Shown one piece after another: positions 1 through 64,000 of a stretch of DNA of 64,000 nt; the first letter of the stretch is position 1; each line of letters starts with the position of its first letter. Origin of the DNA: an uncultured Gammaproteobacteria bacterium (lineage in GTDB: Bacteria; Patescibacteriota; Microgenomatia; PFEM01; JAHIFH01); NCBI GenBank assembly GCA_964653685.1, contig CAZZHA010000001.1, positions 5,794 through 69,793 of the forward strand, in the 5' to 3' direction. The position numbers and the translations under genes are program-made. The notes below the pieces were generated by a model. It worked only from the letters and a program-made list of their open reading frames with translations, was not told the DNA's origin and searched no databases.

Positions 1-979
1 GAATTTCGATAATTTTTCTAGCCAACGACAAACCTAGCCCAAAACCAAAAGCCTTACTTTTTGAACGGGATTGGTCCACTCGGTAAAACCGGTCAAAAAT
101 ATGAGGCAGGTCTTCTTTGGCAATCCCCAACCCCGTATCTTTTATTTTGATCAATAAGGATTTTTTATTTACCTTCGTTTCTATGGTTATCTTACCGTTT
201 TTAGGAGTATATTTAATGGCATTATCTAAAAAAATTAACATCATTTCTTCGAAACTTTCTTCATTGGCCCAAATTGTTTGTTTTCTGACATTCACTTCTA
301 TTTTGATCTTTTTCTTTTTAGCTAAGGGCAAAACCTTTCGACAGACTTTTTTAATCAGTTTAGTTGCATCGACCTTCTTGAAGCTAAGATTTTGACCATT
401 ATTTTGGTAATGAGCCAAACTCAAGAGGTTATTAGACAAAGATTGAAGGCCATCAATATCCTCCAAATTACTTTTTATCACCTTTTTGCTTTCCTTAAGA
501 GATAGCTTCTTATCCCTTAAAGCTACTTCCATTGAGGTTTTTAAAGCGGTTAAGGGAGTTAAAAGCTCATGGGAAGCATCAGCCACAAATCTTTTTTGTT
601 CTTCCATGGCCTTTTCGATCGGTCGAAGGGTTTTTCCGGCTAAAAAATAACCTGCCAAAGCAGAAACAACTAAAACCCCGCTATTTATCATTAATAGGTT
701 AAGTAATAATCTTTTTCTAGCTGCTTCTAGATCTTCAACAAGAAAAAAACGGGGAGCTATCTCTTTTAAGCGTAATGGTAAATCTTCTGGTTGTTCTGGA
801 AAAGTTTGAGGTAAAGGAACGTCAAACTCCTCGGCTCTAAACCTTAACTCTGCTCGACGAAAACCTCTTTCTAATTCCCCCACCATACCTCTATAAATCG
901 CAATACTGAAAGAAAGGCTAATGAACATAATGATAAAAAGATACCAGCCAGTTAATTTTAGTCTTGCTGATTTAAACAT
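1..979 (-). CDS. Sensor histidine kinase, C-terminus cut by window edge
   Basis: Own translation of the minus strand from ATG at 979. It is absent from the ORF track because it runs off the window. N-terminus MFKSARLKLTGWYLFIIMF (TM); H-box ADASHELLTPLT; N-box FLDNAIKYTP; G-boxes DTGLGI and GFGLGLSLARKIIE. The ATG overlaps the response-regulator stop by 8 nt. Confidence 0.85.
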   Translation of the reverse strand, partial: MFKSARLKLTGWYLFIIMFISLSFSIAIYRGMVGELERGFRRAELRFRAEEFDVPLPQTFPEQPEDLPLRLKEIAPRFFLVEDLEAARKRLLLNLLMINSGVLVVSALAGYFLAGKTLRPIEKAMEEQKRFVADASHELLTPLTALKTSMEVALRDKKLSLKESKKVIKSNLEDIDGLQSLSNNLLSLAHYQNNGQNLSFKKVDATKLIKKVCRKVLPLAKKKKIKIEVNVRKQTIWANEESFEEMMLIFLDNAIKYTPKNGKITIETKVNKKSLLIKIKDTGLGIAKEDLPHIFDRFYRVDQSRSKSKAFGFGLGLSLARKIIEI

Positions 980-1661
980 GGCTTTTTTCTCCAATTTTAT
1001 AGCCAAAACCTCTGATAGTCTGAATTAGAGGAGCTTTATTTTTAAAAGGTTTATCAATCTTATTTCTTAAATAACCAATATAAACTTCAACTGTATTAGG
1101 TAAGATATCGGCGTCATAGTCCCAAACATGATTAATAATTTGTTCCTTAGTAAGGATTTCATTTTTGTGTCTTAAAAGATATTCCAAAAGAGCAAATTCT
1201 TTTCTCGACAACTTAGTCTTTTTCGTTCCCCGTTTGACTTCGTAAGTTAAGATATTAAGAGTCAGATCATTACAAGTCAGAATGTTATCTAAGGCTTGTT
1301 TTGGTCTCCGGCTTAAGGCTTTAAGCCGAGCCAAAAGCTCGGCAAAAGCGAACGGCTTAACTAAATAATCATCGGCCCCAGCGTTTAAGCCTTTAACTTT
1401 ATCTTCTAGTTGGCCTTTGGCGGTTAACATTAAAATGGGAGTATGAATCTTCTCTTCTTTCCGTAACTTCTGACAGAGCTCCAAACCGTCCATTTCAGGC
1501 AACATTAAGTCTAAAATAATAACATCATATTCTTCGGTGGCGGCTAAATCAAAACCCTGTTTGCCATCATAAGCAATGTCAACCGCATAAGATTCCTGCT
1601 CTAAGCCTTTTTTAATAGAATTAGCTATTTTATGTTCATCTTCAATAACAAGAATTCTCAT
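972..1661 (-). CDS. OmpR/PhoB-family response regulator
   Basis: 229 aa. Receiver domain (MRILVIEDE, VIILDLMLPEMDG, LMLTAKG) plus a winged-helix C-terminus (LTKEQIINHVWDYD, TIRGFGYKI). Operonic with the kinase. Confidence 0.93.
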   Translation of the reverse strand: MRILVIEDEHKIANSIKKGLEQESYAVDIAYDGKQGFDLAATEEYDVIILDLMLPEMDGLELCQKLRKEEKIHTPILMLTAKGQLEDKVKGLNAGADDYLVKPFAFAELLARLKALSRRPKQALDNILTCNDLTLNILTYEVKRGTKKTKLSRKEFALLEYLLRHKNEILTKEQIINHVWDYDADILPNTVEVYIGYLRNKIDKPFKNKAPLIQTIRGFGYKIGEKSHV

Positions 1662-1843
1662 TTTAATAAGAAGATATTAAACTTCACCTCCCAGCTTTTA
1701 TAATGCCGTATATTATACATCGAAACTGAAAAATAGCTGAGAGAATTAAAAATTTTAACTCTTGACTTTTTGGGAAAAAGATTTTACTGTTAATTTAATA
1801 TTCAATCTGCCCCCTAAAAGTTTAAGCCGATAAACTAAATAAG

Positions 1844-2734
1844 ATGCCAAGGTCAAGAGAAATTCCTCTATCTGAATCTTTAAAAACCCCTAAATCTGAA
1901 TTTGTTGCCAAACTAGAGAATCGTTGGCAACAAGGAAATTTTGTTTGCGTTGGTCTTGATTCAGACATCTCTAAAATTCCCCGTTATGGAGTTAACGGAT
2001 TAACCACTGCCTCTCCTGAAGATATAATAGCTGCATTTAATAGACAAATTGTTGAGGCAACTTATGATTTAGTTTGTGCTTACAAACCTAATAGTGCTTT
2101 TTATGAAGCTCAAGGTGTACCAGGACTAAAGGCTTTAGCCAGTACCGTAAAATTTATTAAACAACATTATCCAGACATTCCTGTTATCCTTGATGCCAAA
2201 AGAGCTGATATTGGTAACACCAACCTTGGTTATGTCCGAGCCGCTTTTGATGAATTAGGGGTAGACGCGATTACTGTTCATCCCTATCTTGGTAAAGAAG
2301 CCTTAAAACCATTCTTAGATCGTCAAGATAAAGGCATTATCGTTTTAGCCAGAACTTCTAATGCTGGTGCCGGAGAATTTCAAGACCTTCCGGTTGGCGA
2401 AAATCAAGAACCACTCTATCAAGTGGTGGCAAGAAATGTAGCTGAATCCTGGAATGAAAATGGTAATTGTGCCATCGTTGCTGGTGCTACTTATCCTCAA
2501 GAACTAGCTGGAATTAGAGCTGTTGTTGGCGATATGCCGATTCTTATTCCTGGTATTGGTGCTCAAAGCGGTGATGTTGAGGCCAGCGTCAAAGCAGGTA
2601 AAGATAGTCGCAATTGGGGAATGATTATCAATTCTTCACGAGGGATTATCTTTGCTTCAAGCGGAGCAGATTTTGCTTTGGCAGCGAGAAGAGAGACCGA
2701 AAAATTAAGAGAAGCAATTAATCTATATAGATAG
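1844..2734 (+). CDS. pyrF: Orotidine 5'-phosphate decarboxylase, long (type 2) form
   Basis: 296 aa. Motifs KPNSAFYE and ILDAKRADIGNT are typical of type 2 OMP decarboxylases. Confidence 0.88.
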   Translation: MPRSREIPLSESLKTPKSEFVAKLENRWQQGNFVCVGLDSDISKIPRYGVNGLTTASPEDIIAAFNRQIVEATYDLVCAYKPNSAFYEAQGVPGLKALASTVKFIKQHYPDIPVILDAKRADIGNTNLGYVRAAFDELGVDAITVHPYLGKEALKPFLDRQDKGIIVLARTSNAGAGEFQDLPVGENQEPLYQVVARNVAESWNENGNCAIVAGATYPQELAGIRAVVGDMPILIPGIGAQSGDVEASVKAGKDSRNWGMIINSSRGIIFASSGADFALAARRETEKLREAINLYR

Positions 2735-2737
2735 ATA

Positions 2738-3424
2738 ATGACTGGCGAAAAAACCGGAAATCAACCCTTAAATCCAGAAAGCTTAACAGCAGAATCACAG
2801 TTATGTCTTCAATTATTTTATATTGGCGCAATTAAATTCGGCGATTTCAGATTAAAATTACATGATAAACACCCAGAAGCACCCCCATCGCCCGTTTACA
2901 TTGACCTCAGACTTCTTCGAAGAGAACCTGAAGCTAAAGCTGCGGCAGTTGATGTTTATCTAGAGCTACTCAAACCACTAGAATTTGACTTGTTAGCTGA
3001 CGTTCCTACAGCGGCAACACCACTAGTTTCTTCCCTTTCAGATAAACTAGGTATTGGGATGATTACGCCTCGAACTGATGTAAAAAATCACGGCACTGGT
3101 GTAAAGATAGACGGAATGAGGGCTCTTGATCAGGGTAAGACCGTAGTTTTAGTCGACGATCTAGTAACTCGAGCAGATTCTAAATTAGAAGCAGCCAGGA
3201 TTCTTAGAGACGAAGGGTTTAGAGTAAGAGATGTGGTTGTCTTAGTTGATAGAAAACAAGGAGGCGAAGAACAACTCGCTGCTGAAGAAATTAAACTTCA
3301 TGCTGCTTTAACAATGGATAAAATGTTGGCTTTCTATAATGGAATGGGAATGATTACTAATCCCGAATATGCAAGAATAAATCAAGGACTAATAAATTTG
3401 AATAATTTCCTAGCAAGCCTATAA
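2738..3424 (+). CDS. pyrE: Orotate phosphoribosyltransferase
   Basis: 228 aa. PRPP-binding motif VVLVDDLVTRADSK. Starts 3 nt after the pyrF stop. Confidence 0.82.
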   Translation: MTGEKTGNQPLNPESLTAESQLCLQLFYIGAIKFGDFRLKLHDKHPEAPPSPVYIDLRLLRREPEAKAAAVDVYLELLKPLEFDLLADVPTAATPLVSSLSDKLGIGMITPRTDVKNHGTGVKIDGMRALDQGKTVVLVDDLVTRADSKLEAARILRDEGFRVRDVVVLVDRKQGGEEQLAAEEIKLHAALTMDKMLAFYNGMGMITNPEYARINQGLINLNNFLASL

Positions 3425-3452
3425 TCCCCTCTCTATAAAACTTTTTGAAAAA

Positions 3453-4673
3453 TTACTGTAAAGTAATGGCGTTTTCTTTACAAATTTTGGCGTAAGTATA
3501 AGCACTCTTTCTTATTTTTCTTTTTTGGGTTTTATAATTAACTTCAATTAAACCAAATCTGGGTTTAAAACCAAAAGACCACTCAAAATTATCTATTAAA
3601 GACCAATAAAGGTAACCGCGGACATTCACGCCCTCTTGGATTGCCTGGTGAACCCATTGAAGATGATTGATAATAAATTTTTCTCTGTATTTATCTTTGG
3701 CATCGGCCACACCATTTTCAGTAATATAAATTGGAAGATGATATTTCTTCAAACTCATCAAAGCTTCATAAATCCCTTGAGGATAAAATTGCCAACCTAA
3801 ATCTGAACTTTCAAGAAGAATAGTTTCTTCAAGTTTTCTTTTATTGACTTTCGTTTTTAAATCCTGAAAGCGAAGCTGATGAAAAAGGTAATAGTTTAAA
3901 CCTAAAAAATCATGGGTTTTTCCGGTCAAACGATAAAAAGAATGATTTAGAAGGATTTTGATGAATGAAGGTACTAACCGGCTTAAAAAATGATTACCAT
4001 AGTAATGCAAAGCCGGCATATTAATCACGGCTCCCACCTGAGCATTAGGGAATTCATTTTTTATGGCTTGGTAAACTTCTTTGTGGGCCAAAGCAAGATT
4101 GCGGTAAACTCGAAGAGCTAGTAACTTATTTTTCTTTTGGGGCGGCCAAAATCCTTGCAAATAACCAGCGGCCACAATGGTTTTAGGTTCATTAATGGTA
4201 ATCCAGAAGTCAACCTTGTCTGCCAAAGCATTGACCGCAAAGAGACAAAAGCGCTTAAAATATTCAATGTTCTCTTTTTTTTCAAAGCCACCTTTCTTGG
4301 CAAACCATAAAGGTAAAGTAACATGATATAAAGAAACAAAAGTCTTCATCTTTTTCTCTTTAAGAGTTTGAAGAACGTTTTGGTAGTGTTTGACCGCCTG
4401 ATTATTCCATTTACCTTCTTCTGGTTCAATTCTTGACCATTCGAGGGAAAAGCGATGGGCATTGTGATTGAGTTCTTTGGCTAAGTTAAAATCTTCTTTG
4501 AAGCGATGATAGTGATCACAGGCAATCCCCGAGTCTTTAACTCCTTTTCTTTTTTCCCATTCCCACCAATCATTATGAAGATTATTACCTTCAACCTGAT
4601 GAGCAGCTGTCGCCGCTCCCCAAAGAAAATCTTTGGGAAAAACTAACTTTTGGGGTTGATTACTCTTTCTCAT
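3453..4673 (-). CDS. Glycoside hydrolase family 1 beta-glucosidase
   Basis: 406 aa. FLWGAATAAHQVEGN N-terminus; catalytic Glu motifs TINEP and YITENG. The start overlaps the gltX stop by 4 nt. Confidence 0.9.
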   Translation of the reverse strand: MRKSNQPQKLVFPKDFLWGAATAAHQVEGNNLHNDWWEWEKRKGVKDSGIACDHYHRFKEDFNLAKELNHNAHRFSLEWSRIEPEEGKWNNQAVKHYQNVLQTLKEKKMKTFVSLYHVTLPLWFAKKGGFEKKENIEYFKRFCLFAVNALADKVDFWITINEPKTIVAAGYLQGFWPPQKKNKLLALRVYRNLALAHKEVYQAIKNEFPNAQVGAVINMPALHYYGNHFLSRLVPSFIKILLNHSFYRLTGKTHDFLGLNYYLFHQLRFQDLKTKVNKRKLEETILLESSDLGWQFYPQGIYEALMSLKKYHLPIYITENGVADAKDKYREKFIINHLQWVHQAIQEGVNVRGYLYWSLIDNFEWSFGFKPRFGLIEVNYKTQKRKIRKSAYTYAKICKENAITLQ

Positions 4674-5953
4674 ATCTTTTTTAATCTCTTAAACGTCTTT
4701 TCTCTTCCTAAAACCTCTATCGTTTCAAAGAGAGGCGGAGTAGCGGTTTTACCAGTAAGGGCAATTCTGGTTGCCATAAAATATTTGCCAGTATGCCAAT
4801 TATTCTTCTCTGCCAAATCTCTGAATAATTTTTCTAATCTCTTTGCCTCCCAAACCCTATTTTTTTCTAACTCCATGATTGATTTTTCGAACTGTTCTTT
4901 GAGTAATTTTTCTCCCTGACTTTTTTTAATGAGTAATTTTTTATCAACCTTTGGTTCTCTAATAAAAAAGTCAACTAAATCAGGATAATCAGAAAGTTTA
5001 ATCAATCTGTCTTTAATTAAAGGAATGGTTTGTTTAATTAAACTATCTGCCATTCCTTTAGGTATGTATGGTTTAATTAATTGAAGTAGTTCTTTATCTG
5101 TCTTTTCCCTAAGATAAACACCATTTAACCAATCTAATTTTCTTAAATCAAAAACAGGAGCCGAAGTTGAAATCCTTTTAAAAGAAAAATATTTAATAAA
5201 TTCATCTAAACTAAAAACCGTTTTGTCTTGGGGGTGTGACCAACCCATTAAACCAAAAAAGTTAACCATCGCTTCGGGTAAATAACCTTGTTCCTGATAC
5301 CAAGAAAGAGCGACCAGGTTTTTTCTTTTTGAAATTTTTGATTGGTCAGGATTTCTTAAAAGAGGCAAATGAGCAAATTCTGGTACCTTAGCCCCTAAGG
5401 CTTGATAAAGCATTATTTGCCGGGGAGTGTTAGAAATGTGGTCTTCACCTCGAATCACCTGGGAAATTTTCATTAACCAGTCATCGATGACCACAGCAAA
5501 ATTATAAACAGGATAGCCATTTGACCTTAAGATAACAAAATCTTCAATCTGTTGATTATCAAACTCTATTCTTCCACGAATAAGATCTTGCCAAGAAGTT
5601 TTTCCTTTTAAAACCTTAAATCGAATTGCCCCTTCATCTTGGTAAGCAAGTTTTTTTTCTAGCAATTCTTGAGCATATTTCTGATAAAGACTTATTCTTT
5701 CTGATTGACGATAAGGCCCAAACTTGCCCCTAACGTCCGGACCCTCATCGTAATTTAAACCTAGCCAGTGCAAGCCATCAAAAATTGCTTTTTCCGCTTT
5801 AGGTACATGGCGTTTTATGTCTGTATCTTCGATTCGAAGAATGAATTTGCCTTTGTTTTTTTTGGCAAAAGCATAATTAAAAAGAGAAATGTAGGCGGTA
5901 CCAACATGGGCAAAGCCGGTTGGCGAAGGCGAAATTCTGACTCGGATGCTCAT
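4670..5953 (-). CDS. gltX: Glutamyl-tRNA synthetase (short form)
   Basis: HIGH region PSPTGFAHVGTA and KMSKS-like KISKRK. The ORF track starts at 5971, but the ATG at 5953 (MSIRVRISPSPTG) matches GluRS N-termini and lies 8 nt downstream of TGcTAAAAT. Confidence 0.9.
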   Translation of the reverse strand: MSIRVRISPSPTGFAHVGTAYISLFNYAFAKKNKGKFILRIEDTDIKRHVPKAEKAIFDGLHWLGLNYDEGPDVRGKFGPYRQSERISLYQKYAQELLEKKLAYQDEGAIRFKVLKGKTSWQDLIRGRIEFDNQQIEDFVILRSNGYPVYNFAVVIDDWLMKISQVIRGEDHISNTPRQIMLYQALGAKVPEFAHLPLLRNPDQSKISKRKNLVALSWYQEQGYLPEAMVNFFGLMGWSHPQDKTVFSLDEFIKYFSFKRISTSAPVFDLRKLDWLNGVYLREKTDKELLQLIKPYIPKGMADSLIKQTIPLIKDRLIKLSDYPDLVDFFIREPKVDKKLLIKKSQGEKLLKEQFEKSIMELEKNRVWEAKRLEKLFRDLAEKNNWHTGKYFMATRIALTGKTATPPLFETIEVLGREKTFKRLKKI

Positions 5954-6004
5954 TTGCCTTGATTTTAGCATAGCGTCACTTTATACTCAAAATAGATTTT
6001 CCAG

Positions 6005-7057
6005 ATGGCAACTCTAACTCAAACTGCCCAAACGACCCGGAAAGCGCTTAAATACGGCGTCATTGCCCTAGTCGTTATCTTTGTTCTGAAAATTGCCTGG
6101 GGAGTTGGGACTGATATCTGGAAAAAAATTCACCCACCCCCGCCACCACCACCAACTATGGCTTTTGGTCCTTTACCAAAATTAAAATTTCCAGAAAAAC
6201 AAACGCCTGAATTATCTTATCGCTTAGAAACTATCCAGGGAGCTCTGCCCCAATTTGACAATATTGATCGAGTTTACCTTTCACCTCAAAAACCGCCTAA
6301 TCTCTTGGCCTTGGATAGAGCCAAACAAAAAGTTCGTAAGATGGGCTTCACCGGCCAACCGGAAAAAGTTAATGAAAATACTTATCGCTGGACAACCGAG
6401 ATAACCCCAGCCACTACTTTAGAAATGAATATCAATACTGGTAATTTTCATCTTCGTTATCAATTTGAAAATGATCAAGAACTTTTAGTTCAAAAAAACC
6501 TGCCGACTAATGAACAAGCCGCCCAGGAAGCCAAAAGTTTCCTTCAAAACAATGGCCTGCTGACCGAAGATTTAGCCACTGGTAGTGCTGAGTTTGATTA
6601 TCTAAAATATATTTCCCCTAATTTGATTCCCGCCATTTCTCTTTCCGAGGCTGATTTTGTCCGGGTTAATTTCTTTAGAGCTGACCTTAATGACCTGAGA
6701 ATTTATCCACCTAACCCTAAAGAAGCCCTGGTTTCCTTTCTCTTTTCTGGCAGTCGACTCATGGGTAAACGGATTATCGAAATTAAATATACTTACCAAC
6801 CAATTGATCGCAATACCTCGGCAACTTATCCTCTTAAACCAATTAATAATGCCTGGCAAGAACTCCAATCAAAGCAAGGTTATATCGCCAATCTAGGTCA
6901 AAATGACGACAAACAGATTACCATCAGGAAAATTTACTTAGCCTATTATGATTCTGAAGAACCCCAAACTTTTATCCAGCCAATTTACATTTTCGAGGGT
7001 GACCATAATTTCTTTGCCTATGTTCCAGCCATTGACCCTACTTGGACGGAGAAATAG
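6005..7057 (+). CDS. Hypothetical membrane-anchored protein with a heptaproline run
   Basis: 350 aa. N-terminal TM (YGVIALVVIFVLKIAWGV) followed by HPPPPPPPT. No recognisable domain. Confidence 0.6.
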   Translation: MATLTQTAQTTRKALKYGVIALVVIFVLKIAWGVGTDIWKKIHPPPPPPPTMAFGPLPKLKFPEKQTPELSYRLETIQGALPQFDNIDRVYLSPQKPPNLLALDRAKQKVRKMGFTGQPEKVNENTYRWTTEITPATTLEMNINTGNFHLRYQFENDQELLVQKNLPTNEQAAQEAKSFLQNNGLLTEDLATGSAEFDYLKYISPNLIPAISLSEADFVRVNFFRADLNDLRIYPPNPKEALVSFLFSGSRLMGKRIIEIKYTYQPIDRNTSATYPLKPINNAWQELQSKQGYIANLGQNDDKQITIRKIYLAYYDSEEPQTFIQPIYIFEGDHNFFAYVPAIDPTWTEK

Positions 7058-8024
7058 TTGGGGTAATATTCTCCCAACGATGATTGCTAAAAGCCCAATC
7101 AACTAATCTAGCGGTTTCGCCAAAACGATCTTGACTACCTAAAACAACCGTAATTATTCCCCGACCATCTCGTTCAACATACCCTACTAAACATTCACCC
7201 GCTTCCTCAGTCCAACCAGTCTTCACCCCTTTCATCCCTGGTAGCCAAGAAAGTAATTCATTAATATTGTAAAGAACATGTTCAAATTGACCGGTCGTAT
7301 CAGTAACCACGATTTTGGGAGTGGCCACTATTTCACCCAAAAGTGGCTCTCTAATCACCAAGCTCGCTAATCTGGCTAAATCTAAAGCGGTTGAATAGGA
7401 ATAACCAATTATAAAATTACCTTCCTCATCAATATCCAAGCCCGTAGGGTTAACAAAATAAGTGTCGTTTAGGTTTAATTCCTTAGCTTTCTCATTCATC
7501 GCTTTAACAAACCCTTTTTCTCCACCTGGGTAGTTTTGGGCTAACAAAGTGGCCGCGTCATTGGCTGAAGCGACTAAGACACCATATAACAAATTCTTAA
7601 CCGTCATCACTTCTCCTTCTTTTAATCTCATGTCTTGACCTTGATTATTGATGCCAATAACTGTCAAAGTACTTTCCAAATCATAGTAGTCAAGGGTTAC
7701 TAAAGCCGTCATCAATTTCACGACCGAAGCCGGTAAAAGTTGAACTCTTTCATCCTTGGCAAACATAACAACAGCTGAATCACGATCAACAACAATGACT
7801 GACTTAGCCGTCAGAGATGGTGCCGTTATTCCCGCAAAATTAACTGGATAATCAGCCACTTTAGGCAACTCTAATTCAATTGGCTGAATTTTAGGTGGTT
7901 GGTAGGTAGCTTGAACAATTGAATACCAATTGTTGCTGGGAAAAAGAAAAAAAACTAGCCCAAATAAAAAAAGAAAAGCTCTTTTTATCTTAATAGTAGT
8001 CAAATCGGAATTTTTTGGATTCAC
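7038..8024 (-). CDS. D-alanyl-D-alanine carboxypeptidase (PBP5-like, serine type)
   Basis: 328 aa. SxxK (SVVKLM), SxN (SAND) and KTG (VKTGWT) motifs; N-terminal TM/signal. Confidence 0.88.
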   Translation of the reverse strand: MNPKNSDLTTIKIKRAFLFLFGLVFFLFPSNNWYSIVQATYQPPKIQPIELELPKVADYPVNFAGITAPSLTAKSVIVVDRDSAVVMFAKDERVQLLPASVVKLMTALVTLDYYDLESTLTVIGINNQGQDMRLKEGEVMTVKNLLYGVLVASANDAATLLAQNYPGGEKGFVKAMNEKAKELNLNDTYFVNPTGLDIDEEGNFIIGYSYSTALDLARLASLVIREPLLGEIVATPKIVVTDTTGQFEHVLYNINELLSWLPGMKGVKTGWTEEAGECLVGYVERDGRGIITVVLGSQDRFGETARLVDWAFSNHRWENITPTISPSK

Positions 8025-9385
8025 TTTTTCATTACTTTGATTTTGAGTTCTTTTAATTGAACTTCATCAACTTCACTGGGAGCCTCCATTACTGATGTCT
8101 GACCACCAGCCGTCATCGGAAAAGCAATTAGTTCTCGGACTGAACGTTCTCCCAAAGCGGCCTGTAAAAATCTATCAATTCCTGGGGCAATACCACCATG
8201 GGGCGGAACTCCATATTCAAATGCCCTTAAGAGATGACCGAATTTTTTCTCTATCTCTTTTTCCGAAAGGCCTAGAATTTTAAAAATTTTTCGCTGGATT
8301 TTGGGGTCAGTAATCCTAAGACTCCCTCCACCCACTTCCAAGCCGTTACAAACTAAGTCATGCTGCCAAGAGCGTGCTTTCATTGGGTCTTTATCTAACA
8401 AAGGCAGATCTTCATCCTTAGGAGCAGTAAAAGGATGGTGAGAAGGACTTAATTCTCTTTCTTTTGTCTTTTCAAACAAAGGAAAATCAATTACCCAAGC
8501 AAAAGCAACTACCTTAGGATCTTTTTTCTTACGCAGATCAAATTTATCACTGCCAAATTTTTTCATTGCTTCGGCATGACTAAAACGAGGAAAAGGCTTT
8601 TTAAAAACTCTCTTTTTTAAAACCTTCTCCGTTATCTCGGTAAAAAGAGTTTCAGTAAGATTAAGAATCTCTTCCTGGGTTGTAAAAGACATCTCCAAAT
8701 CAAGCTGAGTAAACTCTCCATAAGCCCGATCAATCCGAGGATCTTCATCACGAAAACAGCGGGCAATTTGGTAATACTTTTCAAATCCAGCTACCATTAA
8801 TAATTGTTTGTATTGCTGAGGAGCCTGGGGTAAGGCGTAAAACTTACCCGGCTGAAGTCGCGAGGGAACAATAAAATCACGAGCGCCTTCTGGTGTCGCC
8901 TTGGAAAGAATTGGTGTTTCGATTTCAATAAAACCTTTTTCATCAAGCCAATTACGAATGAATCTGATTACCTGATGTCGAATTTCAAGATTTCTGACTA
9001 ATCGGGGTCGGCGTAGATCAAGATAGCGATACTTTAACCGAGTCTCTTCACCAATTTGATAACCATCACCTCGAATATCAAAAGGTAAATCTTCTGATTG
9101 GGCTAAAATCTTGACCTTTTCTACCTCGACTTCAACTTCACCACTGGGAATCTTGGGGTTAATTAAATCTTTAGGTCTTTTTTTAACTTTACCTTCTACT
9201 TCAACAACGTCCGAAATCCTTAATTTCCCTAGTTTTTCTTTACCAACAATCTGAACCAAACCAGTTCTATCTTTCAAGTCAATAAAAACCAATTTACCAT
9301 GGTCGCGCCGCCGATCAATCCAACCATTAAGTCTAACTTTTTTACCTATCTTTTTAAGTATCTCTTTAATGAGAGTTCTTTCCAT
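8021..9385 (-). CDS. aspS: Aspartyl-tRNA synthetase, bacterial-type core without the GAD insertion domain
   Basis: 454 aa. Motifs QAPQQYKQLLM, FRDED, GGGSLR and PPHGGIAPGIDR. FGSDKFDLRKKKDPKVVAFAWVIDFPLFE joins directly where the GAD domain normally sits. Confidence 0.9.
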   Translation of the reverse strand: MERTLIKEILKKIGKKVRLNGWIDRRRDHGKLVFIDLKDRTGLVQIVGKEKLGKLRISDVVEVEGKVKKRPKDLINPKIPSGEVEVEVEKVKILAQSEDLPFDIRGDGYQIGEETRLKYRYLDLRRPRLVRNLEIRHQVIRFIRNWLDEKGFIEIETPILSKATPEGARDFIVPSRLQPGKFYALPQAPQQYKQLLMVAGFEKYYQIARCFRDEDPRIDRAYGEFTQLDLEMSFTTQEEILNLTETLFTEITEKVLKKRVFKKPFPRFSHAEAMKKFGSDKFDLRKKKDPKVVAFAWVIDFPLFEKTKERELSPSHHPFTAPKDEDLPLLDKDPMKARSWQHDLVCNGLEVGGGSLRITDPKIQRKIFKILGLSEKEIEKKFGHLLRAFEYGVPPHGGIAPGIDRFLQAALGERSVRELIAFPMTAGGQTSVMEAPSEVDEVQLKELKIKVMKK

Positions 9386-9423
9386 ATTTTAGATTCTATC
9401 CTCTAAAAGGATTTTTTGCAATT

Positions 9424-11067
9424 TTATTCTGGAATTTTAATGTCTTTGATTTTTAATTCCAACCGCTGAAGGCCATTCCATTGATTGAGAAAAAGATTAT
9501 AGGCAAGGTCAACTGGTTGTTTGGTTGAAAGCTGAGGTAATAATTCTCCTTGACCAAAAGCAATTACCTCAAAACCATTAACTCTAAATTTAAGATGTTG
9601 ATTATCAGCCCCAACTTTTTTAAGGTTAGCAATTCTTACTTGCCGACTGGAAAAGACCGGTTGAGGATTATTCATCCCAAAAGGGGCAAATTTATTAACT
9701 TCTTGATAAAGAGCTAAGTTTAAATCAATTAACTCAACCTCTATCTCAATTTCTATTCTCGGTCCTAATTTTTTCTTGCCTAAATCTTTTTCCGCCTTTT
9801 TTATTAATCTCTGTTTAGCTTCTTCTAATTTCTCCTGACTGACATCAAAACCAGCCGCCAAACGATGACCGCCATGATCACCAATAATATCTTTCAATTC
9901 CCGAATGGCTTCAATAATATTAAACTCTTCAATTGACCGGCCCGAACCTACCCACCGATCTTTTCTAGGCGCTAAAATAATGGCTGGTCGATAAAATTCG
10001 TCTTTTAATTTACTTGCCACCAAACCAACAACACCATGCTCATAAGACTGATGATAAATAAAAATTAAAGAACTCTCACCATCTTCTTTTAACCAAAGTT
10101 CTCGAGCGTGAAGAGTAGTTTGTTTCATTAATTCCTGACGCTCACGGTTTTTCTGATCAATTTTCTGGGCTAAACTGATAGCTCGATTTTCATCATTAGT
10201 ACAAATTAAGCGAAGAGCTTCCATCGGATCATCCATCCTGCCGCTGGCATTGATTCTTGGACCAATAATAAAACCGACTTCATAGGTATCAATCTTTTTT
10301 TTATCAAGACCAGCGAATTGATAAAGAGCTAACAAACCAGCTCGCTTAGTTTTGTTAACCTGACTCAATCCGAATTTAACAATCGAGCGGTTAGGACCAA
10401 TCAAGGGGACCATATCGGTTATTGTTCCAATGGTAACTAAATCTAAACCAAGGGGTTTGGCTTTAGATTTAATTTTTTCAACCAGCCACTTAGCCAAAAA
10501 CCAGGCTACACCACAACCAGCTAATTGGGTGGTGTGGATAATGGCTTTTGCCTTAGGTTTCTTTTTTCCAGGCTGATGGTGATCAGTAATAATCACATCA
10601 ATCCCTGTTTTTTTTGCCCGAGTTACTTGACGATAAGCAACGATCCCTTGGTCAACCGTAATAATCAATTTCACTCCCTCTTTAGCCATTTGATTAATGA
10701 TACTAGCTTTCAGACCATAGCCTTCTTCTCTGCGGGGGATAAAGGGCAGGACATCTAAACCTAATTTATTGAGGGTTTCCCACATGATGGCGGTCGCGCA
10801 AACACCATCGGTATCATAATCACCGTAAACAATCACTTTCTCTTTTTTCTTAATTGCCTGCCTAATTCTCTTAAGCGCTTTATTTAATTGAACCAAGGAA
10901 ATACCAACATCTTGAGGTGTCAATTGGTAGGGATCTTTGGGATTAAGAAATTCTTTTTGTTGTTTTTTTGTTTTCAAATTACGGTTCTTAAAAAGAGCTT
11001 TAACTATTTCTTCTCTTCTTTCTTGGAGTTTGGTAGATTTGATTCTTGCTAAAACTTTCCACCTCAT
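9424..11067 (-). CDS. recJ: Single-stranded-DNA-specific exonuclease RecJ
   Basis: 547 aa. DHH-family motifs DYDTDGV and ITDHHQP, plus a DHHA1-like GGHRLAAG. Confidence 0.9.
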   Translation of the reverse strand: MRWKVLARIKSTKLQERREEIVKALFKNRNLKTKKQQKEFLNPKDPYQLTPQDVGISLVQLNKALKRIRQAIKKKEKVIVYGDYDTDGVCATAIMWETLNKLGLDVLPFIPRREEGYGLKASIINQMAKEGVKLIITVDQGIVAYRQVTRAKKTGIDVIITDHHQPGKKKPKAKAIIHTTQLAGCGVAWFLAKWLVEKIKSKAKPLGLDLVTIGTITDMVPLIGPNRSIVKFGLSQVNKTKRAGLLALYQFAGLDKKKIDTYEVGFIIGPRINASGRMDDPMEALRLICTNDENRAISLAQKIDQKNRERQELMKQTTLHARELWLKEDGESSLIFIYHQSYEHGVVGLVASKLKDEFYRPAIILAPRKDRWVGSGRSIEEFNIIEAIRELKDIIGDHGGHRLAAGFDVSQEKLEEAKQRLIKKAEKDLGKKKLGPRIEIEIEVELIDLNLALYQEVNKFAPFGMNNPQPVFSSRQVRIANLKKVGADNQHLKFRVNGFEVIAFGQGELLPQLSTKQPVDLAYNLFLNQWNGLQRLELKIKDIKIPE

Positions 11068-11090
11068 TGTGCTATCATAATAACATAGAA

Positions 11091-12500
11091 ATGAGCCAAA
11101 AACTCCCAGAAAAATTTAGTAAAAAAATTCCTAAAGAAATTTTAAATGTCTTTAAAAAATTTACAGACCAAGGTCATGAAATCTATTTGGTCGGGGCTGG
11201 CGTGAGAAGCCTACTTCAAAATAAAGTCCCAATTGACTGTGATTTCACAACCAAGGCTACCCCTAAAATCATTCAGGCTTTATTCGATGACTCTTTTTAC
11301 GATAATGCTTTTGGCACGGTTGGAATTCCTTTTAAAACAAAAAGAGGTGAAGAAGTTTATGAAATTACCACTTACCGAAAAGAATGGGGTTATTCTGATA
11401 AAAGAAGACCAGATGAAGTCAAGTGGGGTAAAAAATTAGAAGAAGACTTAGAAAGAAGAGATTTTACTTTTAATGCCATTGTCATTGGACCAATCTTAAA
11501 AAATGGCCAGTGGGATCAAAAATCTTTAGAGATGATTGACCTTTTTGACGGTCAAAAAGACTTTAAAAATAAAATTGTCAAGGCCGTAGGTAACCCGAAT
11601 AAAAGGTTTTCTGAAGACGCTCTAAGAATGATGAGGGCGATCCGTTTTGCTGCTCAACAAGGTTTTACCATTGAGAAAAAGACTTTTCAAGCGATCAAGA
11701 AAAACAATCAGCTAATCGATCAAATCAGTCAGGAAAGAGTTAGAGATGAACTGTTTAAGATTCTTACCAGCAATTATGCGGCTGATGGTTATTTAATCCT
11801 AAGAAACTCTGGCTTAGCCGAAAGAATTCTGCCTGAAGTCGAAAAAATGTTTGGGGTTAAACAAAAAAGCCCGGGTCGGCATCATATTGATGATGTTGGT
11901 ACCCATGCTATCAAATCTCTTAAGGCCAGTAAATCCAGAGACCCAGTTGTTAACCTGGCAATTCTTATTCATGATGTTGGCAAGCCATTAGTAGCTGACA
12001 AAGATAAAAAAGGAACTATTACTTTCTACAATCATGAAATGGTTGGCACTCATTTAGCCCGAAACATTGCCCGAAGACTAAGATTTTCTAAAAAGAATGA
12101 AAATAGGTTGATTACCCTAGTCCGTTGGCACCAATTTAGTGTTGATGAAAGACAAACCGATAAAGCGATCAGGCGTTTTATCAGGAATGTTGGCAAGGAA
12201 AATTTAACCGATATGCTTGAATTAAGACGAGCAGATCGAGTTGGCGGTGGCGCCAGAGAAACCTCTTGGCGCTTTGAAAGATTTAAGAAAAAATTAGTTG
12301 TGGTCCAAAAACAACCTTTCTCCATTACTGATCTCAAGGTCAATGGTCAAGACGTTATGAAAATTCTGGGAATTCGTCCTGGACCAGTTGTGGGCAGGAT
12401 TTTAAACCAATTATTTGAAGAGGTTGAAGAGGATAAAAGTAAAAACAAGCGAACTTATCTTCTCAAAAGAATCAAACAGCTTGGAAAAAAACTAGTTTGA
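11091..12500 (+). CDS. cca: CCA-adding tRNA nucleotidyltransferase with HD domain
   Basis: Pol-beta NTase head (LVGAGVRSLL, DCDFTT) and HD motif (LIHDVGKP). The ORF-track start at 11046 overlaps recJ. The ATG at 11091 (MSQKLPEKF) is the more likely start. Confidence 0.85.
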   Translation: MSQKLPEKFSKKIPKEILNVFKKFTDQGHEIYLVGAGVRSLLQNKVPIDCDFTTKATPKIIQALFDDSFYDNAFGTVGIPFKTKRGEEVYEITTYRKEWGYSDKRRPDEVKWGKKLEEDLERRDFTFNAIVIGPILKNGQWDQKSLEMIDLFDGQKDFKNKIVKAVGNPNKRFSEDALRMMRAIRFAAQQGFTIEKKTFQAIKKNNQLIDQISQERVRDELFKILTSNYAADGYLILRNSGLAERILPEVEKMFGVKQKSPGRHHIDDVGTHAIKSLKASKSRDPVVNLAILIHDVGKPLVADKDKKGTITFYNHEMVGTHLARNIARRLRFSKKNENRLITLVRWHQFSVDERQTDKAIRRFIRNVGKENLTDMLELRRADRVGGGARETSWRFERFKKKLVVVQKQPFSITDLKVNGQDVMKILGIRPGPVVGRILNQLFEEVEEDKSKNKRTYLLKRIKQLGKKLV

Positions 12501-12826
12501 ACAACTCCAAAATGCTCCCAACGAAAAAATTTATTAAAAAAACTGAAGATTTTATCTGTGATGTTTGTGGCTTTAAAATAAAAGGCACTGGTTACACTGA
12601 TCATTGTCCTAATTGTCTTTTCAGTAAACATGTTGATTTTAATCCTGGAGACAGGCAAGCAACTTGCCATGGTTTAATGAAACCAATTGGTATGACTCAA
12701 AAAAAAGGTAAACAGCAAATTCTCTATCGCTGTCAAAAGTGTGGTTATCAAAGGTTCAATAAGGTCTCACTAGAAGATAATCAAGAAAAGCTTCTTGAAA
12801 TTTCCTCGTTCCCTATTAAAGAATAA
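12497..12826 (+). CDS. RNHCP-domain zinc-ribbon protein
   Basis: FICDVCGF..YTDHCPNCLFSKHVD..YRCQKCGY matches the RNHCP family pattern. TTG at 12497 overlaps the cca stop; an alternative ATG lies at 12512. Confidence 0.75.
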   Translation: MNNSKMLPTKKFIKKTEDFICDVCGFKIKGTGYTDHCPNCLFSKHVDFNPGDRQATCHGLMKPIGMTQKKGKQQILYRCQKCGYQRFNKVSLEDNQEKLLEISSFPIKE

Positions 12827-12828
12827 AT

Positions 12829-13701
12829 TCACTTTCTTTTGGCAAATTTTTCCCAAATAATTAATAGTGGTGCGGCCGTAAAAGTGGAAGAATAAGTTCC
12901 AGAAATGGTGCCAATCAATAGAGCCGCCACAAACCACCTGATCGTCGTCCCGCCTAGCAAGAGCAAAGCAATTAACATAAAAATAATGGTCATCGAGTTA
13001 TTGACTGATCGACTCAGAGTTTCGGTCACTGCCTTATTAATTATTTCTCTAAAAGGCGTTCTTGGTAATAATTTTTGTGATTCTCTAATTCGATCATAAA
13101 CAACAATCGTATCGTGAACCGAAAAAGAAAGAATGGTTAACATGGCCGTCACAAATAAGGTGTCTATCTCAACTCCCAAGAAATGGCCTAATAAAGAAAA
13201 ACTGCCAAGGAGAATAAAAGTATCGTGGAACATCGCTAAAATGGCACAGACGCCAAATTTAAGATCCTTAAACCGCCAAGCCACATAAGTAAGAATAAAA
13301 CCAGCCGCTAAAATGATGGCCCAAATTGTTTTCCTAACTAATTCTTTGCCTAAAGTCGGTCCAACCGTTTCAAAGCGAATCTCTTCTGATTCTTGATTAA
13401 ATTTTTCATTGATAGCTGATTGAATTTCCTCGGCTTGGTTTTTTTCAATTGGCTGGAGACGGATTAAAATTTGATTTTCACCTGATTTTTGAACCGCCGA
13501 AACCTCAAAGTTCCTCTCAATCAGTAATTGATCAACCTCTTTAGGGTTTAATTCTTGCTGGGTCTTCAACTCCAATAAACTACCACCCGTAAAGTCAATC
13601 GCTGGTTTTAAGCCAAACAAAAACAGAGAAACAATCCCTGGGACTAAAATCAAGGCCGATAAGGCAAAGTAGAGCCATTTATATTTCATCCAATCAATCA
13701 T
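12829..13701 (-). CDS. secF: Protein translocase subunit SecF
   Basis: 290 aa multi-TM protein with typical SecF C-terminal TM block. The ATG overlaps the secD TGA (ATGA). Confidence 0.92.
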   Translation of the reverse strand: MIDWMKYKWLYFALSALILVPGIVSLFLFGLKPAIDFTGGSLLELKTQQELNPKEVDQLLIERNFEVSAVQKSGENQILIRLQPIEKNQAEEIQSAINEKFNQESEEIRFETVGPTLGKELVRKTIWAIILAAGFILTYVAWRFKDLKFGVCAILAMFHDTFILLGSFSLLGHFLGVEIDTLFVTAMLTILSFSVHDTIVVYDRIRESQKLLPRTPFREIINKAVTETLSRSVNNSMTIIFMLIALLLLGGTTIRWFVAALLIGTISGTYSSTFTAAPLLIIWEKFAKRK

Positions 13702-15044
13702 TGTGTCTCCTTCCCGGAAAAGGTCCTTAAAATTGTTCGGGTAACCACCACTCCGGTAAACAAACTTAATAAAACTCCCAGACCTAGAGTTAAAGCAAAA
13801 CCACGCACCATGCCCGAGGTATTAAGGAAAGACCAACTAAAAGGATTAAAAAGAATAAAGCAGGTGATTAAGGTAGCCACATTGGCATCCCGAATCGAAT
13901 CCCAAGCCCGGCCAAAACCTAATTCCATGGCCAATGATTTTGATTTACCGGTTCTAATCTCCTCTTTCATTCTCTCAAAAACCAAGATATTGGCATCAAC
14001 CGCCATCCCCACAGAAAGAATGAAACCCGCAATTCCTGGTAAAGTCAAAGTCACGGGAATTAATTTGTAAAACATTAAGGTAATCAAACCATAAATAATC
14101 AAACCAACATTAGCTAAGATGCCTAAGCGGCCATAATAGGCCGCCATAAACAAAATTACCATCAACAAGCCAATTAAGCCTGCCTGAACGCTCTTTTTGA
14201 CTGACTCGGCGCCCAAAGTTGCCCCGACATTTCTCTGCTCAACAATTTTAATGGGGATCGGTAAAGCCCCGGCGTTAAGTTGAGTTGCCAGTAATTTTGC
14301 CTCTTCAGTGGTAAATTCACCACTAATCACCGCTTTACCAGTGGTAATTTTTTCTCTGACCAAGGGAATGGTTACCGGGACCTCATCAAGAAAAATGGCC
14401 ACGGGTTTCCCCACATTCCTACTGGTTATCTCTCCGAACTTTCTTGCTCCCTCATCGCTAAACTCCAAACCAACCACGGGTTCACCCGTATTAGGATCAA
14501 ATTGAACTTGACTTTTATTCAAATCTGCTCCGGTTAAATCTGTTTCTTGATAATCATCAAGGGTAGCCGCGGCCGTGGCTTCAGGACTTAAATCCCGAAA
14601 ATCAAGTTGAGCTGTCTGGCCGATTAAATCAACGGCTTGGTTAACATCAGTCACCCCAGGTAGTTCAACAATTAAACGATAGTTATCCCCTAATTTTGAA
14701 GTCTGAACTAAAGCTTCAGCCAAGCCAAACAAATTAATTCTTCTTTCAATATTCTCTCTAGCCGCCGCCAAAGCGGTCTCTCGATTATCTTCGCCAATAT
14801 CACTCATCTCCGCTTGAAAAACTAAATGGCTACCACCAGCTAAATCAATTCCTTGTTTAATTTCTAAATCACGGAAAAATTTAAATTTACCAATCTGAAA
14901 ATTTAGGATTGGTCTGGTAAGTTCTTGATCTATTTTAAAACCATTAAAATTAAACTTTAAGGGAATTCTCGTGGGTAAATCAATAAAAATCGCTATCACG
15001 GTCAGCAGAATAATCAACCAGAGCAGATAACGGCGATCTTTCAT
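13698..15044 (-). CDS. secD: Protein translocase subunit SecD
   Basis: 448 aa. N-terminal TM, periplasmic domain and a C-terminal 5-TM block (GIAGFILSVGMAVDANILVFERMKEE). Confidence 0.92.
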   Translation of the reverse strand: MKDRRYLLWLIILLTVIAIFIDLPTRIPLKFNFNGFKIDQELTRPILNFQIGKFKFFRDLEIKQGIDLAGGSHLVFQAEMSDIGEDNRETALAAARENIERRINLFGLAEALVQTSKLGDNYRLIVELPGVTDVNQAVDLIGQTAQLDFRDLSPEATAAATLDDYQETDLTGADLNKSQVQFDPNTGEPVVGLEFSDEGARKFGEITSRNVGKPVAIFLDEVPVTIPLVREKITTGKAVISGEFTTEEAKLLATQLNAGALPIPIKIVEQRNVGATLGAESVKKSVQAGLIGLLMVILFMAAYYGRLGILANVGLIIYGLITLMFYKLIPVTLTLPGIAGFILSVGMAVDANILVFERMKEEIRTGKSKSLAMELGFGRAWDSIRDANVATLITCFILFNPFSWSFLNTSGMVRGFALTLGLGVLLSLFTGVVVTRTILRTFSGKETQ

Positions 15045-15244
15045 TTCTTAACTCTTCTCCTCTTAGTCAAAGAAACTAAAGGTAGTTGGCGAGTGCCACT
15101 AAAAGAATAAGTAACCTTGCCGGTTTCTGGTTCAACTTTAACCTGAACCGTCTGGCCAGCTTTAACCCCCACATTTCTAACAAAATCTGAGGGAATGGTC
15201 ACTGCCAAACTGTTACCGGTTTTAATAATTTTTTGTTTTCCCAC
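15041..15244 (-). CDS. AbrB/MazE/SpoVT-fold small DNA-binding protein
   Basis: 67 aa. IIKTGNSLAVTIPSDFVRNVGVKAGQTVQV is a swapped-hairpin AbrB-type motif. GTG start. Its stop overlaps the secD ATG (ATGA). Confidence 0.75.
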   Translation of the reverse strand: MGKQKIIKTGNSLAVTIPSDFVRNVGVKAGQTVQVKVEPETGKVTYSFSGTRQLPLVSLTKRRRVKK

Positions 15245-15834
15245 TATTCTTCTCCGTATTTGGCCACTAAGTTTTCTTGGTCACCAATAATCATCACTCT
15301 TGAACCCAAAAGGATACTCTGTAGAAAGGGGTCTCGCCTTTTCTTGCGAAAATTAAATTCATCTTTAGTCATCACCGTGTAATTAATTTCTCTGTTTAAT
15401 TTCGCTTCTTCAACTCGAACTAATTTAACCAAAGTCTGCATATCAATTTCACCGACAATTAAGAGATCAACCCCACCTTCTTCGATAGGCAAACGACGGG
15501 CAAAACGACCGGAGAACATCACTAATTTAATTCTGCCCAACTTTGATTTATTCTTGATTATTTCTTTGCCTAAACCAGTGGTTTTGTTAACCATCGTTAG
15601 CAACTCCTCATAAAGAGGATATTCGCGGTTAAAAAAGTAATAAAGGCGGTTACCCCGAGATTCTTTCTTGGCCATACCGGCTTTTTCCATCCGGGCTAAT
15701 TCTCGCCGCACGGCATTAATCTCTTCATTAATCTTTCTCACTAATTGGCGGACGTAGAAAATCTCATCAGGCTGATAAAGAAAGGTCTGAAGAAGTTTGA
15801 CCCGGACTTTGGAAACCATTAAATCTTTAAGCAT
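15244..15834 (-). CDS. Winged-helix transcriptional regulator with a C-terminal nucleotidyltransferase-like domain
   Basis: 196 aa. N-terminal wHTH (KVRVKLLQTFLYQPDEIFYVRQLVRKINEEINAVRRELARMEKAG). The C-terminal half (GGVDLLIVGEID) resembles a minimal NTase fold. Confidence 0.65.
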   Translation of the reverse strand: MLKDLMVSKVRVKLLQTFLYQPDEIFYVRQLVRKINEEINAVRRELARMEKAGMAKKESRGNRLYYFFNREYPLYEELLTMVNKTTGLGKEIIKNKSKLGRIKLVMFSGRFARRLPIEEGGVDLLIVGEIDMQTLVKLVRVEEAKLNREINYTVMTKDEFNFRKKRRDPFLQSILLGSRVMIIGDQENLVAKYGEE

Positions 15835-15854
15835 GGTGCCTCCGGGCAGGTTTT

Positions 15855-17015
15855 TTAATAACTAACTTCGTTGCCAACTGGAAGAGTCTCAATCCAGATA
15901 GGACCACGATTGAATTTAATCTCTTCTCCTCGAGTATCTTTGAAAATCGTCCTTGCCTGGCGATTGGCTTTGTTCCAGGTCGCTTGGATGACCTGCCCAT
16001 CTTGAAAAACCAAGGCCTTGCCTGTACCAATGGTCGTATAGAGTAAATGCTTCAACTCATCAATCGGGCCTTTTTCAATCATAAACTGAACAACGACCAC
16101 TTTAGCGATTAACTGCTTATCATAATCCAAATCCTTATGTTCCTGACCGCCGTTAAAACGAAGATATTGATTATTCCCTTGATCATATTGCCAATTGACT
16201 CCATACTCTTGCTGACCACCCCAAAAACTAAACTCAATCTTATTAACATCGCCTTTATCCTGAGCGTCGTCTTTAAATTCCCAAGACTGCCAGTCCTTGT
16301 CCCATTGATTACCTTCATCATCTTTAGCATCAAGACCTCGATCATGAGCGATCGCATAAAGTTTGTCAGCGGTGGAATACATTGTGTGTTCGGTGGCCAC
16401 CGGTCGTCCTAGACGTTCATAATCACGCCAAAAAGTAGGAAAACCAAGAGAAAATTGATTCATGTCATTACCCTTAGCTAGCCAACCATAATCACCAATT
16501 TGGCCTAAAGCATTGGCCAGACCTGGTTTGTTAGCCCCACCAACATGAACATAAAGAGGATAGTCACCATATTCTGAAGCAAAATCCATAAAGTAAGTCC
16601 GAGCTGAACGAACTGGTCCAATGATAAAATCTTCAGCCACTGCCCCGCAATAGTAAACGGCTAAGAAGCGGGTAATCCCTCCCTCGGCTACGGCTTCGTA
16701 AACAACATCAGCTTTAGAAAGACCAGATTGAGGCCGAGAATCAGCATGATTCTCAATCATCACCGTTAAAGGTCGTCGACCTTCCCAAATTCCCTTTTCT
16801 CCTTTAGTGAATAGCTGACCATTAAGAGGACAAGCTTCTGTCTTGGGCGCGGTTAAGTCAACCCTTGATCTGGCTTCATCGACAGCCAAAGGTGAAATCA
16901 TACTAGGAGCAGGGCTGACAATAAAACGAAAGGCAGCGTAAGAAACTCCTGTTGAAGCTAAATATAAAAGAAGGCCACCAATGATTATTGTTAATTTCTT
17001 TTTATTTAAGCTCAT
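15855..17015 (-). CDS. DUF3048 (YerB-like) secreted protein
   Basis: 386 aa. Signal/TM, then RPLTVMIENHADSRPQSGLSKADVVYEAVAEGGITRFLAVY, characteristic of DUF3048. Confidence 0.8.
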   Translation of the reverse strand: MSLNKKKLTIIIGGLLLYLASTGVSYAAFRFIVSPAPSMISPLAVDEARSRVDLTAPKTEACPLNGQLFTKGEKGIWEGRRPLTVMIENHADSRPQSGLSKADVVYEAVAEGGITRFLAVYYCGAVAEDFIIGPVRSARTYFMDFASEYGDYPLYVHVGGANKPGLANALGQIGDYGWLAKGNDMNQFSLGFPTFWRDYERLGRPVATEHTMYSTADKLYAIAHDRGLDAKDDEGNQWDKDWQSWEFKDDAQDKGDVNKIEFSFWGGQQEYGVNWQYDQGNNQYLRFNGGQEHKDLDYDKQLIAKVVVVQFMIEKGPIDELKHLLYTTIGTGKALVFQDGQVIQATWNKANRQARTIFKDTRGEEIKFNRGPIWIETLPVGNEVSY

Positions 17016-17485
17016 CTTATTCTCTTGGCTTTTTTAATTGCTTGTTTTTCCTCGGCCGATAAGTCATAACCAGCTGCCTTACTCTTTTTAACTGGCTTGG
17101 CATAAATTCTGGTAGTATCCCGACTGTGCAAACTTGAAATAACCAAGCCATTACCTCGGCCATCTAATAATGATAAACAAAAACTTTGGTCTCCGCCAGT
17201 CTCTGCAAAAGGATTATAGCGTACTAAACCAACTTTTTGAATATTATACAAGTTATTCTTTTCCAATTCTTCTGCCATTTTAACTAGTTTATCAATTTCT
17301 TTGGTTTGTTTGTCGAAATCTTTAAGTAATTTCTCTAAAACGCTCTTCAAATCTTTTTTAGTGATTCCTTTAGTCAACTTCCATAAAGGCGATAAAAACT
17401 TGTAAAAAAGAAAACTCAAGGCAATCAGCCAAACAAAAATGATACCTATTAAAACAATAAGGAGTTGATCAAAATTGAGTAACAT
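17012..17485 (-). CDS. DUF4446 family membrane-anchored protein
   Basis: 157 aa. N-terminal TM, coiled segment, and YNPFAETGGDQSFCLSLLDGRGNGLVISSLHSRD, typical of DUF4446. Confidence 0.78.
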   Translation of the reverse strand: MLLNFDQLLIVLIGIIFVWLIALSFLFYKFLSPLWKLTKGITKKDLKSVLEKLLKDFDKQTKEIDKLVKMAEELEKNNLYNIQKVGLVRYNPFAETGGDQSFCLSLLDGRGNGLVISSLHSRDTTRIYAKPVKKSKAAGYDLSAEEKQAIKKAKRIR

Positions 17486-17503
17486 TCTTACCTTATCAAC
17501 TTG

Positions 17504-17532
17504 ATTTTAAACAGGTTCAATGTTATTGTCAA
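17504..17532 (-). promoter_or_regulatory. Sigma-70-type promoter for the operon DUF4446-DUF3048-wHTH-AbrB-secD-secF
   Basis: Minus strand reads TTGACA (17532-17527), a 17-nt spacer and TAAAAT (17509-17504). The ATG at 17485 is 18 nt downstream. Confidence 0.6.
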
Positions 17533-17541
17533 TCTAAGAAA

Positions 17542-17832
17542 ATGGCCAAAAAACGGAAAACCAGACAAGAAAAGATTATTCTCCAGTTAAAAAGAGAGCT
17601 AGCAAAAAAAAGTCAAGTCCCAGCTTCAAAAAACACAGAACCCGAACCTAGTCAAGAGGCAATTTCTCAACCCAAAAAAATCAAGGTTGAAAAAAAGCTT
17701 TCCCTGAAAAAGACCGATATTTCTATCCTTTCTTCTGAACCAAGCCTAATCAGGCACGACCTAGTTAAAACCCTGATTTTAAGCTTGGCTGTTATTAGCC
17801 TTGAATTCGTGTTATACTTAGCCTTAAGGTAG
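17542..17832 (+). CDS. Hypothetical Lys-rich protein with a C-terminal TM helix
   Basis: 96 aa with no recognisable domain. C-terminal hydrophobic segment LILSLAVISLEFVLYLAL. Confidence 0.5.
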   Translation: MAKKRKTRQEKIILQLKRELAKKSQVPASKNTEPEPSQEAISQPKKIKVEKKLSLKKTDISILSSEPSLIRHDLVKTLILSLAVISLEFVLYLALR

Positions 17833-17901
17833 GCTTGAAAATTTCTCCTGCCCGAAAATAAAAAAATATTTAACTTAATTGAGAGGAGGTGAAAAGAATC
17901 T

Positions 17902-18042
17902 ATGGCAGACTTTTATTGTGTGAAGTGTCGCGCTAAAAGAAATGGCAAAGACGTTCAGAAAGTGACGATGAAGAACGGCAAACCAGCCCGAAAGGCAGTT
18001 TGTGAGGTATGCGGCACAACTATGTTCAGAATTGGAGGCTAA
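17902..18042 (+). CDS. Small zinc-ribbon protein (DUF5679-like), missing from the ORF track
   Basis: Own translation gives MADFYCVKCRAKRNGKDVQKVTMKNGKPARKAVCEVCGTTMFRIGG (46 aa). Two CxxC pairs. Strong SD GAGGAGGTGA 9-12 nt upstream, and a terminator follows. Confidence 0.8.
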   Translation: MADFYCVKCRAKRNGKDVQKVTMKNGKPARKAVCEVCGTTMFRIGG

Positions 18043-18070
18043 GCCTTCTCTCTGAAAAGTTGTAACTTTT

Positions 18071-18102
18071 AAAACCCAGCTCCTCTTGGGGTTGGGTTTT
18101 TT
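18071..18102 (+). terminator. Rho-independent terminator after the small zinc-ribbon gene
   Basis: AAAACCCA (18071-18078) pairs with TGGGTTTT (18093-18100), followed by more T. Confidence 0.55.
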
Positions 18103-18204
18103 AGTTAAAAATTTTTTCTTGTTCTCTATAAACAATTCTGTTATGTTGTTTTAATAGCAGAAAATATTGAACCCGTTGGTCTTAACAATCTCAAGGGTTG
18201 TCCC

Positions 18205-18624
18205 CTAATCTTTCTGAAGTTTAGTTAATTCTTTCCTTAGTCTTGTCATTTCCTTGGCTAAATTTTTTTGGACTTGTTTAATTTCCGTTAATTGTCTATC
18301 AGCTTTCTCATTAAGTTTAATATCATGTTCTATTCTCTTTCTGTCCCGTTTTCTTTGTCTAGTTTCTTGCAAATCTCTTTTCATTTCCGCTTTATTAGCG
18401 GACATTAAAAGAAAGATGCCAATGAAAATTGCTTCCAAAGAAACACTAAAAGTTAATAGATTAACATCAAAATTAAGAATCAACCAAAGACTGAACCAAA
18501 GAGTATGAAAGATAACGGCCCACCAACTACCCAAAAACCAAGAAACAAAATCAGTAAATTTTTCCATTAAACTTTTAGTTTTTTTGGGAATTTTAGTAGT
18601 TTTAATTAAAGGTTCAACCGGCAT
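18205..18624 (-). CDS. DUF1003 family membrane protein
   Basis: 139 aa. Two TM helices (GSWWAVIFHTLWFSLWLILN, SLEAIFIGIFLLMSANK) and a charged coiled C-terminus. Confidence 0.75.
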   Translation of the reverse strand: MPVEPLIKTTKIPKKTKSLMEKFTDFVSWFLGSWWAVIFHTLWFSLWLILNFDVNLLTFSVSLEAIFIGIFLLMSANKAEMKRDLQETRQRKRDRKRIEHDIKLNEKADRQLTEIKQVQKNLAKEMTRLRKELTKLQKD

Positions 18625-18672
18625 GAGTCTACCCTATTATACTAAAGAAAAAAATAAGTGAATTCAACTTTT

Positions 18673-19200
18673 CTAACTAAGCTTACTAAGAACAAGTTCG
18701 ACTTCTTCTTCAGGTGTCATTTTGTCTGTTTCGACAATTAGATGAAAATAGTTTTTATCGAACTGATCTTTAATTTGGTAAAGCCGTTGGTGTTTTTCGA
18801 TGGTCGTTTTGTCACGAAAAATAACTTTTTCTCTTGCTTCTTTAAGAGAAACTTTTTCTCTTTGGGCAAATCTTTTAATCCGAACTTCTAAAGGAGCGAC
18901 ATAAAGAACCCGGAAAACATGAGGCATTTCTCTAGTCAACCAACCAGCTAACCAACCCTCATAAACAATCTTTTCTTCTTTTTCCATCATTTCTTTGGCT
19001 TTTTCATCAACTTCTTTATCAATCTCTTCAGGCACATCTTGGTAGCGTTCAATTGGCCAACCTTTTTCCTGACAGTACTGGCGAAAAATTTCTCCGGCCG
19101 TATGAAACCGCCAATCAAGTTTTTTAGCCAATTCCCAAGCTAAAGTAGTTGAACCCGAAGCAATGATTTTGCCAGTCACGGCAATGTTTTTATATTTCAT
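18673..19200 (-). CDS. Cytidylate-kinase-like family protein
   Basis: 175 aa. Degenerate P-loop (VTGKIIASGSTTLA) and overall similarity to the cytidylate kinase-like family. Confidence 0.6.
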   Translation of the reverse strand: MKYKNIAVTGKIIASGSTTLAWELAKKLDWRFHTAGEIFRQYCQEKGWPIERYQDVPEEIDKEVDEKAKEMMEKEEKIVYEGWLAGWLTREMPHVFRVLYVAPLEVRIKRFAQREKVSLKEAREKVIFRDKTTIEKHQRLYQIKDQFDKNYFHLIVETDKMTPEEEVELVLSKLS

Positions 19201-19691
19201 CAGCGTTCAATTAACTTACTGGTTGCCTCATTCCAACACTCAGGAACCAGGTCAACTGGAAAATTATAAGGTTCAATCTCCTCGCACATCACCGTACCAT
19301 TACCATCAGCGACAATAATCCAGCCACTACTATCATTATAAGCTAACCACCAACCACCACCTGTTTCACCAGCAAAACTAACGCCACCTTTAGCATAAGT
19401 ACCGGTATTATCACTGATCGTAACATTAACATCACTAAGGGGTTTATTATATTTCTCGGCAAAAGCCTCTTTTATTTGTTCAAGGTCTGATTTAGTCTCT
19501 TTGATTGAAGCTGTTGGTGCTGGTGAGGCGACTGGTTCAAATGTTGCTTCAGGACTCATCAACGGTGTGGGTAAAGGACTAGATTCAGCTAAAGATGGGC
19601 CAGATTTCATCGACCAATACAGAGCACCGCCGCCAACAAGAAATATTAAAACTAAAATTACTCCTAGAAACAAAAAAATCTTTTTACTCAT
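19200..19691 (-). CDS. Hypothetical secreted/membrane-anchored protein
   Basis: 163 aa. N-terminal TM (IFLFLGVILVLIFLVGGGALYW). SD AAGGAGGTGA upstream. Confidence 0.55.
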   Translation of the reverse strand: MSKKIFLFLGVILVLIFLVGGGALYWSMKSGPSLAESSPLPTPLMSPEATFEPVASPAPTASIKETKSDLEQIKEAFAEKYNKPLSDVNVTISDNTGTYAKGGVSFAGETGGGWWLAYNDSSGWIIVADGNGTVMCEEIEPYNFPVDLVPECWNEATSKLIER

Positions 19692-19709
19692 TCAAAAAAT
19701 CACCTCCTT

Positions 19710-20459
19710 TTAAAAACTAACTAAAAAAACAATCAAACCAATGGCCAGACAATAAAAACCAAAAAACCAAAATCTGGCACTCATCAAAACTCTTTCCAAA
19801 ATCTTTAAAGTAAGATAGCCAGTAATGCCGGCAATTATCATTCCCAAAATTCCCTGCTTCAAATAACTACAAGGTGAATAAACCAAATCAGGAATTTGTA
19901 AAACGAAAGCGCCTAGAATGGCAGGCACGGCTAAATAAAAAGAAAAACGAAAAGCCGTTTCCCTTTCTAGTTTACGTCCTAAAGCGGAAACAATCGTTGC
20001 CCCTGAACGAGAGATTCCAGGAATAATCGCTAAGGCTTGAAAAACACCAATCAAAAGAGCATCTCGCCAGTTCAATTTATCAAATTGGCGGTTTAATGAT
20101 TTAAACCGATAAGTAAAAAAAAGTAAAACACCGGTAAATAATAAAGCCAATCCGACTAATCTTAATGAATTGAAAATTTGAGTAATGTAATTTTGGAGAA
20201 AAAGACCAACGATAGCGGCGGGAATTGTGCCGATAATAATCAAGTAAATGGTTTTCTTAGAAATCTTTAACCACTCTTTTCTAAAATAAAGAATAATCGC
20301 GCCGAGAGTACCAAGATGAACTAAAATATCAAATAAAACCGGGGGTTCTGATAGAGCAAAGAGTTTTTGGAAGATAACCAAATGACCTGAAGAGGAAATC
20401 GGTAGGAATTCGGTTAAACCCTGGACAAAACCAAGAATGATTGCCTGAAGGTAACTCAT
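19710..20459 (-). CDS. uppP: Undecaprenyl-diphosphate phosphatase
   Basis: 249 aa polytopic protein. Signature LPISSSGHL and PGISRSGATI. Confidence 0.92.
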   Translation of the reverse strand: MSYLQAIILGFVQGLTEFLPISSSGHLVIFQKLFALSEPPVLFDILVHLGTLGAIILYFRKEWLKISKKTIYLIIIGTIPAAIVGLFLQNYITQIFNSLRLVGLALLFTGVLLFFTYRFKSLNRQFDKLNWRDALLIGVFQALAIIPGISRSGATIVSALGRKLERETAFRFSFYLAVPAILGAFVLQIPDLVYSPCSYLKQGILGMIIAGITGYLTLKILERVLMSARFWFFGFYCLAIGLIVFLVSF

Positions 20460-20490
20460 TAGCCCAATTCTATTAAATTTTCCTTCTTAA

Positions 20491-20524
20491 AACAAGAAAG
20501 CCACCTATTGGTGGTTTCCTTGTT
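20491..20524 (-). terminator. Hairpin terminator directly after rnpB
   Basis: 15-nt arms (20491-20505 and 20510-20524) with one mismatch and one G-U pair, and a 4-nt loop. On the minus strand it is followed by TTTTAAG. Confidence 0.6.
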
Positions 20525-20527
20525 GTT

Positions 20528-20819
20528 CCTAAAAAACCCGTAAGCCGGATTCTGTTTTAGCAGCCATCTATCTAGGCCCTCGAACTTTGGTGCTTGGGAA
20601 GACACCTAATAACGCACCTTTCGGAGGTTGCAGCGGGGAGGGTTACCTCTTTTCACCCTCTATCTCAAACCAGTTAGGTTAAAGATGAGTTGTTGTCTCT
20701 GTGGCCCTATCTAGCTCCATACGACCAGGCGCATGGAGTGACGCCTTTCGGCGCCCACCCTGTCTTCGGCTGTCCGGACTTTCCTCCCGCTTAAAGCGGG
20801 TAGCTGCCAGTTTTTTAGG
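20528..20819 (-). ncRNA. rnpB: RNase P RNA, bacterial type A, compact (about 292 nt)
   Basis: Minus strand carries GGGAGGAAAGUCCGGACA (complement of 20771-20788) and ACAGAAUCCGGCUUA (complement of 20541-20555), the two P4 strands. P1 pairs CCUAAAAAAC with GUUUUUUAGG. The region is GC-rich and has no ORF. Confidence 0.9.
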
Positions 20820-20865
20820 AACGGGGTTATTTTAGCATAAAAAAGCGAAAAAATCCAGTTTTAGG

Positions 20866-21855
20866 TTAAAGTTTTTTAAATCTTTCTGAAGAGAAAAATT
20901 CTGAAGCAATTACTTGAATCAATAAAACAGAAGGAACGGCTAAAACGGCCCCTAAAATACCACCAAGTTTGAAACCGATCGTTAAAGAAATGATTGTTAT
21001 TAAAGGATTAACACCCGCTTCTTTACCAACAATTTGAGGATAAATGAAATTAGCCTCAATCTGTTGAATCAAAAAATAGAGAGCCGCTACCGCCAAAGCC
21101 ATTAAGGGTGAAACCGTCAAACCCGCCAAAATGGCCGGTATTGAAGCCGCTACTGGTCCGATATTGGGAACAACTTCAAAAAGCCCGGCTAAAAGAGCCA
21201 AAGGCAAAGCAAACTCAATTCCCAATAAACGCAATCCCAAATAAGATACTAAGCCAATAATTACCATGGAAACCATTTGGGCTCTTATCCAACCACCAAT
21301 TTTCTCTTCCATGGCATCAATAAACTTTTCTGCTTTTTGTTCTCCGTCGCCACCAAAAAGAATATGAAGATAACGATTAAGATTCTTTCTTTCTAAAAGA
21401 AGATAGAAGGTAATTACCAAGAGAGCAGCAATCGCCACCACATTAGCTAAAATTCCCATGCTTATTTTAACCAGATTAGCGGGGACCGAACCTAGTTGTT
21501 GAATTTGGCTTTCTACAATGCGCTGGTCAATATTGGGAATACCCAAACCTTCAATGAATTCAGGTGCATTGGTAATTAAAGTTGAAGTCTGATCAACTAG
21601 GGGCGGAATGATACCAGCAATTACCAAACCAACAACCAGGAAAATCAGAATATAAACTAGAATAATTCCCAAAATCCTAGGAATTTTTATCTTCTCCAAG
21701 CGGTCAATCGTCGGATTAATGGCCGTCATTAAAATCAATGCAACAAATAAACCAATAATAATTTGTCTGATTTGCCAGAGTAAGCCGAGAAGAATCAAAA
21801 AAGCCACGGTGAAGATAATCGTTCGATGAGAAATCTCAATTTTCTTAGGCATCAC
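20866..21855 (-). CDS. AI-2E family (PerM/UPF0118) transporter
   Basis: 329 aa with about 8 TM helices. The C-terminal region (GLFEVVPNIGPVAASIPA, QQIEANFIYPQIVG) is typical of the AI-2E family. Confidence 0.85.
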   Translation of the reverse strand: MMPKKIEISHRTIIFTVAFLILLGLLWQIRQIIIGLFVALILMTAINPTIDRLEKIKIPRILGIILVYILIFLVVGLVIAGIIPPLVDQTSTLITNAPEFIEGLGIPNIDQRIVESQIQQLGSVPANLVKISMGILANVVAIAALLVITFYLLLERKNLNRYLHILFGGDGEQKAEKFIDAMEEKIGGWIRAQMVSMVIIGLVSYLGLRLLGIEFALPLALLAGLFEVVPNIGPVAASIPAILAGLTVSPLMALAVAALYFLIQQIEANFIYPQIVGKEAGVNPLITIISLTIGFKLGGILGAVLAVPSVLLIQVIASEFFSSERFKKL

Positions 21856-22756
21856 TTTTAGAGTACCACTTTTTAACTAAATCTTCTACCCTATTCTCCC
21901 ATCCTTTTTGATTAATGTCAAACCAATCAATTCGCTTATCTTTTTTAAACCAAGTCATTTGTCGACGAGCAAAAGCATGCTCGGCCATCTGCCAACACTC
22001 AATCACGGTTTCTCGATCAACTTTTCCTTCAAAAAAAGGTTTCCATTGAAGATAACCCATGGCGTTCATCGCTGGTAAATCCCAAGAATAACCTTGATCA
22101 ATCAATTTTTTAACTTCTTTTTCCGCTCCCTTTTTAATTCGCTCCTCGACTCGTTTATCGATTCGCTGGTAGATTTTTTGGTAGTCAGTTTTTAACCCAA
22201 TGAATAAAACTGACGGCTGTTGATGTTTTTTGGGTTGCCACTCAGGGTTTTCCTTTTTCCAAGCAACAATCTCAATCGCCCGAATTAAACGTCGAGGGTT
22301 CCGACGATCAGATTGATTCAAAGAAGCGGTTTTAATTGGATCAAGCTCTTCTAAATATTGATAAAGCTTTTGGGAGGACCAATCCTTCATACCCTCACGA
22401 ATCCGAGGACTAGGGGGAATATCTTTGGTAGCTAAACCATCGATCACCGCTTTAATATAAAAACCAGTCCCTCCCACCAAAATTGGCAGTTTGTTTTTCT
22501 TCCAAATCTTTTTAATTGCCTGCCAAACTAAACGATAATATTGAGAAACACTAAATTCTTGGTTAGGTTTAATAATATTGATTAAGTGAATTTTGATTGC
22601 CTTAGGATGATCTTTACCAGTCCCAATATCTAAGCCCTGATAAATCTGACGAGAATCAGCCGAAATTAATTCAACTTTAAACTTTCTCGATAATCTAACC
22701 GCTAGAGCCGTTTTCCCGGTAGCCGTCAAGCCACAAATAATTAGAAGTTTTTTCAT
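21845..22756 (-). CDS. miaA: tRNA dimethylallyltransferase
   Basis: 303 aa. P-loop GLTATGKTALA and DSRQIYQGLDIGTGK. Confidence 0.92.
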   Translation of the reverse strand: MKKLLIICGLTATGKTALAVRLSRKFKVELISADSRQIYQGLDIGTGKDHPKAIKIHLINIIKPNQEFSVSQYYRLVWQAIKKIWKKNKLPILVGGTGFYIKAVIDGLATKDIPPSPRIREGMKDWSSQKLYQYLEELDPIKTASLNQSDRRNPRRLIRAIEIVAWKKENPEWQPKKHQQPSVLFIGLKTDYQKIYQRIDKRVEERIKKGAEKEVKKLIDQGYSWDLPAMNAMGYLQWKPFFEGKVDRETVIECWQMAEHAFARRQMTWFKKDKRIDWFDINQKGWENRVEDLVKKWYSKSDA

Positions 22757-22781
22757 TTATGCTATATTTATATTTTAGCAG

Positions 22782-23474
22782 ATGAAGGACAGAGAAATTA
22801 TCAAAAAGTTAAAATCCCTTTCTAATCCCAAGAATATCGAGGGAATGATTCGTTTTGGGATTAACCCTAAAAATACCTATGGTGTCTCTCTTCCTGTTCT
22901 TAGAAAAATGGCTAAACAGATTGGTAAAAATCATCAATTAGCCCAACAACTCTGGGATTCAGGTATTCACGAAGCCCGAATCTTGGCGGGTTTGATTGGT
23001 GAACCAGAGAAGTTAACGGAAAAGCAAATGGAAAAATGGGTGAAAGATTTCGATTCCTGGGATATTTGTGATCAGGTTTGTAGTAATCTTTTTGATAAAA
23101 CTCAATTTGCCTATTCAAAAGCTTTTACCTGGACTAAAAGAAAAGAAGAGTTTGTTAAAAGAGCTGGTTTTGTGATGATGGCCTGTTTGTCAGTCTATGA
23201 TAAAGAAGCTAATAATAAAAAATTTGAGCAATTTTTTCCGATTATCAAAAGAGAAGCTGATGATCAAAGAAATTTTGTGAGAAAAGCCGTTAATTGGGCT
23301 TTAAGACAGATTGGTAAAAGAAATCTTGTTTTGAATAAGAAAGCCATTGCTGTGGCTAAGCAAATTCAAAAGATGGAATCTAAAAGCGCTCAATGGATTG
23401 CTAATAATGCTTTAAAGGAATTGACGAGTGAGGCAGTCCAAGAAAGACTGGTCGCGAAAAAAATGCTAAAATAG
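22782..23474 (+). CDS. DNA alkylation repair protein (AlkC/AlkD-like HEAT repeat)
   Basis: 230 aa. WDSGIHEARILAGLIG, FDSWDICDQVC and FVRKAVNWALRQIGKRN match the DNA alkylation repair enzyme family. Confidence 0.8.
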   Translation: MKDREIIKKLKSLSNPKNIEGMIRFGINPKNTYGVSLPVLRKMAKQIGKNHQLAQQLWDSGIHEARILAGLIGEPEKLTEKQMEKWVKDFDSWDICDQVCSNLFDKTQFAYSKAFTWTKRKEEFVKRAGFVMMACLSVYDKEANNKKFEQFFPIIKREADDQRNFVRKAVNWALRQIGKRNLVLNKKAIAVAKQIQKMESKSAQWIANNALKELTSEAVQERLVAKKMLK

Positions 23475-23499
23475 CTTTAAGGAAAGGGGGTGAGAAATA

Positions 23500-23883
23500 A
23501 TGAAAGGTTATGTAGGAAAAATAGAAGAGCTTACTGAAAAAAATAGTAACTTTAGGCAAGTCCTTTTTACCGGTAAATACTGCCAGTTAGTGGTCATGAG
23601 TCTAAAACCAAAAGAGGAAATCGGCATGGAGGTTCACAATCAACTGGACCAATTTTTCCGGATTGAAGAGGGACAAGCCAAGGTAATAATTGATGGTGAG
23701 GAACATCTTGTCGGCGATGGGGATGCAATTATTGTTCCGGGTGGTAGTCAACACAATGTTATTAATAATTCAGAAACCGAAGACCTTAAGCTTTACACAA
23801 TCTATTCTCCGCCCAATCATCCTGAGGGAACGATTCATCAAACAAAAGAAGAAGCGATGGCGGCTGAACACGAGGAACACTAA
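23500..23883 (+). CDS. Cupin domain protein
   Basis: 127 aa. Cupin motifs GMEVHNQLDQFFRIEEG and GDAIIVPGGSQHNVIN. SD AAGGGGGTGA upstream. Confidence 0.8.
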   Translation: MKGYVGKIEELTEKNSNFRQVLFTGKYCQLVVMSLKPKEEIGMEVHNQLDQFFRIEEGQAKVIIDGEEHLVGDGDAIIVPGGSQHNVINNSETEDLKLYTIYSPPNHPEGTIHQTKEEAMAAEHEEH

Positions 23884-23885
23884 AA

Positions 23886-24920
23886 CTAAACCTTAGTTTT
23901 TTGGTTAATCAATTTCTCTAAAATTTGCCAACGTCGTTTTTTCTCTTCTGAAGAAACATTATCTTTTAATTTAAAAGCAGCCGTACCTGGTCTGGGTGAA
24001 TATTTGGCGATGTAGGCTTTAACAAAACCAACCTTTTGACAAAGTTTAACCGTATTTTTAAAAGCTTTTTTAGTTTCTCCCGGAAAACCAACAATAATAT
24101 CAGTACTAATCTGAATATTGGGTATCTTCTTTTTGATTTTTTCTACTAACTTCAGGTATTGAGAAACAGTATAAGGACGATTCATCTTCTTTAAAATCTG
24201 ATTATCACCGGATTGGACCGGTAAATGAAGTTCCCGACTAACTTTTGCTAAACTCATCGCCTCAATAATCTCATCAGTCAAATCCCAAGGATTAGAAGTA
24301 AGAAAAGAAATTTTTTTAATTCCTTTTGTTTCATGAAGACCTTTAAGCAGTTTAGCAAAATTAGGTTGGTAAGAATTAACATTTTGGCCTAATAAAATAA
24401 CTTCTTGATAACCTTGTTTAACTAGATTCTCTACCTCAGTAATAATTTCCTTAAAAGGCCGACTGATTTCCTTGCCTCGAGCATAAGGAACAACACAATA
24501 AGAACAGAAATGATCACAACCCTCCATAATTGAAATCAAAGCACTGTTTTTCTTTTTTCTCTTAGGTTCAACTTTTTCAGAAGCAATTAATTCTTCAATA
24601 GTTTTAAATTCGTTAACTTGAGGCAATTTCCTTTTCAATTGACGTAAAGTGTAACGTCGTCTTTCACCTAAAGCTGAACCTAACATGCAACCAGTCAGAA
24701 TAATTTTCTGGTTTTTTTTTCTCTGTTGATTAAGATTATTAATTAAACCAAAAACCCGGTTTTCCGCTGATTCTCGAACCGAACAAGTGTTAATCACAAT
24801 CACATTAGCCTCTTCAATTTTCTTAGCCAGTTGATAACCTTTTTTTTCAAAAACACCAGCCATTCTCTCCGAATCTGCCTCATTCATCTGACAACCAAAA
24901 GTCTGAATAAAATATTTCAT
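23886..24920 (-). CDS. MiaB/RimO-family radical SAM methylthiotransferase lacking the TRAM domain
   Basis: 344 aa. UPF0004 N-domain (TFGCQMNEADSE) and radical SAM cluster CDHFCSYCVVPYARG. The protein ends right after the radical SAM core. Confidence 0.82.
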   Translation of the reverse strand: MKYFIQTFGCQMNEADSERMAGVFEKKGYQLAKKIEEANVIVINTCSVRESAENRVFGLINNLNQQRKKNQKIILTGCMLGSALGERRRYTLRQLKRKLPQVNEFKTIEELIASEKVEPKRKKKNSALISIMEGCDHFCSYCVVPYARGKEISRPFKEIITEVENLVKQGYQEVILLGQNVNSYQPNFAKLLKGLHETKGIKKISFLTSNPWDLTDEIIEAMSLAKVSRELHLPVQSGDNQILKKMNRPYTVSQYLKLVEKIKKKIPNIQISTDIIVGFPGETKKAFKNTVKLCQKVGFVKAYIAKYSPRPGTAAFKLKDNVSSEEKKRRWQILEKLINQKTKV

Positions 24921-24927
24921 AGCCTAT

Positions 24928-24936
24928 ATTTTAACA
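24928..24936 (-). promoter_or_regulatory. Extended -10 promoter, 7 nt upstream of the methylthiotransferase ATG
   Basis: Minus strand reads TGtTAAAAT, then ataggct, then ATG (24920). Confidence 0.55.
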
Positions 24937-24962
24937 TTTCCAGTCTCTCAATTTTACTCTTG

Positions 24963-24971
24963 TGATAAAAT
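24963..24971 (+). promoter_or_regulatory. Extended -10 promoter, 6 nt upstream of the MazG-like gene ATG
   Basis: TGaTAAAAT, then caggct, then ATG (24978). Confidence 0.55.
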
Positions 24972-24977
24972 CAGGCT

Positions 24978-25379
24978 ATGCATCAATTCAAAGTCGCCAA
25001 ATTAGTCCGAGACAAAATTGCCCAAAACATGATTGCTAATGAAAACGCTAGTTATCAAGTCTTAAACGATAAAAATTTTATTCACCAACTAAAAAAGAAA
25101 ATTCTCGAAGAAGCCAAAGAATTGGTTCCCGTTAAAGATAAGGAAAAGATGATTAAAGAAATCGCTGATCTTCAGGAAATTATTAATGCTTTAATCAAAG
25201 CTTTAAAATCTTCAAAAAAGGAAGTCAAAGCCAAACAAAGAGAAGAAAATAAAAAATCAGGCTCTTTTAAAAAAAGGCTTTATATTGAAAAGATTGAATT
25301 AGATAATAAGCACCCATGGCTTGATTACTATCTTTCTCACCCCAAAAAATATCCTAAAATCAAAGAAAAGAGTAATTAA
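24978..25379 (+). CDS. MazG-like nucleotide pyrophosphohydrolase
   Basis: 133 aa. KLVRDKI N-terminus and the EEAKEL..EIADLQEII helix pair are typical of the all-alpha NTP pyrophosphatase family. Confidence 0.65.
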   Translation: MHQFKVAKLVRDKIAQNMIANENASYQVLNDKNFIHQLKKKILEEAKELVPVKDKEKMIKEIADLQEIINALIKALKSSKKEVKAKQREENKKSGSFKKRLYIEKIELDNKHPWLDYYLSHPKKYPKIKEKSN

Positions 25380-25391
25380 CGGAAAATAATT

Positions 25392-26177
25392 CTAACTACT
25401 GGCACTTGTATATTGAGTTAAAGCATAGCGCCAAAAACGAAGCGATCCCCATAAAAACAAACCATTAACTAAAAAAGCCGCCATTACCCAAGGCCAAGAA
25501 ATCAAGCCCATTAAAGCTTTAGTGGGCACTGTAAAAAGAAAAACCACGGGAATGGTAAAAGTTAAAATCCATCTAATGATTTCCCTATAAATATCGGTTG
25601 GAAAGCGAGCCATGCCGGTCATATCACGATAAATCCAAAGTAAATGGTCTATTTCCATGGTAATGATACCAACGCTGCAAGCAAAAAGATGAAAAGAAAA
25701 ACCCAAGATAAAACTATTAAACAAGAGAAGCATCGCTAAAAATAAGTGATCAAAACCAGCAAAAAGTTGTTGGGAAAAGATAAACCAAACAAAGAAAATT
25801 GAAAGAGGAATTAAAGTAATTAAATCCAAGATATCGGTATAGCCAAAGACTGGTCGGAAAAAAGAAGGTAAAGGTCTTAATAAATCTAAGTCAAAATTAC
25901 CAGAAGTGACCAAGGGTCGAAAATGATAAGCGCCTCGGAATAAAAACTGGGTAAAGATATCAACGATGTTAAAAATTAAAAAGAATAAAATTACTTGTTC
26001 GCGAGAATAACCGGCTAGAGTTTTTGTTTGAGACAAAACTACTAATAAAAAGATAATCATAAAAAGAAATCTCAAAATCTTGCCAATGATAAAGAAAAGA
26101 CCTGATAAGGAAGTCAGTAATTGTTCTTGAGCTGCGTTCTTAGCCATTAAAAACCAAATTTTAGTCAATCGTTTCAT
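25392..26177 (-). CDS. ABC-2 family transporter permease
   Basis: 261 aa, 6 TM. Third gene of the ATPase-permease-permease operon. Confidence 0.75.
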   Translation of the reverse strand: MKRLTKIWFLMAKNAAQEQLLTSLSGLFFIIGKILRFLFMIIFLLVVLSQTKTLAGYSREQVILFFLIFNIVDIFTQFLFRGAYHFRPLVTSGNFDLDLLRPLPSFFRPVFGYTDILDLITLIPLSIFFVWFIFSQQLFAGFDHLFLAMLLLFNSFILGFSFHLFACSVGIITMEIDHLLWIYRDMTGMARFPTDIYREIIRWILTFTIPVVFLFTVPTKALMGLISWPWVMAAFLVNGLFLWGSLRFWRYALTQYTSASS

Positions 26178-26181
26178 TAAT

Positions 26182-26979
26182 TTAGCCTCCCCAGGCAGAG
26201 TAATGCCTTAAACCTTTTCGCCAAACTAACCGCGAAAGATAAAACATCATCACTAACCAAAAAATCATCACTCCTGTTACCTTGATTATTTCCATGATTG
26301 AAACCTGTTCTAGCCAAATTTTTAAAGGAAAATAGATTAAATAAGGAAAGGGAGTAGCGAGAATAAAGCGAGCTAACCAATGAGGAAGAATGTCGATCGG
26401 AAAAAAAGCACCTGACATAAATTCAACTACCACTAACATAATCAACCAGCGCGGTGCCCAATTAGATTCTGTCCAAAAAGATAAAGAACAAGCAATCAGA
26501 TTAATAAAAAAGAAAAGCAAAGCTGATAGGAAAATCAAGAGAATAAAAAAGAGGAGATTAAGCGGGTTTTGAGGAAACCAAAAAGGTGGTCTAAAAAGAT
26601 AAAGAACCAACCCAATCTCAACTAAAACAAAAGAAAGATTCAAGAGTTTGTCAGCCAAATCGCGAGTAAAGTAAAAGTTTCGGGGAGATAAGGGTTTGAC
26701 TAGAAAACTATTAATCTTACCACTATAAATATCGGCCTCAAGGTCGGTACTCCGATTAGACATTACCAATCCCCTTAAAAAGGCAATCCCAATCACATAA
26801 GTCAACATTTGGGCTTTTTGGTAGCCAAAAATTTCACCTCGCCCCTGGTAAATAGCGGCCCAAAAGAAAAAAAGAGTCAAAAAAAGAATAAAACTGCGAA
26901 ATCGCCAAAGAAGAAAGTTCAAACGGTAAACAAAATATTCTTCAAGCGTGTTTTTAATTAATTGAAGATACTTAGTCAT
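26182..26979 (-). CDS. ABC-2 family transporter permease
   Basis: Multi-TM protein. The ORF-track start at 27018 lies inside the ATPase gene. The ATG at 26979 (MTKYLQLIKNT) overlaps the ATPase stop by 8 nt. Confidence 0.75.
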   Translation of the reverse strand: MTKYLQLIKNTLEEYFVYRLNFLLWRFRSFILFLTLFFFWAAIYQGRGEIFGYQKAQMLTYVIGIAFLRGLVMSNRSTDLEADIYSGKINSFLVKPLSPRNFYFTRDLADKLLNLSFVLVEIGLVLYLFRPPFWFPQNPLNLLFFILLIFLSALLFFFINLIACSLSFWTESNWAPRWLIMLVVVEFMSGAFFPIDILPHWLARFILATPFPYLIYFPLKIWLEQVSIMEIIKVTGVMIFWLVMMFYLSRLVWRKGLRHYSAWGG

Positions 26980-27955
26980 ACTTCTTACCGGTGAATAATT
27001 CTCGAATAATATCTTCAATTGCCGGTTCTTCGATGTTTAGATCAGCCACTGGTAACTCATTCAAAGCTTTAGTCGCAAGCATTGAAACCTCGTTTCTTTT
27101 GGCCGAAAAAATTAATTCTGGATAATTAAATTCTTTGATTTTGCCAATCGTTTCTAACCTTTTAGGATCCACTTCTTTAGCCAAAATAATTGAAATTTGT
27201 TTATGGTCAGCATATTTTTTAGTAATTTCTCTGAGCTGACCGTCAAAAACAATTTTTCCATTATCAATAATAATGACTCGCTGGCAAAGTTCTTTAACAT
27301 CACTCATATAATGAGAGGTGAGGATAATGGTTGATTTGGAGCGCCGGTTGTATTCTTTAATAAAGTCACGCATCCTCTTTTGCATGACCACATCAAGACC
27401 AATCGTTGGCTCGTCAAGAAAAAGCACCTTGGGCGAATGAAGCAAAGCAGCCACTAATTCACATTTCATTCTCTGACCTAAGGAAAGTTTCCTCACTTGG
27501 ACTCTAAGGAGATCTTTAACCTCAAGTAACCGAGTCAGTTCGTCTAAGGTTTTTTTAAACTGCTTATCAGGAATTCCATAAATCTCCTTATTCAATAAAA
27601 AAGTTTCCATGGCTGGCAAATCCCACCAAAGCTGGTTTTTTTGCCCCATAACTAAAGCAATTTGTTTGAGAAATTCTGGTTTCCTCTTCCAAGGATCAAA
27701 ACCTAAAACCGAAATCTTACCTGAACTAGGATAGAGTAATCCCGAAAGACACTTTAAAGTGGTGGTTTTTCCAGCTCCATTAGGACCAATAAAACCAATT
27801 AACTCACCTTCGTTAATAGAAAAGGAAATATTATTAACCGCCTTAACCTCAACGTATTTTCTCTTAAAAAGAGATTTAACTGAACTAGTTAATCCCGGTT
27901 CTTTTTGATGAACTCGATAGAATTTTTTTAGACGAGAAACTTGAATTGCTGCCAC
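26972..27955 (-). CDS. ABC transporter ATP-binding protein
   Basis: 327 aa. Walker A GPNGAGKTT, signature LSLGQRM, Walker B LFLDEPT. GTG start. Confidence 0.92.
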   Translation of the reverse strand: MAAIQVSRLKKFYRVHQKEPGLTSSVKSLFKRKYVEVKAVNNISFSINEGELIGFIGPNGAGKTTTLKCLSGLLYPSSGKISVLGFDPWKRKPEFLKQIALVMGQKNQLWWDLPAMETFLLNKEIYGIPDKQFKKTLDELTRLLEVKDLLRVQVRKLSLGQRMKCELVAALLHSPKVLFLDEPTIGLDVVMQKRMRDFIKEYNRRSKSTIILTSHYMSDVKELCQRVIIIDNGKIVFDGQLREITKKYADHKQISIILAKEVDPKRLETIGKIKEFNYPELIFSAKRNEVSMLATKALNELPVADLNIEEPAIEDIIRELFTGKKYD

Positions 27956-27991
27956 TGCAGTTTAAAGTTTAACATATCTGAAGGAGAAAAA

Positions 27992-28264
27992 TTACCTGAC
28001 CGCCTTCTTTAATGGTTTGCCTGGAGAAAATCTAGGAGCCCGATGACTTTTAACCATTTTCTTTTCACCGCTTCCAGGAACAATAACTGGCTTTTCTTTA
28101 ACCTTAGCAACTCGAAAAGTACCAAAACCAGAAAGAACGACTTTATCACCTTTTTTTAAAGCATTAGCTATTTCAGTTAAAAAAGTGTCAATTGCCTCTC
28201 GAGAAGCCCTTTTAGTTAAATGGGCCTTAGCCGCTACCAAAGTCACAATTTGTTTTTTAGTCAT
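27992..28264 (-). CDS. hup: HU family DNA-binding protein
   Basis: 90 aa. GFGTFRV..R.ARNP-like arm region (SGFGTFRVAKVKEKP). SD AAAGGAGGTGA. Confidence 0.92.
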   Translation of the reverse strand: MTKKQIVTLVAAKAHLTKRASREAIDTFLTEIANALKKGDKVVLSGFGTFRVAKVKEKPVIVPGSGEKKMVKSHRAPRFSPGKPLKKAVR

Positions 28265-28316
28265 AAATTCACCTCCTTTTTACCACTCTTAAATGGTGAG
28301 CAGGAGATTCCTTTAA

Positions 28317-28345
28317 AGGATAGCTTAAAAGGAGAAGATTGTCAA
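28317..28345 (-). promoter_or_regulatory. Candidate promoter of hup
   Basis: Minus strand reads TTGACA (28345-28340), a 17-nt spacer and TATCCT (28322-28317). Confidence 0.45.
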
Positions 28346-28379
28346 GCTAATTCGGCCTTTTCGTTTATTGATTAGCTAA

Positions 28380-29768
28380 TTATTTTGCTTTAGTCGTCTC
28401 GCTGGCGGAAGTCTCGCGGATACAAGTCACCTTAATCTGGCCAGCATAGGTGACTTTTTCTTCTAATTTTTGGGTAATTTTATTAGCCAAAACTACCAGT
28501 TCGTCATCATTAACTTCTTCTGGTTTAACCATGACCCGAACATCTCGACCGGCCTGATAAGCAAACGCCTCCTCCACTCCCTTGAATTTATTAGCAATTT
28601 CTTCAATTTCCTCCATTCGCTTCACGTACTCTTCATGAGCGGCGTATCTAGCGCCTGGTCGGGAGCCGGAAATAGCGTCAGCAACCCAAATAATCCGCGA
28701 TTCAGCTGACGAAAAAGGTTTATCTTCATGATGTTCGGCAATACAAGCAACCACTTCTTTGGGAATACCGTATTTCTTGGCTAATTCAACTCCTAACTGG
28801 ACATGGGTACCTTCTTCCTCAGTGACCACTTTGCCAATATCGTGAAGGAGACAACTCAAACGAACAATATTAACATCGGCCCCAACTTCATGAGCAATCT
28901 GAAGACCAATTTTGGTTTCTTCAAGAGTATGAGCGATCATGTTTTGACCATAAGAAAATCTGAATTTGAAACGGCCTAGAAGTTTAATTAAATCAGGATG
29001 AAGTTGATAAACATTAACCGCATGACAAAGCCTTTTACCTTCCTCGAACATAATCTTCTCAACTTCTTTTTTAGTTTGACTAACAACTTCTTTAATTCTG
29101 GCTGGCTGAATTCTTTGGTCTCTAATTAATTTTTGCAAAGCTCTTTTGGCAATTTCCCGACGAATTGAATCAAAAGAAGAAATAATAATGTCATTAGCAT
29201 CACCTAATTCAATCTCCACTCCTGTAGCCTGTTCAAAAGCCCGAATGTTTCTGCCCTCACGACCAATCACCCTACCTTTCAATTCCTCACTCGGCAGTTG
29301 AACCGAAGAAACCGTGTACTCGGCCACATAATCAGTGGCTCCATGCTGCATGGCTTCAACCAATAACTCTTTGGCTTTCTCTTCAACTGTCTCTTCAACT
29401 TCTTCTTCCGCTTCTTTAACTTTGCGAGCCATACTTTCAGCTAGACGTTTCTCCGTTGCTTCCAATAAAAGATTTTTGGCTTCCTCGCGAGTTAATTCAG
29501 CAATCTTTTCTAATTTAGCAATTACTTTTTTTCTTATCTCTTCAACTTCAGTTAATTTCTTATCCAAATCTTGTTGACGCTTATCAAGCTGGTTTTCTTT
29601 TTCCTCTAAAGCCCCTTCTCTTCTTTCAATTTCTGCAATTTTAGTTGCCAGCTCTTTAGCGATTTTTTTACTGTTCACTTTTTTTGTCGATTTTACTTCT
29701 TTCCCACCTTTTTGAGTTGCTTTTTCTTCGTCTAAAGCTTTGGTTAATAAATTATCTAATAATCCCAT
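28380..29768 (-). CDS. rny: Ribonuclease Y (KH + HD domains) without an N-terminal membrane anchor
   Basis: 462 aa. KH motif GRVIGREGRNIRAFE and HD motif LLHDIGK. The N-terminus MGLLDNLLTKALDEEK is hydrophilic, and in-frame stops lie just upstream of the SD. Confidence 0.9.
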   Translation of the reverse strand: MGLLDNLLTKALDEEKATQKGGKEVKSTKKVNSKKIAKELATKIAEIERREGALEEKENQLDKRQQDLDKKLTEVEEIRKKVIAKLEKIAELTREEAKNLLLEATEKRLAESMARKVKEAEEEVEETVEEKAKELLVEAMQHGATDYVAEYTVSSVQLPSEELKGRVIGREGRNIRAFEQATGVEIELGDANDIIISSFDSIRREIAKRALQKLIRDQRIQPARIKEVVSQTKKEVEKIMFEEGKRLCHAVNVYQLHPDLIKLLGRFKFRFSYGQNMIAHTLEETKIGLQIAHEVGADVNIVRLSCLLHDIGKVVTEEEGTHVQLGVELAKKYGIPKEVVACIAEHHEDKPFSSAESRIIWVADAISGSRPGARYAAHEEYVKRMEEIEEIANKFKGVEEAFAYQAGRDVRVMVKPEEVNDDELVVLANKITQKLEEKVTYAGQIKVTCIRETSASETTKAK

Positions 29769-29942
29769 AAAACCTCCCTATTAATAATCTTTGGCGATTT
29801 GGCTTTTGGTAACGGAAAATGGTCGTTAGAAGATAACGGTTTATATCAAATCTAGATATAATCTACCTTTTTTAGAAGCCATGATTCGTAATACCAACTT
29901 CGCCAAAAAAACTAATAATAACTAAATTTCAACAGTTTTATT

Positions 29943-30560
29943 TTACCAATTTTCTAAGTATTTATCAATAACTGTTCTAATTACTTCCCAAGAAAAACCG
30001 CGCCGAGCCAAAAAAGCCGACATTTTTCGATAAAATTCATTTTTGGACAGATTTTTATAAGTCTTTAATTTCTTTTGGGCTAATTTTTCAGCCAAATGCA
30101 ACTCACTGACACTCTCAACCGTCTCTTTAATAACAGTCTTATCAATTCCTTTTTGACGTAATTCCATGGTCAAACCATACTTGCCTCGAGGCCGAAAGAT
30201 CGTTCTTTGGTCAACCCACCAACGGGCAAATTCCCGATCATCTATTTGTTTTAATTCTTTTAATTTAGCAATTACTTTTTCGGCTACTTTTGAAGATGAT
30301 CTCTTTTTCTTAAAATAATTGCGAATTTCTTTTTCAGATCGAGGTCGCCTGGAGATTAAACGAAAAGCCCTATCCAGTGATTTTTGAAATTCATTTTTAA
30401 AAATTAAATCATCTATTTGTTTTTGATTTAATTTCTGGCCAATTTTTAAACGAGCTTTTAAAAAATTATCAGCATCTAAACCAAAAGAGAATTTACCATC
30501 GAGATAAAGATTAACACGCTTTTTGTTTTTTTGGGCTTTGATTTTGGTTACTTGGGGCAC
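29943..30560 (-). CDS. recX: Recombination regulator RecX
   Basis: 205 aa helical-repeat protein immediately downstream of recA. YLDGKFSFGL N-terminus. Confidence 0.8.
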   Translation of the reverse strand: MPQVTKIKAQKNKKRVNLYLDGKFSFGLDADNFLKARLKIGQKLNQKQIDDLIFKNEFQKSLDRAFRLISRRPRSEKEIRNYFKKKRSSSKVAEKVIAKLKELKQIDDREFARWWVDQRTIFRPRGKYGLTMELRQKGIDKTVIKETVESVSELHLAEKLAQKKLKTYKNLSKNEFYRKMSAFLARRGFSWEVIRTVIDKYLENW

Positions 30561-30572
30561 TAGATTAGGAAG

Positions 30573-31655
30573 CTACTCTTTCTTTTTTTCGCCAATTTCT
30601 CTAGACAAATCTAATTTACCAGCTTTAACTTTCCCCCAAATTTCTTTTTCAATTTTTTTCGCTATTTGAGGGTGTTCTTCTAGATAAGCCTTAGCTGCCT
30701 CTCTACCTTGACCGAGCATGATTTTGTCAAACTTAAAAAAAGCACCTGACTTCTCAATAATCTCTAGTTCAACCGCCACATCAATCAAATTACCTGACTG
30801 AGAAATACCACCAACATTCATAATATCAAATTCGGCCACCCGAAAAGGCGGCGCTACTTTGTTCTTAACTACTCTAGCTCGATGACGCGAACCAATCACA
30901 ATTTCACCATCTTTAATGGCCCCAATTTTTCGTAAATCAACTCTGACCGAAGAATAAAACTTTAAAGCTAAACCGCCAGGGGTGGTTTCCGGATTACCAA
31001 ACATCACGCCAATTTTATGACGGAGTTGATTAGTAAAGATAACAATTGTTTTTGACTTGGAAATAGCCGCGGTCAACTTTCTCAAAGCTTGAGACATTAA
31101 TCTGGCCTGAACACCAATCATCGCTTCGCCCATCTCGCCCTCAATCTCGGCCCGGGGTGTCAAAGCAGCCACAGAATCAATAGCAACAACATCAATCGCT
31201 CCAGACCGAACCAAAGTCTCGACAATTTCCAAAGCCTGTTCACCGGTGTCAGGTTGGGAAATTAACAATTCATCCAGATCAACCCCAATGGATTCGGCTC
31301 GAGCCGGATCCATGGCATGTTCCGCATCAACAAAAGCAGCTGAACCATCTCTTTTTTGGGCTTCAGCAATCACATGCAAAGCCAAAGTGGTCTTACCTGA
31401 AGCTTCAGGTCCGTAAATCTCGACCACTCGACCTCTGGGTAAACCACCCACACCAAGAGCGACGTCTAAAGCAATTGAACCAGTAGGGACAACATTAACT
31501 TTCTTGACTTCACCCTTGCTACCCATTCTCATAATCGCCCCTTTACCATATTGTTTTTCGATCTGTTCCATCGCCATTCTAACAGCTAGAGCTTTTTTAC
31601 TAGAAGTGTCTTTTTTAACAACAGGATTTTTAGGAGTTTTTTTCTTTCTTGCCAT
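30573..31655 (-). CDS. recA: Recombinase RecA
   Basis: 360 aa. Walker [10 protein letters not shown], plus [10 protein letters not shown] and [20 protein letters not shown]. Confidence 0.97.
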
Positions 31656-31679
31656 CTTTTTAGATTTTTACACAAAATG

Positions 31680-31688
31680 TGATAAAAT
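31680..31688 (+). promoter_or_regulatory. Extended -10 element upstream of tRNA-Pro
   Basis: TGaTAAAAT ends 11 nt before the tRNA 5' end. Confidence 0.45.
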
Positions 31689-31699
31689 TCAAGATGTAA

Positions 31700-31773
31700 C
31701 GGGGTGTGGCGCAGTTGGCTAGCGCGCACGCATGGGGTGCGTGAGGTCGCCGGTTCGAGCCCGGCCACCCCGA
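31700..31773 (+). tRNA. tRNA-Pro (anticodon GGG), CCA not encoded
   Basis: Hand-folded cloverleaf. Acceptor CGGGGTG/CACCCCG; D arm GCGC-AGTTGGCTA-GCGC; anticodon arm CACGC-ATGGGGT-GCGTG; T arm GCCGG-TTCGAGC-CCGGC; discriminator A, followed by CAA. Confidence 0.9.
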
Positions 31774-31778
31774 CAAAA

Positions 31779-32129
31779 ATGAAAATTTTTCTTCGTAAAG
31801 ATAAAAAACTTCGTGACCCAGGTAATTTTTATTTTGGCGATTACGGTGAAATTCCTATTGGTATTTCTTTAACAACAATCAATGAAGACAATCTTGACGA
31901 AAGCAAAGACACGAAACATTATCATCAAAAAGGCTATGAATTTTATTTTACTATTAAAGGTAAAGCTATTATTGAAATTAAAGATAAAGAAGTCGTTTTA
32001 GATAAAAATCATCTGATTATGGTCGAACCAGGTGAAAAACATTACGTTAAAAAAATTCTTAAAACTCCTTTTTCTGTGTTATCAATTTCCACTTTAAAAG
32101 ATAAAACTGATAAAGTTGTTGCGAAATAA
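31779..32129 (+). CDS. Cupin-like small protein
   Basis: The ORF track begins at 31704 inside the tRNA. The real ATG at 31779 (MKIFLRKDKK) lies 5 nt after the tRNA. Cupin motifs HYHQKGYEFYFTIKG and IMVEPGEKHYV. Confidence 0.7.
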   Translation: MKIFLRKDKKLRDPGNFYFGDYGEIPIGISLTTINEDNLDESKDTKHYHQKGYEFYFTIKGKAIIEIKDKEVVLDKNHLIMVEPGEKHYVKKILKTPFSVLSISTLKDKTDKVVAK

Positions 32130-32143
32130 TTAGTAGAAATTTT

Positions 32144-33265
32144 CTATTTCTTGAAAAGAATCCTACTGGCTAAAATCGTGGTAATTGGAACAGCCAGAAT
32201 AAGGCCAATACTCCCGACTAAAGTCCTGACAATTTCTTCAGCGATCATTTGGTAATTAATAATCTCTGAAAACGGTCGGGGATTATCAATAAAAAGAAGC
32301 ATCAAAGGTAAAGCGGCCCCAGTATAAACCAAAACTAAAGTGTTAATCATTGAAGCAATATGGTCTTGACCAACATTCATGGCTCTTTTAAACAATTCTT
32401 TGGTTTTCATCTTTGGATTAGCCTCTTTTAATTGCTGGACAATCGCCGCCTGGGAAACAGTGATGTCATCCAAGACACCTAAAGTACCAATAATAATCCC
32501 TGCTAATAAAATTCCTCTCATGTTAATTTGGCCTTGTTTAGCCAAATGAAGAAAAGCGGCTTCTTCTGAAGCATAACCAGTTAATTTGGTTAGCTCAATA
32601 AAAAATCTTGATAAAAGACCAACAATTAACAAAGCAATTAAGGTTCCGGCCATGGCTATCAAGGTCTTTCGATTCAAACCATGAGAAAGAAAAAAAGTGG
32701 CCGGAATAATAATCAATGAACCAATAATGGCAATGACAATCGGATCTTCGCCTTGATAAATCCGAGGTAGAATGAACAAGAAAATAACGGCCAAAGAGAT
32801 AATCAGGCCTAATAAAGACATCCCACCTCGCCATTGACCGACTATCAAAGCCAAAACAGCAAAGACCAAAAAAAGCCAAACTAATGGCTTTCGCCGAACA
32901 AAATCAGTGATAATAAAAATGTTCTTGCCTTCAAAATCCTGAGAATAACTAATCACTACTTCATCACCTACTTGATATTTAGGCTGGCCAACAACGGAAA
33001 TATCGCCTACTTCAACTCTGATTTCTTCACTGGCTAGAGAACCCTTGGAGACTCTAACCTGTAATTCTTGGTAAAGAAGTTTTTCACCATCTCTAATCAT
33101 AGATTTTTCGTCAAGAATCCCAATGACTTTGCCTTCAAGGAGTTCCTCTTGGAGGAGGCTTGTTTCCGTCTCTTCGGTTTCCTGCGACCAAACATAATTA
33201 ATCGGCAAATAAGAGAAGATTAAAATAAAAAAAAGAAAACAAACTAATAGTTTCTTCATAACCAT
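32144..33265 (-). CDS. YibE/F family membrane protein
   Basis: 373 aa. Signal peptide, extracytoplasmic domain and a polytopic C-terminus with GTLGVLDDITVSQAAIV, typical of YibE/F. Confidence 0.8.
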   Translation of the reverse strand: MVMKKLLVCFLFFILIFSYLPINYVWSQETEETETSLLQEELLEGKVIGILDEKSMIRDGEKLLYQELQVRVSKGSLASEEIRVEVGDISVVGQPKYQVGDEVVISYSQDFEGKNIFIITDFVRRKPLVWLFLVFAVLALIVGQWRGGMSLLGLIISLAVIFLFILPRIYQGEDPIVIAIIGSLIIIPATFFLSHGLNRKTLIAMAGTLIALLIVGLLSRFFIELTKLTGYASEEAAFLHLAKQGQINMRGILLAGIIIGTLGVLDDITVSQAAIVQQLKEANPKMKTKELFKRAMNVGQDHIASMINTLVLVYTGAALPLMLLFIDNPRPFSEIINYQMIAEEIVRTLVGSIGLILAVPITTILASRILFKK

Positions 33266-34440
33266 CCTAAGACCATTGCCAAACCTAAGACTAGAATAAT
33301 GAGACCGGCAATTAAATGAAGATATTTAATATTTTTATCTTTCCAACCAGCCACATTCTCAACCGTGGTAAAGCCAATATAGCAAACGCCAGTAATCACC
33401 AACATCGGCAAAACAAAAATCAAATTATAAAGTAACAACCAGGGAATTACTTGAACTAAATCAAAGGTACATAAAATACCACCGCAAATCACATAAGGAC
33501 CGATCGTACAAGGGAGAAGAAAAAGGGTAACTAAAGCCCCAACAATAAAAGCACCTCTAGGGCTAGTAACTTTAAACATTAGACCTTGGACTTTGGGACG
33601 CAGAAACATCGGCATTTCGGTTAAAAAGCCGCCCGGTTTATAACGAATAAAATCTCTAAGATTTAGAATTCCTAAAATGATCGCTGCTAATCCTAAAATT
33701 CTATAAAGCCATAATTTAAGGTTTGTTAAAGCCTGAATTAATTGGAAAAACCTAATAATCACCAAACCATAGAAGAAATACATTACAAAAACGGCTGTGG
33801 TGAAAGCTAAGCCAGCTAAGAGGATATTATAACGCTTTTTCGGAGCAAAGGCTAAAATAGCAAAAAGCATCATCACTAAGACTGCCAGAGCACAAGGATT
33901 GATGGCATCAACCGCGGCCAAAGAAATAATCTTCGGTAAGGTCAATTCTGTTTGAATTGTCTCGCCCGAAGACACAGAGATACTGCCAGCTGACGCTGAT
34001 AAAATTTCTGGCTTGCCTGGCAAAGTTGAAATATCCAAATCTCCAAAGCTGGTCGAACTACCATCAACCAAAGGGCAGGCATTACCTTCTAATTGCTTAA
34101 GCTTGGTTTCAATGTTCTCTAAAATTGGCCTATCACCAATAAGGAAATTATCCTTACCAAAAACAATTAAAGGAATACTTAAACCCGAACCATAAATTTC
34201 ATTATATTTAGTCAATAAGGGTGCATTATTTCTTTGTTGATAAATTTCATATTCAATGATAACTAAATTGGGATACTTTTTAGGTAATTCTTTAAGGAGA
34301 ACTGGATCAACTTGGGCGCAATGAGGACAACCAACGCCAGTAAAGTAAATCAGGCAAGTTTTCTCTTCGGCCTGGAGAGACGATGAAAACAAGACTGTCA
34401 GTAATAAAATGGAAACAAAAAAAATGGCTAATTTCTTCAT
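33256..34440 (-). CDS. Thioredoxin-like (CPHC) domain fused to a CcdA/DsbD-type transmembrane electron-transfer domain
   Basis: 394 aa. Signal peptide and FTGVGCPHCAQ thioredoxin motif. The TM domain carries the paired motifs INPCAL and LLPCTIGPY. Confidence 0.8.
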   Translation of the reverse strand: MKKLAIFFVSILLLTVLFSSSLQAEEKTCLIYFTGVGCPHCAQVDPVLLKELPKKYPNLVIIEYEIYQQRNNAPLLTKYNEIYGSGLSIPLIVFGKDNFLIGDRPILENIETKLKQLEGNACPLVDGSSTSFGDLDISTLPGKPEILSASAGSISVSSGETIQTELTLPKIISLAAVDAINPCALAVLVMMLFAILAFAPKKRYNILLAGLAFTTAVFVMYFFYGLVIIRFFQLIQALTNLKLWLYRILGLAAIILGILNLRDFIRYKPGGFLTEMPMFLRPKVQGLMFKVTSPRGAFIVGALVTLFLLPCTIGPYVICGGILCTFDLVQVIPWLLLYNLIFVLPMLVITGVCYIGFTTVENVAGWKDKNIKYLHLIAGLIILVLGLAMVLGWL

Positions 34441-34478
34441 TCAGCTATTCTTTAGGATAAGTAATTTTAGCTTTTTTT

Positions 34479-34778
34479 TCAACCACGAATCATTTTCACT
34501 CGACCTCCCTCAATCCTAATAGCTTTACCTTCAACTAAACCTTCGCTTACTTTTTTTCTAGCGGAAGTGAGGATTCGTTGAAAAGTGGATTGAGAAACTT
34601 TCATCTTTTTGGCCGCTTTAATTTGTTCAACACCTTGATAATCAGCTGAACGAATGGCTTCTAATTCATCGACACTTAATTTAACCTCCCTTAAATAGCG
34701 CAAAGGTATTCCCCGGGGCTTGTAGTAAGTCACTCCTGGTTGAAATGATATCCACCGCCATCTTTTTGGTCTAGGCAT
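34479..34778 (-). CDS. DUF134 (UPF0251) putative DNA-binding protein
   Basis: 99 aa. [23 protein letters not shown]-terminus and a sigma-70 region-4-like HTH ([27 protein letters not shown]). Confidence 0.82.
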
Positions 34779-34785
34779 GGTTAAA

Positions 34786-35034
34786 TTACTTGCCTTGAGT
34801 TTCTTTTTCCTCTTTGGTAACGTCTTCCAATTCTTCTTGAAGGGCTTTTTTATATTCTTTCAGCGCTTCAACTTCTTCTTCTTTAGATTGAGGCCATGGC
34901 CAACCGAAGTAACGTCCCATTCCCCGACCGGGAGAAAAACGACGACGCCAACCCAGACCTAGTCCACAAGGACCAAAGCCGCGACCAGTTAAAGATCCCT
35001 GACCACTCGGTCCTGTCTGATCAAATCTTGGCAT
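34786..35034 (-). CDS. DUF5320 family protein
   Basis: 82 aa. [24 protein letters not shown] Gly-rich N-terminus and a C-terminal coiled coil. SD GAGGAGGTGA. Confidence 0.8.
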
Positions 35035-35075
35035 AAATATTCACCTCCTCTCTTTTTTATTATGAATATATACCC

Positions 35076-35103
35076 ATTATAACACGGATAGGCGAGTTGT
35101 CAA
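35076..35103 (-). promoter_or_regulatory. Near-consensus promoter of the DUF5320 operon
   Basis: Minus strand reads TTGACA (35103-35098), a 16-nt spacer ending in TGt, and TATAAT (35081-35076). Confidence 0.7.
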
Positions 35104-35126
35104 GGGTTATCTTTTTTCTAAGAGAA

Positions 35127-35570
35127 TTATCTTTTCGGAGATTGTTTTTTAGCTCGGGCTGATTGGGCAAGGCCGGCTTTGCGGCGCTCTTTCATTCGCG
35201 GGTCACGAGTTAAAAGACCAGCTTTTTTTAAAGGCAGATGATACAGTTCAGAGTTTTCTTTAGCCAGAGCTCTGGCTAAGCCATGGACAACTGCTCCCAA
35301 TTGACCATTTTTACCTGATCCTCTAACCTTAACCGTCGCGTAATATTTCCCTTCAGTTTTGGTGACCTGAAACGGCTTCATGTAAACGAATTCATTAACC
35401 TCACCCGGAAACCATTCTTCAATTGGCCGATCATTAACCACCAAATCGCCTTTGCCTTTTAAGAGTCTTACCCGGGCCACAGCTTCTTTTCTTCGACCAA
35501 GAGCATAAGTATAGGCTTTTTTCCGACCCCGCTTGGTTTTTCTGACTTTAACTGTTTTTTTAGTCACCAT
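35127..35570 (-). CDS. rpsI: 30S ribosomal protein S9
   Basis: 147 aa. GRRKEAVARV.., GGGKNGQ-like GSGKNGQLGAV, C-terminal ...KKQSPKR. Confidence 0.95.
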   Translation of the reverse strand: MVTKKTVKVRKTKRGRKKAYTYALGRRKEAVARVRLLKGKGDLVVNDRPIEEWFPGEVNEFVYMKPFQVTKTEGKYYATVKVRGSGKNGQLGAVVHGLARALAKENSELYHLPLKKAGLLTRDPRMKERRKAGLAQSARAKKQSPKR

Positions 35571-35989
35571 TATTTTTTAAATTTATCCTGATAAAGATGT
35601 TGATCGTCGCTAAACACTTTTAATCTCCTTAGTCTTTGATCTCTTAATTTATTTTTAGGTAACATACCACTGACAGCGTAGTGAATTATTTTTCTCGGAT
35701 CACGCTTCATCAATTCCTCAAAAGTTCTTTCCTTAAAACCACCAGGATAACCAGAATGATGCTGGTAGAGTTTTTGTTTTCTTTTACGACCACTGACTTC
35801 AACTTCGGCCGCATTAATAACAACAACATAATCACCGCAATCTAAATTGGTCGAGTAATAAACCTTGGTTTTACCAATTAATAATCCCGCAATCTGACTT
35901 GCTACCCGACCCAGTCTCTTATCCTTAACATCAATCAAGTACCAGCCTCTTTTAATTTCACTTGCTTTGGTTGTCTTTGTTTTTTTCAT
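35570..35989 (-). CDS. rplM: 50S ribosomal protein L13
   Basis: 139 aa. RGWYLIDVKDKRLGRVASQIA and HHSGYPGG. Confidence 0.95.
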   Translation of the reverse strand: MKKTKTTKASEIKRGWYLIDVKDKRLGRVASQIAGLLIGKTKVYYSTNLDCGDYVVVINAAEVEVSGRKRKQKLYQHHSGYPGGFKERTFEELMKRDPRKIIHYAVSGMLPKNKLRDQRLRRLKVFSDDQHLYQDKFKK

Positions 35990-36422
35990 TTTTTCCTCGC
36001 ACTAAGTCTTTCTTTTTCTTGTTCGACTTTTTCGGTTTTTCTTTTCCTGACTTTTCTTCAGATTTAGGTTTAGCCACTAATTCTAACTTCACCATAGTGG
36101 CATCATCACCACGACGTTGACCCAGACGAATGATTCTAGTAAAACCGCTTGATCTATCTTTAAATTGAGGAGTAATATTATCGACCAACTTATTAACAAC
36201 TTTCCTGTTATTAAGAAAAGCCTCTATTGTTCTTCGAGTGTGGAGAGTATTCTTTTTGCCCTTGGTGACTAAGCGATCAAAAAGTCGACGGACTGCCTTA
36301 GCCTTACTCTCGGTTGTTTTGATTTCCCCATGCAAAATCAAAGCGCTGAGTAAATTTTTAAACAGCGCTCGGCGGTGACTTCTTTTTCGAGATAGTTTCT
36401 TTTTAGTCACTCTATGCTTCAT
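35958..36422 (-). CDS. rplQ: 50S ribosomal protein L17 with a Lys-rich C-terminal tail
   Basis: 154 aa. MKHRVTKKKLSR..HRRALFKNL..IKTTESKAK. The tail overlaps the rplM start by 32 nt. Confidence 0.93.
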   Translation of the reverse strand: MKHRVTKKKLSRKRSHRRALFKNLLSALILHGEIKTTESKAKAVRRLFDRLVTKGKKNTLHTRRTIEAFLNNRKVVNKLVDNITPQFKDRSSGFTRIIRLGQRRGDDATMVKLELVAKPKSEEKSGKEKPKKSNKKKKDLVRGKNEKNKDNQSK

Positions 36423-36469
36423 TTTACTCGATTCTCAGAGAAATAAGATTCTCGCCAAAGTAATCTCTC

Positions 36470-37393
36470 TTATTTTTTCTTTTTCTTGAGAGAAACTCCT
36501 TTTTGGGATAAGGCAGCTTCAACGATGTTGACCGACTTTTCACCCAAATTTTTGACTTTAGCCAAATCGGCTTCGGTTGCCTCAACTAGATTAGCTACCG
36601 TACCATAACCTCCTTTACGGAGAGCGTTGGCGATTCTGGTTGGTAAGTCAAGCTCCTCCACTGTCAATCTCAGATTCAAATTAGGCATTTCACCCTTGGC
36701 CTTTTCCTTTTTAGGCATCTTTTTAGGAGAAGCTATTTGTTGGAAATAGCTAACCAGAATCTCAGCTGACTGTTTTAAGGCCTGACTGGGTTTAAGACTA
36801 CCGTCAGTGGTAATCTCGAAAACCAACCGATTCAAGTCAGTTCTCCGACCAACTCGAGTAGATTCGATTCGATAATTAACCTGAAGAATAGGACTAAAGA
36901 TCGCGTCAATTGGAATCTCGCCCAATTTTTCTACTTCTCTCTCTTCGGCCGGTAGATAACCATAACCAGTCTCAACAATCATCTCTGCCTTGAATCGATT
37001 CTTCCGACTAGCTAAATTGCCAATAACCAAGTCTGGATTAGCAATGTTGACATTAGCCGGAGTTTTAATATCACTCGCCTTAATTTCACCAGGACCAGTT
37101 TTTTCTAAAGTCAATTTGACTGGTTTTTTTCCTTCATAACCAACCTTAACCTGTTTAAGACCAAGAATAAACTCAATGATATCTTCCTTTAATCCTTCAA
37201 GGGTAGAAAATTTATGCTTAACGCCCGCGATCTTTACTTGAGTAATGGCGGCGCCTGGCAAAGCCGAAAGCAAAACTCGCCGCAAAGCATTACCCAGAGT
37301 GTGTCCAAATCCAAGCTCCAGGGGTTCAATCACAAAATGACCAAAATCCTGGGTTTCCTTTTCTTTTTTAATTCGAAATAATGGTTCTATCAT
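36470..37393 (-). CDS. rpoA: DNA-directed RNA polymerase alpha subunit
   Basis: 307 aa. FVIEPLELGFGHTLGNALRRVLLS N-terminal domain and a C-terminal domain (LDLPTRIANALRK). SD AAGGAGG. Confidence 0.95.
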   Translation of the reverse strand: MIEPLFRIKKEKETQDFGHFVIEPLELGFGHTLGNALRRVLLSALPGAAITQVKIAGVKHKFSTLEGLKEDIIEFILGLKQVKVGYEGKKPVKLTLEKTGPGEIKASDIKTPANVNIANPDLVIGNLASRKNRFKAEMIVETGYGYLPAEEREVEKLGEIPIDAIFSPILQVNYRIESTRVGRRTDLNRLVFEITTDGSLKPSQALKQSAEILVSYFQQIASPKKMPKKEKAKGEMPNLNLRLTVEELDLPTRIANALRKGGYGTVANLVEATEADLAKVKNLGEKSVNIVEAALSQKGVSLKKKKK

Positions 37394-37415
37394 TAACCTC
37401 CTTTTATTATTAAAA

Positions 37416-38039
37416 TTATCTTGAATAATATTCGATTATTAACTTATCGTCAATAGCAGCTTCAATCTCTTCTCTTTTTGGCAGACGCATCATTTTACCA
37501 ATTGGGCCCTTTCTTTGCAACCATTTAGGCATATTCCTAGTCCTATCAGCCCAATTTTTCTCCACCGCCGCTATTTTCATCGCCTTCTCACTAATTCGAA
37601 TAAGATCATTAGGCTTAACTTGATAAGAAGCAATGTTAACTCTTTTGTCGTTAACATAAACATGGTCATGACTCACTAACTGCCTGGCGATTGACCGGGA
37701 GGGTGCCAAACCTAAGCGATAGACCACGTTATCTAGCCTTGATTCTAAAAGTTGAAAAAGAACCTCACCAGTCACTTGAGGATTTTTAGCTGCCTTATTA
37801 ACATAACGACGAAACTGCTTCTCCAAAACCCCATAGAGTCTTTTCGCTTTTTGTTTTTCCCTTAACTGCTGACCATATTCGCTTAATCTTTTCCTTAACC
37901 TAGGACCATGTTGGCCTGGAGGTACTGCTCCTTTTCTCTCAATTGGGCATTTGGGCGAATAACAACGTTCACCCTTTAAAAAAAGTTTGATTCCTTCGCG
38001 TCGGCAGAGCCGACATTTAGCATCAGTGTATCTTGCCAT
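37416..38039 (-). CDS. rpsD: 30S ribosomal protein S4 (Cys-containing form)
   Basis: 207 aa. MARYTDAKCRLCRREG..CYSPKC and an S4 domain (LESRLDNVVYRLG). Confidence 0.95.
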   Translation of the reverse strand: MARYTDAKCRLCRREGIKLFLKGERCYSPKCPIERKGAVPPGQHGPRLRKRLSEYGQQLREKQKAKRLYGVLEKQFRRYVNKAAKNPQVTGEVLFQLLESRLDNVVYRLGLAPSRSIARQLVSHDHVYVNDKRVNIASYQVKPNDLIRISEKAMKIAAVEKNWADRTRNMPKWLQRKGPIGKMMRLPKREEIEAAIDDKLIIEYYSR

Positions 38040-38447
38040 TTAAACTCTCCTTTTCTTTTTTGGCCTTGGTCCATTATGAGGAATTGGGGTTACATCAGCG
38101 ATCAAATTCATTTTGATGCCAGCTGCCCTCAAAGCTCTTAAAGCTGAATCGCGGCCCGATCCTGGACCTTTAATATAAACTTCAACTTCCCTGAGACCGT
38201 GAGCTAAAGCTTTTTTAGCGGCTTTTTCAACGGTACTAATAGCCGCAAAAGGAGTTGATTTTCTTGCTCCCTTAAAACCGACTTCACCTGAACTTCCCCA
38301 ACAAACGGTATTACCTTTTAAATCAGTAAAGGTAATGATCGTATTGTTAAAAGTAGCCTGGATGTAAACTTTTCCTTTAGCCACAATCTTAGGCTCTTTC
38401 TTTTGGGGTTTGGTTTTAGTTTTTTCTTTTTTAGCTTTAACCATCAT
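38040..38447 (-). CDS. rpsK: 30S ribosomal protein S11
   Basis: 135 aa. [15 protein letters not shown] and [13 protein letters not shown]. Confidence 0.95.
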
Positions 38448-38887
38448 GCCTCCTTATTTTCTTTGGCTGCTTTCTCCTCTTCTGGATTCTTCTCGGCAAC
38501 ACCAAACTTAGTTAAATCCTTTTTGCGTAATGCTCCAATTGTCTTTCGCTTACCCCTTTTTGTCCGAGCATTCGATCGAGTTCTCTGGCCACGAGAAGGT
38601 AAACCCTGCAAATGCCTCGTTCCTCGATAACTTCCAGTCACTTTCAGTTGCTTAATATTCTCGTTCACGATCGTTCTTAACTCTCCCTCCGTAGGTATTT
38701 TTTCAACCGTCTTTTGTAAACGGGTAATTTCTTCGGCCGTCAAATCCTTAATTCTTTTATTAGCATCAACGGCCGCTGTTTCTAAAACCCCTTGAACATT
38801 TCTCCGACCAATACCATAAATGGCGGTTAAACCGCTATCAACTTTTTTCTCAACTGGTAAATCAACTCCGGCAATTCGAACAGCCAT
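38444..38887 (-). CDS. rpsM: 30S ribosomal protein S13 with an acidic/Lys C-terminal tail
   Basis: 147 aa. [11 protein letters not shown].. and [25 protein letters not shown]. Confidence 0.95.
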
Positions 38888-38889
38888 GA

Positions 38890-39003
38890 TTAACCCTGTC
38901 TTTGCTTATGACGAGGATTAGAACAAATAACGTAGACTCGCCCTCGCCGGCGAGCAATTTTACAATTTTTACAACGTTTTTTAACTGAAGCTTTAACTTC
39001 CAT
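38890..39003 (-). CDS. rpmJ: 50S ribosomal protein L36 (zinc form), missing from the ORF track
   Basis: Own translation gives [37 protein letters not shown] (37 aa). Lies between infA and rpsM as in the canonical order. Confidence 0.93.
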
Positions 39004-39005
39004 AA

Positions 39006-39224
39006 TTATTTCTCCCGATAAACTATTCTTCCTTTCGTCTCATCATAAGGTGTCAATTCCACCCGAACCTTATCTCCAGGCATCACTCGAATGTAATGGA
39101 TTCTTATCTTGCCTGAAAGATGACATAAAAGCTTTCTACCATCTTCAAGCTCGACCCTAAACATTGTATTGGGCAAGGCTTCGGTGACTGTTCCGGTTGC
39201 TTCTTCTTTTTTCTCTTTAATCAT
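39006..39224 (-). CDS. infA: Translation initiation factor IF-1
   Basis: 72 aa. [31 protein letters not shown]. Confidence 0.96.
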
Positions 39225-39231
39225 CGATTGA

Positions 39232-39260
39232 ATTTTAACAAAATTTACTTACTTTTTCAA
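39232..39260 (-). promoter_or_regulatory. Internal promoter directly abutting the infA start codon
   Basis: Minus strand reads TTGAAA (39260-39255), a 17-nt spacer ending in TGt, TAAAAT (39237-39232), then 7 nt and ATG (39224). Confidence 0.6.
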
Positions 39261-39277
39261 GCGTAATTAGGCATAAA

Positions 39278-40036
39278 TCATTTTCGAGTCAAAACTAATG
39301 GCTCTCCTTGGGTCACCAGAATTGTGTCTTCAAAAAGAGCCGCTAAATGACCATCGACTGTTTCTACTGTCCAACCATCTTCTCCTACCATGACTTCCGA
39401 ATTTCCTTGGGTATAAATTACCTCAATGGCCAAAGTCATATCAGACTTCAATTTTTCAGTCTCCTCTATTCTTTTTTGCAAATAACAGGGTATTTGAGGT
39501 AGTTCGTGTAATTTTTTTCCCACCCCATGACCCGCTAAAGCCTGGACGGGTTGCCAGCCTTTGCTCTCAATTGTTGTTTGGATTGCCTGAGAGAGATGGC
39601 CAATCCGATTACCTAGTCTGACTGAATTAATAGCAACCTCTAAAGCCTCCTTACCAGCCGATAGAAATTCTTTTTCCTTAAGTCGTTGATCAGTGCCTAT
39701 GTCACCTACTAGCAAGCTATTAGCCTTATCAGTGTGATAGCCTTTGTAAAAGATACCAATATCGATACTAAGTAGGTCACCTATCTTTAATCGATAGTCA
39801 TTGGGAATTCCATGAACAACTCCCTGATTAACATTTAAACAAGTCGCCCAATGATAATCCTTAACCATTTTGAAAGAAGGTTTCCCATTTTGTTTTTTAA
39901 TGAGCTCTTCAGCTGAAATATCAATCTCTTTCAAACTCATTCCTGGCTTAATTTTGAGTTGTTCAAAAACCCAAGCTAATTTCCTACCCCCCTCCTGCAT
40001 TATCTTAATCTCTCTAGCGGTTTTTAAGGGAATCAT
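39278..40036 (-). CDS. map: Type I methionine aminopeptidase
   Basis: 252 aa. Metal-ligand context DIGIFYKGYHTD, GHGVGKKLHE and AIEVIYT. Confidence 0.93.
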   Translation of the reverse strand: MIPLKTAREIKIMQEGGRKLAWVFEQLKIKPGMSLKEIDISAEELIKKQNGKPSFKMVKDYHWATCLNVNQGVVHGIPNDYRLKIGDLLSIDIGIFYKGYHTDKANSLLVGDIGTDQRLKEKEFLSAGKEALEVAINSVRLGNRIGHLSQAIQTTIESKGWQPVQALAGHGVGKKLHELPQIPCYLQKRIEETEKLKSDMTLAIEVIYTQGNSEVMVGEDGWTVETVDGHLAALFEDTILVTQGEPLVLTRK

Positions 40037-40608
40037 TGACTTAACCGTTCCATAATTTCTTGATGAATGACTTCAACTGGTCGTTCGCCATCAACTTCCA
40101 TTAAGATCCCTTTATCTCGAAAATAAGCGATAATCGGATCAACCGTTCGATGGTGGGAATTCAAACGTGCTTGGATTAATTCTTTAGTGTCATCCAACCG
40201 GGCTTTACCTTTAGTCTCACGGCTTTTCTCAGCTCGTAAAAGCAATCTTTCAACTGCCCCTTGATCAGAAATTAATAAAAGAATTGCCCAATTAATCTCT
40301 TCGCCCTCTTCTTTTAAATATTCCTCTAAAGGAGGAACTTGATCTATTCTCCGAGGATAACCATCTAAAACAAAACCTCGATAATGTTTATCCAAAGCTG
40401 GCTTCAAAACCTTAAAGGTTAATTTTCCTGGAACCCAATTTCCTTTCCCCCAATATGAATGAGCTTTTAACCCATCGGGTGTTTTTTGCTCATAGGCTTG
40501 ACGAAAAAGTGCTCCCATAGAAATAGTCGGAATTTCAAGTTTTTTGGCTAAAAGCTCTGCTTGGGTTCCTTTGCCTGAACCAGGAGCACCAAAAATAACA
40601 AAATTCAT
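40033..40608 (-). CDS. adk: Adenylate kinase (short lid, no Cys4)
   Basis: 191 aa. P-loop [11 protein letters not shown] and DGYPRR. Confidence 0.93.
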
Positions 40609-41891
40609 TTTAGAAAACCCTCATAGCTTCTCATGGTCATCATCGCTTCTAATTGACGAGTTGTCTCCAAAATGACCGAAACGACAATCAAAATCCCGGT
40701 ACCGCCAATCGTCAGAGTGGCAATCCCAGTTAAGCCTTGGGCAATTGATGGTAAAATAGCAATCAAACCTAGGAAAATCGCTCCGGCTAAAGTAATTCTG
40801 TTTAAAATTCGATTAAGATAATCAGCCGTTGGTTGACCAGGACGAATTCCGGGAATGAAACCACCATACTTACGAATCTCCTCAGCAATTTTATCTGGAT
40901 TAAAAACCACTGCCGTGTAAAAATAGGTGAAACCAACCACTAATAAGAAATAGGTAAGATTATAGACAACACCGCCTGGTTGAAAGATGGTGGCCAAACT
41001 AACCGCTATTTTAGCAATCATTGGTTGAGGCACTCCCTGAAGAAAACTACCCAACATTGAAGGTAGAAGAATCAAGGAAACCGCAAAAATAATAGGAATC
41101 ACTCCGGCTTGATTAATTTTTAAAGGTAAATAAGTTGATTGACCGCCATAAATCTTTCTACCTCTCATCCGACGAGCATACTGAATCCTAATTTTTCGAC
41201 TCGCCTCGTCAACCACTATAATAGCCACAATGACCGCTAAGGCCATTGCTAGAAAAATGATGAGATTAAACAAATTACCTGGTTCGAAAATACTAAAAGT
41301 TTGACCGAGTTCGACCGGATAACGAGCAACAATCCCGGCAAAAATCAACATGGAAATTCCGTTGCCAATACCGTATTCACTGATCAATTCGCCTAACCAC
41401 ATCAAGAAAATCGTCCCAGCCACCATGGTGATAACTAAACTAATCAAACTCAGTGGTGAAAGACTGGTAATGATCTGTTGGTTTTTTAAAAGAGCATACA
41501 TACCCAAAGATTGAACCATAGCTAAAGGAACGGTTAAAATCCGAGTATACTGGTTAATTTTTTCTCGACCATATTCACCTTCTTTAGAAAGTTCTTCTAG
41601 TTGAGGAATCACCATCGTCAATAATTGAAAAATAATTGAGGCATTAATATAGGGATTAAGGCCAAGAGCCATAATCGAAAAATTGGCCAAAGTGCCACCC
41701 GAAAAAATATCCAATAAACCTAATAATTGGTTGCGGGCAAAGAGCTCTCGCAGAGCGGCAGTATTAACTCCACCGACGGGAACATGGGCAGCAAAGCGAA
41801 AAACAATAAAAATCCCAGCTGTAAAAAGGATTTTTTTTCTTAATTCGGCAATTTTCCAGGCATTAAGAAGAGTATTAAGAATTCTATTCAT
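40605..41891 (-). CDS. secY: Preprotein translocase subunit SecY
   Basis: 428 aa, 10 [18 protein letters not shown] and [13 protein letters not shown]. Confidence 0.96.
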
Positions 41892-42487
41892 CTTTTAACT
41901 TCTTTTTTATTAACTTTGGTTATTTCCTTTTTCTTCTTTGTTGCTTTCTTTTGGGTCTTAACGGTCTTAACCAGTCCTGACTTCTCTTTCTTGGTTGACT
42001 CAGGTTTTAATTGATTAATCTTGAGCTGTTTTTTAACCTTAATTACTTTGCCTCCGGCTTTTTCAATTTTTTTGGTCGCTCCCTTAGAGGCAGGTAGCTC
42101 AACAATTAGAGCCACATTCAAATCACCATCACCCAAAATTTTAACTCCTTGTTTTTCAGTTTCATCCCTCATTAAGATTCCCTTTTTGACTAGAGTGATT
42201 AAATTGACTTTTTCCCCTTTCTTAAAAAGATTGAGATATTTAAGGTTAACCACCAAAGGCTTAGGCTTTAATGACTTAAATCTTCCTTTACCTCGCTGAA
42301 GTGGCAGTCTTTTAAGAAAAGATTTCTTTGTTTTAGTTCCTTCGAAGGTTAAACCAACTTTATTTCGAGCTTTTAGTCCCTTTGCACCTCGACCAGCGGT
42401 ATGACCACCTTTACCTGAACCATAACCTCGACCGACTCTTTTCTTTTTCCTCCTAGTAGTTTTTGGTAATTTATCTAATTTTATCAT
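41888..42487 (-). CDS. rplO: 50S ribosomal protein L15 with a long Lys-rich tail
   Basis: 199 aa. [21 protein letters not shown]. Starts 1 nt after the rpsE stop, so there is no room for rpmD. Confidence 0.94.
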
Positions 42488-42488
42488 T

Positions 42489-42974
42489 TTAATTTCCTTT
42501 TGAACGTTTAAGCTGCTTCAAAGCTTCAAGAGTCGCATAAACATTATTAATCTTATTATTACTCCCCAGGATTTTAGAAACAATATCCTTTATTCCCGCC
42601 GCTTCAACCACCACCCGAACCGCACCACCGGCTTTAACCCCTGTTCCTGGAGGAGCTGGTTTGATTAAGATTTTGGCGGCACCTCGTTTAATCCGTACCT
42701 CGTGAGGAATAGTAGTTCCTTTAATAGGGACCTCAATCATTTTCTTTTTAGCTTGTTTCATCCCTTTTTGGATTCCAGAAATCACGTCAGGCGCCCTACC
42801 CAAACCAATACCAACCCTTCCCTTTCTATCACCAACAACGGTCAGAACCGAAAAGCTAATCCGGTTACCTCCCTTTGTCTTTTTCGAAACTCGATTAACT
42901 TGAACCACTTTCTCCTCAAACTCTTTTTCTTCTTGATTTTCCTCTATCATTCTTCTTCTAGGTTGATTAAACAT
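42489..42974 (-). CDS. rpsE: 30S ribosomal protein S5
   Basis: 161 aa. [27 protein letters not shown] and [11 protein letters not shown]. Confidence 0.95.
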
Positions 42975-43017
42975 TATTTTATTTTTCTTAATTTTAAATT
43001 AATTTTTTAAGCCTTAA

Positions 43018-43368
43018 TTAAAATTTAAGACCTCCTTCTCTAACACCTTCAGCCAGCGCCTTGACTCGTCCGTGATAGCGATAAGGGCCGCGATCAAAAA
43101 TAACCTTTTTAATTTTCTTTTTCAGCGCTTTTTTTGCTAAGGCTTCTCCAATCAACTTAGCCTTCTCGGTTTTGGTAACTGATTTAACTTCTTTGCTAAG
43201 ATCTTTCTCGCTCGCTCCCACTAAAGTCTGACCCTGTTCATCATTAATAAGTTGAGTGTAAATCTTTTTATTAGAACGAAAAACCGATAACCTTGGTCTT
43301 TCGTTTGTCCCTTTAATTTTTTGTCTGACTCTGTTTTTTCTTTTTAATTTTTGCTCTTTTTTAGTCAT
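43018..43368 (-). CDS. rplR: 50S ribosomal protein L18
   Basis: 116 aa. [18 protein letters not shown] and [26 protein letters not shown]. Confidence 0.95.
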
Positions 43369-43380
43369 CTTTCCTCCTGA

Positions 43381-43947
43381 TTAATTACTACCAGCAGAAC
43401 CCCCTTCGCCGACTTTACCAGCCTTACCTGGTTTTCGCCTCACTTCTTCATCTTGATAACGGACACCTTTGCCTTTATAAGGTTCGGGCGGTCTAATCTG
43501 ACGAATCTTAGCGGCCACTTGACCAACTAAGGCTTTATCAATTCCAGAGATTTTGATTGTTTCTTTATCCCCAACTTCAAATTGAATTCCTTTAATTGGT
43601 TCAACTACCACTGGATGAGAAAAACCTAAAGACAAAACCAAATTTTCCTCCTGCTTTTCTGCCCGATAACCTGTGCCGACTAATTTTAAGACTTTACTGT
43701 AACCTTGAGTGACACCAGTAATCATATTCGCCACTAAAGTTCTTATTAGGCCGTGCAAAGAACGACTAAATTTATCATTCTTTTTCCGAATGACTTTAAT
43801 TTCGTCTTGACCAATCTCTAATTTGATTTCCGACCGAATCTTTTGCTTCAACTCGCCTAGGGGGCCTTTTACTGTCAAAGTTAAACCATGATAATTAATT
43901 CCGACTCCCTCTGGTATTTTAACTGGTTGTTGACCTATTCTCGACAT
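43381..43947 (-). CDS. rplF: 50S ribosomal protein L6
   Basis: Real start is MSRIGQQPVKIP at 43947; the ORF-track start at 43986 overlaps rpsH. GYRAEKQ and PPEPYKGKGVRY. Confidence 0.94.
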   Translation of the reverse strand: MSRIGQQPVKIPEGVGINYHGLTLTVKGPLGELKQKIRSEIKLEIGQDEIKVIRKKNDKFSRSLHGLIRTLVANMITGVTQGYSKVLKLVGTGYRAEKQEENLVLSLGFSHPVVVEPIKGIQFEVGDKETIKISGIDKALVGQVAAKIRQIRPPEPYKGKGVRYQDEEVRRKPGKAGKVGEGGSAGSN

Positions 43948-43954
43948 TTTTCCT

Positions 43955-44347
43955 TTACCATAATTGACAAATAACTTCGCCGCCAAGTTTTTTCTTTTTG
44001 GCTTGCTTATCGGTCATTAAGCCTTTAGAGGTAGAAAGAATTCTCATCCCAAAACCACTTCTAATCGGCTTTAGCTTTTTAGCTTGAAGATAAACCCTCA
44101 GGCTAGGCTTAGAAACGCGTTCTATATTTGTAATCGCCGGCTCTTGGTGTGGATATTTCAAACCAACAACTAGTTGTTTTTCTTGAGGTTTTTTACCTTC
44201 AACTGTTATCTCTTTAAGATAGCCTTCCTTAACCAAAATCTTGGCTAAATTTTCTTTAGTGGCCGAATAAGGCACTTTAAATTTCCTTTTCCGAACAGCA
44301 TAGCCATTTTTAATTCTAGTAATTAAATCACCAATTGGATCAGTCAT
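43955..44347 (-). CDS. rpsH: 30S ribosomal protein S8
   Basis: 130 aa. MTDPIGDLITRIKNG and ILSTSKGLMTDKQAKKKKLGGEVICQLW. Confidence 0.95.
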   Translation of the reverse strand: MTDPIGDLITRIKNGYAVRKRKFKVPYSATKENLAKILVKEGYLKEITVEGKKPQEKQLVVGLKYPHQEPAITNIERVSKPSLRVYLQAKKLKPIRSGFGMRILSTSKGLMTDKQAKKKKLGGEVICQLW

Positions 44348-44348
44348 T

Positions 44349-44534
44349 CTACCAACTTGCCTTAGTTACCCCAGGCAACTCTCCTTTATGAGCTAATTCG
44401 CGAAAACAAAGCCGACAAAGACCAAAGAGGCGTAGATAGGCTCTTGGCCGACCGCAAAGTTGACAGCGATTATGCTGTCGAGTTGGATATTTTGGTTTTC
44501 GACCATCTTTAACAACTTTTGATTTTTTTGCCAT
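44349..44534 (-). CDS. rpsN: 30S ribosomal protein S14, type Z (zinc form)
   Basis: 61 aa. [25 protein letters not shown]. Confidence 0.95.
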
Positions 44535-45097
44535 TATTTCTCTCCTTTTTCAAAAGGCATACCTAATAACTCTAACAATCTCTTGGCCTTTTCATTTGTT
44601 CGGGCATTGGTTACAATCGTCATCTCCAAACCTCTGACTTTGTCCACCTTAGAATGATCAATCTCTGAAAAAACAATCTGTTCTGGTATTCCAAGACTGT
44701 AATTACCTTGACCATCAAAGCTCTTCAAAGAAACCCCTTGAAAATCTCTTAACCGAGGCAAAACGACGCTTATCAGCTTTTCTAAAAAATCATACATCCG
44801 GCGGCCTCTTAAAGTAACCATCAGGCCAATTGACTGACCTTTGCGTAATTTAAAACCAGCAATTGATTGTCGAGCCCGAGTCGTCTTGGGTCGCTGGCCA
44901 GTGATCATCGCTAAATCTTCACTGGCTGCTTCTAAAGCTTTCTTGTTATCTAAAGCCTCACTTAAACCAATATTAACTACAATCTTCTTTAATTTTGGTG
45001 CCGCCAAAGAATTACCTAGACCAAATTCTTTGGTCAGTTGAGGGGCAATTTCCTTCTGATATTTTTCTTTTAAATTATTGTTTGACATTTCCGACAA
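44534..45097 (-). CDS. rplE: 50S ribosomal protein L5
   Basis: 187 aa. [32 protein letters not shown]. Alternative ATG at 45088. Confidence 0.94.
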
Positions 45098-45399
45098 ATT
45101 CTTGCTTTAACCACCTTATTACGAACCTTACCACTCTTTTGTTCAATCCGATAACCGACTCGGGTCGGCTTTTTGCATTTCGGACAGAAAAGGGCAACGT
45201 TAGCTATAGGTAAAGGCTTAACAATTTCAATAATCCCACCTGGTTTTTTATCGCTTTGCTTCCGGGCATGTTTTTTATAAACATTAATACCTGGAATAAG
45301 CGCCTTATTGATCTTAGGAAAAATCTTTTCAATCTTTCCTTTGCGACCCTTATCTTTACCCTTAAGGACGATAACTAAATCACCTTTCTTTAATTTCAT
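45070..45399 (-). CDS. rplX: 50S ribosomal protein L24 with two CxxC pairs in the C-terminal part
   Basis: 109 aa. KOW motif [20 protein letters not shown]; Cys at CPKC and CRKC. Confidence 0.93.
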
Positions 45400-45764
45400 A
45401 TGACCTCCGTAGCCAGAGAAGCAATCTTAGCATAACCCAAATCTTTAATTTCCCTAGCCACCGGACCTAAAATTCTGGTCCCTTTCGGATTACCATGCTT
45501 ATCAATAATCACCGCCGCGTTGTCATCAAAGCGAACAAAAGAACCATCGGTCCGACCCTGTTCTTTTTTGGTTCTAACAATGACGGCCCTAACTACCTCG
45601 GCATCTTCAACCACGCCACTAGGATCAGCCTGATCAACAATAGCCACAACAACGTCGCCAATTCTACCAAAGCGTCGCTTTGAACCACCTAAAACCAGAA
45701 TCACTTTTAATCTTTTCGCCCCAGTATTATCGGCTGGCTTTAGAATTGTTCTTAACTGAATCAT
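45396..45764 (-). CDS. rplN: 50S ribosomal protein L14
   Basis: 122 aa. [17 protein letters not shown] and [29 protein letters not shown]. Confidence 0.96.
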
Positions 45765-45991
45765 TTTTTAACCACCTTTAAAACCTTCCATTTCTTAGTT
45801 TTGCTGATTGGTTTTGTCTCCGTAATAATGACTTGATCACCAACTTTAACTCCCAATTCATCATGGGCATGAAATTTTTTCTTAACTTTCATTCTCTTTT
45901 TATAAATAGGATGAATCTTAAGTCTAACAACCTCAATAGTAGCCGTTTTATTCATTTTAGTCCTAATAACTTCACCTTTAAATTGTCTCAT
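45761..45991 (-). CDS. rpsQ: 30S ribosomal protein S17
   Basis: 76 aa. [16 protein letters not shown] and [18 protein letters not shown]. Confidence 0.95.
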
Positions 45992-46191
45992 TTAGTTAAC
46001 TCCTTTTCTCTTAGAATTGTTTTTAAAAACGCCAATTGATGACGCTGATTCATCAATTGATGAAAGTTCTTAAGCTTACCCGCTTTTAGCTCTAATCTCA
46101 ACTCAGCTAATTTTTCTTCTACCTTACCTATCTCTTTTTGCAATTGAACGATGGTTTTTTGATGTAATTCCTGCTTTTCTTTGTTTTTCAT
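45988..46191 (-). CDS. rpmC: 50S ribosomal protein L29
   Basis: Real start MKNKEKQELHQK at 46191, 1 nt after the rplP stop at 46193 (one nt, 46192, lies between). The ORF-track N-terminal extension to 46290 lies inside rplP. Confidence 0.9.
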   Translation of the reverse strand: MKNKEKQELHQKTIVQLQKEIGKVEEKLAELRLELKAGKLKNFHQLMNQRHQLAFLKTILREKELTK

Positions 46192-46192
46192 T

Positions 46193-46600
46193 CTAATCCT
46201 TCTTAATGAACTTGGTTCTAAAAGGCAATTTTGCTCCGGCTCGCTTAATCGCTTCTTTAGCGATTTTTTCATCAACACCGGCCAGTTCAAAAATAATTCT
46301 GCCAGGTGTAACTACGGCAACATGATGATCAATCGCGCCTTTACCCGATCCCATCCTGACACCTGCTGGTTTCTTAGTAACTGGTTTATCGGGAAAAACT
46401 CGAATCCAAATTTTACCTTGTCTTTTGGTTTGATGGGTAATTGCTTTCCGAGCCGCTTCAATTTGCCGGGCCATCAGCCAACCACGACCAAGACTTTTTA
46501 AACCATAATCACCAAAAGTCAGAGTCGAACCCCTAATCGATTTACCTTTCATTCTACCCCGAAATTGTTTCCGGTATTTAGCTCTTTTTGGTTCTAGCAT
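46193..46600 (-). CDS. rplP: 50S ribosomal protein L16
   Basis: 135 aa. [19 protein letters not shown] and [14 protein letters not shown]. Confidence 0.96.
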
Positions 46601-46602
46601 GA

Positions 46603-47250
46603 TTATTCTTCTTTCTCGCCTTTATAAACCCAAACTTTCACCCCAACGTAACCAAATCTAGTGATGGCCGGAATTTGAGCATAGTCAATTTCCGCTCGCA
46701 AAGTCTGTAAAGGAACGGCTCCCTTTTTAAAAGTTTCGGTTCGACTAATTTCTGCCCCACCGACTCGACCTGAGAGAGCAATTTTAATCCCCTGAGCGCC
46801 GGCATCCATAGCTCGTTCAATCGTTTTATTGGCCACTCGACGATAAGGCATCCTTTTCTCTAATTGCTGAACGACTCGAACCGCTATCAATTGGGCTGAT
46901 AATTCTGGTTCTTTGACTTCTTCAACATCCAACTCCAAATTCTTTTCTGGTTCAGTTAGACTCACCATCTTCACTAAGTCTTTTTTTAAAAGTTCTAGGC
47001 CAGAACCGCCTCGACCAATGACCACTCCTGGCCGAGAGACTTTTAAGGTAATTTTCATTTTGTTAATTGATCGTTCAATCTGAGCTTCAACGATACCGGC
47101 TAAAGCTAATTTATCCATAAGATAACGACGGATTCGATGATCCTCTAAAATATTTTTTCGATATTGTTTGGAATCACGAGCAAACCAGCGTGATCGCCAC
47201 TGCTTAGAATTTGTTAATCTAAATCCAAATGGATTAATTTTTTGTCCCAT
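46603..47250 (-). CDS. rpsC: 30S ribosomal protein S3
   Basis: Real start [12 protein letters not shown] at 47250. KH domain and [12 protein letters not shown]. The ORF-track extension to 47337 lies inside rplV. Confidence 0.95.
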
Positions 47251-47656
47251 GTTTTTTTCCTTTTTTAATTTTAGCCGAAACCGGTTTTTTCTCTTTCTTG
47301 ATTGATTTTTTAGCCTTTTTTTCTTCCTCACCTTCAAGAATAATTTTGATATGAGCCATCTTCTTCAAAATCTGATGAACTCTGCCTTTAGCAACAAAAC
47401 GATAACGTTTCATTTGAGGGCCTTTACTAATTTCTAATCTTTTAATTTTCAAATTATCTTTTTCAAGATGAAAATTATTTTCGGCATTGGCAATCCCTTG
47501 TCTTAAAGTTTTTAACAATAATCTGGCAGCCTTTTTATTGAAACTTTTCAAGATTATCTCTGCTTCTAGAGCCTTTAGGCCGCGAATCTCAGCCGCTACT
47601 AAACGTAACTTCCTTGGTGTTTGGCGAACAAATTTGGTTTGAGCAATAACTTCCAT
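47234..47656 (-). CDS. rplV: 50S ribosomal protein L22 with a Lys-rich tail
   Basis: 140 aa. QTKFVRQTPRKLRLVAAEIRG and RFVAKGRVHQILKKMAHI. Confidence 0.94.
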   Translation of the reverse strand: MEVIAQTKFVRQTPRKLRLVAAEIRGLKALEAEIILKSFNKKAARLLLKTLRQGIANAENNFHLEKDNLKIKRLEISKGPQMKRYRFVAKGRVHQILKKMAHIKIILEGEEEKKAKKSIKKEKKPVSAKIKKGKKHGTKN

Positions 47657-47662
47657 TTTTCT

Positions 47663-47947
47663 TTAAGTTTTAGTAACAAGTCGCTTAACCACTCGACCAT
47701 GACCCCGAAAAGTCCGAGTCGGCGCAAATTCACCTAACCGTTGACCAACCATGGCCTCGGTGACAAAGACATCAATAAAATTTCGACCATTATGGACCTG
47801 AAAAGTGTGGCCCACAAATTCTGGCGGAATTTGACTAGCTCGAGCCCAAGTTTTAATTGGCTCTTTTTTACCCGTTTCTTTTTGAGCCATAACCTTTTTT
47901 AACAATTTTTGGTCGATATATGGTCCTTTTTTACTAGATCTACTCAT
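47663..47947 (-). CDS. rpsS: 30S ribosomal protein S19
   Basis: 94 aa. [12 protein letters not shown] and [32 protein letters not shown]. Confidence 0.96.
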
Positions 47948-48704
47948 AGCGCCTCTTTCTACCTTTAATGATTAATTTATCACTATATTTCTTTGATTTT
48001 CGCGTCTTTTTCCCTAAGGTCTTTTTTCCCCAAGGTGACTTAGGGCTAGGCATACCAATCCCGGAACGACCTTCACCGCCACCGTGCGGATGAGAACTGG
48101 GATTTTGAGCCACTCCTCGAACCGAGGGGCGAATCCCCATATGCCTTTTTCTGCCCGCTTTACCTAGTTTTCTGGTTTTCAATTCTGGCTTACCAACCTG
48201 ACCAACAGTGGCGTAACAATCTTCCTTAATTAACCTTTGCTCGCCTGATGGTAATTTGACAATAACATAACCTTTTTCCTTACTGGCAATCGTTGCCCCA
48301 GTGCCTGCGCCACGAACAATTTGACCACCCTTACCTGGCGTTAATTCGATATTATGGATAACTGTTCCCATTCTAATTATCTTTAAGGGTAAGGCATTAC
48401 CAGGTTTAATTTCCGCTTTTTCACCAGCCATAACCAAATCACCAACTTTTAAACCAACTGGGGTAAGAATGTACCTTTTTGCCCCATCCGAATAGTGCAA
48501 AAGAGAGATATCGGCTCCACGATTAGGCGAGTATTCAATCGAAACGACTTTAGCTTCGATATCTCGTTTATCTCTCCTAAAATCAATTTCTCTTAAAAAC
48601 CTTTTTTGTCGACCACCCTGGTGGCGGGTTGTTACCCTGCCAAGAGCATTTCTACCCGAATGTTTCTTTAAGATTTTCTTTAATTTTTTCTGTTTTCTCG
48701 CCAT
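47940..48704 (-). CDS. rplB: 50S ribosomal protein L2
   Basis: [14 protein letters not shown] and [19 protein letters not shown]. The ATG at 48704 follows GGAGA and lies 4 nt after the rplW stop. The ORF-track start at 48734 is inside rplW. Confidence 0.94.
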
Positions 48705-48708
48705 TTTT

Positions 48709-49002
48709 TTATTCTCCAGTTTCAAAAATATCAATTTTTTCGCCTTCAGCTAATTCAACTACGGCTTTTTTCCAATCTGGCTGCTTCACCGGCTGACGAT
48801 TACGGCCACTCCGCTTAGTTTTTCCTCGAAAATTCACCGTTCTCACCTTGATAACCTTAACACCAAATGTCTTCTCAATTGCTTGGGCAACCTCTAACTT
48901 ACTAGCTCTTTGATCAACCTCAAAAACATAACGCCCCCAGGCTGATTCTTGAGTTCCTTTTTCAGTAACAATTGGTCTTTTTAAAATATCTTTAGCTTTC
49001 AT
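48709..49002 (-). CDS. rplW: 50S ribosomal protein L23
   Basis: 97 aa. [12 protein letters not shown] and [16 protein letters not shown]. Confidence 0.94.
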
Positions 49003-49649
49003 TATTTCAGAAAAGTTTCTTTTAATTTTTTAATACTTTCTTCCATTAAGACAACCTGCTTTTGACTCAGAACCTGGTAAGGGTTAAGCTGATTAGCCTG
49101 AACCAATTGAACCCCAGCCAGATTCCTTGAGGCCCGAATAACATTCTCTAAAACCTCTGGCAAAACCAAAAGAATCTTCACTTCCTTTTTCTTTTTTTCC
49201 TTTAAGGGCAGCTTAGTAAGAATCGTAGCCATGGTTTTAGTTTTTGGTTCCACTTTCCCCAGTCCCTTAACCGCAATGATTTCTTCTTCCTTAAATTTAC
49301 TTGTTAGAGCGGAGAATAAGGCTTGGCGCTTCATTTTCTTGCTCATTTTCAACTTATAATTTTCCTTGCCCGTTGGGCTGTGAGCCCGGCCACCACCAAC
49401 GAAAATCGGAGCATAACGATCACTATGACGGGCCCGACCTGTACCTTTTTGACGCCAAATTTTTCTTCCGGAACCTGCCACTTCGGCCCGAGTTTTGGTT
49501 TTAGCGCCGGCTTTTCTTTGATTTGAAAGATAAACTTTAACAGCCTGAGCCATTAAAAGTTTATTAATCTTCGCCTCAAAAATCTCCTTAGGCAGACTAA
49601 TTTGACCTGCTTTTCTACCAGTAATTGTATAGAGATCAACTTTAGCCAT
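49002..49649 (-). CDS. rplD: 50S ribosomal protein L4
   Basis: Real start MAKVDLYTITG at 49649, after GAGGAGG. KIWRQKGTGRARHS. Confidence 0.94.
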   Translation of the reverse strand: MAKVDLYTITGRKAGQISLPKEIFEAKINKLLMAQAVKVYLSNQRKAGAKTKTRAEVAGSGRKIWRQKGTGRARHSDRYAPIFVGGGRAHSPTGKENYKLKMSKKMKRQALFSALTSKFKEEEIIAVKGLGKVEPKTKTMATILTKLPLKEKKKKEVKILLVLPEVLENVIRASRNLAGVQLVQANQLNPYQVLSQKQVVLMEESIKKLKETFLK

Positions 49650-50505
49650 TGTCTTTTGCCTCCTCAACTGGTTCTTCTTTTGTTTTTTTCTCTTTTTCCT
49701 CCACTGATTTTTCCTCCTGACCTGATTGTGGTTTGGCTTCAGTTTCTCCAGCAGCTACCAAAGCTTCTTTGGCTTCTTCTTCTCGCCGCAAACGTTCAGT
49801 TCGCTGCTCCTCGGTTTCTTCAATCTCCTTTTTACCTACCTCCATTAAAGGCACAAAACGCTTGGTCTTGCCCGTTTTGGTAATAATCAAAAGCCCGTTT
49901 TGGGCGCCTGGCACCAATCCTTTGATTAATAATTCTTCATTTTCCTTATCAATTGCCTGAATTGTCAATCCCTTGACGGCTATTCGAGCATTACCGGCCC
50001 TCCCGGGCATTTTCTTACCTTTATGAACTCTACCAGGAGTGGTGCCTTGACCAATTGAACCTGGTGCTCTTTCTCGATCAGATTGACCATGGGTTCGCGG
50101 TCCACCTTTAAAACCCCAACGCTTCACAACACCGGTAAAACCCTTACCCTTTGACCAACCAGTCACTTTTATCTGGTCGCCTGGCTGAAAAATATCAGCG
50201 ACTTTAAGCCGCTCACCCACTTTAATTTCATCCCCAAGAGGCTTCTCTAATCTAATTTCCCGCAAAAAACGAGGAGCCTTTTCTAATTTAGCTCCTCTTA
50301 AATGTCCTTTTAATGGTTTCTTAATCTTAGTCATCTTTTTTTCTCCCCAGCCGACCTGAACTGCATGATAGCCATCTTTTTTTTCATCTCGAATCTGAAC
50401 CACATAACAAGGTCCAGCCTTAATTCTGGTTACTGGTATCCTGGTGCCATCTTGAGTAAATCTCTGATTGACTTCTTTTTTTATGCCTAAGATTGTGTTT
50501 AACAT
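49642..50505 (-). CDS. rplC: 50S ribosomal protein L3 with a long acidic C-terminal extension
   Basis: Real start MLNTILGIKKEV at 50505. FKGGPRTHGQSDRERAPGSIG. The tail is rich in E/K (..EEAKEALVAAGETEAKPQSGQEEK..). Confidence 0.94.
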   Translation of the reverse strand: MLNTILGIKKEVNQRFTQDGTRIPVTRIKAGPCYVVQIRDEKKDGYHAVQVGWGEKKMTKIKKPLKGHLRGAKLEKAPRFLREIRLEKPLGDEIKVGERLKVADIFQPGDQIKVTGWSKGKGFTGVVKRWGFKGGPRTHGQSDRERAPGSIGQGTTPGRVHKGKKMPGRAGNARIAVKGLTIQAIDKENEELLIKGLVPGAQNGLLIITKTGKTKRFVPLMEVGKKEIEETEEQRTERLRREEEAKEALVAAGETEAKPQSGQEEKSVEEKEKKTKEEPVEEAKDNG

Positions 50506-50518
50506 TTTGACCACCAAA

Positions 50519-50539
50519 AAGAGTGCCGGAGGCACTCTT
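50519..50539 (-). terminator. Terminator-like hairpin in the rplC leader (candidate attenuator)
   Basis: Minus strand reads AAGAGUGCC-UCC-GGCACUCUU, followed by UUUGGUGG. The hairpin ends 13 nt before the rplC ATG at 50505. Confidence 0.6.
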
Positions 50540-50606
50540 AGGGTTACTCCATTAACTAAATTAGTTTACTTTCAATAGGTGTTTAACCTCACCTCCATTA
50601 GCAAAT

Positions 50607-50635
50607 ATTATAGAAAAATTCAGGATAAAAAGCAA
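50607..50635 (-). promoter_or_regulatory. Promoter for rplC and the downstream ribosomal genes
   Basis: Minus strand reads TTGCTT (50635-50630), a 17-nt spacer and TATAAT (50612-50607). Confidence 0.6.
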
Positions 50636-50668
50636 GCTGATTTTATTGTGAGTAAAATTAGAGCTAAT

Positions 50669-50962
50669 TTAATCAATTCCCCAGAATTTCTTCTCGCCCT
50701 CTTCATCTGGACCAATGAATTTCAGTTGTAAAAAATCCTTTAAGTCACTAATAAAATGGCCAATGCCAAAAGAAAAAGATAATTGTCCTAAAAGATGCTG
50801 ATAAAAAAATAAACCAAGCAGCATTAACATCACCCCATAAATCCAATGATGAGGAGCCCAAGTGGGATTATTAAGTTTCATATTAAGATAATAATGGCTC
50901 CATCTTCCAAGTAGATATCCTATTAAAGCAGCAATGACGAAAAAGAGGATTTTCCAGATCAT
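50669..50962 (-). CDS. Small hypothetical membrane protein
   Basis: 97 aa with three hydrophobic helices. TGgTAGAAT lies 7 nt upstream of the ATG. Confidence 0.55.
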   Translation of the reverse strand: MIWKILFFVIAALIGYLLGRWSHYYLNMKLNNPTWAPHHWIYGVMLMLLGLFFYQHLLGQLSFSFGIGHFISDLKDFLQLKFIGPDEEGEKKFWGID

Positions 50963-51029
50963 TTTCTTAATTCTACCAAACCAAACGATATTGACCTTTT
51001 AATTTTTCTGCTATAATTATTTACATTAT

Positions 51030-51590
51030 ATGCTGGTTAAAAAAATTATTCTCATTATCCTTGCTTTAGGAGCAGTTGGTACCTTAAGTTTTTTTCTTCT
51101 TAATAAAAATAGTTTGCCAGAGGTTACTCAGCAGGTTGGGATGGAAAAAGAAAATCTCGATGACCAATGGTTAACCTATACCAATGATTCTTATCAATAC
51201 GAAATTAAGTATCACCGTGACTGGCACAAGCAGGAAGAAAATGAACCACCCTACCCTCCGCCACCTGCGGGAATGAACTTCAGCCGGCGTTGGCTTGAAC
51301 CACTAGAGGTTTGTGATTTTCAGATTTCATCAAGCGATATCGTTGATAATTTTGAAGGGGAAATTGAGAGTCTCTCCCAAGACACTAATAAGCAAATGTC
51401 TCAAGCAGTAATCGCTGGCCAAAAGGCAACCAAGTTCGTTAGTTCAACCGAAAACCAATTAGTTGAGAGCTATTACCTAACTTATAAAAGAAATTCATTT
51501 AATTTGGGATTTAATATTCTCCGAGGGGAACACTTTAATACCTGTCAACAGGTCTTTAACCAAATGATTGCTTCTTTTAAGCTTTTATAG
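51030..51590 (+). CDS. Hypothetical secreted/anchored protein
   Basis: 186 aa. N-terminal TM (IILIILALGAVGTLSFFLL). No recognisable domain. Confidence 0.55.
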   Translation: MLVKKIILIILALGAVGTLSFFLLNKNSLPEVTQQVGMEKENLDDQWLTYTNDSYQYEIKYHRDWHKQEENEPPYPPPPAGMNFSRRWLEPLEVCDFQISSSDIVDNFEGEIESLSQDTNKQMSQAVIAGQKATKFVSSTENQLVESYYLTYKRNSFNLGFNILRGEHFNTCQQVFNQMIASFKLL

Positions 51591-52272
51591 CTTTTATTAA
51601 TAATCTTGTTGGCATTGAAGAATATTTCTTATAGTCTTTTTTATTCTTTTTAGCCTTTTTACCCACAGGGGTGGGTTCTTCAACACTTAACAGTTCAAAA
51701 CCAAAACTCATAATCGTGTTTATATAGTCAGAAAACTTTTTCGGGTGATATTTAATTTCTGTTCCCCAAGGTGTTTTCTCTATCTTTGCTTTATTACTAA
51801 AGTATTCTGAATGATTACTAACAAACCGAAGTGGATGAATAGTAATAAAAAATAGATATCCTCCTTTTGCTAACCATCTAGAAATACTCTCCATTGTTTT
51901 CTTAAAATCCTTTTGACTTAAATAATTAAAAGTCATATTACTTACGACAAGGTCTAAGCTTTCATTCCGTAGTTTTAAATTAGACAAGTTTGCCTGTATA
52001 AACCTTATATTGGGAAAAGAATTTCGGGCGATATTTAGCATATCAGGACTTATGTCAGTTCCGATAAGATTTTTTTCCCTCACTCCCAAATCAAGAAGTA
52101 GTTTTATTGTTCTTCCAGTTCCACACCCAGCATCAAGAACTCGCATCTTACTTTCCAATATTGGTTTTAAATGCCTTTCCATTGCTGGTTTTTCTACAAA
52201 TTTCCAACTAAATGATTTCTCTGAAAACTGAATATATTTAGCAGCTTGCACACCTGAGTATTTTACTTTCAT
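51577..52272 (-). CDS. Class I SAM-dependent methyltransferase
   Basis: 231 aa. Motif I VLDAGCGTGR, motif II DLVVSNMTFNY. The 3' end overlaps the convergent gene by 14 nt. Confidence 0.85.
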   Translation of the reverse strand: MKVKYSGVQAAKYIQFSEKSFSWKFVEKPAMERHLKPILESKMRVLDAGCGTGRTIKLLLDLGVREKNLIGTDISPDMLNIARNSFPNIRFIQANLSNLKLRNESLDLVVSNMTFNYLSQKDFKKTMESISRWLAKGGYLFFITIHPLRFVSNHSEYFSNKAKIEKTPWGTEIKYHPKKFSDYINTIMSFGFELLSVEEPTPVGKKAKKNKKDYKKYSSMPTRLLIKAIKA

Positions 52273-52340
52273 GGGGAGTCAATTATATCACTAGCTATGT
52301 AAATACAAAAACCCAGTAAATCGGGCTTTTCTATCCCTGA

Positions 52341-52373
52341 CTCCCTATCGTGGACGAAGTTAGAACTGGTTTG
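52341..52373. repeat. Island repeat copy 1
   Basis: CTCCCTATCGTGGACGAAGTTAGAACTGGTTTG. Lies 4 nt beyond the stop codon (52378-52380) of the EamA-like gene and 53 nt upstream of the -10 box of the methyltransferase gene. Confidence 0.7.
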
Positions 52374-52377
52374 AGCT

Positions 52378-52800
52378 TTAAATGCTAAGAATATAAATAC
52401 TTAATATTGCTAAAACAAGCCCTGTTATTTTTATTAATGTCAGTCTTTCGCCAAAAAATAGCAGACCAATGATCGCCGAAAAAATAATTGTAGAAATTGA
52501 CAAAAGAGGTAATCCAAGGCTAATAGGAGCCTTCTTTTGATACATCAAAAAATAAAGAAGGCTGCCAAAAGCACTAAAAATTCCTGCTAAACAAGCCAGT
52601 TTTACTCCTTTTGAGGTAATGGTTATTTCTTGACCAGTTGTTTTGAAAATAAAAATTAACCCCAAAGTAATTATTGCTGAGGCGACTGAGAGAGAAATTG
52701 ACCCAACAAGAGCATGTAGATGATTGCTGCTCAATTTAAGAAAAGCGTTGTAGATGGCAAAGAAAAAACCAGCGGCTATGCCAAAAATTACCCAATTCAT
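52378..52800 (-). CDS. Half-size EamA/DMT-superfamily transporter
   Basis: 140 aa, 4-5 TM, single EamA-like domain. TGgTATAAT lies 6 nt upstream of the ATG. Confidence 0.7.
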   Translation of the reverse strand: MNWVIFGIAAGFFFAIYNAFLKLSSNHLHALVGSISLSVASAIITLGLIFIFKTTGQEITITSKGVKLACLAGIFSAFGSLLYFLMYQKKAPISLGLPLLSISTIIFSAIIGLLFFGERLTLIKITGLVLAILSIYILSI

Positions 52801-52816
52801 GTTTTCATTATACCAA

Positions 52817-52844
52817 ACAAAAAAAGCCCATTAGCTTGGGCTTT
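52817..52844 (-). terminator. Rho-independent terminator
   Basis: Minus strand reads AAAGCCCA-agctaa-TGGGCTTT followed by TTTTGTTT. Downstream of the 52935-53426 gene. Confidence 0.6.
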
Positions 52845-52934
52845 CTGAAATTAGTTCGGCCAATAAAGCCATTTACAAACTCCAAATGTAAATTGGTCCA
52901 ACCAAAAACCTTTTGCTGGGAAACCAATTTTAAA

Positions 52935-53426
52935 TCACGATCCGGCTATTTTTGTCAATTTGATAACCGTAACGACTCCATTCTTTTCATTTCCCTGAAC
53001 CCTGGCCATAGAACCAAGCTCTAATTTGCTTTTATCACAAACTTCTTCCCCACTACCCAAATCACATTTACTTGAGGCATTAAAGGCGAGATTAGCTGTG
53101 TTAGCTGGCCGACCGGGTGATTCGTAAAGCAAAACCCAATTACCAGTTTGCCTTTCGGCATTAGCATCCCAATCAGTTAAATTGCCTGTCTTATCAAAAT
53201 TCTCGACCAAAACCGGCTGGCTATCTGATTCGTCAAGGTCTTGTTCAGCCTCTTCTATTGGAGCACTTGTCTCTTCGGAACTACTACCAGTGGGTAATTG
53301 AATTCCTGGCAAATTTATTGGTTTCTTGATTATTTTTGCCCCACCATAAACGACTATGGCTCCTACCACCAAAAGAATAATCAAAATTAACAAAGCCGCT
53401 CCTTGTTCGTTTTTTGATTTTCTCAT
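52935..53426 (-). CDS. Hypothetical secreted/anchored protein
   Basis: 163 aa. N-terminal TM (AALLILIILLVVGAIVVYGG). SD AAGGGGGTGAGG. Confidence 0.6.
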   Translation of the reverse strand: MRKSKNEQGAALLILIILLVVGAIVVYGGAKIIKKPINLPGIQLPTGSSSEETSAPIEEAEQDLDESDSQPVLVENFDKTGNLTDWDANAERQTGNWVLLYESPGRPANTANLAFNASSKCDLGSGEEVCDKSKLELGSMARVQGNEKNGVVTVIKLTKIAGS

Positions 53427-53471
53427 CTTTCCTCACCCCCTTTCTTTTTCCTTTAAAAGGTTCCTAATTCT

Positions 53472-53495
53472 CTCCTGTGGATAAAGTTAGAACTT
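53472..53495. repeat. Island repeat copy 3 (shortened)
   Basis: CTCCTGTGGATAAAGTTAGAACTT. Shares CTCC..GTGGAnnAAGTTAGAACT with copy 1. Abuts the GNAT stop codon. Confidence 0.55.
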
Positions 53496-53961
53496 ACTCA
53501 CTAATTTTCTTTTCTAGACAAATATCTATCTCTAAGTACCCATTACTACGATAAAAATCCAAGGCTTCTCTATTTTCCACATAGCAATTAAGATATATTT
53601 TCTGGAAACCTTCTCGCTTTGCCCAATCTGTTATGGTGTCTAATATTTTTTTACCGATTCCTTGTTTCTTTTTTTCAGGTATTACTCCTAGATTATCAAT
53701 TTCAAAATACCTACTTTTACGATATGATACTTCTTTTTCTTCGCCATTCGCGTATCCAATCATCTGTCCATCCTCTTCAGCGATCAAAAAACACCCCTTT
53801 CTACTTCTAATTGCTTCTTTGAAATATTTCTCTCCCTGAGGGGTATAGGCAAAGTCCTCAACAGCATCTTCGTCATATTCAGAATTATTCATGAAGATTT
53901 GCTTATTCAATTTTTTTACGGCTGGTAAATCGCGGATCGTTGCTTTCCGGATAGTTATCAC
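53494..53961 (-). CDS. GNAT family N-acetyltransferase
   Basis: 155 aa. Acetyl-CoA motif VIPEKKKQGIGKKIL. GTG start, 6 nt after TGaTATAAT. Confidence 0.85.
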   Translation of the reverse strand: MITIRKATIRDLPAVKKLNKQIFMNNSEYDEDAVEDFAYTPQGEKYFKEAIRSRKGCFLIAEEDGQMIGYANGEEKEVSYRKSRYFEIDNLGVIPEKKKQGIGKKILDTITDWAKREGFQKIYLNCYVENREALDFYRSNGYLEIDICLEKKISE

Positions 53962-54027
53962 AATTGAATTATATCAAAAGTGGTTCAACAATTTTTATCT
54001 GAAGTAGAACATCTATCTTCAAACTTA

Positions 54028-54060
54028 CTCCCTATCGTGGGCGATGTTCAGACTAGTTGG
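54028..54060. repeat. Island repeat copy 2
   Basis: CTCCCTATCGTGGGCGATGTTCAGACTAGTTGG. The first 13 nt are identical to copy 1. Lies 54 nt upstream of the -10 box of the GNAT gene. Confidence 0.7.
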
Positions 54061-54252
54061 GAACAAATTTAAGCAAGAAAAATCTAATAAATGAAACCAA
54101 AGATACTTGTTCGCAGAATCACTCGGGAAGAGAGTGATTAGAGCTGGATAAATGACCGGACAAAAATTTATCATATGTTGATATAGTTATAAATAGTCTC
54201 CGCAGGAAGTCTCACTTCAGGTTTAGGAGTTTGATAGTAAGTGGTTTGTTAT

Positions 54253-55779
54253 TTATTTAAATATTTCTCTAAGAAAGCTAAGGATTTTTTGCCAAAAGGT
54301 TAGTTTTGTTTCAGACAAAGGAGTAATTATTGGTTCTGGATTTGAAGTAATTTGTGGTGTGGGACTTGGTTGTTGTTCTATTTTTTCTTTAATCAGTTCT
54401 GTTGTCTGACCCAAGACTTCATTTTCCGAGGTTGTCTTTTTAGCTACAGCCAATTTTTCAGTTTTGGCAGAAATGTAATTAGACCACCTTCCCGGAGCGC
54501 AGCCGTTGCCGGCTCTGATTGTAAAATAATAGGTAGTGCTTGGGGCAAGAGCTTTTATAGTGTAGTTGACTACTCCAATCTTTTGAGCGGAATTAAATTG
54601 GGTGCCAAAACGCCAGTCGCCTTCCTTATAACCATAGGCAATAAAATAATAGGAAACATAATCGGTAACCGGCATAAAATATAAAGTGGCGGAATTTTCA
54701 GTGGTATCAATTTGAAATAATTTTGGCGCAGTTAAAGGCGGCCAATCTCCACAACCAAGGGCAGAAGTAGAACTTGTAGAAGTAGAACCGGTATCTTCTG
54801 CTACCGTAAAAGTAGTGAAATGGGCAGCCGTAAAAGTAACTAAATGAGTCGTTCGGTTATAACTTAATCCGGACACAATGCCACCAGTATCAGTTTGTCC
54901 ATCAACTAATATTTTTGGGCTGTTTAGGGTAATACTATACATCGTTAAAGAAGCTTGGGTATCGGTTAAATCTTTAATGAGGTCAGCGTCAAGGCTGATT
55001 ACTCCCTGGGAAATGCTTAATTTGCTGTCTAATGATTGCATCCAGGTCAAAGCATCGCGATCAGTGAAATTCATCTCCGCCAAAAAAGTTATTTTGCCAA
55101 TGTTTTCTCCACCTTCACTTTTCAGGAAATATAATCCGGAGATACGGGAAAAGTCGCCTTGATCGCCTAAGTTTGTGGCTACACCTTCATTGGTCATTTG
55201 TGTAGTAATAGTACTGATTGTTGGACATTCACCAGAACCTGGGTTGCACCATCCGCGAGTAGGAGAAGCGGCCGAATTCCAGGTTTGTTCATCTAAGTTG
55301 TAATAGGCAGATTTGCCTTGTTCTATGGTAACGCCAGTGGCGTCACTCGGATCAGCACCAGGATCACAAGTTTCGCTACCGTACTTTACGGCATAAACAC
55401 TATTGCTCTCATCTCTGAAAATTACCAAACAGGCGCCATCATCAGGGATACGAGTGTCATTATCGGTCGCGAAAGTCAAAAAACCGCCGCGGGGGACGCT
55501 CCCACTTAAATCTTGTGAATAGAAATAAGTGTAGTTTGGTTCTGTACCCTGATAAATTACCAATCTCCACCCGGAAAGACTAAGAGCTGTGTCCTGATCA
55601 GGATTTAGCAGCTCAATCCATTCTTCGCCGCCAGCACTAGGCTGCGCTACAAACTCGTCAATCATTACCACAGGATCACCATTTGCCCTTACCGGAGAAA
55701 TTCTTACGACAACGGCAAAAAAAGAGAAACAAAGAAGAAGCAGAAAAACAAAAACTAGTTTTTTCATCACTAAAAACAT
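54253..55779 (-). CDS. Secreted lamin-tail-domain (LTD) protein with a C-terminal fibronectin type III domain
   Basis: LTD motif VVMIDEFVAQPSAGGEEWIELLNP..LSGWRL. Fn3-like TAPKLFQIDTTENSATLYF..STTYYFTIRA. The ORF-track start at 55827 lies in the transposase relic. ATGs at 55779/55767 precede the signal peptide KKLVFVFLLLLCFSFFAVV. Confidence 0.8.
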   Translation of the reverse strand: MFLVMKKLVFVFLLLLCFSFFAVVVRISPVRANGDPVVMIDEFVAQPSAGGEEWIELLNPDQDTALSLSGWRLVIYQGTEPNYTYFYSQDLSGSVPRGGFLTFATDNDTRIPDDGACLVIFRDESNSVYAVKYGSETCDPGADPSDATGVTIEQGKSAYYNLDEQTWNSAASPTRGWCNPGSGECPTISTITTQMTNEGVATNLGDQGDFSRISGLYFLKSEGGENIGKITFLAEMNFTDRDALTWMQSLDSKLSISQGVISLDADLIKDLTDTQASLTMYSITLNSPKILVDGQTDTGGIVSGLSYNRTTHLVTFTAAHFTTFTVAEDTGSTSTSSTSALGCGDWPPLTAPKLFQIDTTENSATLYFMPVTDYVSYYFIAYGYKEGDWRFGTQFNSAQKIGVVNYTIKALAPSTTYYFTIRAGNGCAPGRWSNYISAKTEKLAVAKKTTSENEVLGQTTELIKEKIEQQPSPTPQITSNPEPIITPLSETKLTFWQKILSFLREIFK

Positions 55780-55847
55780 TTTTACCTTTTTTGATAAAAA
55801 TGTCAACATCTTATCCATCCACCACATATTGGAATTATTAGGGTAAT

Positions 55848-56048
55848 CAGTTTACCAAAGTCATAAAGGAACCCAGAACCACTGTCTGTCTGGGTCGCTT
55901 TGATCTGAAAGGGAGTGATTTTAATAAGCTTGTCTAAGAAATCAGCCAACGTTCTTGAAAAATGACTCTTGTAGATGTAGGAGAAAGTAAATTCAGAAAT
56001 GATATCAATGTCAGTAAGAATATACCTCTTGATTCCATGTTCGAATCT
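55848..56048 (-). mobile_element. Degenerate fragment of an rve (DDE integrase-core) transposase, IS481/IS3-like
   Basis: Own translation gives RFEHGIKRYILTDIDIISEFTFSYIYKSHFSRTLADFLDKLIKITPFQIKATQTDSGSGFLYDFGKL. It fits the rve pattern hhhD..S+...a......FL......p..I..vqTDNGsEF. There is no start codon and both ends are missing. Confidence 0.6.
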
Positions 56049-56105
56049 AACATTTGAAGTTGCGAAGAATATTTAAATTTGCTTAACTTATATTAGAGTT
56101 AGAAA

Positions 56106-57272
56106 ATGATGAAAATAATTACAGATAAATTAACCGCCCTGAAGAAAATAAAGCTATCCAAACTCCATTTAATACTCATAGCTTTGGGCTTATTGGTTTT
56201 ACTAGGTACAATCTCTGCTATTTATTTACAGAAAAGGCAACAAGGTTTCTTAAGAGAGGGGTCTGGACAACCACAGGGTTGGGGACAAAGACCGGGAGGA
56301 GCTCAGGATCTCGGCGAACCGCCATCGACCTCTCTCAAACCGCGTTGGAGTGGTTCTATTCCCAAACCCCCCAAAGAAAAGATTACCTACTACAAAGGCA
56401 TTTGGGGTGCGACATGGATTTATCCGGAAGAACATTCCAATCTTAAACCTGAACCTGAAAAATACCGCGGTTGGGGAGTGAATATTATTAATATCTCCCC
56501 AGGTTTTGAAATTAACAAAAACGGCGAGGTGCGCTACCCTTTGGACTTCCCTACTTATGAAGATATGGATGCCAGGATTGGCGAAATTGCCGAAATGTTT
56601 TACAAAGAAGATATTTATTTGGCCATGACGATTCAGGTTCATTATAAAGAAGAGTTTGTCCGCGGGGCCGAATGGGGCGGAGAAACGGCTTATATACCCA
56701 AGGAAAAGACACAAATTCCTGGATATTTCAAAAATTTTGACAATATTGTTGTTGATATGGCCAAAATCGCCCAAAAATATCACTTGGAATTGTTTTCGCC
56801 GTTAGGTGAACCGGAGAATGTATTTTACGATCCTAAATTAGCTTCCGATTGGAGTCAACAGGTTCTGCCCAAGGTTAAGAAATACTACAAAGGTAAAGTT
56901 TATTACAAGGGTGATTTACACAAAGGAGAGGGGGACAATATGAACTTCAGAGGCTATGATGTTTTAGGAATTATGCCTCACCCGGCTGAGTTAGCGTATA
57001 ATTTTAAGGCTCTCCGAGAAAAAGTGGTTATCAATATGGACAAAGGTCTGGCTTGGGCCAAAAGAGATGGAGTAAATGAGGTAGTCGTAGCCGAACATGG
57101 ATATGAAGGAGGGGGCAAGATGTGGCCTGCAGAAAACTTCGATATCCTCTTGGAAGAAAGCAGTAAAAGATTAAACGGGATTTTTTTAAGCGATCCATTT
57201 CCAACAGTTCTAAAAACAAAACAAGGTGAGCAAATTATCTCTGTGATGAAAAGGTGGTTTTCCTCCAAGTAA
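56106..57272 (+). CDS. Hypothetical membrane-anchored extracytoplasmic protein, possibly a TIM-barrel glycoside-hydrolase-like fold
   Basis: 388 aa with an N-terminal TM. Weak GH5-like hints (SPLGEPENV, VVVAEHGYEGGG). No firm family assignment. Confidence 0.45.
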   Translation: MMKIITDKLTALKKIKLSKLHLILIALGLLVLLGTISAIYLQKRQQGFLREGSGQPQGWGQRPGGAQDLGEPPSTSLKPRWSGSIPKPPKEKITYYKGIWGATWIYPEEHSNLKPEPEKYRGWGVNIINISPGFEINKNGEVRYPLDFPTYEDMDARIGEIAEMFYKEDIYLAMTIQVHYKEEFVRGAEWGGETAYIPKEKTQIPGYFKNFDNIVVDMAKIAQKYHLELFSPLGEPENVFYDPKLASDWSQQVLPKVKKYYKGKVYYKGDLHKGEGDNMNFRGYDVLGIMPHPAELAYNFKALREKVVINMDKGLAWAKRDGVNEVVVAEHGYEGGGKMWPAENFDILLEESSKRLNGIFLSDPFPTVLKTKQGEQIISVMKRWFSSK

Positions 57273-57312
57273 CCAGTCTGCTCCGCGGGCAAGACTCGAA
57301 CTAACATTAAAC

Positions 57313-57621
57313 TTACATCTTGATTTCAATATCAACGCCTGCGGGCATTTCGAGGTGCATTAAGGAGTCAATTGTTTTACTAGTTGGTTCAAGAATATCA
57401 ATTAATCTTTTATGAGTAAGAATTTGGAATTGTTCTCTGGCGTCTTTGTCAGTGTGGGGACTGGTGGTAACCGTAATCAGTTTTCGGTGGGTTGGTAAAG
57501 GCACAGGACCCACTACCTTGGCACCACTAGCTAAGGCTGTTTCTAAGATTTTTTCGCAACTTTCATCGATGACTCGATGATCATACGCTTTTAAACGTAC
57601 CCTTATTCTGCCTTTTGGCAT
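57313..57621 (-). CDS. rpsJ: 30S ribosomal protein S10
   Basis: 102 aa. [16 protein letters not shown] and [36 protein letters not shown]. Confidence 0.96.
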
Positions 57622-57627
57622 TTTTTC

Positions 57628-58818
57628 TTAGGCAATAATTTTACTAATTACTCCCGCTCCGACAGTGTGGCCACCTTCGCGAATAGCAAAACGGAAGCCT
57701 TCCTCCATGGCAACCGGCTGAATAAGTTTGACTGTCATCTTGGCATTATCACCAGGCATGACCATTTCCACTCCTTTAGCGAGAGTGACTTCACCGGTTA
57801 CGTCTGTAGTTCGAACATAAAATTGAGGTTTGTAACCGCTAAAGAAAGGAGTGTGACGACCACCTTCTTCTTTGGTTAAGATATAAACTTCTGCCTCAAA
57901 TTCTTGATGAGGCTTGATGGTACCGGGCTTGGCTAAAACTTGGCCTCGCTCAACGTCTTTCTTTTCAATTCCTCGAAGGAGGATGCCGACGTTATCGCCA
58001 GCCTCACCTTCATCAAGAGTCTTGCGGAACATTTCAACACCAGTGACCGTGGTTTTTTGGGTATCGCGTAGACCGACAATTTCGATTTCATCACCAACTT
58101 TAATTTTACCTCGTTCGATTCTCCCGGTAACAACCGTCCCTCGACCTTTAATAGAGAAAACATCCTCAAGAGGCATCAAGAAAGGTTTATCTAAAGGCCG
58201 TTTAGGTGTCGGAATATTTTCATCAACCGCCTTCATCAGCTCAAGAACGGTTTTTTCTGCTTCAGCATCGCCCTCAATGGCCTTAGCGGCGGAACCTCGG
58301 ATAATCGCAATTTTGTCACCAGGGAATTTATATTTAGTTAAAAGTTCCCTGATTTCCATTTCAACCAGATCAAGCATCTCTTTGTCCTTAACCAAATCAA
58401 CTTTATTTAAGAAAACGACCATGGATGGCACATCAACTTGACGAGCTAAGAGAATGTGCTCTCGAGTTTGAGGCATTGGACCATCATCGGCGGCAACAAC
58501 AAGAATGGCACCATCCATTTGGGCAGCCCCAGTAATCATGTTTTTGATAAAGTCTTTGTGTCCGGGACAGTCAATGTGAGCATAGTGACGCTTTTCCGTC
58601 TCATACTCAATGTGGGAAATAGAAATTGTCAAACCTCGTTCTTTTTCTTCAGGAGCGTTATCAATCTGATCAAAGGGGATATATTTTGTCCCCGTATTGG
58701 CTTTCTCCAAAACCTTGGTAATGGCCGCGGTTAAAGTCGTCTTGCCATGGTCAACGTGACCAATGGTCCCAATATTAACGTGAGGTTTTTCTCTTTTAAA
58801 TTTTGTTTTTTCAGCCAT
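57628..58818 (-). CDS. tuf: Elongation factor Tu
   Basis: 396 aa. [19 protein letters not shown]. Confidence 0.98.
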
Positions 58819-58854
58819 TTTTTTCCTTAATATTATTTTAGCTAATTCTCGAGT

Positions 58855-58883
58855 ATTTTACAAGACTGTTTTTCCTTTTGCAA
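58855..58883 (-). promoter_or_regulatory. Candidate internal promoter for tuf-rpsJ
   Basis: Minus strand reads TTGCAA (58883-58878), a 17-nt spacer and TAAAAT (58860-58855). SD AAGGA precedes the ATG. Confidence 0.5.
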
Positions 58884-58890
58884 GCCCTAT

Positions 58891-61017
58891 TTATTTTTCT
58901 CTGCCAGAAGTAGCTCCAGCTTTAGTGGAAACAATTTTTTCCGTAATATTAGCCGGCACTTCTTGATAATGAGAAAATTCCATATAGGGATTGGCCCTAC
59001 CCTGAGTAATACTCCTCAAAGTGGTGGCATAACCTGAAACTTCGGCCAAAGGAATGAGAACCGTAATTACCCGAATATTGCCCCGTGCCTCTGTTTCCTG
59101 AATTTGAGCCCGCTTACTAGACAAATCGCCAATAACATCACCCATAAACTCATCAGGCGTAGTCACTTCTAATTTCATAATCGGTTCTAAGAGAACCAAA
59201 TTGGCTTGCTTGGCCGCCGCTTGAAAACCCATTGAACCAGCAATCTTAAAAGCAATATCTGAAGAATCAACTTCATGATAACTGCCGTCATAGACCGCCA
59301 CAGACACATCAGTCACCGGATAACCTACTAAAATTCCTTTATCCATCGCCTCCTTAACACCCTTTTCAATCGCCGGAATGTAAACAGAAGGAATGGCTGT
59401 TCCTCGAATTTCATTGGTGAACTTAAAGCCCTCACCTCGACCTAAAGGCTCCAGTCTAAGAAAACAATGACCATATTGACCTCGGCCACCTGATTGACGA
59501 ATATATTTACCTTCGCCTCTAGCCATCTGGGTAATTGTTTCCTTGTAGGCGACTTGGGGCTGTCCAGTCCTGGCTTCGACCCCAAACTCCCGCTTCATTC
59601 GGTCAACAATAATTTCCAGATGCAACTCACCCATACCAGAAATAATTGTCTGGCCAGTCTCCCGATCAGACTTAATTTGAAAAGTCGGATCTTCTTCAGA
59701 AAGACGATTAAGAGCATAACCAAGTTTTCCTTGGTCAGCCCGGGTTTTAGGTTCAATCGCAAGAGAAATGACCGGCTCAGGAAAAGTAATCGATTCTAAA
59801 ACAATCGGCTTGGCTTTATCACAAAGAGTATCACCCGTCGCCGCTTCTTTCAAACCAACAATGGCAATAATTTCTCCGGCTTCAGCCGTTTCAATTTGCT
59901 CTCGATTGTTGGCATGCATCAGCAGTAAACGCCCCACTCTTTCAGACCGTTTTTTGGTACTATTGTAAACTTCTTTACCGGCTTTTAATGTTCCCGAATA
60001 AATCCGAATATAAGTTAGTCTACCCACATGGGGGTCAGATTGAATTTTAAAGGCTAGAGCCGCAAAAGGGCCCTTAGGATCACAAGTTCTTTTTTCTTCC
60101 TCACCCGTTTCAGGGTTAGTCCCTTTAATGGCCGGAACATCAAGCGGATTGGGTAAAAAATCAACCACTCCATCTAAAATAGGTTGAACACCTTTATTAC
60201 GCAAGGAGGCTCCGGTATAAACCGGGACAAGTTGATTAGCGATGGTTGCCTGACGAATGCCTGTTTTTAATTCTTCAAGGCTAATTTCTTCACTCCGTAA
60301 AAATTTTTCTGTAAGATCTTCATTGGTTTCGGCCACTAATTCAACCAATTCTTCTCGATACTTTTTCGCTTGCTCAACTAGATTGGCGGGAATTTCTTTG
60401 GTTTCAAATTTCTCTCCGGTTTTATCCTTTTCTTCCCAAATCAGGGCTTTTTGATTGAGAACATCAATTACACCAACAAAATCTTTTTCACTACCAATCG
60501 GCATTGTAAGAACAATCGGCTTAGCTCCTAAACGATCTTTAATCATCCCCACTGTCCGTTCAAAGTTTGCTCCCAATTTATCCATCTTGTTAATGAAGCA
60601 AAGGCGGGGAACATGATAACCGTCAGCTTGGTGCCAAACTTTTTCTGACTGAGATTGAACCCCTTCCTCAGCATCAAAAACAACAATCCCGCCGTCTAAA
60701 ACTCTTAAAGAGCGTTCTACTTCAGCCGTAAAATCAATATGGCCGGGAGTATCAATAATATTAACTCGATAGTCACGCCAAAAAGCGGTTGTCGCTGCTG
60801 ACACAATCGTAATCCCCCGTTCCTTTTCTTGCTCCATCCAATCCATCTGGGTAGTACCTTCATCGATATCGCCGATTTTATAGCTCTTGCCAGTATAATA
60901 AAGGACCCGCTCAGTTGTGGTCGTTTTACCAGCATCAATATGGGCAATAATACCAATGTTCCGAACTTTTTCAATCGGGACTTTTCTTATGGTAACTGTT
61001 TCGTTTTTTTCGGCCAT
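58891..61017 (-). CDS. fusA: Elongation factor G
   Basis: 708 aa. [24 protein letters not shown]. TGaTAAAAT lies 12 nt upstream of the ATG. Confidence 0.98.
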
Positions 61018-61132
61018 CTTTCTGTCTTTATTTTATCAATTTTTAGGCAAATAAAAAACCGCCTCTGTCAAGAAGTAGGTTTGCTTCGAGTTTATTCTAA
61101 CAAAATCCTATTGATTACTCAAACGTAATGTC

Positions 61133-61489
61133 CTAATAACCTCGTTCCTTCCCTGAACTCCTTGTTTTCTCAAACAACTCTTGTTGAATCTCATCATCTT
61201 CTGTTTCGAAATGATGGTCGCTTGCAAAATCTCTTACTTCCATCATTCCAAACATGCCTGAACCATCAAAAACAACAAAAGTGCCATGTTGAGGTAATCT
61301 ACAATTACCTACGACCCTATTAGTTTGGTGGTGTTCAATGCAAAGCTCGGTTAAATCACCTTCAGCTCTGATAACCAGTCTATCCTTCATCCAAGCAACC
61401 ATCTCACTCCTTCTAAGGGAAAATGAACCTTCTATTTCGTCCCAACAATCCCGACAGATTGCCTTTGCTGTGGGTTTTCTAATCGACAT
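61133..61489 (-). CDS. Hypothetical Cys/His-containing protein
   Basis: 118 aa. CRDC..C..HH..C pattern and an acidic C-terminus. No recognisable family, and no obvious SD or -10 box at the start. Confidence 0.45.
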   Translation of the reverse strand: MSIRKPTAKAICRDCWDEIEGSFSLRRSEMVAWMKDRLVIRAEGDLTELCIEHHQTNRVVGNCRLPQHGTFVVFDGSGMFGMMEVRDFASDHHFETEDDEIQQELFEKTRSSGKERGY

Positions 61490-61550
61490 AAACTAAAAAA
61501 TTGCTTTTGGGCAGGTAATAAAATAAAAATAATAGAATCCTGACTTCTAT

Positions 61551-62126
61551 TCAAAAACCTCTTTGTCGGTAAAGCTTAGGATCAATCACCTTTACCATAG
61601 CTTGAGTATCAAGAGTTTCATCTAAAAATTGGTTAATCTTTTTTACTTGACTCGCTGGCTTTTTCAAAACTTGATTATAGTTAATATAGATGACTTCAAT
61701 ATTGGGTTGCTTGCCCAACCATAATTTAACCTCTTTTAAATGCTTTTTGAATAAGGTAGCCATCTTTTTATCACTGGCTTTATTCACTGGTTTGCCTCTT
61801 CTTTTAAGCATTTGTCTTTGGGAAGCAAGAATCTCTTCCATCTTCCGTTGCATAAAAATTACTTTGTAATTGTAGTCTTTGGGTAAATATTTTAAGAATT
61901 CAGACACCATCTTAACGGTCTTACCTTGAACCTGTTTAAGCCAAGTTTTATCCCGCCTAATCTGTTTAACTTTTTCAAATTCATAATAACCTTTAGGGTT
62001 ATCCTCATCGGCCTTTCTCAGATTATCTGTCAAAACAGACATCCCACCGGCTTTCATCATCTTCATCATCATTGAGGTACCAGAACGAGGTAAACCAGAA
62101 ACAATCGTAACCGTTTTTTGTTTCAT
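61551..62126 (-). CDS. Sulfotransferase family protein
   Basis: 191 aa. PAPS 5'-phosphosulfate-binding-loop-like GLPRSGTSMMMKMM at the N-terminus. Size and layout match small bacterial sulfotransferases. Confidence 0.65.
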   Translation of the reverse strand: MKQKTVTIVSGLPRSGTSMMMKMMKAGGMSVLTDNLRKADEDNPKGYYEFEKVKQIRRDKTWLKQVQGKTVKMVSEFLKYLPKDYNYKVIFMQRKMEEILASQRQMLKRRGKPVNKASDKKMATLFKKHLKEVKLWLGKQPNIEVIYINYNQVLKKPASQVKKINQFLDETLDTQAMVKVIDPKLYRQRGF

Positions 62127-62133
62127 TAAGTCA

Positions 62134-62142
62134 ATTTTAGCA
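62134..62142 (-). promoter_or_regulatory. Extended -10 promoter, 7 nt upstream of the sulfotransferase ATG
   Basis: Minus strand reads TGcTAAAAT, then tgactta, then ATG (62126). Confidence 0.5.
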
Positions 62143-62162
62143 AACGTCGTGAATAAAAAAAG

Positions 62163-62639
62163 CTACCACCTGAAGTGAGCAAAGGCTTTATTAGCTTCAG
62201 CAATCTTATTAATTTCTTCTTTCTTAGCGACCGCGCCGCCTTCTTTTTCAGCCGCCTCGATTAACTCAACCGCTAACTTCTCATAAAAGTGATGGTATTC
62301 CTTACTAGGTCTTGCTTGGGCGGCCTGAATAAGCCAACGAATAGCCAATGATTCTCGCCGGTCACCTTTAACCGGTATTGGTACTTGGTAAGCAGCACCG
62401 CCAACCCGACGAGGTCGAACCTCCATTTGAGGTTTAACATTTTCCAAAGCTTGATGAAAAACTTCCAAAGGATTACTCTTGGTTTTTTCTTCAATAAGTT
62501 TAAAAGCCTGATAAACGTGTTTTTGAGCAACTGATTTCTTTCCCTGACGCATCGTCCGATTGATCAATTTGGTTACTAACCGGCTTTTGTAGATCTCATC
62601 AGGAATGACCGTCCTTTTTGGTGCTTTTTTACCTCTCAT
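62163..62639 (-). CDS. rpsG: 30S ribosomal protein S7
   Basis: Real start [14 protein letters not shown] at 62639. [19 protein letters not shown]. The ORF-track extension to 62735 lies inside the rpsL tail. Confidence 0.95.
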
Positions 62640-63123
62640 TGTTTTCTCCTTTCTCTTCTTCTTTTTTCTCAGTTCTTTCTTCACTCTTTCCGCCACCAGC
62701 CGCTGGTGTAGCGGCGGCGCCCTTACGGGTACCATATTTGGATCGAGCCTTTTTTCTGTCCTCTACGCCAGCCGTATCAAATTTACCTCTAACCACATGA
62801 TATTTTACTCCTGGTAAATCTTTAACTCGACCACCTCTAACTAAAACAACCGCATGCTCAGCCAAATTATGGCCTTCACCAGCAATATAGGCGGTCACTT
62901 CTTTTTTATTAGAGAGCCTAACTCGAGCCACTTTTCTTAAAGCCGAGTTAGGTTTCTTAGGAGGCATTGTTTTGACATAAAGAACTACTCCTCGTTTAAA
63001 GGGATTGGTCACTTCTGTCATTCGCCTGTCTTTGGTATTAAAAGTTTTTCGCAAGGCAGCCGCTTTGACCTTTTTTCTTGTTTTCTTTCTGCCTTTACGA
63101 ATTAATTGACTGATTCTTGGCAT
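62629..63123 (-). CDS. rpsL: 30S ribosomal protein S12 with a C-terminal extension of about 25 aa
   Basis: 164 aa. [39 protein letters not shown]. Tail ..[28 protein letters not shown]. Confidence 0.95.
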
Positions 63124-63129
63124 ATTTTT

Positions 63130-63138
63130 ATTTTATCA
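63130..63138 (-). promoter_or_regulatory. Extended -10 promoter, 6 nt upstream of the rpsL ATG
   Basis: Minus strand reads TGaTAAAAT, then aaaaat, then ATG (63123). Confidence 0.5.
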
Positions 63139-63167
63139 CGAATTTAGGTTCAAATAAAGGAGTTTTT

Positions 63168-64000
63168 TCACTCTTCAATCTTGGCTCGCTCCGGAGTCAC
63201 CGGAATTAAACGACCAATGATTACATTTTCTTTAAGCCCGAGCAACTTATCTTCTTTCCCTTCAACTGCGGCATCGGTCAAAACAATGGTGGTTCTTTCA
63301 AAAGAGGCAGCCGAAAGCCAGGATTCGGTGTAAATTGAAGAACGACTTATTCCCAGGATTACCACTTGAGCTGAGGCCGGCTCACCACCCTCAGCCAGTA
63401 CTTTTTCATTCTCTTCTTCAAAAGTAGTCCGATTAACAAACTGACCAGGCAATAAAGAAGTATCGCCTGAAGTTTCTATCCGAACTTTATCGCTCATTTT
63501 CTTCACAATCACCTCAAAATGCTTATCTTGAATCTGAATTCCTTGTGATTCATAAACCATCTGTAGCTCCTCAATCAAATAGGCCTGAGCAGCTTTTAGA
63601 CCTCTAACTTCTAACACTTCTCTTGTATCAAGCGATCCAGTCGCTAATTGAGTCCCCGCATCAACCAAGTCTTTATCATTAACATTAATTTCACTAACTG
63701 CTGGGATAAGATATTCTTTTTCTTCAGGAGGTTTAACACCAACTGTCTTAATTTTTATTCTATAACCTTCTTCTGTTTCCAAAACTTCAACCTTCCCAGC
63801 AATTTCGGCTAGGGGTGCCAAAATTTTGGGTTTTCTAGCTTCAAATAGCTCTTCAACTCTCGGCAAACCCTGAGTCACGTCAGAAACAGCAATCCCACCA
63901 AAATGATGAGTTCTTAAAGTCAGCTGAGTACCTGGTTCGCCAATTGATTGAGCTCCGATTACCCCTACTGGTGTCCCTATTTCTACCATAGTTTTAGTGG
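63168..64000 (-). CDS. rpoC: DNA-directed RNA polymerase beta' subunit, C-terminal part (N-terminus outside the window)
   Basis: Trigger-loop region [28 protein letters not shown] and C-terminal [10 protein letters not shown]. The open frame continues to the window edge. Confidence 0.93.

Follow-up and report, generated by a model that had tools for sequence, protein, structure and literature searches.

Probable lineage-specific gene accretion at a permissive boundary within the str operon of a Microgenomates genome

Gene order and candidate signals at the rpsG-fusA junction

The window, which is the whole 64-kb stretch of DNA that was analyzed, carries on its minus strand rpsL, rpsG, a gene for a 191-aa protein (ST), a gene for a 118-aa protein (CH118), fusA, tuf and rpsJ, in that order (Table 1). 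The four core genes keep the order and orientation of the canonical str operon (rpsL-rpsG-fusA-tuf), the upstream link to rpoBC and the downstream link to rpsJ are retained around them, and an ORF check showed that the interruption is real, with ST and CH118 co-oriented between rpsG and fusA, as a reading of the sequence alone had proposed. The spacers measure 36 nt (rpsG-ST), 61 nt (ST-CH118) and 115 nt (CH118-fusA), and the low-complexity C-terminal tail of rpsL overlaps rpsG by 11 nt. A second insertion in the same cluster, also reported by the sequence-only reading, was located at the rpsJ-rplC junction; homology between the window and its close relative L001 stops just past rpsJ. Multigene insertions between str and S10 type operons have been described in Gammaproteobacteria (PMC6735719), and resemble the present case in lying at boundaries between transcription units, whereas here it is the classical str operon itself that is broken, at the rpsG-fusA junction. 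Literature searches on str-operon interruption in CPR bacteria returned nothing specific.

Table 1. Features of the str region, in window coordinates
Feature	Position	Strand	Basis
Extended -10-like box TGATAAAAT, 6 nt before rpsL ATG	63130..63138	-	Box-to-ATG geometry as at ST and fusA
rpsL (S12), 164 aa	62629..63123	-	ORF; Pfam Ribosom_S12_S23 on L001 equivalent; tblastn
rpsG (S7), 158 aa	62163..62639	-	ORF; Pfam Ribosomal_S7 on L001 equivalent
Extended -10-like box TGCTAAAAT, 7 nt before ST ATG	62134..62142	-	Motif scan; kept in L001
ST, minimal 191-aa PAPS-type sulfotransferase (predicted)	61551..62126	-	Pfam, motifs, predicted fold
ST-to-CH118 spacer	61490..61550	-	Sequence comparison, folding
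CH118, 118-aa Cys/His protein, putative zinc-binding	61133..61489	-	Family alignment, dN/dS
Promoter-like site TTGAGT-17-TAGAAT with TG, just past CH118 stop	61094..61122	-	Sequence comparison
Conserved hairpin AACC-U-GCUUCU / UGAC / AGAGGC-GGUU running into T6	61053..61081	-	Comparison across relatives
Extended -10-like box TGATAAAAT, 12 nt before fusA ATG	61030..61038	-	Motif scan, relatives
fusA (EF-G), 708 aa	58891..61017	-	ORF, homology
tuf (EF-Tu), 396 aa	57628..58818	-	ORF, homology
rpsJ (S10), 102 aa	57313..57621	-	ORF, homology

In the window the motif TGNTAWAAT has 23 occurrences where 10.1 would be expected, a count reached in 0 of 100 shuffles. For eleven of the 23 boxes, an ORF of 70 aa or more starts 6-12 nt downstream, and one lies 11 nt before tRNA-Pro. 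Judged by these counts, a TGnTAwAAT box 6-12 nt upstream of the start codon is the normal arrangement of this genome, and the promoter-like boxes previously noted at ST and fusA are present with that usual spacing. The ST box probably drives a leaderless transcript (literature searches on leaderless mRNAs in CPR bacteria returned nothing specific), and the fusA box is kept as TGnTAnAAT in 6/6 close relatives. No -10-like box was found in front of CH118. The ST-CH118 spacer holds a weak A/U hairpin with a T-run, followed by a degenerate CTGCC..GGCAG hairpin with a T-run, the latter also preceding CH118 in L012 and L073. This spacer folded no better than shuffles (z = -0.04), and single-sequence folding of the spacers gave the same outcome except in L012 (z = -2.1). 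Past the CH118 stop, a TGTTAAAAT version of the promoter-like site is kept in L001, L012 and L073. Scanning 60800-63300 against Rfam (E ≤ 5) gave chance snoRNA matches only, so this stretch holds neither a known leader nor a known riboswitch.

The hairpin before fusA is terminator-like. In its alignment, pairing holds in 98% of cells and compensatory changes are absent. One pair is broken in the window copy by a G-to-A change, and a consensus terminator scan did not flag this conserved hairpin in the window, where its stem is weakened. A block of about 60 nt comprising the hairpin, T6 and TGnTAnAAT is kept in L009, which has no insert and an rpsG-fusA gap of 80 nt, and also in L010, L012 and L073. 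Therefore the separate promoter-like element of fusA predates the insert and was not created by it, and the earlier proposal that the insert had split the operon into separately promoted units is not supported. Since a hairpin resembling a terminator and a promoter-like box of its own already precede fusA in the clade, the junction behaves as an operon boundary, with rpsL-rpsG apparently one unit and fusA-tuf another. The promoters, the terminator and any co-transcription at the junction are predictions from sequence.

Properties of the two inserted genes

ST scored 38.1 bits against PF13469 (cut-off 27) and 36.5 bits against PF00685 (cut-off 22). Its 5'-PSB loop, GLPRSGTS, occupies residues 11-18; the stretch V9-S10-G11-L12-P13-R14-S15-G16-T17-S18 is invariant in 30 family members and aligns with PKSGTT of SULT1 enzymes. 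The 3'-PB residues R94 and S102 are likewise invariant in the 30 members, aligning with (Y)VARNxKDxxVS of SULT1 chains. An AF2 model (pLDDT 88.8) showed the sulfotransferase alpha/beta fold, and the best structural matches were human tyrosylprotein sulfotransferases TPST1/TPST2 (PDB 5wri, 3ap3), while the ST profile matched TPST in the 5'-PSB loop only (E 0.4-0.7). From the Pfam scores, both PAPS-binding motifs and the predicted fold, the 191-aa protein is a sulfotransferase, which upholds the first assignment. The 5'-phosphosulfate would be bound by the GLPRSGTS loop, and the 3'-phosphate by R94/S102.

ST shares the PRSGT loop and the 3'-PB Arg/Ser pair with known PAPS-dependent sulfotransferases (PF00685 Sulfotransfer_1, PF13469 Sulfotransfer_3), but at 191 aa it is shorter than their catalytic domains (240-300 aa), with a sequence identity of 13-19%. 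Cytosolic SULTs carry a GxxGxxK motif in their C-terminal region. Alignments of SULTs with ST stop at about SULT residue 230, where ST ends (residue 191), so the SULT C-terminal part is absent from ST; the GxxGxxK/RKG region and the full architecture of about 290 aa that define the cytosolic SULT family are missing.

The ST family, very large and closely conserved (about 190 aa, 7985 homologues), includes proteins 59-67% identical to ST in Anaerolineae, KSB1, Cloacimonadota and Blastocatellia, whereas the neighboring EF-G is only 55-57% identical to that of non-Patescibacteria. PF00685 and PF13469 were both present in 120/120 of the ST homologues listed. The family spreads across many phyla in a patchy and probably horizontal manner. 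At 85 other ST loci the recurrent neighbors were Phosphodiest (12), Sulfatase (9) and a fused ATP-sulfurylase/APS-kinase, that is a PAPS synthase (6), and one homologue lies inside an exopolysaccharide cluster with two more sulfotransferases. Homologues of ATP-sulfurylase, APS-kinase (PAPS synthase), sulfatase and phosphodiesterase were absent from the 64-kb window, no characterized member of the ~190-aa subfamily was found, and literature searches on sulfotransferases in Patescibacteria and on sulfate activation in CPR bacteria returned nothing specific. The likeliest reaction of ST is the transfer of sulfate from PAPS onto an acceptor outside the ribosome, for instance a small molecule, a glycan or a peptide.

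CH118 carries the Cys/His residues C12-x2-C15, C50-x2-H53-H54 and C63. The residues conserved in its family are C12, C15, G21, G44, L46, C50, H53, H54, H68 and F71; C12, C15, C50, H53 and H54 are kept in at least 90% of 19 family representatives, H68 is invariant and C63 is not conserved. At least four Cys/His ligands in knuckle spacing, as in a small zinc-binding protein, are thus found in the family, and CH118 is a putative zinc-binding protein on this pattern. Scans of CH118 and its relatives against Pfam, NCBIfam and PHROG returned no match, in agreement with the initial statement that the second gene belongs to no recognized family, and a word-indexed search with the family profile gave no further members. 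The family is small and restricted to Patescibacteria-like genomes.

Divergence from L001 gave dN/dS values of 0.15 for ST and 0.28 for CH118, against 0.04-0.09 for the flanking rpsG, fusA and tuf, and two more lineages, at 50-60% identity, have the CH118 ORF uninterrupted. ST and CH118 are real genes under purifying selection. The GC content of ST is 34.9% versus 41-44% in its neighbors; its GC3 (0.35) equals theirs, so composition does not mark ST as foreign. No integrase or transposase ORF was found within 61018-62162, only short chance-level repeats surround the insert (no flanking direct or inverted repeats or target-site duplication), and no tRNA target lies beside it, the sole tRNA of the window being at 31700. 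A mobile element or genomic island was rejected on these grounds.

The junction in relatives and the order of arrival

At the rpsG-fusA junction ST occurs only in the window and L001-L003, and is absent from L009-L012, L016, L020, L021 and L073; the sister lineages that lack it there have EF-G 86-87% identical. L012 and L073/L074 have rpsG, a CH118 homologue and fusA without ST, and no fewer than three species-level lineages keep CH118 at this site, whereas L009 and L010 lack it there. As CH118 stands without ST at this site in two sister lineages, it is the older resident and the two genes do not form a module: CH118 arrived before ST. Within the small clade of window/L001, L012 and L073/L074, CH118 has been inherited vertically as part of the junction. 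A neighbor-joining tree (about 400 residues, without support values) placed window/L001 as sister to the other four. The two genes had been described as one insert, and this view fails on the same distribution and on the absence of CH118 from all 85 other ST loci. The contrary case that the sequence-only reading had allowed for, a conserved and vertically inherited pair of known function in relatives, applies to CH118 within the small clade, and neither to ST, seen in window/L001-L003 only, nor as regards a known function.

In other Microgenomates the same junction holds unrelated cargo, namely GIY-YIG with Ham1, a PMT glycosyltransferase with ATP-cone, a PIN toxin, a His-phosphatase with PIG-L, and Transglutaminase/VWA with AAA_5. 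A junction filled with so many unrelated genes in relatives looks like ordinary genome plasticity, and not like a new translation-linked system.

Preferred reading, alternatives and meaning

With a probability of about 0.7, the rpsG-fusA boundary in this Microgenomates lineage is permissive and gene-accumulating, and two unrelated genes came to it at different times. In the ancestor of the small clade (window/L001, L012, L073, L009 and L010), rpsG would already have been followed by the terminator-like hairpin and T-run, and fusA would have had a TGnTAnAAT promoter-like box of its own. CH118 would have settled between the rpsG stop and the old hairpin, to be lost later, apparently, in L009 and L010. 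On the branch to the window and L001 the ~190-aa ST gene would then have been added between the rpsG stop and CH118, with a -10 box located 7 nt ahead of the ATG, which is the host's usual leaderless-type arrangement; ST could instead have moved within the genome rather than being newly acquired. With the old hairpin and the fusA box both downstream of the two genes, the expression of fusA-tuf would have been left intact. ST and CH118 would probably be transcribed from the ST box and by rpsL-rpsG read-through, ending at the old hairpin.

Among the alternatives, a misassembled or chimeric contig has to be considered for a metagenome-assembled Patescibacteria genome, several related MAGs being clearly mislabelled taxonomically. 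The order rpoB-rpoC-rpsL-rpsG-ST-CH118-fusA-tuf-rpsJ recurs, however: at least 10 contigs, up to 359 kb long and assembled from separate samples in ENA, JGI and Logan, show it with a DNA identity of 94%, and the region is collinear at 94.3% identity over 6.7 kb, which leaves an artefact with a negligible probability. It had also been asked if the enzyme has a component of the translation machinery as its target, and modification of an adjacent-encoded one (EF-G, EF-Tu, S7 or S12) would explain its position. The position in the str operon and a TPST-like fold compatible with protein substrates are all that favor this; S7, EF-G, EF-Tu and S10 genes lie near 0/85 other ST family members, whose neighbors suggest sulfur-donor supply, sulfatase/phosphodiesterase enzymes and polysaccharide synthesis, the sister lineages with closely similar EF-G lack ST at the junction, and unrelated cargo fills the junction elsewhere. 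The answer leans to no, and the idea is highly improbable. A functional pair, with CH118 as substrate, partner or regulator of ST, would recall Xanthomonas, in which the gene of the tyrosine sulfotransferase RaxST adjoins that of its peptide substrate RaxX. As there, a sulfotransferase with a (predicted) TPST-like fold lies beside a small-protein gene, and ST and CH118 are neighbors in one orientation, with a short spacer and no box before CH118; ST finds its best structural matches among protein-tyrosine sulfotransferases, and CH118 ends in ...ERGY behind an acidic stretch. Unlike RaxST/RaxX, ST and CH118 co-occur nowhere else, and no secretion or processing genes are nearby. CH118 lacks ST in L012, L073 and every other context seen, ST lacks CH118 in 85/85 other loci, and the RG[YF] C-terminus is a family trait independent of ST (L012 ends in RGA). 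Such a pair is accordingly very unlikely.

It is also unlikely, on balance, that CH118 is a genuine str member in the clade, a lineage-specific translation- or replication-associated zinc-ribbon protein, with only ST as a passenger. Its recurrence at one site under purifying selection agrees with this, as does the CxxC...CxxHH pattern kept in the family, and the family profile gave weak matches in the PDB to the eL34 zinc ribbon (residues 35-87, E 0.09-0.3). A distant homologue, P0127, overlaps the dnaB start by 11 nt on four contigs; in many bacteria rplI occupies the position before dnaB. The location of CH118 between rpsG and fusA and of this homologue at dnaB would fit a role at the ribosome or replisome. 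Resemblance to small zinc-ribbon or treble-clef proteins such as eL34 extends to the zinc knuckles, a CxxC and, about 35 residues on, a CxxH(H) knuckle in a beta-rich domain (low-confidence model), but the second knuckle is CxxHH and not CxxC as in eL34, and CH118 has in addition an invariant PQH..F motif and a C-terminal helix. The eL34 matches are not significant and 0/19 family members matched Pfam Ribosomal_L34e at E ≤ 0.1; the AF2 model, built from a three-sequence input, is poor (pLDDT 48.5), and Foldseek against the PDB found no match below E 0.6. Moreover, L009 and L010 lack the gene at the site, and other homologues adjoin HTH_3 or PDDEXK genes on short contigs. The broader proposal, that CH118 and its ~17 relatives are a Patescibacteria-specific zinc-ribbon protein working with the ribosome or replisome, again with ST as passenger, is speculative and rather improbable; if true, such a protein might compensate for components that these reduced bacteria have lost.

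The locus is thus read as a permissive operon boundary at which genes have accreted in a lineage-specific way. The operon is indeed interrupted, but the break reflects a boundary that existed beforehand, and the junction gathers unrelated genes in many Microgenomates. That a Patescibacteria bacterium keeps a sulfotransferase under selection raises the question of its PAPS source, and the recurrent neighbors of the family (PAPS synthase, sulfatase- and phosphodiesterase-family genes) offer a starting point for finding the acceptor of the ST subfamily. The small Cys/His family of such genomes, encoded beside core information-processing genes, merits a structure.

Two genes between rpsG and fusA

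The interruption of the str operon was confirmed. A 191-aa putative PAPS-type sulfotransferase ORF (ST) and a 118-aa Cys/His-protein ORF (CH118) lie between rpsG and fusA, with spacers of 36 nt (rpsG-ST), 61 nt (ST-CH118) and 115 nt (CH118-fusA). Every motif quoted in the sequence-only reading was found at its place in the window, and the interpretation built on them was, as a whole, partly supported. In a relative ~94% identical in DNA, at least 10 contigs recovered from different samples show the same gene order, and an assembly artefact was therefore rejected. The closest named protein was from 'Microgenomates group bacterium RBG_19FT_COMBO_39_10', which makes the organism a member of the Patescibacteria/CPR.

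Both ST and CH118 are genuine genes. Between the window and its relative L001, dN/dS was 0.15 for ST and 0.28 for CH118, with 0.04-0.09 for the flanking rpsG, fusA and tuf, and the CH118 ORF was intact at 50% identity in relative L012 and 60% in L073/L074. The rpsL product (164 aa) carries a Lys/Glu/Gly-rich C-terminal tail of ~34 aa (62629-62740), relatives having no match beyond residue 130; the rpsL 3' end overlaps rpsG by 11 nt, and 32 further codons are open in frame upstream of the conserved rpsG start.

Features of the window (window positions)
Feature	Position	Strand	Basis
rpoC, 3' part	from 63168	minus	ORF calling and sequence
rpsL	62629-63123	minus	ORF calling and sequence
rpsG	62163-62639	minus	ORF calling and sequence
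ST, 191-aa ORF	61551-62126	minus	ORF calling and sequence
CH118, 118-aa ORF	61133-61489	minus	ORF calling and sequence
fusA	58891-61017	minus	ORF calling and sequence
tuf	57628-58818	minus	ORF calling and sequence
rpsJ	57313-57621	minus	ORF calling and sequence
Second insertion	50635-57313		
TGTTA(A/G)AAT box	61094-61122		
TGnTAwAAT boxes (examples)	5962, 24928, 24963, 39232, 51009, 52282, 52807, 53968, 61030, 62134, 63130		
tRNA-Pro(GGG)	31700-31774		
141-aa GTG ORF	31704-32129		

The extended -10-like motif TGNTAWAAT was observed 23 times in the window (10.1 expected), and 11 of the 23 copies precede the start codon of an ORF of ≥70 aa by 6-12 nt (these include rpsL 6 nt, ST 7 nt, fusA 12 nt). 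Given this enrichment, and a spacing as close as that of other genes, the promoter-like box proposed for ST is credible. Boxes 6-12 nt from start codons imply mostly leaderless transcripts, which suggests that leaderless mRNAs are widespread in this genome. About half of the boxes sit without room for a Shine-Dalgarno site before the start codon. CH118 has no TGNTAWAAT box before its start and is therefore probably co-transcribed with ST in the window, and with rpsG in L012. At the tRNA-Pro(GGG) gene, another copy of the box, TGATAAAAT, ends 11 nt upstream (region 31680-31774), and the GTG ORF overlapping this tRNA is probably spurious.

History of the junction

Species-representative genomes were scanned with S7 and then by tblastn, and the junctions of the closest relatives were read. 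rpsG and fusA were contiguous in L009 (80-nt gap), L011, L016, L020 and L021, and separated by a 222-nt gap without an ORF in L010. When this synteny was compared, as had been proposed, vertical retention held within this small clade for CH118, whose homologue lies between rpsG and fusA in L012 and L073/L074, and did not hold for ST, which among the closest relatives joins CH118 only in the window and L001-L003. More distant Microgenomates-like relatives carried GIY-YIG and Ham1 genes, with fusA >5 kb away (L013), a PMT-family glycosyltransferase and an ATP-cone protein (L014), small membrane proteins and an antitoxin/PIN pair (L015), a transglutaminase/VWA protein and an AAA_5 ATPase (L017), a histidine phosphatase and a PIG-L deacetylase (L018), or small membrane proteins (L038, L040); genes thus turn up repeatedly at this junction across the group. 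Several public MAGs with the labels Gammaproteobacteria, Pseudomonadales or Erysipelotrichia (L010, L012, L013, L015, L017, L018, L019) have str-operon proteins 54-87% identical to those of the window and are evidently mislabelled Patescibacteria.

In a neighbour-joining tree of S7 and the EF-G N-terminus, built without support values, window/L001 was sister to (L010,(L009,(L073,L012))). In the simplest history, CH118 would have been gained before the window/L001/L009/L010/L012/L073 clade diversified and lost from L009 and L010, with the later addition of ST on the branch of the window and L001. The arrivals of ST and CH118 are thus two separate events rather than a single insert.

A block of ~60 nt directly 5' of fusA occurs once in the window and has near-identical counterparts in L001, L012, L073, L010 and the insert-free L009. 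Its first part, a 10-bp hairpin with one bulge running into T6, looks like an intrinsic terminator; across relatives 98% of cells pair and two one-sided changes keep pairing, with no compensatory changes in the hairpin alignment. Its second part, ~15 nt beyond the hairpin, is a TGnTAnAAT box that in the window stands 12 nt from the fusA ATG. In L009 the block directly follows rpsG, so the putative separate fusA promoter element is older than the insertions, and the earlier claim that the insert had split the operon into separately promoted units is not supported. Both genes occupy the stretch from the rpsG stop to the hairpin, leaving the old putative terminator and the fusA box untouched. The boundaries of the insertion fall precisely in the short spacer 3' of the rpsG stop. 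A search for an integrase, a transposase, flanking repeats or a tRNA target found none.

Just 3' of the CH118 stop and 5' of the hairpin, the TGTTA(A/G)AAT box is conserved in L012, L073 and L001. A transcript from it would be mainly hairpin and T-run and could therefore act as an attenuator leader of fusA or be a short RNA. In L010, which lacks CH118, a perfect 47-nt tandem repeat of 2.8 copies (5547-5678) follows the conserved promoter-like box of fusA and precedes its ATG.

The second insertion noted in the ribosomal cluster was upheld, with ~6.7 kb of extra genes after rpsJ. The L009 homologue of window 50635 (rplC region) lies within 12 nt of rpsJ, L012 has ~0.5 kb extra at this site, and homology between the window and the 94%-identical L001 ends at 57279, immediately beyond rpsJ; even close relatives therefore differ at this site.

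The CH118 and ST families

Pfam, NCBIfam and PHROG scans gave no match for CH118, in agreement with its description as having no recognisable family. An exhaustive profile search returned 17 representatives, all 86-125 aa, sharing C12-x2-C15, G21, G44-x-L46 and C50-x2-H53-H54, with H68-x2-F71 invariant. From the Cys/His motif originally read, C12, C15, C50, H53 and H54 were conserved and C63 was not; the conserved residues form a plausible zinc site. The predicted structure was poor (pLDDT 48.5), making a fold search with it meaningless.

The family has been weighed as a Patescibacteria-specific zinc protein associated with the ribosome or replisome, which we consider improbable. The family profile matched the zinc-ribbon portion of the ribosomal protein eL34 weakly and without significance (E 0.09-0.3), a likeness that Pfam did not confirm. 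A distant member (P0127, 122 aa) overlaps the dnaB start by 11 nt on four Patescibacteria-like contigs (L067 3296-3664, L068, L069, L070), suggesting translational coupling with the replicative helicase gene; other members, found on short contigs, have HTH_3 or PDDEXK genes nearby. On contig L066, a 90-aa ORF (419-706) directly upstream of the family gene is weakly similar to the family (E 0.0025) and may be a tandem paralogue.

The sulfotransferase assignment held, ST scoring above the curated cut-offs of two Pfam models for sulfotransferases. The 7985 homologues scored are nearly all 189-205 aa, with 59-67% identity across Anaerolineae, KSB1, Cloacimonadota, Blastocatellia and others. VSGLPRSGTS (5'-phosphosulfate loop) and R94 and S102 (3'-phosphate site) were invariant in 30 members compared, as were further residues including D42-N43-P44, E49, E51, K72 and H129. 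The PAPS-site motifs of the family profile align to those of cytosolic SULTs. ST is unusually short and lacks the C-terminal part of these enzymes.

Contexts were compared at 85 ST-family loci (80 metagenomic loci and five long contigs). None had S7, EF-G, EF-Tu, S10 or CH118 within its flanks (0/85). This shows the position in the str operon to be a peculiarity of the window lineage, and nothing was found linking ST to translation. Neighbours were of the Phosphodiest family at 12 loci, the Sulfatase family at nine and a fused ATP-sulfurylase/APS-kinase (PAPS synthase) at six; the KSB1 gene shares an exopolysaccharide cluster with two further sulfotransferases, and a PNP_UDP_1 phosphorylase occurred twice (L054, L057). 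These contexts support an enzyme that uses PAPS and acts on a non-translational acceptor. A search for PAPS synthase homologues that covered the 64-kb window found none. Loci with the recurrent sulfurylase/kinase, sulfatase-family and type I phosphodiesterase-family neighbours include L114, L116, L127, L140, L147 and L153. EF-G, encoded beside ST, is 55-57% identical to non-Patescibacteria proteins, and ST, at 60-67% identity, is more similar than this to its homologues in other phyla, which fits horizontal spread of the ST family; GC3 gave no foreign signal in ST.

CH118, a Cys/His protein, is the older, clade-restricted resident of the junction. ST is a new, uncharacterised member of the known sulfotransferase superfamily at a permissive operon boundary, and the recurrent neighbours of its family are possible clues to its pathway.
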